From Felis catus (taxonomy: Eukaryota), in contig NC_058368.1 in the NCBI RefSeq assembly GCF_018350175.1, positions 19,532,001 through 19,596,000 of the forward strand: DNA of 64,000 nt, written 5' to 3'. Below are positions 1-64,000 of this stretch, in pieces. Within the stretch, counting starts at the first letter, position 1, and each line of letters opens with the position of its first letter. The notes beneath the pieces were generated by a model, which made no database searches, had not been told where the DNA came from, and was given only the letters and a program-made list of their open reading frames with translations. Both the position numbers and the translations under genes were made by a program.

Positions 1-2023
1 TTATGTGGCAGGTAAGATGTGGCTGTTTTTCCGTGTTTTTCTGCGTTTTGCTTTTCTGCGTTGCAGTCTCCTCCTGTAATTAACATGGCTAAAAGGAAAA
101 TGTAACCTTAAATGTTGTTTTTAAAAAAATAGCCTGCTGGACTTTTGAGCCGGATTTAAATCCTAGCTGTTACTTAAGTTGCTTTGTGACCTTTGATAAA
201 TCGGAGTCTGTTTCCACAGTAAAATGGTGATAAGAATATCTCTTTGTAGAATTATCTTGAGCATTAGAGATATAAAATGCCATCCCCATAAAATACCACT
301 GAGAACCATTAACTATTTTCTCTTATTGGGTCTGCGTGCGTATGAAAGAACCAGGACTTGTCTGTATTTTGAAAGCTCAGGTGCGTAGAGTTGCGTGGGG
401 TGGAAGTTATATGCTGGAAGAATTGCATGCATGTATATCATTTTTGCCTTCGAAGTTGTTAAGGGTGTCACACACCCTTCAAGGTGAAAGAAGTCTCAAG
501 GATAAGTGGGCGAGCGGTGTCCTTAAGGTTGACGGAGATCCAAGTGAGACTAAGAGCTCTCAAAAGTGGCTCTAGCGGTCCTTGCTTTGTGCACACGGTA
601 GAATTGCTCTTTGATTTGTGGTCACGGGCATTTTCTACAAGGCATGTCATTTCTGGGCTTTTCAATTTCAGTCTGGCTTTGAAACCTTTCATCAAAGCGT
701 GGCACCCCATTTCCAATTTCTTCATACCAGGCTGGCCTGTCTGCACATCTTCTTTTCCTTTCCTGGCTCCATCTTGGTGAATCGACCACTTGTATTCCTT
801 TACCCGTCTTTTCTTTTACAAGCCCTGGCACTCACAGCAAAGTCCATGTGCCCTGGGTGTCCAGAGAGTAGCAGAGAATTGAAGTTCATGTTTGGATTCC
901 CCTCTGTGGAATTTCCCCCTCCTCCTGTGTTTCCAGTCCCTTCTAATCCTGATGCCCAGTATACTGATAGTTTGTTAAAAATTCCAAAGTTAGTTCTTCC
1001 CCAGTGTGTTGTTGGGCTTGCCAAAGAAGTAAGTCCCAGATGTCTGTTCTCAAGAAATATACAATTCAGTGAGAATTAGGCAACATTAGGGCTTCCATAA
1101 AGTTTTCCCAGGACACACTTTGTTCCCTGGACCCCCTCTCCAATGTGCCCTTAAACCTCAACGTGTTTGTTTGAATTCATTTGAGTTTCCCCCCTGACAA
1201 AGATTCTCCTCACTGAGGAATGGAATTAAAACCACACACACGTACCAATTGTCTACACTTAAAAACTATCCAAACACCCAGCAACAGTTATGAGGTTGCT
1301 TCTAAACCAGCAGAGACTTTCGTGTTTCATAAAGTTGTGTTCCGTGCAAAGCAAAGCTTTGTCTTTCGTAACTGCTTGTCTTTAGGAACCTGCCTGTCTA
1401 GAAGGGGGGGCCTCTGAGTATTGTTTGCTACAAACAAATAGCTTCTAACGCTTCTGCAAACCCTTTTGGCAGGAGCATAGAATCCATAATCCAGGGATTA
1501 AGAGCTAGCATTGTGGCCTGGGGTTTGGTGAGTTATAGCTAGATCTACCTAGGACCAAAAAAAAATAAGTTGGGTAGTAAATCATTAGGGATTTGTTTTT
1601 CCAACAGACTAGGTGATTGAGGGTTATGTCTTGTTTTAGGGAGGCCATTCTACTTATTAAGATACTGTATTAAAGCAAGTGTCCTTGAATATCATAGTTT
1701 TTCTTTTAGCTTTTTCAATTAATTATTTAATACCGGTTACAATCAAGTCACGGTTCTGGATCTCCTTTTACTCCTGTGTGTGTGGTTTTTTTTCTTTAAT
1801 TTTCAGTTTTAAACTAATTATTTTTTAGAATTTGGTAATGTGTGCGCGTTGTACAATAGGTTATACGTTGAAAAATAACTCTTCCTCCCCTCTCCTTGCC
1901 TCCGCCCCTGATCCTCCTCAGACTCTGTACCAGTTTCTTATGCCTTCTCCCAGAGCCCGTCCATGTATATACAAGTAGCTATGGGGATAATACTCCTTTG
2001 CTCACAAATAGTGCTAGCATGCT

Positions 2024-2537
2024 GTGATAGAACGAACTTTGGTGACTTTCCCAACGAACTACAGCTCCTTGTATTTAAGCCCTTATATAATTCCTTCCCG
2101 TACTGACTGAGCTTGGCCATGTGCCTGGCTGTGGCCAATGGTGAATTAGCAAATGTGATGCGAGCAGAGGCTTGGTAAGCGCTTGCATACTGGGACTTGT
2201 TCTCTGGGAATGTTCACTATTGTGACACTCCCTCTCGGAACCCAGAAACCACCAGCTGTGAGGTACCCAGCCTAGCCACGTGGAGAGGCTCCATGGAAGA
2301 GAACTGAGGTCTCTGCTGACAGCTTCCAGACAGTCACCGACATCAACCTGCCAGCCATGTCGCGGACAAACCATCTTCTTGGAAGCGGAACCTCCAGTCT
2401 CACTGAGGCCGCCCCAGACGATGCCATGAGGAGCAGACAAGCCTTCCCCGCTGAGCCCTGTCCAAATTGAAAAACTGTGAGCTATCTCTCTGAGCCACTA
2501 GATTTGGCTTGCCAGGCAGCAACAGATAACTAAAACA
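2024..2537 (+). mobile_element. MaLR solo LTR (MLT1-type)
   Basis: Recalled MLT1 motifs: gctgagccctgtccaaattg, gcagcaacagataactaaaaca end. Confidence 0.75.
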
Positions 2538-2539
2538 CT

Positions 2540-3300
2540 GTATTCACCGTAAATTCTGTGTCTTGCTTTTGTTCACTGAATGATATATTTGCTATTTCAG
2601 TATATTTAGAGCTGCCTCATTCCTTTTTTAAGAGCTGGAAAGCATTCCTCTGTATAACTGTGCAATAATTTCGTTAATTGGCCTCTTATTGATGGGCATT
2701 TATGTTTCCGGTTCTTTGCAGCGTTTAATATCTTTGTTGCATGCTTGCTTTTATACGTGAACAAATATATTTATGGAGTAAATTCATAGAGATAGAGTTG
2801 TTGGGCCAAAGAATATTTGGATTTGTCATTTTCATACATAGTGCCAAGTTGCCCTCACGAGAGGTGATGCCCCCACCAGCTCTAGGGACTGCGTGGATGG
2901 TGCCAGCCTGAGTGGTGAGAAGGGCCACCGTGCTATTGGAGTGTTACATTTCTTCCTTACTATTGTTTCTGCAGATGTTGAAAAGGCGTTTGCGTTTCCT
3001 GTTTGATGGACTGCCTCTTTTCTGTTGGATTGTTGGCCTTTTTCTTTTTAGAAGGAGCTCTTTACATTTTAACAAAATTAGCTCTTGCTTAGTATGGAGC
3101 AAATCTTTCTCCCCCCACCCCCCCCCCACCCCCGGTTTCTCATTTATCATTTTCCTTGGTCAGAGCCATATTTTCTCTTATTGTGGTTAGATTTATCAGT
3201 CTTCTCTAGCTTTTGGATTTTCTTGTTTTTCTGTTTCTTTTCTTGTATTTAGACTTGCCCTTGCCTGAGATTGTAATGGGTATTTTCCTGTGTTTTCTTG
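2540..3300 (-). mobile_element. Old L1 (L1M/L1ME-type) fragment
   Basis: Antisense L1 3' motifs (ttattgatgggcattta, gctgcctcattcctttt); boundaries approximate. Confidence 0.55.
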
Positions 3301-3664
3301 TATTATTACTATCTGAGGTCCCAAAAATATCTCTTGGTGTATAGGTACCAAATTGTGTTTTTCCCAGTTATCCACTTAATACCGTTGTGCTATGTCATCC
3401 TTATCGTATACTGCACTTCTGTACCACAGGTAATTTGATTTGTACCACAGGTAATTTCAGTATATTTATTGAATGCAATGAACGCTTGAGTGGCTATCCC
3501 GTAAATTGTTTACTTTTTTTTTTCTCTACTATTTTAGGGAATACTACAGTGAATGCTGTTAAAACAGTTCTTTATAATTATAAATCCCAGACTAGTTTCG
3601 GATTTCCTTTGTGGATGTACAAATGAACATTTATAGTCTGCTTTAGAAGTTATTTAAACTTTCA

Positions 3665-3874
3665 GGGCACCTGGGTGGCTCTGTTGGTTAAGCATCAGAC
3701 TCTAGATTTGGGCTCAGGTCATGATCTCGTTCGTTGTGGGCTGTGGCCCCGCATCGGCCTCTGCACTGACAGTGTGGAGCCTGCTTGGGATTCTCTCTTT
3801 CCCTTTCTTTCTGCCCCTCCCCAACTTCTGCTTTCTCTTGCTCTCAAAATAAATAAATAAACTTTAAAAAAAAA
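3665..3874 (+). mobile_element. CAN-SINE (SINEC)
   Basis: GGGCACCTGGGTGGCTC head, CT-rich body, AATAAA/polyA tail. Confidence 0.92.
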
Positions 3875-5039
3875 GGTTAAGGTTTTGTTAAGGTTCTCAA
3901 AAAGCTGAAGTTGGAAAGATAGGCATTTTATTTTATGCACAGGGTTACGGAGAAGGTCAATCCATGTAATGGAGATTCATCTGAAGATCTAAGTAGGATT
4001 GTGTAAGCACAGAGACTGACATGCTTTTTTGTCACATACCATAATATGTAAAGGCCTGTTCCCGAATTTCTGAAGCATGGAATAGTACTGGTATAAAAAC
4101 TGTATCTAATTAGGAGAGTGGTGAGCCTGGGACCCTGTGAAAGGAGGATTTGGTTTTGTGAATGGAATAGGTGAAGCCACATCATTATGAGAAGTCAGGA
4201 AATTATGCGTATATACTCCGGTACATTAAGAAGATGGGTCCACTTAATTTGGTAAAACACTTCTAATTTTAGGTAGCGACCACAACTGTCCTGAACACCC
4301 AGGAGGGCAGTGACGCTCAGTGGAGGCAGAACAGAGAAGTTCCCCCAGCTCTCGGCCTCCTGCCCCTCTTGGCCCAGCCCCTTGTGCTCATTTCCCTGGC
4401 TCGAGGAGCATACCACCAGACCTTTCTCCCCCGGCATGTGGTCTGACCCCACGGGGCCTCGGAGGTGGAGGTCGGCATTCAGAGCAGGTGCCCTACGGTT
4501 GTTGAATTTAACCCCTGCTGAGAGAATGCCAGGGACACCCCTAGAAGGAGATACAGAAGTCAGGTGTTGCCTATTCTGTGTATGTGCATTGCAGCAGCAC
4601 CCCCAACGTTTGAGCTCAAAGGACCACGTTCTGCAGAGAGATTTCAGGTATCAGCCAGAGGTGAGGGGGGCTCTGCTGAGAGCCTCCACCCTCCCGTTGT
4701 GGGCCACTGTGCTGTCTGCCTCTGCTGGGGGCCTGCCACGCTCATTCTGTGCACGTGAGCTGCATCACACTCCCCTCCTTCCCTGTAGAGACCTCCACAT
4801 CTTCGAGGTAAGGAAAACAAGGTGGGCAGTTGACTTCTAGGTTCAGAGTCACAGAATGTTCAAGCTAAAAGAAACCCACTGGAACCATTTCGTTTGATAA
4901 ATAATGTTTTTATATCTCCCTTTCCCTGCATTTAATGTTGTTATACTCTCAGGATGTTTTGACACCAGTGGCACTGTTTTCCATTTTCTCAGTGCCAGAC
5001 AAGCTGGGATATTTTAGCAAATATTAAGCTTTTTGAAAA

Positions 5040-5054
5040 AAAATATTTATCTTT

Positions 5055-5133
<79 letters not shown>

Positions 5134-5294
5134 TGGGGGAGGGGCAGAGAGAGAGGAAGAGAGAGAATCCCAACCAGGCTTCCCACTGTCAGCACAAGCC
5201 CGACGCAGGGCTAGATCTCACAAACCCGGGAGATCATGACCTGAGCCAAAATCAAGAGTCTGACGCTTAACTGACTGACCCACCCAGATGCCCC
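5040..5294 (-). mobile_element. CAN-SINE with internal (GA)n(GT)n expansion
   Basis: Reverse-complement SINE head ends at 5294; imperfect TSD aaatatt. Confidence 0.92.
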
Positions 5295-5344
5295 ACAAAT
5301 ATTTAGTTTTAAGGATGAAAAGGTGTCATTTCTTTTCCTTTTAG

Positions 5345-6593
5345 ATCCTGTCTAAACATTCTTTGCCCGCTCGTGTCTGGGAGCCAGCAATGCAGCAGAA
5401 GCAGAGTTTCGCCTTTGACAATGTTGGCTACGAGGGTGGTCTGGACAGCGTGTGCCCCTCTCAGACGACCACCGGCACCATCAGCATTTCGGGCATGACT
5501 TGCCAGTCGTGTGTAAAGTCTATCGAGGGCAGGATTTCGAGTTTGAAAGGCATCGTGAGCATTAAGGTTTCCCTGGAACAAGGCAGCGCGACTGTGATCT
5601 ATGTGCCGTCGGTCCTGAGCCTGCCGCAGGTTTGCCGTCACATCGAGGACATGGGCTTCGAGGCCAGCATCACAGAAGGAAAGGCCGCCTCCTGGCCCTC
5701 GAGATCCTCGTCTGCCCTGGAGGCCACGGTCAAGCTCCGGGTGGAGGGCATGACCTGCCAGTCCTGTGTCAGCTCCATCGAAGGCAGGCTGGGGAAGCTG
5801 CAAGGGGTAGTGAGGGCCCGAGTCTCCCTTGGCACCCAGGAGGCAGTCATTACTTACCAGCCTTATCTCATTCAGCCCCAAGACCTCAGGGACCACGTAA
5901 ACGACATGGGATTCGAAGCTGTCATCAAGAACAGAGTGGCACCCGTAAGCCTGGGACCAATTGATATTGGGCGGTTACAGAGGACCAACCCAAAGACCCC
6001 TTTGATGTCTGGTACCCAGAATCTCAATAACTCTGAGACCTTGGGGCACCAAGGGAGCCGTGTGGTCACCCTGCAACTGAGAGTAGATGGAATGCACTGT
6101 AAATCTTGTGTCCTGAATATTGAAGAAAATATAGGCCAACTCCCAGGGGTTCAAAGTATTCAAGTGTCCTTGGAGAACAGAATTGCCCAAGTACAGTTTG
6201 ACCCTTCTCGTGTCACCCCCGGGGCCCTGCAGAGGGCCATTGAGGCTCTTCCTCCTGGGAACTTTCAAGTTTCTCTTCCTGATGGAGCAGCGGGGAGTGG
6301 CACCGATAACAGGCCTTCCACGCATCTCGCCTCCGCCCCCGCCCCCGCCCCTGCCCAGGGAACCCGGATGCAGGGCCTGTGCAGTACCGTGGTGCTTGCC
6401 ATTGGTGGCATGACCTGTGCGTCCTGCGTCCAGTCCATTGAAGGCCTGCTCTCCCGCAGGGAAGGGGTGCGGCGGGTATCAGTCTCTCTGACTGAAGGGA
6501 CTGGAGTGGTGCTCTATGATCCCTCTGTAATTAACCCGGAAGGACTCCGAGCTGCTGTTGAAGAAATGGGATTCAAGGCATCAGTCGTTTCTG
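5345..6593 (+). CDS. ATP7B: ATP7B exon 2 (1249 nt; MBD1-4)
   Basis: ttttag|ATCCTG...TCTG|gtacgt; encodes [24 protein letters not shown] x2, GMHCKSC, GMTCASC. Confidence 0.97.
6329..6355 (+). repeat. Coding (GCCCCC)-type hexamer repeat encoding ASAPAPAPA
   Basis: gcctcc gccccc gccccc gcccct gcc within exon 2. Confidence 0.85.
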
Positions 6594-7350
6594 GTACGTA
6601 GTTGGCCCACGTGAAGCACACCCTGGGGTCCTCTCCTTTCTCCTTGCATCTTAGGACATAGTGACAGCGGCCACACTCACTGCTCACTGGCCAATGTTGG
6701 TGACAACATTCTGCAACTTTTCCTTGCGTGTCAAGTGTATCAGGATAGAAGAAGTAGAATTTCTGGGTGTATAGCTTTTGCCTCTCGTGTAGCTGGGAAT
6801 AAAATGCTAAGTTCTTCGCATTTTTCTGAAGAGAACTCTGACTCTGTGTTCTTTTTAAAAAAGAGTCCTGCGGGGCCAGGGGGAACAGGCTCTTCTGTCT
6901 CCAGAAGAACCATCATCACACTCTCTGAGATTTCTCTGCCCAACGAAACAATAAAAACAGAACCGTAGTCTCACCTGGATCCCATTCTGTTGAAAGTGGG
7001 AATTGAGGGGATTCAGTGATGACTGCCCTTGCCCTCCTTGATGGCTGTGGGTAGAGGGGTGCATTTCTGCTGGGCGCCCGGGCCTGGGAGCGGTGGGCTG
7101 GTGAGCAAGTGAGACTCTCCTGAGAGCTTATGTTGTAGCCCCGTGTGAGCCGGTGAGCTCCAGGATGGGACGGGGATGCTGGAGGCCAGGAGGCAGCGCA
7201 GTGTGCTGGGGTTGCTGACAGGAGCCCGAGCAAGCGTGAGGACTCAGGAAGGTGGAGAGACGGGCGGGACAGCAGGGGGGCCACTCTGAACGGGTCTGAG
7301 TGTGAGCTGAACTTGGACTTGACTGTAAAGGCCAGGGGGTCAGCAGTGGA

Positions 7351-7550
7351 TTTTTTTTTTAAGTTTATTTACTTCTTTTGAGAGAGAGAGAGAGAGAGAG
7401 AGCGAGCAGGGGAGGGGCAGAGAGAAAGGGAGAGAGAGAATCCCAAGCAGGCTCTGTGCTGACACTTGGGGCTGATCTCACGAACTGTGAGCTCGTGACC
7501 TGAGCCAAAATCAAGAATCGGACGCTTACCCGACCTCGCCACCCAGGCAT
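7351..7550 (-). mobile_element. CAN-SINE
   Basis: polyT, (GA)n, reverse head; TSD gcagtgg. Confidence 0.92.
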
Positions 7551-8834
7551 CGGCAGTGGGTTTTAATCAGAGGAAGCGCAGGTGAGTTTGCACTTGAGCT
7601 GGCCAGTCGGTGTCAGTGTAGTGTGGATGGAGGCACGGAGGCTGTGTGGGAGGCTGGGTGAGAGGAGGTGGGGCTGGAGGTCAAGAGACGGAATGGGACG
7701 ACATTCAGGAGGTTGGGTCCAGCAAGCTTGGTCCAGAGGAGGGGTGTGATGGGGCAGGCCGTGGAGGAAAGGGAGAGCCGGCGGGGAGCCCTAGGTGTAC
7801 AGTTGCCGGAGGCCAGCTTGAATTCCTGGAGAGTGGGGCTGGAAATGCGGATTGGAGTAGCAGGAGCCAGGGGAAGTGACGGAAGACCAGGGAAAGCGAG
7901 CATGACCGGGGAAGGGCAGAGGGAGGAACGTGATGGCACTGGTGTGGAAGGAAGGGGTGTCCGGAGGAAGAAATTGTCACAGACAGGGACGGCACCCTGG
8001 AAAGAAAAGAAGCCGTTTCAGGGGCCTCAGGCTCCGTGCAACTAGGAGGTGGGGGAGGCTCCGGTGAGCCCAGCTGCATGGTAGAGCCGCAGACCTCCAG
8101 GAGCCGAGCCAAGCGGCGGTGGAGAGGTGATGGATAGGTGCGGGGTTCAGAGCCAGGCCGGAGATGAGGAAGCGCGGGACATGCCACAGCCAGCTGTGTG
8201 GGTAGCAAGGTTTTAACCGTTTGGGTCCCAAGGTACTGGCCCCGTGGGGGGGGTGCGAGTTGCAGGCTAGACCAGGACAATACAGTGCCAGCTGCGGGCA
8301 CTCAGACTGCGCTGCAGGGCGGTGGCCAGCCCGGCACCAGGAGGGGCTCGTGGGCAAAGCCCCGCGGCCGCGCCCAGGGCCAGCTGGACTGGGCCTTCCC
8401 ACATGTACTTTGCAGCGGCCGCCGAGATAAAGTGCGTCTCCTTGGAAAGGTCCCCTGTCAGTGGGGCTGGCCTGCACTTACACCCTTAAAGGCAGTGGGT
8501 AAGTCATGTGGAATGACTCGGCCCCGTTCTGTACTTTGTCTTTTGCACCACGTTTCAGGAAGGAGTTTGTTTTTAAACAAAAATCAGTAAGGAACACACA
8601 ATGGAACAGTAAATCCTGTACTTAAATGGTAGGAAATGTAGTACAGAGTCATCATCTGCTCTATTTGTATGAGGTTTCAAGTCTTTAAACAGTAGAGTCA
8701 GGTTGTTGGCAGTAAAAAGAAATTTGCATTGAACTGCATAATCCAGAATAATTGGATTTGACCAAGTAAGCCTAGAAAGAAAAGAACAGTGATTTTTATT
8801 GGACAGAATTATGTGTTTAGCCCAAGAGGTATTT

Positions 8835-9022
8835 AGTGTACCAGATTTAGCAAATGAAATATAGGACACTTAGTTCAATTTGAATTTCAGATCAACAGTG
8901 ACTAATGTTTTGGTATAAGTATGTCCCAGGCAACATTTGGGGCACGCTTATACTAAGAAAGTATTTGTTGTATGTCTGAAATTCACATGTAGCTGGGCGT
9001 CTTGTATTTCACCTGGCAGTCT
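8835..9022. mobile_element. MER53-like palindromic MITE
   Basis: ccagatttagcaaat...gaatttcaga...gtataagtatgtccca / tggggcacgcttatac...tctgaaattc...ctgg inverted symmetry. Confidence 0.85.
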
Positions 9023-9209
9023 TCATTTAGGATAAACCGTTAGTGTGCCGTTAACTATCATTGTAGCCCCTTAGATATTAGAAAAGAATTACGTGTATTT
9101 GATTGGTCATTCTGGATTGACCAGGAAGAGGGGCTTCTTGAGCACAGTCTTCAAACCAGCTGATTTGTTTCTCCTTGGACTCAGCAGCACCCAGCACATA
9201 GTAGGTATT

Positions 9210-9690
9210 TGTGAAGGAAGCAAAAGAGAAAGAGAATAACAGGCTGTGACAAGCCGGGTCGTGGGGTAGCTCAGTGACGGGCTTTAATCCAGGAGCTACT
9301 CAGACATGTTAGAGAGCCGAATAACCAAGCAGGGAATGGGAAGGAAACCCAAGAGATGGCTGGTGGCAGAAGCTGGCACCCCAGGCAGGAGGGTGCCACC
9401 AGAGCCCAGGGGCTGAGGTCGCCTGGTGGGAGCTGGCTCACCACCGGAGCTACTAAGGGAGAGGCCGTGGCCAGGAGCTGGGCTCCCAGTAGGTAGATGG
9501 GAAACACCTTAGTATTCCCCCATTTCTGTCCTACTGTTTCCCACTTGCTACCTCCAGGGTACCAAATTTAACCAGAAACCAGTTGACAAGGGAGCCTGGG
9601 AAAAGTGGTTTTGCAGGGTCAGCCCCCTTGATAATGGAACAGGGAGAGGAAGGGGAATGATCAAGAGCATGTAGGCAAGTGGCAGGCACG
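9210..9690. mobile_element. Old ERVL-type LTR remnant (LTR33/LTR16-like)
   Basis: aaccagaaaccagttgacaagggagcctgggaaa...tttgcagggtcagcccc motif; family uncertain. Confidence 0.45.
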
Positions 9691-11414
9691 GAATTTCAGT
9701 CAGCTTATTTGACAGCTAAAAATACATTAAGATCTGTTTTTTATCTAGAAATCAGCTCTGCATTTGTGCACTGGTTTGCCTGGTAAATATTTTTTGTATG
9801 AATGAATTAATGGATAGGTGATTGGATATATGAATACATTGTGAGGAAAAGTCATCTATCATGTATGACATGTTCCCCTCAGCCTTGTAAATGGATAATG
9901 TCACTTCTGGGGCACTGTTCCCTCATCCCAGCACGTACTGAGGGTCTTCTGGGCCCCAGGCACTGTGCTGGCCGCCGTGAGTATTCGGAGGCCGTCCAGG
10001 ACCCGCCCACATACAGCTCATACTCTAACAAGGAAGCAGATCAGAGACCCATCATCCAAGGCAGGTTGGAATACATGCGACAAGGCAAGTGTAGGTAAAG
10101 CACTCTTGAGATTCAAAAGATGAGAAAAGCCAGCATCTGGTTGTGGGGCTCCCAAAGACCGGATAATGGAGGTGACATTGGAGCTGGGCTCGGGTAAGAC
10201 TTCAGAACGCGATGGCATCTCAGCAGGCAGAGAGGGGCAGGACCACACACCGGGAAAAGTCGGAGGAGACATGAGCTCCAGCTTGTCTCGGGAGCAGTCT
10301 GGCTTGGGGGGAACATGAATATAAGTAGTGGAAGATAAGGTCAGACGGGCCAGCATCCTGGTACAAGCCACCATCAGCTGTGTCCACTAGACAGGCTCCG
10401 AGCTAGTCTCTCCTTCCCGCCTTTCAGCCTTACAGTCTGTTCCCTGCCCAGTATTCACAGTAATCCTGTTACTCTGTTAATACTCTGAAACCTTCCCATC
10501 TTAAGAGGGAGTCCTTAGGGTGATCTAGAAGCCCCCTCCCCCCCGACTCCCTACCTTTCTAACCCCTTTCCAATCCTCATATCAGGCTTGTCCTCACCTC
10601 AGGGTCTTGTACCTGCTATCCCTCTGTCTAGAATATTCTTACCCCAGAATCCACATGGTGTACTTTATTTCACATATACTTTTCTGGGCTTTTCCAAAGC
10701 ATGTGTAATTTATATTTAGAAATACATAGATTTGTATTATACATAGTGGTTTTGTAATCTCTTTCACCCCACAATTTATCATAAACATACTTATAGGTCC
10801 GTCCATATGTCTGCAACACCATGTTGAGTGGCTGCAAATCATTCCATCATATGGATGCACCGTAACTTAGTCATAACCAGTTTCCTACTGGACTGTTCCC
10901 ATCTACTTCATGTGCATGTGATTGTAAATAATACTGATGGGCATCTTTGAGGCTAAATTTTGTGCACACAGTTATTTCCTTACGGTAAATACCTGAAAGT
11001 GTAATTGCTCGGTCACAGAGAGTAAACATTATTTCATTCCATTACAAATACTTATTGTGCCTCTACTAAGTGCCAAGCAGTTAGAGGTACTGTTTTTGAT
11101 AATATTGTCAGGTAGACTTCCAGAAAGCTGAATGCCCACCCATAGTATTAGCATAGAATGATAAAGAAAAACGACCCAATAACATAGTCTTGTTTGGGTC
11201 TTGTTAGTTTAATTCAACTTTCTTTAGCAATCTCCAGAAGCCCCGAATTTAGTTGAGTTAGATCTCAATGTGGAAGAAATGGTAATGTGTAAATTACAAG
11301 TTAGTAAGGGTGGTATGAAATTCTCTGTAATAGTACAAATATTAAAGTTGTTGACCACAATATTTGGATAGACACGCAGGTGAATCCAGAAAACAGATGA
11401 TGGACTGGGAAAAT

Positions 11415-11773
11415 CAGGAGAGGTTGGACAGGTGCAGGAGGGTTCAGGGGTATGGGAGGGGTTGATGGGTACAGGAGGGGTTGATGGGTACAGGAGGGTT
11501 GGACAGGTATGGTTGGGGTTGTTGGGTACAGGGGGTGATGGGTGTGAGGGTGGTGATGGGTATGGGAGAGATTGATGGGTATGGCAGGGGTTGATGGGTG
11601 CTGGGGGATTGATGGGTACAGAAGGATTGGATTGGTAAGGGGGGGGGGTTGATGGGTACAGGAGGGTTTGACAGGTAAGGGAGGGGTTGATGGGTACTGG
11701 AGGGGTTGATGGGTGCAAGAGAGTTGGACAGGTAATGGGAGGGGTTAATGGGTGCTGGAGGGGTTGATGGGTA
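11415..11773. repeat. G-rich minisatellite, about 19 copies of a ~19-bp unit (consensus CAGGAGGGGTTGATGGGTA)
   Basis: Tandem units read directly from the sequence. Confidence 0.93.
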
Positions 11774-12293
11774 GAGATAGAATGTCGAGAGGCTGAGGCT
11801 ACAAAACAGCTTTTGTGAATTTGAGATCCAAAGGCCAGAGTCATTTTGAACAATGACAAAGTCCAGGAGAGTACACCTGTGCTGATGGATGAGGTGTGGT
11901 CTCTGCTTCCGGAAGGTAGAGGGGTCCTGTAAGGCCAGGTCCTTGGAGGGTTTTCACTGAAGGTGCTGAAAGTGTTGATCAACCGGACTCTTAGAATGAG
12001 TTTCGGAAGTAGTTTTTAGCACCTTTCAGAAAATGAGCAAAACATCCCAGGATGTGAGATTTATTTAGAAGAAAAACTTTTGCAAAGTCATGGCCTATTG
12101 TCAGTACAGGTTAATGCCAACTTCTATCTTCTGCAGATGTGGATTTTCAAATAGTGAGAGTTCGTTTTTTAAATGATGTAATTATCTTTTGTATACACTC
12201 TTAAAGGTCCTTTCTGTTATCAAATTCTGTTATCAAAAGGTCTGACTTTATGGAGTGATGAAAACTTTCTACATCTTGACCTGGGTGATTAGT

Positions 12294-12377
<84 letters not shown>

Positions 12378-12383
12378 CATGCA
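12294..12383. repeat. Compound (TA)n(CA)n microsatellite
   Basis: Direct reading. Confidence 0.95.
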
Positions 12384-12449
12384 GTGGGCAGAAAAACGGT
12401 CCCCAACAGCGTCTGCACCCTCATCCCAGAACTCGGTGGGGGAGAGGAT

Positions 12450-12853
12450 GGTCTTTTTGGTTTACGGAGCTGGTTCCACTGGATATCCAAGTGGAAAGAA
12501 ATTAACTCTAACTCTTACCTCTTACCTACACAAAGTTAAAATGCAGGTATCATAGGCCTGATGGGGAAGTTCATTAAAATAGCAGCTTCTAGAAGAAAGC
12601 AGCATGAACATTTTCACTGTTTAGGTAGCACGAAACATACTAACCATGAAAGTTGGTTTAGTTGGTTGATAAGTCAGACCTCATTAACATTCGGGACTTC
12701 TTTTATCAAAAGAGACACCATTAGATGAGAGTGTAGGTATGGAGCACAGGCCGGGAGCAGATACTTGCAGTGCGGACCCACGGCAAGGATTCGTGTCCAG
12801 AGTACGTACAGGACGTAGGCAAACGATAAGAAAAAGGCAAACAACTCAATAAA
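12450..12853 (+). mobile_element. Old L1 ORF2 3' fragment
   Basis: ttgataagtcagacctcattaaca...gtgtccagagta...ataagaaaaaggcaaacaactcaataaa resembles L1 consensus. Confidence 0.65.
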
Positions 12854-13000
12854 GGTGTGTTGGGTTGTTTTGATTGTTGTAGGGAAGGAGTGAAGGACTG
12901 CTAACCAGAATGTGACCGTGGTTAAAGGGACAGATCCTGGAGGTAGAGACCTGGTTTAGAAATAGCTTCATTACTTATCACCTGAGGAATTCGGGGCACA

Positions 13001-13226
13001 TTTTTTTTTTAATTTTTTTTTTCAACGTTTTTTATTTATTTTTGGGACAGAGAGAGACAGAGCATGAACGGGGGAGGGGCAGAGAGAGGGAGACACAGAA
13101 TTGGAAACAGGCTCCAGGCTCCGAGCCATCAGCCCGGAGCCTGACGCGGGGCTCGAACTCACGGACCACGAGATCGTGACCTGGCTGAAGTCGGACACTT
13201 AACCGACTGCGCCACCCAGGCGCCCC
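13001..13226 (-). mobile_element. Young feliform CAN-SINE (SINEC_Fc1-like)
   Basis: Full length, CpG-rich, perfect TSD tcggggcacattttt. Confidence 0.95.
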
Positions 13227-13258
13227 TCGGGGCACATTTTTAAATTTCTTGTAACTCA

Positions 13259-13466
13259 GGGGTGCCTGGGTGGCTTAGTCGGTTAAGCATCTGACTTCAG
13301 CTCAGGTCATAAACTCGCGGTTCTTGAGTTCTAGCCCCCCGTGGGGCTCTGTGCTGACAGCTCGGAGCCTGGAGCCTGCTTCTGATTCTGGGTCTCCCTC
13401 TCTCTCTCTTCCTCCCCCACTTGCACTCTGTCTCTCTCTCTCTCAAAAATAAAGAATAAAAAAAAA
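13259..13466 (+). mobile_element. Feliform CAN-SINE
   Basis: Full length; TSD tttctt(g/c)taactcag. Confidence 0.94.
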
Positions 13467-13808
13467 TTTTCTTCTAACTCAGTTCTTTATAAAATGGGGG
13501 CGATAGTCCTATGTACCACAGCTGTTTTAAAGGACGTGTGCTTCGCAGAGGGCCTGGTGAGTTCTTCTTGTTGTCATCATCTAATTAGAGCACTCATCCA
13601 ACTGGAGCATTCCATTCTTGAGTATTGGCATCTTTTCATGTGTCTGTCACTGTGTGCCTGTGTCTCTAGTTGTGGGGAGGTGGGGGACAGTGATGGAAAC
13701 ACCAACCTTCATGGAGCTGTTTCAAGAACTTTGTCAGGCTTGAACCTCCTGTTGTAAAAACAGTTCTTTGTTCTTTTAATCTGAATGATTTCTTCCATTT
13801 TATCCTAG

Positions 13809-14066
13809 AAAACTGTTACAGCAACCATGTTGGCAACCGCAGCGCAGGTAATTCCACAGTGCACACCACAGCTGGCGGACCTGTGTCTGTGCAGGGAACG
13901 GCTCCCCATGCTGGGGGGCTCCCTAAGAACCACAACCCCGGCAGCTCGTCCAAGTCCCCGCAGGCCTCTACAGCAGTGGCACCGCAGAAGTGCTTTTTAC
14001 AGATCACAGGCATGACCTGTGCATCCTGTGTGTCTAACATAGAGAGAAACCTTCAGAAAGAGGCAG
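13809..14066 (+). CDS. ATP7B: ATP7B exon 3 (258 nt; MBD5 start)
   Basis: cctag|AAAACT...GCAG|gtaagc; [26 protein letters not shown]. Confidence 0.96.
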
Positions 14067-14984
14067 GTAAGCCATCTACACACTGAACTGGGGAAGCTGC
14101 GTGTAGGCTGTGAGCCCCTGCGGTCAGCAGAATGGGCACTGTGCTCTCCCTTCACAATCCTCATTGACTCAGTTTGTCAGCAGCCCTGATACTCTGGCAG
14201 CAAGTTCATTAGGTGATGGTAGAGATGTTTGTCTGATGTTCTTGGGCCATTGGCATTCTGCTGCTTAGGAAGTGTTTAGTTTGTTTAAGATAAAATGTCT
14301 CCGAGTAAGTTAGTGAGGGGCAGTCCAGTTTAAAGGTCAGGGACATTCCGTGGGTAACTTCCTCAGCTTGTCCTAGTGGTGGTCTTTATCTCCTCCACCC
14401 CCACCCCCAGTCCCATCCATCAGCCTCCAGCTAGCACATGAATACGTAGCCTGCAGTTTGCAGAGAAGTTGCAATTTTGAATATTCTGTCCTTTGTCCCT
14501 GTAAATCATAGAGTGTTAACGGAAGTGCCCAAGTTTTGTCCTCTGGACTACATTTCCAGTACTGTCTCTGAAACCTGAAAGTGCAACAAAGATCCTGTCC
14601 GCTTTTGTTTGGAAAATATCTTAACCGTGACGACCTTGCCACCGGAGTCCCTTTCTCTCTTTCCATGTATCTCTCTGCTCAGATTCCTTGGCCATCACAG
14701 CCAGCCCCAAATTAGGATGATGTGTCTCCAGCCTCTTGTTCCCTATGTTTTATCGTGGCTGGAGCTCTAGAAAGACTCTTCTCAAATTTAGGTATTCTAA
14801 GAGTTTCTTTGTCATCCATGGGCTGGCTGTTCATAAAATATCCTACATCTCATGGTTCCTGTGTTTCTTTTCCTGACTTGCAGCCCTCATTTTTATTCCT
14901 TATGGCATCCTCTCTAAAGCACGTTTCTTTCTTTTATGTGAATGAGTCTTATTTTCCCCCTCAAACTCACAAATAATCTCACTG

Positions 14985-15440
14985 GATATGCAATGGCATC
15001 ATGTCCCAGTCAATGCATCGTATGTTAAAAATATTGCAAGTCAAAAATGCATTAAAGCCTCGATGGCTCAGTCAGTTAAGCATCAGACTCTTGGTTTCGG
15101 CTCAGGTTCACAGCCCCATGTTGGGCTCTGTGCTGATAGTACGGACCCTGCTTGGGATTCTCTCCCTCCCTCTCTCTCTGCCCCTCCCCCCTACAAAAAT
15201 GCATGAACAGTTAAAAAAATGCGTTTAATACACCTAACCGACCAAACATCATAGCTTGGCCGAGCCACCCTGAAATGTGTCAGAATGTGTATCTGTCGCT
15301 CATTGTCATGATGGCGTAGCCCCAGGAAAGATCCAAATCCAAATCTGAAGTCTGGTTTCTAACGAATGTGTATCACTCTCGCACCAAAATGAAGTTGAAA
15401 ATGTTTAAGCCAAATTAATTGTAAGTCGGGGTGGTCTGTA
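14985..15440. mobile_element. TcMar-Tigger MITE (MER47-like)
   Basis: aaaatgcgtttaatacacctaaccgaccaaacatcatagctt and gtaagtcggggtggtctgta terminus. Confidence 0.7.
15058..15200 (+). mobile_element. Degenerate CAN-SINE nested in a Tigger-type MITE
   Basis: tggctcagtcagttaagcatcagactcttgg...ctgcttgggattctctc. Confidence 0.8.
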
Positions 15441-15694
15441 ATCTGTAGGATTTCTCTTCCACTTCTGAATGGGATCAGAGCCTGAAAAAGAGGAAGGAAA
15501 ACCACTTTTGAAAGAATTTTTTTCTCCGTGTATGAAAAGTGTCTGAGGGAAAAGGACACCATTTAGCTGACATTTAGTAGTTGCCGGCTGCAGACTGTAT
15601 GTATCTCTTGCTGTGAGGTGTGGACACGGTCCGTGTCTTCTCCAGCCTGACTCAAAGCCACCCACCCCACCCCCCACCCCACCCTGCTGCCATC

Positions 15695-16015
15695 CCGGGG
15701 CCAGCAGCACAGGCATCACCTGGGAGCCGGGTGGACCTACAGAACCTCAGACCCACTCCAAACCTACTGAGCTGGAATCTGTAGTTTATCAAGGTCCTCG
15801 GTTGATTTGCCCATCAACGTGTGAGGAGTGCTGTTCTAGAACAGTGGTTCTCACACTTGGCTGGTACGTTAAAGTCGCCTGGGGAGCTTTACAAAAAGAT
15901 GCCTGGCACCCACCCTGAGGGGTCCTGGTTTAACTGGTTTGGGTTTGGGGCCAGGCATGGTGCTCGTTAAAAGGCCAAGTGATCCTAAAGTGCAGTCCGG
16001 TTTGAGAACTCCTGT
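15695..16015. mobile_element. Two adjacent MER5-type hAT-Charlie elements
   Basis: ggcatcacctgggagc...aacctactga...; cagtggttctca...tttgagaactcctg. Confidence 0.7.
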
Positions 16016-16120
16016 TCTAGAGGCTTCTGGGAGCAGATGTGTTTCTTTGTTAGGTTGTGTTGAATGTGTCATCCCAGAGGCCCTGCCTGGAGTGTTGTAA
16101 CTGTGGCCCGACGGTTCCAG

Positions 16121-16284
16121 GTATTCTCTCGGTGCTGGTCGCCTTGATGGCTGGAAAGGCAGAGGTTAAGTACAATCCGGAAGTCATCCAGCCGCTGGAG
16201 ATAGCTCAGCTCATCCAGGACTTGGGCTTTGAGGCTTCGGTAATGGAAAACTACACAGGCTCAGATGGTGACCTCGAGCTGATC
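16121..16284 (+). CDS. ATP7B: ATP7B exon 4 (164 nt)
   Basis: ttccag|GTATTC...GATC|gtaagt; [27 protein letters not shown]. Confidence 0.96.
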
Positions 16285-17320
16285 GTAAGTGTAGCGGCCG
16301 GGCGGGCGCTGGGCCAAGAGGGCTGCAGGCATCTGACAGGGGCCGGGAAACTTCTCCCATTTTGCACGTATGCTGTGTGTTGTCGGAGTTGCGTTCTCCT
16401 TTGAAGCCAACGACAACGACCTGTTCATTTTGAGCAGGAATGTCAGTTATATCACAGAGTCTTAGAGGTACATCCCACTGGGCGCCTTCAAGGTGTGAGG
16501 AGGAGGAGCAGGTGGGTGACGGGAATGTAGGAGGAAGAGGAACTAAACATGGCAGCCACCCAGAGCTTGGTTTTGAGAGAGTTGAATATGACCACATTCC
16601 ATAAGGCCCAGAGGGAAGCTAGAATGCAGAGATGTGGCAAGGCCAGGGGAGGTGAGTCGGTGTGGTAGCCAGTGTCAACCAGCGCCACCACAGCGGGGGA
16701 GGGCCAGCTCGTAGGCACAGGGGTGTCTAGAAGGTAATTGGCGACCGGCGTCCTGAAGCACACAATCCAAGATGAACGGTAAGGATGGTTGCTGTGCCTA
16801 GTGTGGGCGGGGAGGGGATGGTACGGGCCTCGTTTTTCCTGTCTGTCTACTGTCATCTGCACATGACCGCAAATCACTGAAACATTGGGTATATCTAGTA
16901 TTTCCGATATGCTGTGTTCACAGGCACTTCCGTACAAAGCTTTTTATGTGTAAATAAGGGGAGACTGTGAGTAATGCTGTTTTACTGAGGTTAAGGGGTC
17001 TTGCTTCCTTAACTGTGTTCAGTTACTGCTGTTAGTAGTAAGTAAATGTTTAAAGAGTACTAAGGACACGAGTGGCACTTTGAGCTCTTGATAAGTGACA
17101 TTCTTTGTAGAGCAAACCCTTTGCCCTGGACAGGCCTCCCAGTGTGTGGTCAGGTAACACGACCTGCTCTCTGGGTTCTAGCCCCGGTCATGCCCTCCAC
17201 AGGAGCAGGACCCTCGCTGCAGACCCTCGGCCCCAAGGGGATGCCTCTGTCTCTCTCAGACTACTGTGGAAAATCTAGATCACAAATATTATTGGGAAAG
17301 GTGAAAACATTAAAAAAAGA

Positions 17321-17527
17321 TTGTTTTTCATGTTTATTTGTTTTTGAGAGAGACAGAGACAGAGCATGAGCACGGGGAGGCAGAGAGAGGGAGACACAGA
17401 ATCTGAAACAGGCCCCAGGCTCTGAGCTGTCAGTACAGAGCCCCAAGCAGGGCTTGAGCCCATGGACCTCGAGGTCGTGACCTGACCAAAGTCAGACGCT
17501 TAACCAACTGAGCCACCCAGGCACCCC
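17321..17527 (-). mobile_element. Feliform CAN-SINE
   Basis: TSD ggtgaaaacatt. Confidence 0.93.
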
Positions 17528-18063
17528 GGTGAAAACATTTTTTGAACAGTGTTTTTTATCTTAAACTGAGCAGTATCAGTTATATCGTTATCACATGCTC
17601 AGACACCGGACATTTTATGTCTGTATTTAATTAGTATTCTGGGAAATGTTGACCTCTGATACTTGGAAGAGTGACTCATCTGACTTGCCTAAATACATAT
17701 CCAGGGATGGCATGTCTCACTCCATGATGTGAAGACATGCATCATGGCGTGGCAACAGTGGCCTCACGGAGAGGGTAGGGTGGCTCACGAAAGCCCATCA
17801 CTGTCAGAGCTGGAAGTGAAGCCGCGGTCTGTTGCCATCTGCTCAGTGACTGGCTACGTCTCTTGTCCCCGAGTTCGGGAAGAAGCACTGTTTCTATGCC
17901 CACAGCCCCTGGGGGAATGTTCCGGGTGAAAGTCCTGCACACAGGTCTGGAGGTGGGAGTCCAGGGCCTCAGGAAGGGTGCTGTGGAAGGAGGAAGGGCT
18001 CGTGGCTGCCTGTTAACCCAGCCCCCCATGTGCCTTTGACGGGATCCTCTCAGTCCTGAGTAG

Positions 18064-18381
<318 letters not shown>

Positions 18382-20358
18382 TGACCAAAAAAATTAAAAA
18401 GAAAAAAGTCACCTAACCTCTCCTTCAGGTTTTCCGATGGGAATAAAGGTGGATCGCTTTAAAATAAACTGTGAAATCAAGTCAATATCAGACAGTCTGA
18501 GGGTGAAGATCAGTGAATGGGTAAGAAAAAGGATATTATTGTCTTAATTGCAGATATTCCTGGAGAAACATCAGTATCAGCAGGATACCTGGCACATGGG
18601 GTTTAATTACCTAATTATAATTTTGAAGTATTATTTAAGCCTGGACCAAACATCTCTAGACCGAAGGATTGTTGGAAATGAGACGAATTGTACTGCGTAT
18701 TACCACTATGTCAGGGCTGCTCGTTGATGGGAGGGTTTGGTCGTTTCTCTTTTGGAAAATTACTTAGTGTTCATGCACTCCCTACCTCTGTTCCCTCCCT
18801 CGCTTTGTCCACAGACACCGCCATTTCCTTTTTAAGGCCCGTATTCTACCACACCGTGAGCGGGTGAACATTAGTGCTGAGCTGAATGGGTGAAGATAGG
18901 CAAAACTGAGCGAGATTAACTCGTAATAACTGATGGTCAGGATAAATGGAGTTCAGCAGGACGTTCTAGCACAGGGAAGCATCTTGGGGCAGGCCTGAAG
19001 TTGTCATTCATTTTCTCTTCACTGCGCGCGTGTTTAAGGGAGATGTTGTCTGCTGTGTGGCTTAGCAGAGCTCTTTGATGTGTGTTATTTAGGCTGCTGC
19101 CGCTGCTGCTAATAATTCTGTCCTAGAGGCACACAACACAGCTTCTTTATCAGATGGAGAAAGATCCCCAGAGAGGTTAAGTGACTTTGCTCGCTGGTAC
19201 CCAGCTAAAGGTTGCAGGACTGGCCCTCAAACCCAGACCTGACAGTTCCAAGCTCAGCGGCCTTTCGAGTTTTGCCACACCACAGGTCTTACAGAACAGC
19301 AGTGATGTGGCCCCGATGAGGCTAAGAAGTCAGACTGTTGTGCTCATAGGCGGGAGAGTCCCAGGTGGTGCTTTGAGCACATGTCAGTCACCCTTCTTAC
19401 TTACCATGCCCGTCCCGGCCCCCATTCTGCCCGCCGATCTCAGGGCGGTGCCGCCTTTATCCGTGTCTGAGGAATATTGCCAATGTCTGGCCTCCGTTCT
19501 TGCATCTCTGGTGCATCTTTTCCTAATGTAATTAGGTTGGTATTAGTCGTAAAAGGATTTGTCTTTACACGGTCCTAGACGCTCTTTCTCCAACCAGAAC
19601 TTTTAATTTTTGTGTGAAATCCCAAAGAGTCCGAGGCCCCTCTTTATATTGTGCTGACTCTTGGGACATTTCCTGACAGCTTTTCCTGTGCAATTTCATA
19701 AAGGGGTCAGATCAAATAAGGAAGAGAGGGTCAGGGAGCGAGGCGGTGCAAGAAACGCTGAAAAGGACCAGCAGATTGCGGTGCAGTCCCCATCTGGCTT
19801 CAGTGGGAGCCGCAGCGTGCAGGTGTTGAGGGAGCCAGGGTCTGCTCAGTGGGAAGGGGCCTGGGCTGGGAGTCCGGAGACCTGAGCACCGAGCACTGGG
19901 CCTCGCTCTTCTGACAGCACGATGGCTCTGGGCAGGATCTCTGACCTCTGACCTTCAGTTTCCTCATGCAGGGAATGAGTGACGGCCCCTGACCCCTCCA
20001 CGTTTGGGGTTCTTCACACAGCAGTTCCGTGTGTCTAATTCAGCATTGATCAGCCTCGGGGCATGCTGAAGTTTCTTCCAGAACCTGCTGCCTTAGCCCA
20101 CAGAAGGAATAGGAGTCGCCGTCTGGGGCCACCTCCTTGGGGATGACACAGTCTGTGAGCATAGCTGGTGCTGGACCTCTGACAGGACTTGTAGTATGAT
20201 TTGGGAACGGAAGTCATGAACGGAAAAACCAATCCAGTCTTTTGAGCGATTTTCGAATGACTTTCTAATTTCAAAAGATGTAAAATGCTTTCTACCAACG
20301 CATGTTTTAACCAAGTGCCTTCCTCCCTCTTTCTCACTTTTCTTTTTTTAATAACAAG

Positions 20359-20435
20359 GAAATCGGCTTTCATGCTTCCCCGGCCCAGAGAAACCCCAAC
20401 GTGCATCACTTGGACCACAAGGTGGAAATAAAGCA
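20359..20435 (+). CDS. ATP7B: ATP7B exon 6 (77 nt)
   Basis: acaag|GAAATC...AAGCA|gtaggt; [25 protein letters not shown]. Confidence 0.95.
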
Positions 20436-20614
20436 GTAGGTAGAACAGAAAAGATACACTGCATCTCTTGTCTAAGGGTCCCCCGCTCCGCCCGCCCCAC
20501 TGGGCCCAACTGCCTCGTTCTGTGCTTAAGGGTGTCCCTGCCCGCCTGGTTTCCCACAGTGCCGTCCACATGGACTAGCTGCCTTACTACCCTTGTGACA
20601 TTAACCCTCTAGAA

Positions 20615-20801
20615 GAGCGCTGTCCCGACAGACCTCCTCGCGATGACAGAAGTGTTCTCTACCCTCAGGGCCCAGTCTGGGAGCCACCAGCTGCTGAGCT
20701 GTTCATGGGACTAAGGAACTGAGTTTTTAATTTCATTTGATCTTAACTGATTTTAATTTAGATAGCCACTTACAGCTGGTGGCTAACAGACAGGACAGCA
20801 C
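20615..20801. mobile_element. MER3-like hAT-Charlie element
   Basis: gcgctgtcc...aaggaactgagtttttaatttcattt...atagccac...ggacagcac. Confidence 0.65.
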
Positions 20802-21517
20802 TTAAGTTGGGATGGGAGGGAGAGGGTGTGGGTTTTTCCTTTTACAACACACTATCTTAAGACTTTATTTGAAAGGGTTCTAGAAGTGGGGTCTGAGGGC
20901 AGGAAGCATGGTCACTGGAAAGAAAATGGCCTGGGAAGAAGGAGGCCTGAGTTTATTCGTTGATGCAGATGTGCACTTAGTCATTCAGCAAACACACGGG
21001 CACTGTCGTATGTAGGGCGCTATGCCTGGTGTTAGGAATGAGTGGGATACTGTCACAGCTGGGCTAGGAAAGAGTGGGTGGGCGGTGGATCAGGTGGGTT
21101 AAGGGGGTCTGGGAAGCCAACTAGCAGGAGACACATGATCTGAGCCTCAAGGAATGAGTGGAAGTTTGCCAGGCAGTGGAGGTGGGGGTTGAGGTGAGAG
21201 TTCTCAAGGGGCATGGAGGCGACAGCGGGGGGTGCCCTCAGGGACTCCTGTCCTTTGCTCTGGTTGGCATGCCTGGAGGAGGCAAGGACTGAAAGGAGAT
21301 GCACCTGGAAGGCCAGCGGCCGGGCTAATTCCAGGGCCCTGGCGGCAGCCTGAGAGTGTAGACTTCAGTGTTGTAGGCCAGGGTCTGTGGGCCAGGGTGG
21401 AGATGTGTCAGAGCTTCCACAACAGTCGGTGGGAATTGCATGGATGCTGACGCTGACAGGAGACCAGAGCTGTCACCGTGGTGTCCATCGAGAATGCTTT
21501 ACGGTTCTCACTGACTC

Positions 21518-21738
21518 TTTAATTTGTTTTAATATTTATTATTTTGAGAGAGAGAGAGACAGAGAGAGAGTGTGAGCGGGGGAGGGGCAGAGAGAGTGGG
21601 AGTCACAGAATCGGAAGCAGGCTCCAGGCTCTGAGCTGTCAGCACAGAGCCTGATGGCGGGGCTTGAACCCACAGACGGCAAGATCATGACCTGAGCCGA
21701 AGACGGACGCTTAACCGACTGAGCCACCCAGGCGCCCC
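21518..21738 (-). mobile_element. Feliform CAN-SINE
   Basis: TSD tcactgactct. Confidence 0.93.
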
Positions 21739-22196
21739 AGTCACTGACTCTATTTTGAAGGTCAAACGTATAAGTATGTTCATACTAATACAATTTTGCT
21801 CTTATCTGCTTTTTACTTGGGAGTCTGTATAAGATTTTATTTTGAAGAAAGAGCAGCAGGCAGCCATATGGACTGGGATGTTCAACTTCCTGGGTCTAGA
21901 TTCTCAGTTCTGGGCCTCCGTTGCCTCCCCTAGAGATTAGAGGCAACAGGTCAGCCATGGGCAGGGAGAGGCTGTCTGTATGTCCCTGGAACAGCCCTGA
22001 GAAGTGTGAACGTTCAGATATCCTCTCAGGTGGCGGGATTCAGGGAGAGAACCTTCCCTTCATTTTCGTACCCTTGGCCGTCCGTCCCAGACGTGTGCCA
22101 AAGGCAAGTCTTAACCTGAGCCCCCAGGAGGAGACTAGCCCATAACCCAGCTGGCAGGTGACAGCTAATAGGTTGCTGTGCTGCTTTGTTCTGCAG

Positions 22197-22371
22197 GTGG
22201 AAGAAGTCTTTTCTGTGCAGCCTGATGTTTGGCATCCCTGTTATGGGTTTAATGATCTATATGTTGGTGCCCAGCAACGAGCCCCACGAGACAATGGTCC
22301 TGGACCACAACATCGTTCCAGGACTGTCCATTCTAAATCTCATCTTCTTTATCCTGTGCACCTTCGTCCAG
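22197..22371 (+). CDS. ATP7B: ATP7B exon 7 (175 nt; TMA/TMB)
   Basis: ctgcag|GTGGAAG...CAG|gtgggt; [22 protein letters not shown]. Confidence 0.96.
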
Positions 22372-22689
22372 GTGGGTATCTTCCCTCCCTGCCTCTGTGT
22401 GGCCAGCAGATTCTCTGCCCTGTCATGCCAGACACAGCCCATCAGCTTGGCTTAGGCGGCATTTTATCACAGCTTTCCTGCAGGGGCTGCTGTTTTCCTT
22501 TAGGACCTGCGGGGGGCACTGAAAGGACCAGGTTTCGCTGTCACTTTCACAGTGGTTGTAGGTGGTTGTAGGTGTTGGTGACGCTGTGTGTCCCGTATTT
22601 GTTTATTGTTTAGTTTGCACTGCCTTTGTTGTCAAAAGCAGTGGCTCGTGCCCCGAATGACAGGGCTGTGGTTCTGAGGAAATTATAAT

Positions 22690-22909
22690 TTATTAAAAAA
22701 TTGTTTCTAACGTTTATTTATTTTTGAGAGACAGAGACAGAGCATGAGCAGGGGAGGGGCACAGAGAGAGGGAGACGCAGAATCCGAAGCAGGCTCCAGG
22801 CTCCGAGCTGTCAGCAGAGAGCCCGACGCGGGGCTCGGACCCACGAGCCGTGAGATTGTGACCTGGGCCAAAGTTGGACGCTTAACTGAATGAGCCACCC
22901 AGGTGCCCC
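22690..22909 (-). mobile_element. Feliform CAN-SINE
   Basis: TSD ctgaggaaattataattt. Confidence 0.93.
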
Positions 22910-23376
22910 CTGAGGAAATTATAATTTAGAAGAGATGGGCCTGCTGGAGCTTCTCCTCTAGGAACGATATTTAGGAGCTGGCTGTGTTTCTGGTGGGAAG
23001 TGTGCCCTCCCATCTGTTTTAGAATAAAAAATAAAACTCCTGAGGTAACGTGAGAATGTCTCTGGTTTAAGACTGAGTGTAATTATTTGTCAGCTGAATT
23101 TGCTTTTCTCTGTATTTTCTTTTTAATTATAAATGTAATATATATTTATTGTAGATAATCCAAACCATACTGAGGTAGGAGAAGCAAAGGGGAAGATATT
23201 CTTTCGCTAGAATCATACCCTGCCTCCAGCCCAATCCTTTTCCCCAGGGTTACCTTAGTATTATTACTGGTTGGGCGTGCGTGTTTACAGATCTTCATCT
23301 ATGTAGAAAAAATACTCATTTTCACGTATATGTATGTGTGTACATGTTCACATAATATAGACACACGGACTTTGGG

Positions 23377-23595
23377 TTTTTTTTTAATTTTTTTTTAAAT
23401 GTTTATTTTTGAGACAGAGAGAGACAGAGCATGAACGGGGTAGGGTCAGAGAGAGAGGGAGACACAGAATCTGAAACAGGCTCCAGGCTCCGAGCTGTCA
23501 GCACAGAGCCTGTTGTGGGGCTCGAACTCATGGACCGCAAGATCATGACCTGAGCCGAAGTCGGACGCTTAACTGACTGAGCCACCCAGGCACCC
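23377..23595 (-). mobile_element. Feliform CAN-SINE
   Basis: TSD ggactttg. Confidence 0.93.
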
Positions 23596-24025
23596 TGGGA
23601 CTTTGTATTTTTTAACGGAAATAGGATCATACTAGATAAACTGATTTATAACTGGCTTTTTCACTTAACCATGTCTCATGGGCATCTTTCAGGTGAGTGG
23701 TTTATAGACCTAGCACACATCCTCTTTTGGGACTGCATAGCACTATCCATGTTATAAATGAACCATGATTGATGTCACCATTGCCACCGTTCTCTGCTGA
23801 TGGACATTCAGGTCATGTGCTGTGGGTTTGAAAGGTCCCCCATGACCTTGACCCTCCGTTCCTGTGGCCAGTAGTCTTATGAATCAGGAAATACTTTTCC
23901 TACATGTCACTCGCAGAGTAGAAAGTAATGTCTAAGCATTTGCAGCCCTGAGGGGCCTCCGGGTCTCTGGTTGCTCCTTGGACTGGATGCCTCCTCATGC
24001 ACTGTTGCTGTCCTCTGTCTTTCAG

Positions 24026-24259
24026 CTCCTTGGAGGGTGGTACTTCTACATCCAGGCCTACAGATCTCTGCGGCACGGGGCGGCCAACATGGACGTGCTC
24101 ATCGTGCTGGCCACGAGCATCGCCTATACCTACTCAGTCATCATCCTGGTGGTGGCCGTGGCTGAGAAGGCGGAGAGAAGCCCCGTGACCTTCTTTGACA
24201 CCCCCCCCATGCTCTTTGTGTTCATTGCCCTGGGCCGGTGGCTGGAACACGTGGCGAAG
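24026..24259 (+). CDS. ATP7B: ATP7B exon 8 (234 nt; TM segments)
   Basis: ttcag|CTCCTT...AAG|gtaact; LLGGWYFY...[10 protein letters not shown]...[20 protein letters not shown]. Confidence 0.97.
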
Positions 24260-24312
24260 GTAACTGCAGCTCCGGGGGAAAAAAAGAACTGTGTCTTCAG
24301 TAATATAAGTCT

Positions 24313-24465
24313 TAATTCATGTGAACGCCTTGTTTAGAATTACTAATTATACACAGTCTGGCAAAAGACTTAAAGAAATGTGAAACCGACATATAATTAG
24401 GTGTTCTGATCGCTAATCTCCAAACTGATTGCTACTTCTGAAATCCCAGCTAATCTGGTTAATTA
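24313..24465 (+). promoter_or_regulatory. Cluster of TAAT(C/T) homeodomain (PIRE/CRX-OTX type) sites; candidate PINA intronic promoter
   Basis: Seven sites at 24313, 24338 (reverse), 24344, 24394, 24414, 24451 and 24460 in intron 8. Confidence 0.5.
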
Positions 24466-24961
24466 CTGAAACCTTTATTCAGGCGTATTGTGTAATGAAA
24501 AGAACTCCGGATTTCAGGCCCGCACGTATACTGCCTCTTCGTACATAACTGAGTATTTGGCTCAGGAGTCTAGAAATCCATGTTTCCATCTTACAGTCAG
24601 GCCATATTTAACACCCTGCATTTTAATGTATTCTATAAAAGAGTAGGACTGAGGCCCTAAAAGAAATTAAATTGAACCTTAAAAAAAAAAAAAAAAAGAG
24701 GCAGTTAGTAGGCAGACTGGTCCTGTCTTTTCAGCTGAAATGTAATTCATAGAACTTGGTGGTATTGTACCTTCAGTGTGGAGATGACTGCAGTGAGTAA
24801 CATCCATCCTGGAGGAGCCTTTTGATGTGCACTGTGTCTGTGTTATGAGGGGTCGGCCTCTTTCCGCAGGGGTTTTCTCTGATACGCGCCTGGTAAGCAT
24901 TGGTCTGGGTTTGCACCGGTCAGCTTATGATAGCTTGTTTTCCATTCTGGCCGTTTCCTAG

Positions 24962-25141
<180 letters not shown>

Positions 25142-25774
25142 TAGACATTGTGGGGGCCAGCAAAGACTTGTGTGGCCAGGTCCATCCTGTTGATCCAGGT
25201 AATTAATAAGGCATTTACAGATTACAAGATCCACGAGAATTCAAGGTGGTGTGGTTTGCTGAATGACAAACGAGAGGTATAGGTGATTCGTGTCTCTGGA
25301 ATTGAGAAGAGGAACGCTAGGGGTGGTCAGAGAAAGCTTCACAGAGCACAGAGCACGGCCCACACGTTGGGCCTTCCTTGCAAGACCTGAGGATTTACAA
25401 GGCTGAGGGATGAGGTTCAACTTGCCAAGGAATACAGATGGGAGAAGTATTTTTCTTCTTCATATAGTTAGCAGATACTAAAAATAATATGGTGGTTATT
25501 ATTATTGCTGGAACTTATATAGCATTTATTGTCTGTCAGACACTTTTAACCTCTTTGTATTACATCTAAATTAAAAAAAAAAAAACTGTAGGAGGAAGGG
25601 GCTATTATTACCTTTATTTTGCAGATGAGGAAAGTGAAGTTCAAAAAGGCTAAGCAAGTGGCCTAAAGTCACACAGGTATTCAGTAGTAGAATTGAGTTA
25701 TAACCCAAGCTCTTGGTTCCACAGCCCATATTCTTAACCCTTACACATACTGGCTTTTAAGGCATATTTGCTTA

Positions 25775-25994
25775 TTTTTTTAAAAAAAATTTTTATGTTT
25801 TCTTATTTTAGAGAGAGAAAGACAGAGCATGAGTGGGTTAGGGGCAGAGAGAGAGGGAGACACAGAATCCGAAGCGGGCTCCAGGCTCTGAGCTGTCAGC
25901 ACAGAGCCCGACGTGGAGCTCGAACTCACGAACTGTGAGATCATGACCTGAGCCAAAGCCAGATGCTTAACTGACTGAGCCACCCAGGCACTCC
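25775..25994 (-). mobile_element. Feliform CAN-SINE
   Basis: TSD gcatattt. Confidence 0.93.
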
Positions 25995-28868
25995 AACGCA
26001 TATTTAATAATACAGGCATTTTCACGAATTCAGGCTTCTGTATTTCCCTGGTCAGCCTCATTTTCATATTCTAGGCAGTGCTTATTTCAGACCTTCACAT
26101 TCCTGAATTCTCTCTCCAGCCCCACCACTCTCCCCTTTGGACTGTGATCTCACTCTGACTCTGGGGTGGGAAATGCATCAGTTTCCTGTCACTCAGCCTA
26201 CAAAGCTGGCCTTCCCTCTGTACGCTCCCTTCGTCTCCTTCTGGGCCTCTGCTCAGGAACGTCCCTCTGTCAGTGTCTCATTGCTCTTCAGTGTGTCTGT
26301 CTTTGCTGCTTCTTACCATCCAGCATGACTTACAGTCCAAACTCCTGTTGTCAAAGCAGACCTGTGCCCCACCCCAGTGGTACTGCCCGTTCTGCACGCT
26401 GTGGCCAGTGTGGGTTCGTGAGTGTGTGCCCCAGAATGGCCGTCGGAGGCTGAGACAGGCCCTCCTTCGTTGCTTCCCGAGGGGGTACTCGGCGAGCCTG
26501 TGCCGAAAACATGAATCAGAGAATGAGGCACCGGCCGACCATGGCCTGGAAGCACTGGTTTTTGCCCTGATGCTGGCTTTTGAATATGAGTCAGAATTAC
26601 AGTAGCGATAGTTGAGATTTGAGAACTTACAGGATACCATTCCCAGTAGCGACCAGTAGGTTAAACTGCCTAATTTAACCCGATCACTCCCCTGGGAGGT
26701 GGGTGCTCCCACGGCCCCATTTCTTTAGGAAGAACCCGAAGCCCAGTGGGGTGGCGTGACTTGCCCAGAGTCCTTGGCGGGCGGGTGAGTGGCAGAGCTG
26801 GGACAGGCGCCCTCTCGGCCACCGGCTCACCTGTCTTGCAGGTGGGTGGACACTGTGTGACAGCAGCTGGCACATGGGGGCTCCACGCACTCGACTGCCG
26901 TGGCTCCACAGCGGTTGCACACCTTGGCTTCTTTTTCTCACAAATTAATGACCTGAGAGTTTCTGAGATGCGGGAATGTTCCGGCTGGGAACAAAGCCAT
27001 GGACCGGCCGCTTTTACTGGCCGCCTTTCATTTTGAGGTGCTCCTGAAGGCACTGGCTGCAGGTACAGGGACTCCTGCCTTGATTTGAGTATGAGGAGAC
27101 ATGCGTCTCTGCCAGGAGACAGAAGCTACCTGAAATGGCCCAAGGATGCTGGGGCTCCCCCTGTCACAGCTCCGTGTTTTTCCAGAGATGGTGATTAGTA
27201 TTTGCTTGTGGACACCCCGTGGGCCCTTCTACTGCCGTCATCACTGTGGTGGTGCCATTTTCAAAGCCAGAGTTCCTTCTGGCTTTGCCGCAGACGAGCT
27301 GTGTGCTGGGAGAGCGTCAGTCAAGGCCTGTGAGGCACGATTCCCGTCTGAAAGTAGGGTGCTTGTCCCCCCCCCCCACCTTCCTGAAAGGGTGCTTCAG
27401 GCCGCTGGGAGGTGACGGGCCCGTGGCCACACACTGCCCTCCCGAGGCATTGACTTTCTGTGTAACATGAGGCCTACCAGTGCTGTGACCCCCGAGTCGG
27501 CCTCTGCCTTCTGCGGGGTCTTGCCACGTCCAGGCCTCAGCCGGTGGGGACGTGTCTCTAGTGCCTGTTTTTACCACGCCTGCTCAGGCCACCGCTCTGT
27601 CCCCTACAGCACTGCAGTAGGGTCTTCATTGGCCCCCTGCTTCTAGCCAAGGCTCTTTCTAACTCTTTTCCCACATTCAAACCAGTGGTCTCTTGGACAC
27701 CCGGATCTGACTGCATTCCTCTGTAGCGTTTCCCTGCTGTCCTTAGGGTGAAGTCTGTGAGCGCACACGTGAGACTGGGCGTCCGCCGGTGTCCCCAGTG
27801 GACCCAGCCCCTTGTGCCGCCGTCCCTCCACCTCGTTTTGGCCACACCCCCACTGGCAGCTCCCAGAAAGGGGTTCTCAGGTCTCCCCCGACACCTTTCT
27901 TCTTCCCCTTCACCTGTTGTCTTGTCCTTCAGGGCTCGGCATGGGGGTCACATCCTCAAGAAGCCTTTCCTGTCCCCTGGCCCGCTTGGCTGTCACTCCT
28001 CTGTGTACTCCATGTCTCCACTCACCCTGGGACACGCATGTGGCAGGTGCTCAGATACTCATTGAGTGAATGAAGTGACTGTGAAATTATACCGTGTTTG
28101 TGCTTGACCTTAAAAGGTCCACACAGCCTGGTCCCTAGGCTCCCGCATTGAAGGCTCCTGTTAGAGTGGGGAAAACAGAGTTACAAATCTTACCTAGGTT
28201 TGTGTCTGTTCTCTTCTAAGTTTTTCTTTGTCTGTTTACTTTGTGTTAGATGAGGAAGGAGAGGAGAGAGGAGACAGGTGAGGTAGACAGACTGCTCGCA
28301 GAAACTCTTAAAGCGGAAGAAATGCTAGGGAAAACACCGCCTTTCCATTAAATGTATTCCCGCAGGGTGGTGTTTTGGGGGGACACAAGCTTCTGAAGAA
28401 GAAACGCTGGGAACTCGCTGGAAGGAGCCACCTTGACTCCCAGAAAGTGCTGTTCACCTTAAATCAAGCTGTTTAGGCTTAGAAAGATGTGGTCAATTCA
28501 GATCAAAGGGGCAAGTCACAGATTAAGCGAACCTTCCAAAGCTTGGTAGTTAGGTTACGCTGGGGGAGAAGGTTCTGCTGTCAGCTCCCGACCCCCCTTC
28601 GCTAGTGAGCAGGCGCTCCTTCTCCTGACGCAGGCCTCGGAGGAGATCTTGTGTGATGAGAAACTCCTCCGGGTTGTGTGGACGGGCCTCAGAAGGGCAG
28701 GGCCTGGGCGTCTCCCATCACTGGGAGATTTGAAGAGGCAGCAGAGAACATTCTCAGATTATGGAGAAGTCTCCTCTTCTTGGTTGCCACCCTGCCTGCC
28801 CAGCCACCAAACAGATTTCTGCACATCTGCTCCCAGCACTTGAGACTTCACGGTGCCACTCCCTGTCC

Positions 28869-29117
28869 TTTTTTTTAACATTTTTTTTAAAGCTTTTTTT
28901 TTTAATTTTTTTTTTTAATGTTTACTTATTTTTGAGACAGAGAGAGACAGAGCATGAATGGGGGAGGGTCAGAGAGAGGGAGACACAGAATCCGAAACAG
29001 GCTCCAGGCTCTGAGCTGTCAGCACAGAGCCCGACGCGGAGCTCGAACTCACGGACCGCGAGATGGTGACCTGAGCCGAAGTCGGCCGCTTAACCGACTG
29101 AGCCACCCAGGCGCCCC
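28869..29117 (-). mobile_element. Feliform CAN-SINE with long T-tract
   Basis: TSD cactccctgtcctttt. Confidence 0.94.
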
Positions 29118-30199
29118 CACTCCCTGTCCTTTTAAAGGGCCCTTCTTTTCCTGCTCCATGATTGTATTGTGGCCATTATTGAACTTACATACTCGGATCT
29201 GCTTGTAGCTTCTGGGCAGTAAACCTCCTGAGAGGAAGGCTCGCTTTCCTGTTCGTACCCAAGCCCAGCACGGTGCCTGCTACGCAGAGGCCCGTCAATA
29301 GTGAAAATGTCCATTAGGTGATATAATAGAAGTCACCAGCATTCACTGGGCGCTCACTGTATGTCAGGCACTGTGCTCAGTCCTTAACATGCATCATCTC
29401 AGTTAATCCTGGAACAAAATCGTCATTGTAGAAAGGAGGACACTGTGGCTTTGTACCAGGACTTGACCCGGATGGCACCACTGCCCTGTGACTCACCAGG
29501 GCCCTCACGAGGACTCTGAGCTCCCAGGGTCAGGGCCGTGTCTTCTTTTGCTCGCCACTGCGTCCCTGGCACCTGGTGCACACAGTGGCACATGTGGCAC
29601 TTGGTCTGGGGACACTAAACGCTTACTGCGTCCGTATGCTCCTGGGGGGGGGGGGGGGCAGCGTGCACTCACAGCCTTGCAGGGAGGCGGTGGCATGGAG
29701 CATGGCGGCAGCACCAGACCTTTGGGGACAGATGGGCAGACAGACAGACAGACTCTTGAATCCTCATTATGCAGACGGTGCTCCTGCACAGTTTTTAAAA
29801 AAGAAAGTTTTGATGTCAATACTTAACATCTCTGCACACTTTGGCTCTGGGGTTTTATACGCTTACACATAGCAACGTTGAAAGAAATGGGCACGTAGGT
29901 TCAATTCTGTGCCTTCCTAAGAAATCTTCAGGTTTTTGCTCAAATGGGAGTGAATATCATTTACCTCATATACTTTTGGGAAGATTCAATGAGCAAATAA
30001 ACAAGTAAAAATCTAGCACAGGACGTGCACTCAGTAAATGTCCGTTTTACCTTCTCACATTGATAAGGCAGCTCGCTGTACATCCTTCTCTCTGATACTT
30101 GCAATAGTAGTACTTACGGAATGAAAGAAGTGTGTAAAATAACCCCGGAGCCTGCTTAGTTGACTTTGTCAGCATTTGATCACGAGGCACGGTTCTCAA

Positions 30200-30512
30200 C
30201 AGTCGACCCTTGAGCAGCGGTGGGGGTTTGGAGTGCTGATCCAGTGCAGAGTTGAAAATCCGAGTGTAACTTTTGACTCCCCCGAAACGAATCAGCTACT
30301 TTGACTAGAAGCCTTACCGATAACATAATCAGTCAATGAACACACTTACTTTGCAGGTTGTTATATACTCTATTCCTATAATAAAGTAAGCTACAGAAAA
30401 GAAAATGTCAAGAAAATCAGGAGGAAGAGAAAATCTGTTTCCAGTACTCTGTTGTATTTATTGAAAAACCGCGTATATGTGGACCCACGTGGTTCAAACC
30501 CGTGCTGTGCAC
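30200..30512. mobile_element. Tigger2-type (MER28/Tigger2a-like) element
   Basis: cagtcgacccttga...aacttttgactcccc...gaagccttaccgataacataa...gttcaaacccgtg. Confidence 0.8.
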
Positions 30513-31199
30513 AGTGATGTGTTTTGTGGCCCCTGGGTGGTTCTCCAGCGGCCTCCCTTCGCTCTGTCCCTCCCTCCTCTCCCCCACCGTGTGTCTCTGT
30601 GTGTCTGGGGACCGGCATCCAGTCCACACACACACCTACGACTCACTCGCGCCTGTCTGACTCCACTCTCTCTTCTGCAAAACTTCCTGTGAGAGCTTCT
30701 TGAGCCGCGGCCTGTCTCCTCGCTTCGCGCGCTCTCCTCTGCCCATCCCGCTGGGCTGCTGCCTCCATCGGTTGCTGAAATTGCTTTTCCTTCACACATC
30801 AATTCGTTTCCATTGCCCCGACCCAGCCATTGCTGATTTTAATGCCTCTCCACCAGCATTGCCCCTGCCCCCCAGTGTCTCCATTTGAAACTTGTTGTTG
30901 GTTTTCTTTTTTATGAAAGTGTGACTTACCTTCACGGAAGTAGGCAGATCTTAAGTGCAGAGTATGATGAAGTTTGCCCGTATCGCGTCTGGGTAGTGAC
31001 GCCTGCTGTGGCTGAGGCTAGGATGTCTGCTCCCGCAGTCTGCCACCCCCACTGGCCCGTCTGCCTCCCTGCCGCTCTGGCTGGCCCTTCCACCTGTTCA
31101 GCCTCCAGTGTGGCCCCGGCACCAGGGCTTGGATCTAGAACTCCCTCTCTTTTCCACTTATGCTCCCAGGTGACCTTGCACCATTTCAGGGCTGTAGGT

Positions 31200-32060
31200 A
31201 CCATGTGTTTTGACAACTCCGGGATTTGTACCTCTAGCTCTGCCCTCTTCTCTCAGCTCCAGTCATGTTTTCTGCTCCCTACTTGACTCAGATAGGCATC
31301 CCAGACCCGACATGTCAAAATGAAGGTCTTTATTTCATCTCTTCTCTTCTCTCTCTGTCCTTCAGTGGCTTCTGCACACTTGTCTCCATCTCAGTAACTG
31401 AGAATTTCGAGCTCCTCTTTGCTTCTTTTCTTTACTCACTTAGCATATCTGCACGCCCTGGAAATATCCTGGGTGTTCACGCCATCTCTGGCCCACGCCA
31501 CTGCCATCTTTTGCTTGCCCACCTCTTCTCCCAGCCTCTATTATTGTCCCTGCCACCCCGTGCTCATGCAGCAGCCAGAGCGATGACTTGAAAATGTGAA
31601 TCAAATTATGTCACTTCCCAGTAAAACTCTTAACATTGGAAGCCCGTACTCTGTTCTGCAAGACTCAACGGGATCTGGACTCTGCCTGCTTCACTTCCTG
31701 TTTTTCAAAGGCACCCTTCCTTCCTGCCTTAGGGCCTTCACATTAGCAGAGTTTTTCCCCTTGAACTTTCTTTCCCCTGTATGTTGGCCCTTCTTGTCTT
31801 CCAGGTCACAGCATGTCTTCCAAGTGACCCCCCCCCCCACCAAAAAAAAAAAGAAAGCCCTTGAGTCACATTATTTGCATCATAACACTTATTTAATACC
31901 TCGGACTGTCCTGTTCATTGTCTGTTTTTTCCGCAGAATTGGTCTTCATGAGGGTAGGGACTTTGCTGTCCTGTTCACAGCTGTATTTCCAGTGTCTAGT
32001 ACAGCACCTGTCACTTAGCTGTGCACTAAATATTGACTCAATCTGTAAATGAACAGATAA
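31200..32060. mobile_element. L2 LINE remnant
   Basis: gcagccagagcgatgacttgaaaatgtgaatca, cttagggccttcacattag, catgagggtagggactttg...ttcacagctgtatttccagtgtctagtacag. Confidence 0.65.
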
Positions 32061-32200
32061 AATGAATACCGCCACTCAGTGTAAAAGCCAAGAGTGTAAC
32101 CAGTCCAACACGTTGTCTAGAACCCGACCCGGGTGGCAGACCAGCAGGGGTGAGCTCCAGTTAATTGCTGTGTGCGTAACTTGAGTGGCATCTGTTTCAG

Positions 32201-32328
32201 AGAGGAGCAAGTACCCATGGAGCTGGTGCAGCGGGGCGACGTCATCAAGGTCGTCCCCGGCGGAAAGTTCCCGGTGGATGGGAAAGTCCTGGAGGGCAGT
32301 ACCATGGCTGACGAGTCCCTCATCACAG
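32201..32328 (+). CDS. ATP7B: ATP7B exon 10 (128 nt; A-domain)
   Basis: tttcag|AGAGGAG...ACAG|gttagg; [27 protein letters not shown]...DESLIT. Confidence 0.96.
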
Positions 32329-32390
32329 GTTAGGTGGCTTGTTTCATGTTCCCTTTGGGTGGGTATCACAGCACCTGCCAGGTCACATGA

Positions 32391-32702
<312 letters not shown>

Positions 32703-32815
32703 TAGTAAGTGTAGTTAACGAGGGGGCTCGGAACCCCAGTTCTTGCTCATGCTTGTGGTGGTTTATTTCTTTGTGGATTGTAATTTCCCCTGGTCTTGGT
32801 GTTTTGTTTTCATAG

Positions 32816-32956
<141 letters not shown>

Positions 32957-33571
32957 TGAATGCTTTGGGCAGTATGGTTGCTGTGTTTTAAATAACCTCT
33001 TGCCATTAATCCTATTCTCTCATGTCTTAGATTCATTGGGCCTTAATTACCCATTACCTTTATTTACTTGTTTTGCTTACTTAAGGCAGCAAAGTCTTAG
33101 CCAGGATAGGATGATCAGTCACTCTGTTCCTGCAGGTTTTTTTTAAAGATCCTCTTGGCTCTTTAGTTAGATGATTATACAGATACCAGTTGGCTCTTGG
33201 TTGTAATGCTTAAAACATTTACATTATGTGATCTTGGCCATTTCTGGGGTTATAAGGCACATATCATAGGTCACTTCACAATTTTGATGGCATGATAATA
33301 TTACTTAACAGATATATTCTTAACAGATTTTAAGAAAAATGTTTTTTGCTGTCTATGTCCATCAATACCATCCTCAACCTCGCAGCTTCCCAAGCAACGC
33401 TAAATCTTCTTAATAAGTATTTATTAAACATAACATGAGACCATGGAATATACTTTCTCGAGTTAAAAAGTGATTAAAGAATATGATCTTAGCAACTACA
33501 GTTTTATCAAACTTCCAAAAAGGGTGTAAAATACAAAAAAAAAAGCTTTTCTGCCTGAGAAATAGGAACTG

Positions 33572-33789
33572 TGGTGATTCTCAGTTGGGAGTAATTTTGT
33601 TGCCTCCAGAGACATCTGGCAATGTCTGGAGACGTTTTTGGTTGTCCTGACCGGGGAGGGAATACTACTGACATCTAGTGGGTAGAGACCAGGGATGCTG
33701 CCAGATGGCCTACCACACAGAGCACAGCCCCCCACAACAAAGAATTATGTGACCCCAAATGTCAGTAGTGCTGAGACTGAGAAACCTTG
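33572..33789. mobile_element. MER20 hAT-Charlie element
   Basis: ggcaatgtctggagacgtttttggttgtc...catctagtgggtagagaccagggatgctg...gagaaacc. Confidence 0.88.
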
Positions 33790-35786
33790 ATGTACATCAA
33801 CAGTGAATGGCCCACATGGTGTAGTATTTCATAACTGCCCAGTGAGTGGAACAGTGTTTTATATTCAGCCAAGTCTAATGCGTATTTTACCTTAGGGCCA
33901 TAATATAAGAAACATGGACCAGAGCATTTTTTTCTTAAAAAAAAAAATACCCATAATTAAAAGCACATCTTACATTCTCAGGGTGCATGTCATATACTAA
34001 GATGTCACTTTCTGTCTCCAGTTTCCTATCTTAAAATGAAAAATGTCCATGTTAAACTCTTCCTGACATCTTAAGGAGACCTCAGTGCTTTTAAGAGTAA
34101 CCTGGGACTGTATTCCTAGAATTTGCCTGGGGCTGTTATGGCACCTGACTGCCCCCAAATGTCCACTTTTGCGGGAGAGCAGCTCCTTGGCACGTGGCTG
34201 TGGGAAAAGTCATTCCCAAACAAGTTGGAATATGTGACTTTCTGCTGGTCTCTGCCTTTCCATCTTACGTTGGCTTCTTTTGTTTTTATCCGCAATATCA
34301 GGGAGGATGCTGGCGCATGAGGTACTGCATGTTCCTTTAAGATACTGTCACCCTGCTGTGTGATGTCACTTGTAGGGAGACGTTCATGTCACCTTCTAGA
34401 AGTCCACCCAGTCCCGTCGGAGTGTCCGGTGTTATTTTAACGAGAATTACTGTGTTTTTTTTTTAATCATATCATCTTTATCTCTAAAAACCACAATTAT
34501 GTCTTAAATACTGCGTCCTTCTACCTGAATGCAACTGTTTCTAATCAAAGTGAAATGACCCTTTAATAATGCACCTTATTTTAGGATTCTGCCTTTCAAA
34601 ATCAAGGAATAAAGTATAGATGAACGCTAAAGAGATTGTGCTCTGTATCCTTGATTTAGAAGACATACTATAATTAAAGTGAATATAATGTCTCCTGATT
34701 GTACCTCAGAGACAGCCGCCATTTTGAAAAATAAACCAAGATAAATCACGATGTCAGAATGCAAAGAGTAACAACCTTGTGGGTCGCTAGGTAACTGGAA
34801 AAGAGACCCATATTTTGTTTGTTTGGAGTTTACCAAGAAAACAGTAGTGAAAAAAAGAGAAGAAAATAAAGGTGGCTCCAAATCCCGTCCCTAGGAGTAA
34901 CAGTTTTTTGCACTTTGGTGAACATCCTTCCAGTATTGTTGAAGGACTATGTAGAGATACGGGCAGATAATTTCACACTAATTCAGTCACAACATATGCC
35001 ATTTTGTGCTTGCTTTTTTTATCCAGCAGTGTTACTGATGTCTTTCCATGTCAGCAAGGATAGATACACATCATGATTTCAACAATTGCATAATATTCCA
35101 TTATGTACATCATACCCACAATTATTTTTTTCATACCCACAATTTAATTAATTCATTCCCTATGGGTTGTCTCTAGTTTTTTGCCATTATAAAAAACGCT
35201 GTGATAAGTATCTTTGTATCTTTAGCCACTTGTATGATTATCATCTTAGGGTAGATTCCTTAGAGATCTATGATTTTTTAAAGTTTTCATAAGAATGATA
35301 AAAATAACATGTAATATTGTTACTATGTAATACAGAAAGTGTAATAGTTACAATTTTTAGGTGCCTTTCTTCTGCTAGGTATTGTACAATGCACATTTAT
35401 ATGTTTACATGTATATATATATATATAAAATCTCATTTAACCTTTATAACAACCAGCTGGGCATTATTGGTATTATTGTCTCCGTTTTGTATGTGAGGGA
35501 GCTGAGACCCAGACAAGTCAAATTAGTGTCAGGGCCAGGAAATGGATATACCTAGTCCGATTCTAGAGTCCACGCTCCTTCCTCCAGCAGAGTTTCCTAT
35601 ACCTCTCATCATGCCTCTCTCAGAGGAAAGCCTGTGGGATCAGGTTGGAAAACTGGGCTGGGGAACAGTGAATGAACCATGTGATAACACAACACTGAGG
35701 CAGAGTGGAACGCACCATGTTTCCCAAACCCCCACTTGTCACACAGACTCAGGTCCCCCTGCCTGCCTTGAAATGTTCTCATGTGA

Positions 35787-36110
<324 letters not shown>

Positions 36111-37843
36111 TGATTTTTTTTTTTTTTGAAACTTAGTCCTCGTGAAAATGGTATCTGTTTAAATTCTGTATTAAGAGGACAACCTGGAAGAGGCTCGAGG
36201 GCACTCCATTAATTAAATAAAACAGAAAGCCAGGACTGACTGGGAATGATAGCAACAACAGCTAAGACTTGTAAGATTAAATACAAATTGATTTCGTCTC
36301 ATTAACAACTCTTTGAGGTAGGTGCTTATTATTCCCGTTTTGCAGATGAGGAAGCTACAGCGGGAGGAGGTGAGGCAATTTGCCCAAAGGCCTAGAGCTT
36401 TGGCAGAGCTGGGACTCACACCCAGGGAGCCAGGCTCAGGCAGTACTGGAGCACAAACATGTGATTAGCAGAGGGATCCTCACTCCCGGGAGTGGAATAG
36501 TCAGCAGCCGTGTTTATGAAGAATCTTTCTTCGGCCCAACATGCCCATCCCTAACCTTCCGTCCCTCCGTTTATTTACGTTTGTTGAGCATTTACTTTGT
36601 GTGTGTGGGTCCTGTCCTAGGCCCTGGCAATGGCCATGGGCCTCTGCTGTGAGGGAGCTCACACGTTAGTGGGAGAGGCAGGTGTGGAGTATGCAAACCA
36701 CAAATCCGTGAGGGCGTGTGAGGCTGGCAGGGTGGTTTAGCAGGGACCTAACCTGCACTTGTGTGTGTCGGCCTGGGGCTGAGTGGGTGCAGAGGCAGGA
36801 AAGGAAGTACAGGGGGTCCACCTGGGACCAACCAGTAGAGCCAGAGTGAGCCAGACAGCAGAGGTTGGGAAGGATGTTCTGGCAGTGGAACAGCGGAGGC
36901 TGTACTGTCCTATCATAGGCTCCATAAGATCAGGGACTGGGAGCTCTTTTCTCACCGTTGTGTCCCCAGCATCTTGCCCAGGGTCCAGCACATCGGAAGC
37001 ACTCAGCGGTTACTTGCTGAATAAGTAATGAGGAACCGGAAGGAAATGAGAGAGAGAGACTGACAGGAGAAGAGGCTGCTGAGGGAGCAAGGCAGGGAAG
37101 GCAGGGCCTGGGAGTTTCTGTCAACTCCAGGTTGGATCCGGAACTTAACCCCAAGAACAGCAAGGGGCCGTGGAGGGGTCTGAAGCCCCGCAGGATGGAA
37201 CTGGGTTACTTGTTGGGAAGACCGCTGTGCCTGCAGAGTGGAGGGAGGGACGAAAGGCGGCAAGAATTGTTGGAGGAAGAGCAGTTACGCGCGTTGCTGA
37301 GGCTGGCGCTCGGCATCAGAAACAGAGCTGAGTGTTGTTTGCTAAGTGAGGGAGAGCCGGGCCTGTGGGGCAGTCTGGGCACGGCGAGCAGCTGGCCTGC
37401 GACGGGGCCTGGGGCCTGGGGGAGTGTGGAGTTCAGGGGTCGCTGGGCTATGGCCGCGGACACAGGGACCGACCAGCAGAGCCCAGACCCGTGGGGACCA
37501 CGGACCCAGTGGCACAGGCGGAGAAAGTGGCTCCGGTGGTTGGTTACATGGCCAGGGGCACCGCCTTCCCCTCCCTCCAGCTGCAGTGTGAGCGCCTTAT
37601 TCTCAAGCGGCCGCAGAGACACTGCAGGGCGCTGACACGGACAGATGTGCGTGGTGGCATTGCCCGGAAGACGGTGCCATGCCATCTCCTGTCACACTGG
37701 AGTGACAACTTCTGGCTCGACCTGGCAAGGGTTAAGTCACAGCGCGGATTGTTCCAGCTGGACTGAGAGGGAGACAGTGTCTTTGTCGCGGGAGTGCGTG
37801 AACCCGGGATTGATGGTGGAGGGTTGAGTTAATGGAGTCATGA

Positions 37844-38269
<426 letters not shown>

Positions 38270-39405
38270 TAACCGGAGTCAGCTGCCTTCCGGGAGGCCT
38301 TGGCTTGTGGGGTCCGGAAACCCCTCAGCAGCCCCTGCGGAGCAACAGGTTGGAGATACGGCTCACAGCGCTGGGTCCCTCATCCCGTTGCCAGATTATC
38401 ACAAAAGCAGTTCAGCGTTAACACTCATTTACTGAGATCGTACCGGGCTTCTGTGCTCTGGGAGCTGGTGGTCGGGTGGGAAGGACAGATGGTGGAACAG
38501 TTCGGTCCCTTACGAGCACTTAGTGCAAGAGGGATACGAAACCAAGTGAGGGGTCGGGGTGAGGCAAGGAGGGAGCCCTCAACTGGGGACGGGGAAATGG
38601 AGAGGAACCAGCAGCAGTCAGCGAAACGCCCCGTGGGTTCTTGGCAGTTAATGGGGAAGCGGTCATCCTTCGACCTCTCCAGAGGAAAGGCCTGTGTAGT
38701 TTTCTGTTTTCAGTCTAAACATAGAGGCAGCGGGATGTGCCGGAATATTGCCCTGAAAAATTTTAAACGGTCTGGGTGAATAGGATTATGTGAATGTAGA
38801 AAGGTGGTGTGGATGCCTGGGGGAAAAGTGGACAGCTCCACCTGGACAGGGACTCTTCCAGAAATCTCCTTTGGCATTTTGTGTAGGGTCCTTCGGACCA
38901 CCATGTCCCCTCTCTCCTGATGTTTCAGGATGAGCTGTGCTCTCTCAGCCCTCCTCTGCTGTGTAGTTAACCCAGATGAAACAGCTCCTCAGTCCTTTCT
39001 CCTGCCACTGTCCTCGTCCCCCAGGGTCTGTAAAGGGGTGGTTACCCTCTTGCTGGGCTCAGAGCGGCTCTGTTACCATTTCCCCATTCCATCGTTTTCA
39101 TGAAATGATTTGCAACATAAAAATAATCTTTCCTCTTTTTGCTCTCCCACCTCCTTTAATCTGAGGCATTTGCTGTGAACTGCTCTTCTCCTTTCAGTCT
39201 GCCCTTTGTCCAGTATCATGAGGCATCAGTTTAATAATCATAGTGTCGGTGTCGGATAAGAGAAGGGATTGCAGAGTTACTAGTCCGTCTCCTCCCCTTC
39301 CCGGTCCTGCTTACCCCTCAGTTCTGGCTGGTGCTGTGCCTTCCTGCCCCGCTCCCGGGTCTGTCCTCACTCCTACTCACCTCCCCTCCCTCTCTGCCTC
39401 CACAG

Positions 39406-39574
39406 GAGCTGGGAACAGAGACCTTGGGGTACTGCACAGACTTCCAGGCGGTGCCAGGCTGCGGAATTGGCTGTAAAGTCAGCAACGTGGAGGGCATCCT
39501 GGCCCACGGCAAGCGCCAATGGAGCACACAGGCTGGGATCTCGAACGGCGTTGGCGGTGTCCCTGAGGAGACAG
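39406..39574 (+). CDS. ATP7B: ATP7B exon 15 (169 nt; N-domain)
   Basis: cacag|GAGCTG...ACAG|gtaccc; [25 protein letters not shown]. Confidence 0.96.
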
Positions 39575-40307
39575 GTACCCCTGGCCCTCGTCTCTCTGCC
39601 AGGCCTGCCAGGGGTGGGGTCCGGCCGGCTCAGGTGGCGGCGTGCCAAACCAGGGAGCCCGGGCCAGCACCGCTGGGTCCCCTGCTATGGATGGGGGTGG
39701 CTCATGGCTGGGGTGCCGCATGCCCGCCTCCCCCAGGAAGACCTGTGGCTTCTCTGTTGTGTTCTCTGATGCATCTGAGTCTTGACGCTACTGAAATTCA
39801 TAGAGGGTTGTTTCTGCCACCCGTAATCTTGAGTCTCCTCTTTTTCATCCCAAGTGGGTCTTCTCCTAAGCTACAAAGCAGACAGATGGGAATTCTGCTT
39901 TTGCCCTTCCCGTCCCCCTCTCGTGCGGTGGAGCTCTGACGGGATGTGTCGTGTTTACAGAGCTGGCGGCAGAGAATGCAGAGGGGAATGGTCTGCCCAA
40001 GCCAAGAAGGGGTACTGCGTGGAGCGACAGCTGTCTTCAAATAGCGGCTTTTCTGACTCTAAGCATAGCTTGCTAGCCACCGCCGTAAGAGTGTAGAAAC
40101 CCTCCCAACCCCAAAACCCCATGTTGAGTATTCTCTCTTAAGTGCATTGGTAGTTCAGTCTTGCTTGGGAATGCATATTGCTAGAAGCCACCTGCCACCT
40201 TCTAGCAGTTTAGAACCCTAGGGTGACCCTTCCATTTAGTTCCGGGGACTGGTCTGTGTGGTGACACCTAAGTTAGTGGCACACAGAGTTAAAAGGTGAC
40301 AGGAGAT

Positions 40308-40526
40308 GGGGGTGCCTGGGTAGCTCAGTAGGTTAAGTGTCCGACTTCAACTCAAGTCATGATCTTGTAGTTAGTTCAAGCCCCGCATCAGGCTCACTGC
40401 TGTCAGCACACCCGCTTCAGATCCTCTGTCCCCGTCCCCTTCTCCCCAGCATGTGTATGTGTGTGTGTATGTGTGTGTGTGCGCGCGCGCTCTCTCTCAA
40501 AAATAAATAAACATTTAAAAAGAAAA
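40308..40526 (+). mobile_element. CAN-SINE (first of a tandem pair)
   Basis: GGGGGTGCCTGGGTAGCTCAG head, (GT)n insert, AATAAA tail. Confidence 0.9.
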
Positions 40527-40540
40527 AGGGTGAAAGGGTG

Positions 40541-40758
40541 AGGGGCGCCTGGGTGGCTCAGTTGGTTGAGTGTCCGACTTCAGCTCAGGTCATGATCTTG
40601 CGGTTCATGAGTTTGAGCCCTGCGTCGGGCTCTGTGCTGACAGCTTAGAGCCTGGAGCCTGCTTTGGATTCTGTGTCTCCCTCTCTCTCTGCCCCTCCCT
40701 CCCTCTCTCTTTCTCTCTCCCTCTCTCTGTCTCAAAATAAATAAACATTAAAAAAAAT
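40541..40758 (+). mobile_element. Feliform CAN-SINE (second of a tandem pair)
   Basis: GGGGCGCCTGGGTGGCTCAG head, polyA tail. Confidence 0.93.
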
Positions 40759-41233
40759 TTTTTTAGTAAATCTTTAAAAAAAAGAAGGCGACAGGGGAAG
40801 ACTCGCCTAGACTTTTAGGAGGAAAACCTTTAAGACATTTCCTAGATAGAGACTAGTTATTTGCTGATGCCCCTTGGGTCAGGCATCTGTACCAAGCTAC
40901 AATTGCTGCTTCAAATCTCGGCAGAAAAAGAACCAGCAGATACCTCTTAAAGGCAAATAAGAACACTGCCTAATGGTTAATGGGCTCATAACATTTTCAC
41001 ACATACTGCATGTACCTTTTAATCCACCCCGTTTTAATCCACACGCTCACATTCCACACATTAATTACTCTTTTTTCCCTGGTCCTTCAAGGATGGTGCT
41101 ACGAGAGGGGCTTACTAGGTACAGTTTTTCAGAACGGTTGAAAGGACATTCTGCTGTTCAAAGGATCCCACGGTTTTTAGTCCTTTCTCACAGTAAAATT
41201 GGACTCTTTGGGAATAACCACCAACTCTTTTGA

Positions 41234-41431
<198 letters not shown>

Positions 41432-42659
41432 TAGGGCTATCTGGCAAAAATAGACTTTCTCGGTTTTTTTTTTTTTAAATATATTTTCCTGTCTGTTAAT
41501 TTAAATTCTATAGCCCAAAAGGCTGCCTTTCCAGTTTTTCACTTCGTTCTCGGTCTGGAGGTGTCTCTCTCGTTGTGTCCCTCCTTCCCCGACACCTAGA
41601 GCGAGGCGGTGTCGGCCTCCTTGGTCTTACGTTCTACGCTGCCCTCGCTATCATTGTCTGCGTCCGTCCAAGCCCGACGTTCGGTCACCCGCCTCCCCCA
41701 TCACTGCAGGCGCAGCCGCGGTTTGCTGTCCGGGAAGGTTAGCCGCGGGGTGCCCTCCAGTAGCGAGACCCACTGCCCCGCTCCACAGAGCTCTCCAGGA
41801 TTGCATGTGTCTCAGTCCTCAGGTTATGTCCGCGGCTTCACGCCTCAGTGGATTGGAATCTTCCTTTGCTGGTGTTCTCTCTTATAGAAGTGAAACTGTA
41901 TGCAGATGAGCAACATAAATTATTCTCATTTTTACTGCTTCAACCAGATATGTCCTCTGTCACTCTTTTCTCCTGCTCACACCACCATGCCCTTTCCAAA
42001 GTCCTTATAAGCCCGCAGTCCCCTCAGCAACTGAGATCGGAATCTGCTCAGCTGAAGGGGCCGTGCCCTCGGTCACACCACTCGCCCGCATCTGTCCCCC
42101 CGCACCCCAGTCCTCGAAAGCCTTCCTGCCTCAGGATCCGAAGATTCACGCAAAACAAAACAAAACAAAACAAACAAAAAAGTTATACAGAGATGCGTTC
42201 TATAGGAAGGACTGATTTTCTGTTTGGACATTCATCACTTTTAAGTAGCGTTTATTGTACTCATTCCGATTCTCGTGTTCCAAAAACAATAGCTAACATG
42301 CATTGCGTTATTATGACCCAGACACTCTGCAAAGTGATAGATGTTCCTTGCAGGATATTTGGAAGATTCTGAGAACTATAAAGAAGAAAATGAAATTACT
42401 CCTTATCCTAGCCTTCGGAGAGCCACTGTTAGCATTTCATGTTCCTTCCAGACTTTTGTATGCATCTACAAATGTAGGTAACTTTTAAGAATGCAGAATC
42501 AAAGCCACGTTATGTTTTGTACTTCGGTGCTTTACTTTCACATGTGATGTTGCATTATAGAAACGATCACCGGTAGTGGAGCCTCCTTTATTTCCTCCTT
42601 TGCCCCTCGGGCCACCCAGCGCCCACCATTGAGGACTCACCTGAGGGTGTCCCCTGCAG

Positions 42660-42802
42660 GCGTGCTCTGCGGGATGATTGCCATCGCGGATGCTGTCAAG
42701 CAGGAGGCAGCCCTGGCCGTGCACACGCTGAAGAGCATGGGCGTGGACGTGGTTCTGATCACTGGGGACAACCGGAAGACGGCCAGAGCCATTGCCACCC
42801 AG
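42660..42802 (+). CDS. ATP7B: ATP7B exon 17 (143 nt; TGDN)
   Basis: tgcag|GCGTGC...CAG|gtgggc; [13 protein letters not shown]...[10 protein letters not shown]. Confidence 0.97.
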
Positions 42803-43138
42803 GTGGGCGCTGGGGGCCGGGGATCTTCCCCCTTTCAAATTGATCTTAAGCCCACTGGAGCAGTTTGAGGGGGAAAAGTCAGCGACAGCCAGCGCATCCA
42901 GTGCCCCACCTTGCGTCTGGTCTTTCCCCGTGCTGGGTGCGTTTCTCTCCTCATGCTCTGTTCTGGCCCGAGCTGTGCAGCATCCCATGGGAGACCACTG
43001 TGCTGCCGTTGCAGAAGGCAATTCCAACGTCCTCTGCATCTGTATCTCCAATGGGGAAAAAAAAAATCATGGCTTGAGAGTTGAAATATACAACTTTCTA
43101 GATTTGGGGTTTAAGGGAATGTTTTGTCAGCTCAGCTC

Positions 43139-43350
43139 TTTTTTTTTTAACGTTTATTTTTGAGTGAGAGAGAGAGAGAGCACGCATGAGTGGGGAAGGG
43201 CAGAGGGAGAGGGAGACACGGAATCTGAAGCAGACTCCAGGCTCCGAGCTGTCAGCACAGAGCCTGACGTGGGGCTCGAACCCAAGGACCGTGAGATCAC
43301 GACCTGAGCCGAGGTCGGACGCTCCACCGACCGAGCCACTTGGGTGCCCC
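43139..43350 (-). mobile_element. Feliform CAN-SINE
   Basis: TSD agctcagctctt. Confidence 0.93.
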
Positions 43351-44440
43351 AGCTCAGCTCTTCCCAAGTGTGTGCAGCCGACACGGCTGGGTCGCGGGCA
43401 GTTCTCCAGCAACGCTCACTCCCAGGCACTGCTTCCTGTCCGCCCGACTCCGCCCAGGCCGATGGCTCCGGTGCAAATCCCTAAAAATTACACAGCCTCC
43501 CCAAAGAGGTGTAAAGTGTATGTTTTTGAAAATGAACTGCTTCCTATAAGGGAAGCCCCAGTACCTCTCTAAACGTGGCCTTCCTTGCTAACGATGGTCT
43601 TGTTGAGTACCCATGCCTCTTCCTGGTTAAAAATCATTTATCAGTTCAGCAAGCGCTTCCTAAGCACCACCTATGTGACAGGCCACAGAGCAGAGTGAAG
43701 AGGGCACCTGCCCTCCAGCAGCTCACTGCGCTGGGGGGAGGGTGGACCAGTGACCAGGGTTGAACTGAGGGCTCAGTTCTCCAACAGAAAAGTGCACAGG
43801 ACATGTGGGGGATGCCAGATCACACCCCCACCCCCGCCCTGGCAAGGGCTGGAGACCCCTGCCCAGGGGAGGAAATGCTTGAGCAGGGGTGGTCAGATGA
43901 AGAAAAGGGGGAGGGATGGAGAAAGGGTAGCCGACGGGTCCAGGACAGAGCAGGCAGCCTGAGCTCCCCAGCAGTGGGCTGGAGAGCTGCCAGGAGCTGA
44001 ACGGGGCAGAGTCCAGGCTGGGCCTGCTGGGCCACAAGGCAGGAGGCCAGAGACACGCAGAAACCAGTTATGGGGGGGGCCTCGGGAGGCAGACCGAGGA
44101 GTGCGGTTGTCATCCTAAGGGAAGTGGGAGCCACTGGAAGTCTTTAAGCAGGAGGGTAGCGTGATCGGCTGACCACTGCTTCGGGAAGACCACGGTGGGC
44201 ATAGGGGGAGGGGAGGCTGGGAGGTGGGCAGGGAGACCCGCAGGGGCCTAAGCCTCCGTGGAAGTGGGGGAGGGCACCAGGATGGGCACGCATGCCCTGG
44301 GATCTGCCGGGTTTGGTGACTGACGTCATCGGCTGGACCGGGGGAAGATGACTCACACATTTCTGCTACTGTTCACCGTCCTTTGCCAACAGCAGGTGTC
44401 GTGTGTTTGTTCCTTGACTTCTCTTTTCCTTTCCCTTTAG

Positions 44441-44695
<255 letters not shown>

Positions 44696-44744
44696 TGAGG
44701 GCCGTGGGACAGAGCTCCTGACTGACCGTGTGTTCCTCCTACAG

Positions 44745-44862
44745 AACGACTTGCTTGACGTGGTGGCGAGCATTCACCTCTCCAAGAGGACCGTCTGGAG
44801 AGTACGACTCAATCTGGTGCTGGCATTGATTTATAATCTGATCGGGATACCCATCGCGGCAG
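44745..44862 (+). CDS. ATP7B: ATP7B exon 19 (118 nt; YN motif)
   Basis: tacag|AACGAC...GCAG|gtaggg; [13 protein letters not shown]...[12 protein letters not shown]. Confidence 0.97.
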
Positions 44863-45304
44863 GTAGGGTGGCTCTCACCTGTTTGCTGACCTTTGACTCC
44901 AGCTTCTTTGACAGCAGGCTTCTGTCTGCCTGCTGGGTTCCTGCCAGCCTAGTGGGTAACCCGCTTCACTGGCTGCCAGGGCGTTTTAGAAAGAGTTTGG
45001 TTTCATTATGTTCTCTGCTTCATAAGTCTCTAAAGGTAAACGAAAGCTGCAGAGAGGGTCCCTGGGGTTCCCTGCTCCCTTGGAGCTCCTCCTGAAACCC
45101 ACGATGCCATTTGGGGACCGTCCCGGGAAGGCCAGGGTGGGTGGGTGAGCCCAGTCCCTTTGACAGCACCCCTACCCAGCTCCGAGACTGCCTGTTGGCA
45201 CATGGTCATGACGTGGCAGCAGGGGCTTCTGAGCCACCCCAAGGAAGAGAACTTCACAGTGGGCAGCCCAAAGCGGTGCCCCTCACCTCTGGGCTGTGGC
45301 GTGA

Positions 45305-45430
<126 letters not shown>

Positions 45431-45583
45431 TGAGTCCCTGGAGGCGGGGGCATGTGCCACGGCGGCACCCCCCAAGCCTTCTCCCTCCGCCCAGCCACCC
45501 CTTTCCCTCTGCCTCCTGGGCTGGATGGATGTGTGCCATGTGCAGGTTCCCAGCGCACCTGAGGCAAAGACAGGACGGTGGAG

Positions 45584-45584
<1 letters not shown>

Positions 45585-45626
<42 letters not shown>

Positions 45627-45637
45627 CGTGTGTGTGT
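45585..45637. repeat. (GT)n microsatellite in intron 20
   Basis: Direct reading. Confidence 0.93.
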
Positions 45638-46052
45638 AATGACTTAATCAGCACCACGAGTGAGTAATTCTCCACCTCGCAGCCATCATCATATGCTCGG
45701 CTGTTATAGTTAGTTGGCTCAGGAGTTGTTGACGTGGAAATGTCATGTAGACATGGGATCCTCGTGCATTATTATTTTTCCTTTTTTGAAAAAGATATTT
45801 GTTCATGCTTTCACTTAACAAAAGTTAATGGCAGCCTATTATGTGCCAGGCATTTAGATAGCAAGTTTCTGAATCAGGTGAACTTTACCTGAATCCTAGG
45901 AGCTCAATACCCTCCCCTTTAAAATCCATGAGGTTTTGATACTGTATGTTATTGAAAGACTTTGATGAGAGGTCTTTGCCAAGTTTCCAAAAAGAAAAAA
46001 AAAAAGCCTCTGTCCACAATGTCTCAAATGCTCTTGGATCCTTGCCTTGCAG

Positions 46053-46326
46053 CTATAAGAAGCCCGACCTGGAGAGGTATGAGGCCCAGGCCCAGGGCCG
46101 CATGAAGCCCCTGACTGCGTCCCAGGTCAGCGTGCACGTTGGCATGGATGACCGGCGACGGGACTCACCGAGGGCCACGCCCTGGGACCAGGTCAGCTAC
46201 ATCAGCCAGGTGTCTCTGTCCTCACTGAAGTCGGACAGGCTGTCTCGGCACAGTGCTGGGGCTGACGACAATGGGGACAAATGGTCTCTGCTCCTGAATG
46301 ACAGAGATGAGGAGCAGTGCATCTGA
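46053..46326 (+). CDS. ATP7B: ATP7B exon 21 coding part (274 nt incl. TGA)
   Basis: ttgcag|[17 protein letters not shown]...[16 protein letters not shown]. Confidence 0.97.
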
Positions 46327-47070
46327 AAGCTCCGGGCGGGGACGGTCCCGGGGCTCGGTCTCCTTGCTGAATAGTCGGGCCGGCTTTCCTGGTAGACGGG
46401 GCTCGGGCCGGTCAAGTGTGGCACCAGCAGCAAGACGGACGAGGCTCCTGTCCGGCCTCGGGGACTTCCGCTCCCTGGACATTCCTGGTCATCTCTCCTA
46501 GCACATGCCGCATCCAGACGTGGCCCCTGGGTCGGCCCACCCTGCCTAGATCCCACTAGCACAGGGACCAGGCATCCTGGCCAGACCCTGCTGTTGGCAC
46601 GAGCTTATCGGGAACGTGGCTGGACTCTCGCAGAGGAGGGGACAGCCAGCCCTCCACACAGGCCTCTGCTTTTGTGTTTGGGATGATTGCTTGTAAAAGG
46701 ACCAAAAACTTGGCTGGGCCTTTCCTTAAAACTCATGAAAAGCCGTGAGTTTTTACAAGACCCACATGCATCGAGTGTCTGAGACCGCAGTTTACCTCAA
46801 ATGCACCCCATTGACTTCTGCCGGCACGGTTTCTTCCTTTTCTGTTCTTCACACTGGGGATGTGCCGCCCCCTCCCCCCCCCCCCAAGCCCTGCCCGGTC
46901 TCTGAGGGCATGGCTGATGCCGTAGTGATCCCTGCTGCTGCTCCCGGGCACCTCTGCCAGACTCTGCTCCCTCACATGCTTGGCCGGAGAGCCTGCCATG
47001 CTTCTCTTCAGGTTGAGGAGAACTTTCTTTCTCGCTAGTGTGCCGCTTGGCCACAGAGTCCTGGCCACGT

Positions 47071-47173
47071 GCTCAGCGGCCACGGTGGCCTCCTCCGTGT
47101 CTGTGGTTCTCTCGTCGCTGCAGCTCAAGTGGTGAGTCCCGTGGGGCGGGAGCGTGCACCACAGGCGGCACCC
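47071..47173 (+). repeat. Local duplicate of exon 20 3' part plus intron 20 start (source 45369-45470)
   Basis: 66/70 identity over 47071-47140 vs 45369-45438, then weaker gapped similarity to 47173. Confidence 0.95.
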
Positions 47174-47769
47174 ACTGGGCTGTCTCCCCCACAGAATGGC
47201 CTGCTGTTGTGGATTGTCGCTGCCCCACTGGAGGGAGGGTCTCAGAGCCTGAGACCTGAGAAATTCTGCTCCCTGTGGGGTCCAGGCACTTGGGACCCTG
47301 GGAGGCCTGTGGTGCTTGAAATGGGTGTCCCACGGGGAGGTGTGTGCGCTCACAGGAACCTCCTTGCAGGCCTCCGGGAGCTTCAAATTACATGGTCTGC
47401 TGCGTGACCGTCACCTCGTGGCATTCATTCAGAACTCCTGCCAGGCGTGCCCCTGGTGGTGTGCAACTCCAAGCAAACAAGGATACCCAAATCAGAGGAA
47501 ATCAGTTATTCTCCATGAGCTCCTACTTCTGCACCCTGAGTCAGTGCCTTAGGAAAGGAGTCACCACACCTTCCCCAAGGGAAAGTCTTTCACACTTTGA
47601 GTGGCTCTTTGTGGTGGGGCAGGAATGGGGCCAGTTTTAGACTCTAAAGTCGGTGGTAGTTGACAGAACTACATGGGAGTAGACGAGTAGGATGAAATAA
47701 ATTTTAAGGTAGAGCCCTGATCGCATACACAGAATAATTTTATTTATTGAGTATCAGTTATTTTTCAGG

Positions 47770-47955
47770 GACAATATAAGCACTTTCTATAGGTTACCTC
47801 TAATCCTCCCAGCATACCAGCAAAGTAGATACTATTGTCCACATTTTATAGGCGGGGCAGTAGGCCCAGAGAGGCTACGTATCCTGTCCAGGATCACACA
47901 GCCAGCACACTTGCCAAAACGGGGATCCAAATCCATGTCTCTTGGCTCTGAAGTC
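47770..47955 (-). mobile_element. MIR remnant in the 3'UTR
   Basis: tactattgtccacattttatagg...aggcccagagagg...ccaggatcacacagc. Confidence 0.6.
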
Positions 47956-48496
47956 TTTTCTTTATTGCCGCTGCCACCCGAATATCAGTTTGGTAAGAAT
48001 AAATAGGAAAAGGGCACTTGGCTCTTAGAAGAACAAAGCTGCCAGGCAATACACTCATTGTTATCAACTGGGCGTGAAATTTGACCGTGGGGTCAACTTC
48101 CTCACCTTCTCCTTGGATGGTTTGTTTCCATTTTCGCATATGATTCCATTCTGTTGGGTCTTGCCCTCTAAAATGCAAGTGCAGGGTTCTGTAGTGCCTC
48201 TATCGTTTTCAGTCTTCCTCTCCTTCCAGGCCCCTTCCCGTTCTTCCCTTCCTTTATTCCTGGCTGTGCTTGGGAGTGTTTCTTGTTTTCTTAACTAGGT
48301 TAATCATTGTCTAAAGAATCTAACTGCATTGATTTTTTTCAAAGGCTTTTAGGACCATAAACATCATGTGTATATGGCCATGAAAATATTTATATAATTG
48401 CACAGAATGTAACCTTTAGATGTTCAAGGGGTAAGGATTTTTGTGTGCGTCGGATAAGAGCAGTCCCTATTCCAAAAACTTTCCATGCTGTATTAG

Positions 48497-48502
48497 AATA
48501 AA
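48497..48502 (+). terminator. Probable main polyadenylation signal AATAAA
   Basis: tattagAATAAAgttt with U/GU-rich sequence downstream; further AATAAA at 47696-47701 and 47998-48003. Confidence 0.75.
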
Positions 48503-49812
48503 GTTTATTTTTATTCATCTGAAAGTCTGCCTCTTGCTGGCTCCGCGTGTGTGAGAAGCATAATTGAGGCCAGTGTGGCTCCGTCTTCACTGAGAACTTC
48601 TGCAAGGTGCCGGCTTTGGTCTGCCTCATCAGGGCACAGAAGGGCAGGGTTTTAAACCGTGGAGGCCGTGGGGGGTGGCCAGACCCTCTGATGTGCCACC
48701 CCTGGCACCATGTGGGCCCGTCTCCTGGATACAGGGCCTGCCTTGGCGGTGTGTGGAGAGAACCCTGGGGGGCGACCCCATCCAGGTATCTGTCCCACCG
48801 GGCCAGACACGGGCCTCGATCTGCCCCATTAGATGCACCTCTCTCATCGAGAGGAATCGTCAACAAAATGCTGCGTCAGACACGCGTGTTTTAATCCGGA
48901 GGGATGTGTTTTGGGTCCCTTGGCCCTAAGGGAGCGGGGCAGGGGGAGTAGTCGAAGAGTCTGGGCCAAGGGGCTCTGCTGGGAAGGCTCTGTGGGCATC
49001 TTGGGGTGGCGAGCGGGCCGCAAGCGAGCTCCAGCTGAGGCCGAGGTGACAGAGTAATTTATCATCCAAACCAGGACACTTTTAAGAGTGAAAGGAGGCG
49101 CTATTAATACTTGGCCAGGCCAGCCGGCCTGCAGTGACACTAGCCAGCAAACTGGGACGCGTGGTCACCTTCCCAAAAAGGGAGATAGACCTTGTGAAGT
49201 CACTGACACAAACTGCATCACTTCAGAATGCGGCTCTCATTGTAGATTCTGTGGACATGTTGGTGACATATCCTTTATCCAATTTGAGATTTTTCCCTCT
49301 GTCATATCCTGAGACCAATGCTTCTCCATAGAATCACTGAGGTGGTCATCTTTGTGGCCCAGTATGACCACATCAAGAACCAGTCACAGATGTGTCACAC
49401 TTCCTGGTGCCCTACGGTTTCTCCAGCACACCATGTAGGACTTCAAGCCAGGCACCCTTGACTGTTTTTCTGGAAGCCCAGGTGTGGGGGTTTCGTTGTA
49501 TGCATGTCTCCTTGTGGGAAGAGAGGATTCCATTTCTTTAAAAAATAGATCTTTCTAAAATTTGAGATCTCCCTGATACGATTCCACACGCACCAGAATA
49601 AATCACAGCGTCTATCCATTTCTGATAAGTTTTCAGCCTTTAAGATCTCCATGAAGGCTTGTGAAGGACAGAATCTACAATGAGAGCTTATAGGGGTCAC
49701 CCTATGAGCAAATAATAATTGTAGTTTTCTTGGTAAAGATGGCACCGGGAAACTGATGTGTCAAGAGGTAGATACTGAAGTTGTTCTGCTAGTTTACTAA
49801 GAGACCAAGATT

Positions 49813-50014
49813 GGGGTGCCTGGGTGGCTCAGTCGGTTAAGGGTCTGACTCTGGATTTTGGCTCAGGTTATGATCTCACAGTTGATGAGTTCAAGTCCCA
49901 CATCAGGCTCTGCACTGACAACGTGGAGCCTGCTTGGGATTCTTTCTCCCCCTCTCTCTACTCCTCCCCAGCTCAAGCTCACGCTCTCTCTCAAAATAAA
50001 TAAATTAAAAAAAA
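49813..50014 (+). mobile_element. CAN-SINE
   Basis: TSD aga(g/a)accaaga. Confidence 0.92.
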
Positions 50015-52375
50015 ATTTAGAAACCAAGAATAATAAAAGTGGCCTTAATTTTAAGAAAATCCAGCATAGACCAAAATCAGCCCACCAAATAGGTTAATTA
50101 GAAAAAGATTATTTGAATTAGGAGGTATTTTTTTTATGTTTTAAAAAATTCATGTCAATATTTCAGTAGGTAAATTCCCTAATGCATATAGAGTTCTCCT
50201 TGAGTTAGGAAAGTTTTATTTTGCATACAACTTTTTCTTAACTGCATCTTTTATTTAAAGACAACAAGCAGATACAGAGGAATGCATATACAGAGAAATG
50301 CTCTCAGCAAGCATTCACGCTGACTCAGTTTCCCTTTGCAGATGACCCTGTATGTGGGAGCGTGGATCTAGTTTGGAATGCACTGTGGAGCTGCTGGGAA
50401 CGAAACCACTCTGCTTTCTGCATTTTCTCAGCTCAGGCAGGGACACATACGCCGCTGTGTGGGTTTATCCCAGAGGGAGATGTCTACTTGTCTGCTGTTC
50501 TCCTTTGTGTGAAGACAATGGCAATGGTTGAAATTACAGGATAGAGTACGAGAATGTTAAATAGTGCCACGAAATCCCAGCGTCTCCTTTATTCGATTCA
50601 AAGAGATGAATAAACACATGTGAAATCATCCAAGGGCTAAGATGAAAACAAGGATTGATGGAAATGTAACATTCTTTCCTCTGAAAAGGAAATAGCTGTT
50701 ACTTCTTTTTACTTCCTATGAATGTGGTAACCACTTACAGCAAGATTTAAGCATAGAGATCTGTAAACTGGGGAGTGGGGAAATAGCACCCAAAAGGAAA
50801 CCCCACGAGCATGATTATGTGGAGGGCGTCCTTCGTGGGAGAACCACATGGAGACCCTGAGGGAGCAAAGCCTGTCTGTCTCCGGGGGCCCAGCGTCCTG
50901 ATCTAGTGGAGGGAGAGGTGCTGTAACGTGCCGGGGACGGAGCTGTTGTGAACCGACTGGTACCCAAGACCCCGTGACAACGTTCAAACCCTGGGAGGCC
51001 AGGCCGCCAGCTGTGTGCTGGGGCCACAGTGGGCTCTGTCTTTCCTGCTCACCCTGTCCTCGCAATGACAGTAAGAGCGGTGGGCATCAGTCTCATTTCC
51101 TCAGATGGGGGTGACCAAGCTGAGGGGCCTCCAGCGGACTGTCCAGGGGACAAAGCCGGGAAGGGTGTTTAAGCCCACTCAGCTCTGGCCCTGTGGGGCC
51201 CACCCACCTCCCTGCAAAGGTGATGCCCAGTGCTCTCGGCAGGAGAAGCTGGGCCTCCCTGGCACCCCTGGTCCCCGTCACATGCTTGGGGGAAGACAGT
51301 GTCCTTTCGCAGGACTGTGTGGTTTATCTCAAGAGCCACCAGGTGTCTCTCTGTCCAAAACAACCTCCTAGTTGGCAGCAGGATCCTAAATTCTCTTGAT
51401 CATTTTTTTTTTTTTTTTGGAGCATCTGGAAATTCAAATAAACCTCATCAAAATGAAAATGGGAGACGTGGCAGAAGGTGAGGCTGGAGTCTGGCTCTGG
51501 CAAAGGGGCCTCTGAACTACGATGTATTTGTCTGTGCTGGCAGCCCGCATTTAGCCGTGCGGAGTACATGGTGGGGACGACTCGGCAGTGAATTTCTCCA
51601 TCACCATGTGCGTCTGAGCTTCATGCTATTTCCAAGTTAAGGCTTTTTTTTTTTTAAGCTTGAACATTAAAAAAAGAAAAAAAAAAGAGTTTTAAAGGCT
51701 CATAGTGATTTTCAATGGCCCCTAGCTCTAAGTTCTGAGACTCCTGTGTTTGCCTTGGGTTTATAGGACTCCACCCCAACCCCCTGGGCAGAAGTGTGTT
51801 CCCCGCAGTGTCCAAATGACACCCTTGGGGGGTCACTTGATCCTGAGCAGGGCTTTCCTGCTGCGGACCTCTATTTCTTCTTCTATTTGGTGGGGAGCCC
51901 CACCCTCTTTCCTGTCCCGAGATAACGTGGATAAGGGGCAGTCCGTAGGAAACCCCCACACAAGTGCAAGGTGGCCGATGGTCTCAGGAACCTTACCAGG
52001 CAATGCAGGTGTCTTCTATAGAGCCTCCTACCTCATTGCGATTGAAAAAATAACAGAGCATGACCTGGGGCCTCGGCTCTCTCATCTGTACAAAATGGGC
52101 AGAATTACAGTTTCCACTTCCCAGGAGCATGTGAGGATACAATGAAGTCATCTGAGGAAAGCACGTCCTCAGCACGCCACAAATGTCAGCTGCCGTCGTT
52201 GATGTCACGGGTGATGGTGGATGTCACGGTGGATGTCATCTAGGATGAAAACAACTCAACCTTTCCTCACAAGCAGGTAAAAATTACCCTATATATTCCC
52301 TCACTGGGCCGGAGGAAAGCCCACTTACGGGTCTGCTTCTCAGACTTCATGGACCATGTGGCTTGCTTTAAGAAA

Positions 52376-52517
52376 TTTTTTAATGTTTATTTATTTTTGA
52401 AAGAGAGAGAGAGAGAGACAAGCAGGGGAAGGGCAGAAGGAGAGGGAGACACAGAGTCCAAACCAGGCTCCAGGCTCTGAGCTGTTAGCACAGAGCCTGA
52501 CGCGGGGCTCAAACTCC
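52376..52517 (-). mobile_element. 5'-truncated CAN-SINE
   Basis: Only the tail and 3' body are present. Confidence 0.88.
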
Positions 52518-54974
52518 TAAAAGGAGCACTCTTGTCCAGATGCCGGGCACCGGGCTTGACTCCCGCTTCTCAATTCCTGGTGGTTCTAGAGTCTGATGCT
52601 CTGCCGTGGCATGTCCAAAGTTCCAGGAAGAACAGGGCAGGGGGAGGCCATACAGTGGAGGAGAGGGTAAAAGCATCCACTTTAGACCTGAGTTCAAAGC
52701 CTGATTCCATCCCATGAGAAGGTCACTCTGCCTTCTGAGCCCCCGAATCAATAACTTCTACTTCACCTGCTTGTGTGGCCCAAATGGAATTGTGGATGTG
52801 AGCATGTATTGACAGTTTGCATGATGCACAGTGGGAATTAGGGAAATAAGTTAAGGGTGCTAGTGAGCAAGAGGTGTGAAAAAGGAAAGTGGCTTCTTTT
52901 TTTTTGGTCCTATCAGCCTGGTTGAAAAGGCAGGACCTTGTCTCAACTCGTCTGCGTCCTATTTAGGACTCTGAGCATTTTTACCAATCTCTTTTGATGT
53001 CTTTCCTTTCTCTCCAGGGCAGAATTACATCACTTCGGGTATGGTTTCCTAAAGAATATACTGATATTTGATTAAACAGAACAAGCTTGCTCTCCTGTTT
53101 CTGATGACTCAGCTTTGGTGGCTAAATATGCCCCAGGCAGAGGTGTGCTACCTCTGTCACAGAAGTAGAGAGGCCATGACGTCATGTGGATTTATCACAG
53201 GATAACCTGCCTTTAATAAAGGTCCACTGCAGGGTGGGGGCAGAGAGGGGATCTTGTTTTCTGGAAGATTATACATGTTTCATAAACTTCTGTTTTCCCC
53301 TTCCTGTTAAATGGTCAGAATTAAAGCTAAAATCCATATGAGCTTAGAATCCAGCTAAATCTTGGAATTTATTACTTTGGGGATTCTAAAAGAAGCTTAT
53401 ACTGCCAGTCCCTGACTTTAGGGATACTTAAGTTTGGTTCTAGCAGGGTGTCCACTAAAGTGTGAAAAATACTAGACACCTCAGGGTAACAGGTTTGTTT
53501 TACATTTAAGGCTCCATCCATTTGTAGGTAATGTTTAGTATATATGTGGTTTTCACCATCAGTTCTCATTGCTGTCCTGTCCACTTGAAGGACAGTCAAT
53601 GCAAATGACTCCTTCCTTCCTCCTCCTCTTGCCTCCCCAGTGTGCGCACACACACACACACACACGGCCCTAATGGGCAGAAATCCTCTCACAGGATGGT
53701 GATGACCCTCAACAGCCTGCCCCCTCTCCCAAGAACTGATAAGGAAGGCAGCAGTTGGGGAAAGAGAGTCCAACGGCATCTTGGCTCCAATCTCCAGATG
53801 GTCGCCCCGGGTGGCCCAGGGCGTGGGCGCTGAAAGGCAGGGGACACAACAGACTTGTCCATATAGGGTCAGAGGCTGAGGAAGGTGTGATTTCCAGACT
53901 CAGCTAGATAGGAAGTTCCTCCTCTTCCCTACCTACCCGTGAGCCTGGAGTGGGACTGATGTTCTCTCATTCATGAAGTTCAAAGGATGCTTCTTCCCAA
54001 AGCAGGAACAAAACAGATACACACGCAGAAATATGGTTCAACTGGATACATTCGGGCTAGAGTGCACCTGTGGAAGGAGATACACCTGCCGTGAAAGCTG
54101 AAGAGCCTCCTGGCTTCTCAGCTCTGCAGGAGGATGGGCTGAGGGCCTGGGGGGGAGGTTGGCGGCGCGGGGGGGGGGGGGTGGTTGGAGGGGCTTTTCA
54201 TCCCCTCTCCTTCTACCCTTCCCCTCCCCCACTTTTCCTTTTCTTTCTTTTACTCCCCCCTCCCCTCTCTCCCTCCCTTCCTTCTTTCCATCCTCCTTTT
54301 TTTTATCTTTCTTTTTTTTTTCTTTTTTTGCTGTTATTTTCTTTTTTAACAGGCAGCTTTGGAGTTGTTTGTGTCACAGGATTCTTTCAAGTCCTGGTCC
54401 TCAGTCCTCAACCTCAGTCACAGGGCAAGCCCACTTTCAGGAAGCGCCCCCCCCTGGGGAGCTGCCCGCGTGGACCCCAGAGATGAGGTTCTCTGGCTGA
54501 TGCCTTTCCCAGACCTCAGTGTGGATCTGGCACAGCTGATTCTGTTTTTGTTTCTCCTGACATTAACAAGCCACCGGTTCCACCGCTTCCCCGGCTCGTC
54601 ATGACCCAGGACGCAGAGGCCATGTCAGGTCCACAAAGCCAGCTCCTCCTTGGCCCATTTGTATCTGATTTCTTGAGACACTTCGTCAAATAGCTTGGAA
54701 GCAGGGCCTCTACAAGAGGTAAGGAGGCTCGAGTCACAGCCCAGATCTCGGAGTCTAAAACCAGGGCGGGTTTGTCAAAAGTTTGTCCCTCTATCCCTGC
54801 TGGCATAGGTGGGCTGCAATGTTGAATTCCCAAGGCCCCGTCTGAACTTGCCAACAAAGAGGCTTGTCCAAGAAGGCCACCCAGTCGGCTCCACATGAGG
54901 TGACCTGCCACCACCTGAATCTAGTCAAGGCTTCAAACAGCCCACTTCATCCCTCCAGCACCACACACTCCAGT

Positions 54975-55403
54975 CGACAGAACAGTGGTCCCCACTGATG
55001 TGCACACCCTCGTCTTTGCAGGCGTGATGGAGTGAAAGATCTTGAGGCGAGGAGAGAGTCCTGGATGACCCAGCTGGGCCAGTATCCTCATGAGGGTCCT
55101 CACAAGCGTGACACAGGAAGGTCAGGGTCAGAGAAGGACATGGGAGGACAGAAGCAGGGGTTGGGGTGTTGTGCTCGAAGCTTGGAGGATGGGGGCTCCA
55201 ACCAAGGAATGAAGGTGGCTTCAAGAAGCTGGGAAAGGCAGGGAAATGGACTCTTCCCTTGAGCTTCCAGAAGAAAACATCCCTGCCGATGTCTTGATCT
55301 TAGCCCATAACACCCATTTTGGACTTCTGACCTCCAGAACTGCAAGATAATAAATTTGAGCTGCTAAGTTTGTGATAATTTGTTTCAGCAGCCATAGGAA
55401 ACA
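54975..55403 (+). mobile_element. MaLR solo LTR (MLT1C/D-like)
   Basis: ggacttctgacctccagaactgcaagataataaattt...gtaatttgtttcagcagccataggaaac-type end. Confidence 0.85.
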
Positions 55404-58400
55404 AAGCCACCCCACTAAGGTCACCGAAGTCCCCTGAGCCAACCAGTGCCAGCAGTCACAGCCTAAGCCTGCCCCCGGGCCCACTCAAGCTTCTCCAAAG
55501 AATCTCCGGGGGCCAGGTGAGTTTGGAAAACCCTGGTGTGTAAACAGGACTGCTTCATGGAGACTCCTTAATGGAGCTCTCAGAAACTCTCGTGTATCTG
55601 TCTAAAAAAGAATAGGGCACAGGCAGAGGTTCTCCTGATGCAGTAACTGTGAAAGTATTTCAGGTAGTAACTCCAGGGGGTGGTCTGTGAAAGACTGACT
55701 GAAGAGTTGTCCACCTCTCCCCAGCCCATTTGTCTCCACCCCATGACCTCTCCTGCATAGAGGCCAGTGTTGCCCGGAGAGAGGTGGGAGGGAGGACCGG
55801 GAGAACGACGTCAGAAGTCTTGCTTTTATATTTCAAAATGGCCCAACCCAGATGAGCTAATGGGAAGACTACACATCAAGCTCAACTTGCACACCTTTCC
55901 CAACACACACACACACACACACACACACCACAACCCCCCACACTGGTCAGAGGGAGGGATGATGGCATGGAAGTGTGAACCAGGAGAAGGCTCACCTTTG
56001 GTTGAATTCAGAGAAAATGCTCTGGACTCTGCCCTCACCCCTCACGCTGCCCCTCCTGGCTGAGTTGGAGAGAGGGAAGAGGAGGGAGCATATATGTGGG
56101 AGAAAATGCTTGTACCCCTTTAGTTCTGATGGCTCAAAAGTAGAGCAGCCCATCCCCCTCCAGGCTGCGTTTTGCTGCAGTGGCTTCGGGCTGCTCAGAG
56201 CTCCCCTCGTGGCCGGGGCAAGCAGAAGACAGGTGCTGCCTGGCTGTCAGTCAGGTGGGCTTGTGATGGCACTTCCGAGGCAGAGGCCACCTGGCGTGTC
56301 TTAGAGAGGGACAGCCCCAGGACAGCCAAGCCTCAGAGGATCCCCTCGCCCACACGCAGCCTGGAAGTGGACTCCCGGGCACTGCTGGGAACTTAGACAC
56401 TGAGGACTGAGGAGCCAGCCTGCCAGGCTCAGGAACAGAAGGTCCCTTAAGGCTCCTGGATTCCTGTGTGGAATGACTGACATGTAATTTCTAGCCAGGT
56501 GGAATTGGCAGTTGCAAAAGCAATTACCCGGCAGACCCACGTTTATGGACACAGAGGAAACTGCTAGATATCTGAATGCCTACTCCACACCAGGTATTGA
56601 AGGAGAAACCCAGGCTTGCCCTCCCATCCCCTGATATAAGCCTTTAGTGCTCACAGTGGCCACACAGACTTGACAGCCTGACGATCTGTGGCCACTTCTC
56701 GGTCCTCAGGTCAAATATCTGAGTGTCGAACAGGATGGACACTCCAGACAGCTTCCTCTCTGCCCGGCTCCTCGAGGCTTGCTGGAACTGTGAACTACAC
56801 ATATCAGAAGCCAAACCGAGCAAGTTCAAGCCATGGGGGGATTTATAATCGGGATGTAGGGGTGTTGAGGGAACGCATTCGAGCCCCAGGAATATTTGGG
56901 GCTGGGAATCTGAAGACCACCTGGAACCCATTCCTTCCTACAACAAATACTGACTAGGCACCTATCCCAATTGTGGGCGTTGGGGCTACAGCAGGGGAAT
57001 GAAACAGACAAGGCCCATGCCCTTCAGAAGCTGAAATTCTGTTGCGACAGAGAAAGAGAGCAGTAAACAAACAGATAATATCATCTCTGCTAGTGCAAAG
57101 TGCTGCAGAGACACTGTGGCAGGACAGTAGGGTCGAGGTGATGGTGCTGAGGGGTGGGGACGGGGTATTTTAGCTAGGCAGCAGGAGAGGTGTCCCCGCA
57201 AAGGAGTCAGTAGAAAGATGCAGCCCTTTGAGTGTGAAGGACTTAGGGGACCCAGCTGGGAGAGTCCCCGGAAAGTGCCAGAGAGTAAGAGGAAGCATGG
57301 TTGGAAGGGTAGGGCCAGATCTCAAAGGGGCGTGCTCTCCAGAGCAAGAAGCTGGCCTTTCATTCCAAGGCTGATGGAAGACATCAGAGGGTTTGGAGGA
57401 GAGGAGTGACGTGATTTCATTTTTCTTTTAAAAAGACCAATCCAGCTGCTGTGTGGGGAGGGGCCTGCAGCCAGGACGCCACCTGAGAACAGCAGGCAGG
57501 ACGCTGCCTCATTGTGGTCAGAGATGGAGAAAGGCGGGCTTCATGGCTTTCGCCTAAGCCCAGCTGTAACCCAGATGGGAGTACCTGGAGCAGACACATG
57601 GGGCCCTGGGGACCTGTCCTCTCTCCTTGCCTCCTGTCCTGCATCTCCCCTGTGTCTGCTTCCTTCCTTCAAAGGGCTCTCTTCCTTCAAAGGGCTTCCC
57701 CTGCCCCTGGTCTGACAGCATGGCTGCCCCAGTGTGTGGTCCTGAGTCCAGTCTCATGGAGGGACCAATCCTTCTTTAGCTCCATCTGCTCTGAGGTCCT
57801 CAGTCCTGTCCTTGGCTTCCCTTGTGCACAGTGTTCGAAGATCTCCCCTGGGGCCAGTCCTGTCCCTGCCCTGGCTGCCCAGACCTCTTGTGGGTCTGAT
57901 GTTCCAGGCCTTACCTGTCCAGGAGACAACCTGTACCTGTAGGAGGTTAGTGAGTGACCCCACCACCCAGCAGAGCTCTGAAGAAGCCCGAGACCAAGTC
58001 CATCCTGGGTGCCACCCACCCCCACCTGCCAGCCAGTCAGTAATTATAGCTCTAGTGACTTTCACAGTGACCCCCTTCTCCTCCTGAGGCCTTAGTCCAC
58101 ACCGCCCTCAGAGTTCACCTGAGCTGTGCCTGGTACAGAAGTTAAGTGCACGTTTGCTGAATTACCATGAAATCTTGTCCTTTATCTGTCTACACTTGGC
58201 TGGCTGAAGACAATGCAGTTGTTCTTCATCTGAAAAACTGCACGAAAGACTCTAACTATACCCGGCTTTTATCAGAAGCCTAAGTACCACGAAGTACAAG
58301 CAGTGGCTCTCATTTTTTTCTACCAAGAATTAGAAAGCATGCTGAGAGTATGCTGTTTGATCCTAGGCATATAAATCACTATTACAATGCCTCTTGGACT

Positions 58401-58659
58401 CCTCACTACCAACTTCATACCTGAATTTCCACGAAATAATGCCCCTGGCTGCCTAAGTCCTTTGATCTTGACCTTGGTGGTGGGAAGTTCTATGACTTCC
58501 TTCCCTCCTTCCCTTCCTCCCTCATGTTAATCCACTATGAGTTAGGTATGATGTGATAATAGATGAAATGAATGTATTCTGCTTGGGGTCAAGTGGGCGA
58601 AACAGAAAGCAAACCAGCACAGCAAAGTGTTGAGGGCCTCCGGGAGACGATCTATTGTG

Positions 58660-59150
58660 TAGATGCTCACGAATGTGTGCGCAGGGAGACAGTCATTACG
58701 GCATTGTTTGTACAGGGAACAGCCAAGGTGTCCATCAAGAGGGAAAAGGGTAGACGACCTCTGGCATGTGTCATACAGCAAGAGGAACGAGCTAAGTCTG
58801 CAGGTATCAATATGGAGAAATCTCAAAAGCACAATGTTCGGGGAAAAAAGTTGCTTTGTGTAAATTTCTAAAAGAAAATAGTTCCATATATTGTGGTAGA
58901 CACAGGCTTTTGTAGTCCAAGTATAAACATGGTGTGGAAATATATGCTGAGTTCAGAACAGCGGTTTCCCCTGAGGAAAGAAGGAAGAGGAAGGGGTCTG
59001 GAAGAGTCTGAGAGGTATTTAGGCTCTTCAGCTATATTTGTAACATGTTCTTTCTAAAAATATGAAGCAAAAATGTCAGCACTGGTCAAATCTGGTTGTG
59101 AGCACATTGGTTTTGTTTTATTATTCTACTTATATATATTTAAAATATGA
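58660..59150 (+). mobile_element. Old L1 3' end (L1ME-type)
   Basis: gcattgtttgta...tgtccatcaa...aatatggagaaatctcaaaagcacaatgtt. Confidence 0.6.
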
Positions 59151-59154
59151 ATAA

Positions 59155-59347
59155 TTTTTTCCCAGATGTTTATTTTTGAGAGAGAGCAAGAATAGAAGAG
59201 GGACAGAGAGAGGGGGGGACAGAGGATCCAAAGTGGGCTCTGAACTGAGAACAGAGAACCCGATCGTGGGACTTGAACTCACGAACCATGAGACCATGAC
59301 CTGAGCCGAAGTGGAATGTTTAACTGACTGAGCCACCCAGGCACCCC
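59155..59347 (-). mobile_element. CAN-SINE
   Basis: TSD aaaatatgaata. Confidence 0.9.
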
Positions 59348-59812
59348 AAAATATGAATAGATTAAAAAAAATACATGGGGGTCTGGAGTTTGGAGAGAGG
59401 CCAGGCCCAAAGCTGCAGACAGAGGAGGGGTCATCTTTACCAAAAGCTCGGGTTGAGCTGCGGGATAGATGCACTTGCCCAGGCTCTGCGGCTTGATTCG
59501 CTACACCGATGGGAGCAAATACCTTGGGAATCACTTATTTTTAAGGGAGGATGTGGTGGTAAAGCAGAGATAGGTCTCAGAAGGGGACTCAGAGAAGGAA
59601 AACAGCCAGGAGGGATGATTGATGAGGAGGTCCAGGAAAAACACATTTTTTTTTCCAGCTCAGTATATAGAAACACAGAGAAGAATGCAGTGAGTCTCCA
59701 TACACCTGCCCTTAACCTCTCCTTGAATTAAATAATTTTCAAGATTTTGCCAAGATTGCTTCTTGTCTTCCCCCTCTTCTTTCCTTTTTTGAGTTGCTGA
59801 AGTGGCTTAACA

Positions 59813-59976
59813 TTTTTTTTTAAGTTTATTTATTTATTTTGAGAGAGACGGAGATAGTGCAAGTGGAGGAGGGACAGCGAGCCCGATGGGGGCTCGAACT
59901 CACGAAACTGAGAGATCATGACCTGGGCTGAAACCAAGAGTCAGATGCTCAACTGACTGAGCCACCCAGGTGCCCC
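59813..59976 (-). mobile_element. Internally deleted CAN-SINE
   Basis: TSD agttgctgaagt. Confidence 0.88.
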
Positions 59977-60096
59977 AAGTTGCTGAAGTAGTTTAAAGCA
60001 AATCCCAGACACTGTGTCTTTCTACCCCTCCATACTGCAGTATGCGTTTCTAAAATATCCAGGCATGGAGAGAGATTTTTAAGGAGGGAAACATCA

Positions 60097-60328
60097 GGGG
60101 CACCTGGGTGGCGCAGTCGGTTAAGCGTCCGACTTCAGCCAGGTCACGATCTCGCGGTCCGTGAGTTCGAGCCCCGCGTCGGGCTCTGGGCTGATGGCTC
60201 AGAGCCTGGAGCCTGTTTCCGATTCTGTGTCTCCCTCTCTCTCTGCCCCTCCCCCGTTCATGCTCTGTCTCTCTCTGTCCCAAAAATAAATAATAAAACG
60301 TTGAAAAAAAATTAAAAAAAAAAAAAAA
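60097..60328 (+). mobile_element. Young feliform CAN-SINE (SINEC_Fc1-like)
   Basis: Perfect TSD aaggagggaaacatcag, CpG-rich, long polyA. Confidence 0.95.
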
Positions 60329-61917
60329 GGAGGGAAACATCAGCAGCATTGATTGTTGTAAAGGACTTGAGAAAGAAGAGGACCGAGGGGCTTTCACCAA
60401 GGTTCCGGGTACCCGGAGGGGCACACCTGGGGGGGCTGTGGTGGCAGGAGGAGGGGTTGACCCCAGAGGCATGGCTGGAATTGGCAATAGAAGGTAGTGG
60501 AGGCTGCCAGCTATGAGAAACGCAGCTCATCACTTCAAGAAGCGTGATGGCAAAAAGGGAGCAAAAGGGAACAGCATGTGAGGGTGGCAGGGAGGAGGAA
60601 GGTATTTCCAGGATGGAGAGACATCACTATCTCGGGGCTCAGAGGACAGATATGAAAAAGGGAGTAAACTGATGGAGCAAATTTCTGGGGCAGAGGTGAA
60701 CGAGGCAGAGTACAGTGGGGTTAATTCTTCCGTAACCAGGAATGAATCACTCAAAGATCTGGGGGTGGGAAGAGAGAACGTTGACAATCTTTGAGGACAC
60801 CGAGTCTGCTGTTTGGGACATGCGAGTTTGGAGTTCCCCACGGGCAAAGGGACCAGGGGCCAAGACAGGACGGTGATAATACTGTGATTTACTGGGCACC
60901 TGATACAAGTCAGACACATTTGTGAATCTCATTTAATCCTCGCACACTTTACAGTTCAGGGAAATGGACTCCAAGGTGTAAGTACTAGCACACACACTTC
61001 GTAAATCACAGAATTGCTGTGACCTCAGGGCTCTTCTGCACGGCCCTGAGGGCCCGTTGTCCATAAATTGCAGGACTCCGGGAGGCACGGCTCAACCCCT
61101 AGGAAACAGCCAGCTGGAGTGGCTCAGGTGTGAAAGTACCTGGGACCCGGGCAGTGTGGAGGTGGCAGATTGCAGATCCAGGAAATTTGGGCTCTTCTGT
61201 CTTTGCTCTTGACCCGATCTTGTTCCAGTGTCTCCCTCTCTTCCCTCCCCCTGAGCATCGTCTCTGGGGCAAGCAGGACTGTCTGAGCGCTCCTCACACC
61301 CTCACACCTGGGCTTAGCTAACCTTGCCCTTCTGTCCTGCAGGGTCACATCCCCACTGGCTTGTCCCCTTTTGTTTAGAAAGACCACGCCCACGGATGTT
61401 GCTGATCTGTTGGAAAGCCTTTGAGAAATGGAAGGAAAGATTGCTCTGCCGAGCTCCATTGTGATATTTGTCCCTTTCAGGGATATGTTACAAAACAAAC
61501 AGGTGTAATGTGGGGCTGGGAGGTGCGTGGGCTGTGATCCATAAACCACATCCTCCTTGTAAGAAGAGTCTTGGCCTGGCCAGTAGGAGGGAAACAGAGC
61601 CTCGCCCACAGTGAGTGTTGAGTGGGGGGCTTGATGGTGCTCCTCTAGGCAGTGGAGTGGACCAAGCACTGCGTTTAAATCACTCCACAGATCACTTTGG
61701 GCACATCAGTCAGTGTTCTGGAACCTGAGGATAAAGGGAGAATGCTGCATGCCAATGCTTGGAGGGCAGATGAATGAAGAAAGGGGAGGAGGGTATGAAT
61801 GGTCAATCAATGCTTGCTGAAGCTAACTGGAATGGACAGAGTATGTTTGATATGATCTTGAGAAGCAAATCACCGAGGTGAAGGAGAAATTTCATGTGGG
61901 TGACTTAAATGCTCAAA

Positions 61918-62096
61918 TTTATTTATCTACCTATTTTTAAAGTTTATTATTTTGAGAGAGATGGAGACTGTGAGTGGGGGAGGGGCAGAGAGAGAGGGAG
62001 AGAGAGAATCCAAGCAGGCCCCGCGCTACCATTCTCGAAGCTGTGAGACCAAACCAAGAGTCAGACGCTTAACCGACTGAGCCACCCAGGCACCCC
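61918..62096 (-). mobile_element. Internally deleted CAN-SINE
   Basis: TSD ttaaatgctca. Confidence 0.87.
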
Positions 62097-62477
62097 TTAA
62101 ATGCTCAGATTTAAGGAGTCCCTGGGTAACTGGCCTGAGGTGACCCTGAGGGACTCTTGGCCGAATGTTCTCCAGGGAGCCAAGCCCTGCCTGGGAGATA
62201 CACCCTGGGATGAGGGGCTGGCCTCGTTCCTGCTATGAAGGCCACAAGTGCCAAACACAAGTCAGAGCCTGGCTCCAGGTGACTTTTTTCTCTAACCTGA
62301 AATGCAGCTTAGAAGAAAATGGGTTTTCCAACAAGGGAAGAACTGGTTGAAAACAGAGATCACTAAACGAGTCTTGAACATGTTAGTCACCATGCTATGT
62401 ACGAAGAAAGGCTTTCTGTGTCTCTTCTGCCCATTTCTCACTCAGCCACGTGTAAAATACTGCTGTATTGGAGACTA

Positions 62478-63585
62478 CAGGGGCCCTTCACTACGAGCCA
62501 ATGCAGCTTCAGCTTCAAGGCCCCGCTGGTGCACAGGCCCCTGCCAGCCCGGGTAGGGGTCCCTCATCATGTTCTCACGGTCGTGTGTTTTGTAAGTTTT
62601 GCAAAGCAAGTTATTTCAGTTGCAAACGGTTGGGGCCGGTCTCTCTTTCCACGTGATGTCCCTTCTAGCACATGTTTCCTGTGTCAGGTGACATTGGATG
62701 ATCACAGTAAGTTTTGGGGTGAGGGGGATGTCAAGTACAGCATATGCTGATTTCGAGCAGAGTAAGATAAGTTTATGTGATGTGCAGTCACTTCTGTGTA
62801 TGGTTCAAGCCAGCTCCTTGTGTAGATGGCTCCAAGGACGACTCTCCTGTCCAACTTTCTGACTCACCCAGTGTCATGGCGGTACGAGGGTTGCAGTATA
62901 TATGGAGGCATATGGATATTGGCAGAGGCACAGGTCTGGACGCTCAAAGCTACTCTGTGGAGAGTTCTCCCCAAATTGCTAGCAGGGAAGCTGATTCTCA
63001 TCGATAGAAGGTCTCTCCTGTCAGGAATATACTTGATAGTGCAGTCTATACAATTATAAACAACTGTCAATGATGAAAACATTCCCATCAACCATACTGG
63101 AGGAAAGACTGAATTATCTTTTATAACGTTGTCATATGAGGAGGCAATCAGAACCCTCAGAGGATGAAGGTATTACACAAGGGTGTTAATTTATTTTTCT
63201 GGATTGTTCTGGATTGTTGGTGTTTGTGGCATTTCACACAAATGGCTATTCTTGTGTCAACTCTTTAATATTTGCAATCTGTTTGCATTCTAAATTGTCA
63301 CTTTCGTACCTAATTTTGTGTTTGTAATTTTACAGCCCTTCTTTCTTTTTTTAAAAAATGTTTAATTCTCATTTTATTATTACTATTATTTTTAAGTAGT
63401 CTTCATGCTCAGCATGGAGCCCAGTGTGGGGCTTGAACTCACGACCTTGAGATCAAGTCCTGAGCTGAGATCAAGAATCAGACGCCTAATCTACTGAGCC
63501 ACGCAGGCACCCCGAGTCCTTTTCCTTAAAGAGAACGTACCCAACCACGTAAACTTTAGACCACACAAGACTTGGATCTATCCCT
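62478..63585 (+). mobile_element. Internally deleted Zaphod/MER115-like hAT-Tip100 element
   Basis: 5' caggggc...aatgcagcttcagcttcaaggcccc; 3' atcaaccatactggaggaaagactgaattatcttt...cactttcgtacctaattttgt. Confidence 0.7.
63345..63513 (-). mobile_element. Older CAN-SINE inserted in a Zaphod-like element
   Basis: ggggcttgaactcacgaccttgagatcaag...gagccacgcaggcaccc. Confidence 0.8.
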
Positions 63586-64000
63586 AATAAGGTCATTAAG
63601 TCACAGGCTGAAGTCATAGCCACAAAGTGGTCCAAACAGGATTCAAATCCAGAGTCCAAGCGCTGGCCTCACAGTGTCTCAGACTCCAACATGCACGGTT
63701 CACCTGGGCTCTTGCTAAAATCAGATTCTGATTCAGTAGATGTGGGCTGGGGCCCCAATGGCATGACGGCCATTCTGTGGGCAGCACTCTCAGGACCCAG
63801 GGTCTCTAAGCTAATGCACGATTTGGCCAGCTCTCAAGTGGTGTGATTGGGTCACTAGAACTGCTTCCTTAGGAACAAGGTCTAGCTCATCTGATTTCCT
63901 CAATCCTGGAGGCATGTGTGGCATTAAGAAGTTGCTCGAATACCACTTTTCACTACCTAACTTCCCTCTCACACATTTCTGGAACGCCTATGAGTGGTCG

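Follow-up and report, generated by a model that had tools for sequence, protein, structure and literature searches.

A copy of the ATP7B exon 20/intron 20 junction in the 3'UTR of the same gene in the cat: probably an old, lineage-specific insertion in neutral decay

How did a piece of an internal exon, joined to the start of the intron that follows it, come to lie in the 3'UTR of its own gene, and does it do anything there? The question is raised by ATP7B in the cat (Felis catus), in a stretch of 64,000 nucleotides (NCBI RefSeq assembly GCF_018350175.1, contig NC_058368.1, forward-strand positions 19,532,001 to 19,596,000) that we call the window and whose numbering is used throughout. Our analysis makes it probable that the block is a real, germline-fixed and lineage-specific insertion of ~118 bp, copied once from the same gene 1.7 kb upstream, with DNA as the likeliest template, and left to neutral decay since. 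The features involved are collected in Table 1.

Table 1 Features of the ATP7B 3' end and of the duplicated block (window positions)
Feature	Positions	Strand	Remarks
ATP7B exon 20 (source exon, 103 nt)	45327..45429	+	encodes residues aligned with 1342-1374 of human ATP7B
Source segment of the duplication	45369..45485	+	last 61 nt of exon 20, 41 nt of intron 20 (certain) and 15 nt (probable)
ATP7B exon 21, coding part	46053..46326	+	stop codon TGA 46324-46326
ATP7B presumed 3'UTR	46327..48520	+	AATAAA signals (+ strand) at 47696, 47998 and 48497
Spurious open frame, 217 codons	46733..47386	-	runs across the copy and both junctions; not a gene; cross-species probe
Copy, exonic part	47071..47131	+	61 nt, 4 transitions relative to source
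Copy, intronic core	47132..47173	+	opens with the copied donor GTGAGT, 47132-47137
Copy, probable last 15 nt	47174..47188	+	9/15 identical to source; not significant alone

The 3' end of ATP7B is carried on the plus strand of the window. The translation of 45329-45427, in exon 20, is identical to residues 1342-1374 of human ATP7B (PDB 7xuk_A) at 33 of 33 positions (E 7.5e-14), and that of 46054-46323, in exon 21, matches residues 1376-1465 of the same chain (E 3.4e-46); residue numbers given below are those of 7xuk_A. Exon 20 is intact and codes normally, with its acceptor AG read at 45325-45326 and its donor GT at 45430-45431. The copy starts at 47071, 745 nt past the stop codon, and given the positions of the three AATAAA signals (Table 1) it sits that far into terminal exon 21 whichever poly(A) signal is used. 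Of the words sampled from 46600-47700, public runs labelled as RNA contain 0.58-0.76, and four runs guessed to be RNA contain 0.99.

Several other features were observed around this gene end. Intron 20 holds a (GT)n microsatellite with a short GC-interrupted end (45583-45640), which matches other GT/CA runs of the window near 5101, 12340, 40452, 53650 and 55910. In the 3'UTR, a C-rich run (46866-46887, a long C stretch with one T break) lies ~185 nt 5' of the copy. The GC content climbs to 0.55-0.62 over 48500-49250, directly past the last plus-strand AATAAA, and several minus-strand AATAAA are found at 47739-48515; together, these could be due to a CpG-rich element or to a convergent neighbour that ends here. 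Over the whole window, AWTAAA occurs 155 times against ~52 expected from shuffles, an excess that probably comes from the A-rich tails of interspersed repeats.

The earlier note on this DNA had reported that 47071-47140 matches 45369-45438 at 66 of 70 bases, gap-free and with transitions only, and both repeat search and local alignment reproduced this. The four mismatches (source/copy) are A/G at 45376/47078, T/C at 45381/47083, C/T at 45384/47086 and A/G at 45421/47123. The further similarity that it described, about 33 bp deeper into intron 20, was also recovered: past the 70 bases, a gapped alignment with three single-base indels runs to 45470/47173 and ends in GGCGGCACCC. With blastn inside the window, 45369-45470 aligns to 47071-47173 at 88.35% identity over 103 columns (E 1.7e-31), and this is the sole non-self match of the 3'UTR (46327-48600), where no other templated piece was found. 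The repeat search divides the similarity into two stretches, 45369-45460 with 47071-47162 (88% over 92 nt) and 45461-45485 with 47164-47188 (76%), the second being a weak extension (19/25 identical, repeat family D2). According to where gaps are placed, the intronic core mismatches at 5-7 of its 41 aligned positions.

The donor segment lies 1702 bp away in direct orientation in the same gene. Its exonic stretch encodes residues 1355-1374 of ATP7B and the rest is the start of intron 20. The copy retains the donor AAGTG/GTGAGT, with GT at 47132-47133. It differs by ATG>ACG at the codon aligned with Met1359, which we take to be a copper-binding methionine, and by GCG>GTG at the codon of Ala1360. 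The retained donor and the two codon changes were all as previously described.

A 181-nt query found two places only in the 2.43-Gb genome, the copy and the source (blastn E 6.5e-28; such genome match counts are lower bounds for common words). With only two matching places, a transposable element or a dispersed repeat family was rejected. Outside the block, the surroundings of copy and source are alike only at the level of dinucleotide shuffles (1000 for each test): the score of the upstream flanks was reached by 203/1000 shuffles at 60 nt and 724/1000 at 200 nt, and that of the downstream flanks by 661/1000 and 272/1000, respectively. This level of similarity led us to reject a simple tandem or segmental duplication, as well as an older and larger duplication that only recently underwent conversion over this tract. 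Positions 47173-47188 are not followed by an A-run, and the block is not flanked by any repeat of at least 5 bp that could be a target-site duplication. Microhomology of at least 3 nt is not visible at 47070/47071 or at 47173-47188, after a long decay and with the empty site known only as protein.

Relatives of the locus were searched for with the minus-strand spurious frame that crosses the copy (Table 1), in metagenome- and run-derived protein collections where its counterparts have been called as 'proteins' by gene callers. The reading frame of these relatives changes from species to species (P0002, P0010), and no Pfam domain is recorded for any of them; presence, absence and donor changes are thus statements about translated spurious ORFs, not about DNA. 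A plus-strand frame (47039-47404) used as probe of the protein collections gave no match.

Two relatives carry the block. P0001, the close one (206 aa, 93% identical), contains the copy, both flanks and both copy-specific residue changes. P0002, the distant one (164 aa), is collinear with 47503-47021 while alternating between two minus frames, and has the copy between orthologous flanks; its score of 100 against the copy region was reached by 0 of 2000 shuffles. Across the left junction, the window, P0001 and P0002 share the same eight residues, AAEHVART. Two other records, P0004 (129 aa) and P0011, which come from different sources and are identical at 128 of 129 residues, lack the block and join the downstream flank directly to the upstream flank. 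In P0004, the downstream flank is 63% identical over 71 aa, down to 47177, and is followed by the upstream flank from 47064 downwards. The tail of this protein scores 47 against the upstream flank, a value reached by 2 of 2000 shuffles, and P0004 scores only 22 against the copy region, a level that 1979 of 2000 shuffles attain. To within some dozen bases, the empty site is clean. The suggestion that the block may be a lineage-specific insertion is therefore borne out, at the level of translated ORFs, by carriers and non-carriers sharing the same flanks.

The remaining matches are of less use at the junctions. P0010, which came from a profile search, and P0012 end just short of the junction and are silent on presence or absence. 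P0008 and P0009 span only 46570-46860, P0005-P0007 are weak matches to long proteins, and P0003 and P0013 are spurious frames over the source exon of another species. A degenerate exon-20 pattern retrieved one metagenome-contig record (L003) and none in genome contigs or viral contigs; a degenerate exon-21 pattern retrieved 0 records in genome contigs and 0 in viral contigs. L003 is a 1219-nt contig of mammalian host DNA with intron 19, exon 20 and the start of intron 20 of ATP7B. It is 74.7% identical to 45070-45448 and ends in intron 20, so that it serves as an outgroup for the exon only.

These relatives also bear on the length of the block. About 112-127 nt are missing from P0004, a gap that fits an end near 47188 better than one at 47173. 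From this gap size, and from the likeness to the intron 20 of another species (P0003), the copy probably extends to about 47188, for a total of ~118 bp.

What was the template? Spliced mRNA is excluded, as the earlier note had argued, because the block crosses the donor of exon 20 into intron 20; the sequence does not separate DNA from unspliced pre-mRNA. LINE-1 retrocopying and transposons are excluded by the lack of a poly(A) tail, the lack of a visible target-site duplication and the presence of just two genome copies. The block resembles processed pseudogenes and LINE-1 retrocopies (class 1) in that a gene fragment was copied to a second place, but it differs from them in sitting within its parent gene and in carrying intron sequence (42-57 nt of intron 20), with neither tail nor duplication, and that candidate was rejected.

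We favour DNA in cis as the template, with more confidence than for any other source though far from certainty, by a mechanism that we infer. The insertion probably entered the terminal exon, in the same orientation, in an ancestor shared with at least two other sequenced lineages. The copying may have occurred by a replication template switch back and forth, of the FoSTeS/MMBIR type, or alternatively by synthesis-dependent patching of a double-strand break from nearby sequence. A local DNA template is favoured because the donor is 1.7 kb away, whereas published insertions attributed to RNA templates have donors scattered over chromosomes (PMC5110952).

FoSTeS/MMBIR events and polymerase-theta templated insertions arise through replication template switching or break-repair synthesis. 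The ATP7B block is like them in its short, nearby template in cis, its intact donor, its lack of transposon features and the existence of a relative with a clean empty site. What characterizes a templated insertion in cis, a copy of an intact source and an orthologous empty site in a relative, is found here, the latter in translated ORFs. On the other hand, polymerase-theta snap-back insertions are typically shorter than ~118 bp and are copied from closer by than 1.7 kb. Unlike the cases known for these pathways, the copy is fixed, tens of millions of years old and not somatic, and any microhomology is invisible after decay.

The gene's own unspliced pre-mRNA is an unlikely template in comparison with DNA in cis, and the rest of the probability falls to other routes. 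Along such an RNA route, which we likewise hold to be rather improbable, a tethered unspliced pre-mRNA would have been reverse-transcribed as a patch for a break in the 3'UTR, as in RNA-templated repair or class 2 insertions. The block does span an exon-intron junction in sense orientation within one transcription unit; the orientation, however, is a 1-in-2 outcome, and there is no sequence mark of an RNA intermediate. The class 2 templated sequence insertion polymorphisms of Onozawa and Aplan offer a close comparison, and in a review of them an RNA intermediate is proposed, with donors that are distant and spread chromosome-wide (PMC5110952). As in the class 2 insertions described there, the ATP7B insert comes from a transcribed region, intron included, its donor is intact, and it shows no poly(A), no obvious target-site duplication and no cryptic poly(A) signal at its end (PMC5110952). 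Unlike the distant RNA template of that class, the ATP7B donor belongs to the same gene, at a distance of 1702 bp, and no RNA intermediate is needed; moreover, the insert is clade-fixed, whereas those of PMC5110952 are polymorphic. In the experiments reviewed there, donors of such insertions fell on 18 of 24 chromosomes without preference (PMC5110952), and a nearby donor fits DNA more simply. RNA-templated break repair in human cells is reported in PMC12065846, where whole-intron deletions are presented as its scars, left by spliced mRNA. The two situations have in common the transcript of the broken gene as proposed repair template, but the scars described there remove introns while the ATP7B case adds an unspliced junction at a second site (PMC12065846).

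When did the insertion occur? Over 62 comparable residues of the flanks, the distance is 0.21 between the window and P0002, 0.29 between the window and the empty lineage and 0.35 between P0002 and the empty lineage, where the empty lineage combines P0004 with P0010, which stands for a related, non-identical lineage. The longest branch is that of the empty lineage in 86% of bootstraps. Under a rough clock, the simplest history would place the empty lineage as outgroup, with a single insertion after it split off and before the lineage of P0002 did. The exon of L003 agrees with the copy at 45376 and 45421, the two synonymous differences; hence these two changes arose in the source, and the only changes on the copy branch in the 61 exonic bases are ATG>ACG and GCG>GTG. 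The intronic divergence between source and copy (K 0.13-0.19) is about half of that between the window and L003 in intron 19 (K 0.27-0.32). Pooled neutral branches give 4.9-6.3% change per branch (95% interval 2-12%). Mammalian substitution rates are taken as 1.0-2.2e-9 per site per year, and with these assumed rates the point estimates of the age are 22-63 million years, with outer bounds of 9-119. These rough clocks suggest an old insertion, of the order of tens of millions of years, and not a recent one.

Such wide age estimates, together with an outgroup position found in only 86% of bootstraps, leave some room for a block ancestral to a wider group, possibly all placental mammals, and later deleted in the lineage of P0004 and P0011. 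We consider this quite improbable, as a secondary deletion rarely achieves a site clean to about a dozen bases, and as the intronic divergence of the pair is only about half that of the intron compared with L003.

A two-step origin may also be envisaged, in which a 1702-bp tandem duplication of 45369-47070 was followed by a deletion that left the first ~118 bp of the second unit. A tandem duplication would produce just this left junction, with the copy of 45369 following 47070. However, two events are required, no remnant of the unit is left, the flanks are dissimilar, the 3'UTR has no other self-match, and the window, P0001 and P0002 all show the same short form. This origin is even a little more doubtful than a secondary loss.

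Does the block have a function? A preferential preservation of its exonic part by gene conversion or selection had been put forward as something to check. The exonic part has 4 differences in 61 positions and the intronic part 5-7 in 41, a contrast that is not significant (Fisher P 0.11-0.48), and a neutral model with unconstrained drift of the copy and only synonymous change in the source is not rejected (P 0.29-0.55). Conversion or selection is therefore not needed, the exon-intron difference being compatible with the neutral model, and this candidate was set aside. The Met codon was changed independently in two lineages, being ACG in the window and, most simply, GTG in P0002; in the minus frame, the change reads as Val in the window and Thr in P0002. 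GCG>GTG is common to the window, P0001 and P0002, and reflects either inheritance or parallel CpG change.

The copied donor is intact (GTGAGT) in the window and mutated in both carriers. In the translated ORF of P0001, a Thr>Ile change in the AGT triplet forces G>A at donor position +5; in that of P0002, a His>Leu change in the GTG triplet forces T>A at position +2, which removes the GT. The copy has no coding role, and it probably has no conserved regulatory role either. Its pattern of change fits the decay of a neutral relic.

5' splice sites in terminal exons can inhibit polyadenylation or trigger NMD. In the window itself, a predicted 5' splice site of full strength in the terminal exon could thus damp polyadenylation or create an NMD-sensitive intron. 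The copied donor lies 564 nt before the first AATAAA. Acceptor-like sites are present at 48230 and 48299, ahead of the last AATAAA, with 16-18 pyrimidines in the 20 nt before YAG and no upstream AG. One may therefore ask whether the copy has been kept for a function, as a U1 snRNP-binding site damping proximal polyadenylation or as the donor for a 3'UTR intron through which NMD would adjust the output of ATP7B. In the window, the donor and the 61 nt of exon sequence before it correspond to a working splice site, and the two acceptors are plausible partners for it. Against this stand the loss of the site in both relatives, which argues against a conserved role of the donor, the neutral-like decay, the presence of 0.99 of the unspliced 3'UTR words in guessed-RNA runs and the lack of any Rfam family at gathering score in 44000-49000. 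A copy kept for function is thus very improbable, and a conserved 3'UTR splice site or a functional alternative or poison exon was rejected on the mutated donors of P0001 and P0002.

A bolder combination can be formulated, in which the nascent tethered transcript was the template and the intact donor now lowers or re-routes the 3'-end formation of ATP7B mRNA in the lineage of the window. We regard it as a long shot. If true, it would provide a datable, germline-fixed natural case of RNA-templated break repair in cis in a mammal.

The block might finally be an error of assembly, as the earlier note had envisaged, but we give this next to no credence since nothing speaks for it beyond the general possibility, while the copies differ at 4 plus 5-7 positions and by 3 indels, runs from 10 studies carry nearly all the sampled words, and P0001 and P0002, independent records from other lineages, have the block with an identical left junction. 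The substitutions and indels between the copies mean that no collapsed or doubled assembly is involved. As for the runs, 15 of the 24 listed hold 0.99-1.00 of 106 sampled words of 46600-47700, this same-species support being a share of words, which cannot show junctions. The 15 runs bear two organism labels, and 7 of their rows (5 studies) carry no flag as a possible source of the assembly. That the block is real is most strongly supported by its presence in other lineages, as read from their translated frames.

Searches of the ATP7B literature (feline or 3'UTR; exon 20, untranslated region or duplication) found no description of the block. It is not mentioned in the available text of two cat case reports (PMC10328163, PMC6430902), nor in that of a paper on a human deletion (PMC5167361). 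The block seems to be a case, not described so far, of a familiar kind of event.

Long spurious open frames of the GC-rich ATP7B 3'UTR (P0001, P0002, P0004, P0010-P0012) sit as 'proteins' in public collections, in several mammalian lineages. Such spurious UTR frames are database noise, yet they can serve to probe non-coding orthologs across species.

The direct importance of the finding is modest. The block could mark a clade: it is a clean rare genomic change that arose once, from a known source, and whose site is empty in an outgroup. It also contains an internal clock, since a constrained source exon and a drifting copy form a pair that dates itself. For genotyping, the copy calls for caution, as the codons aligned with Met1359 and Ala1360 are precisely those at which it departs from exon 20. 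If copy and source were confused during capture, PCR or short-read mapping, false missense calls would result, and these would fall in a functionally critical helix of a gene that is screened in copper-storage disease.
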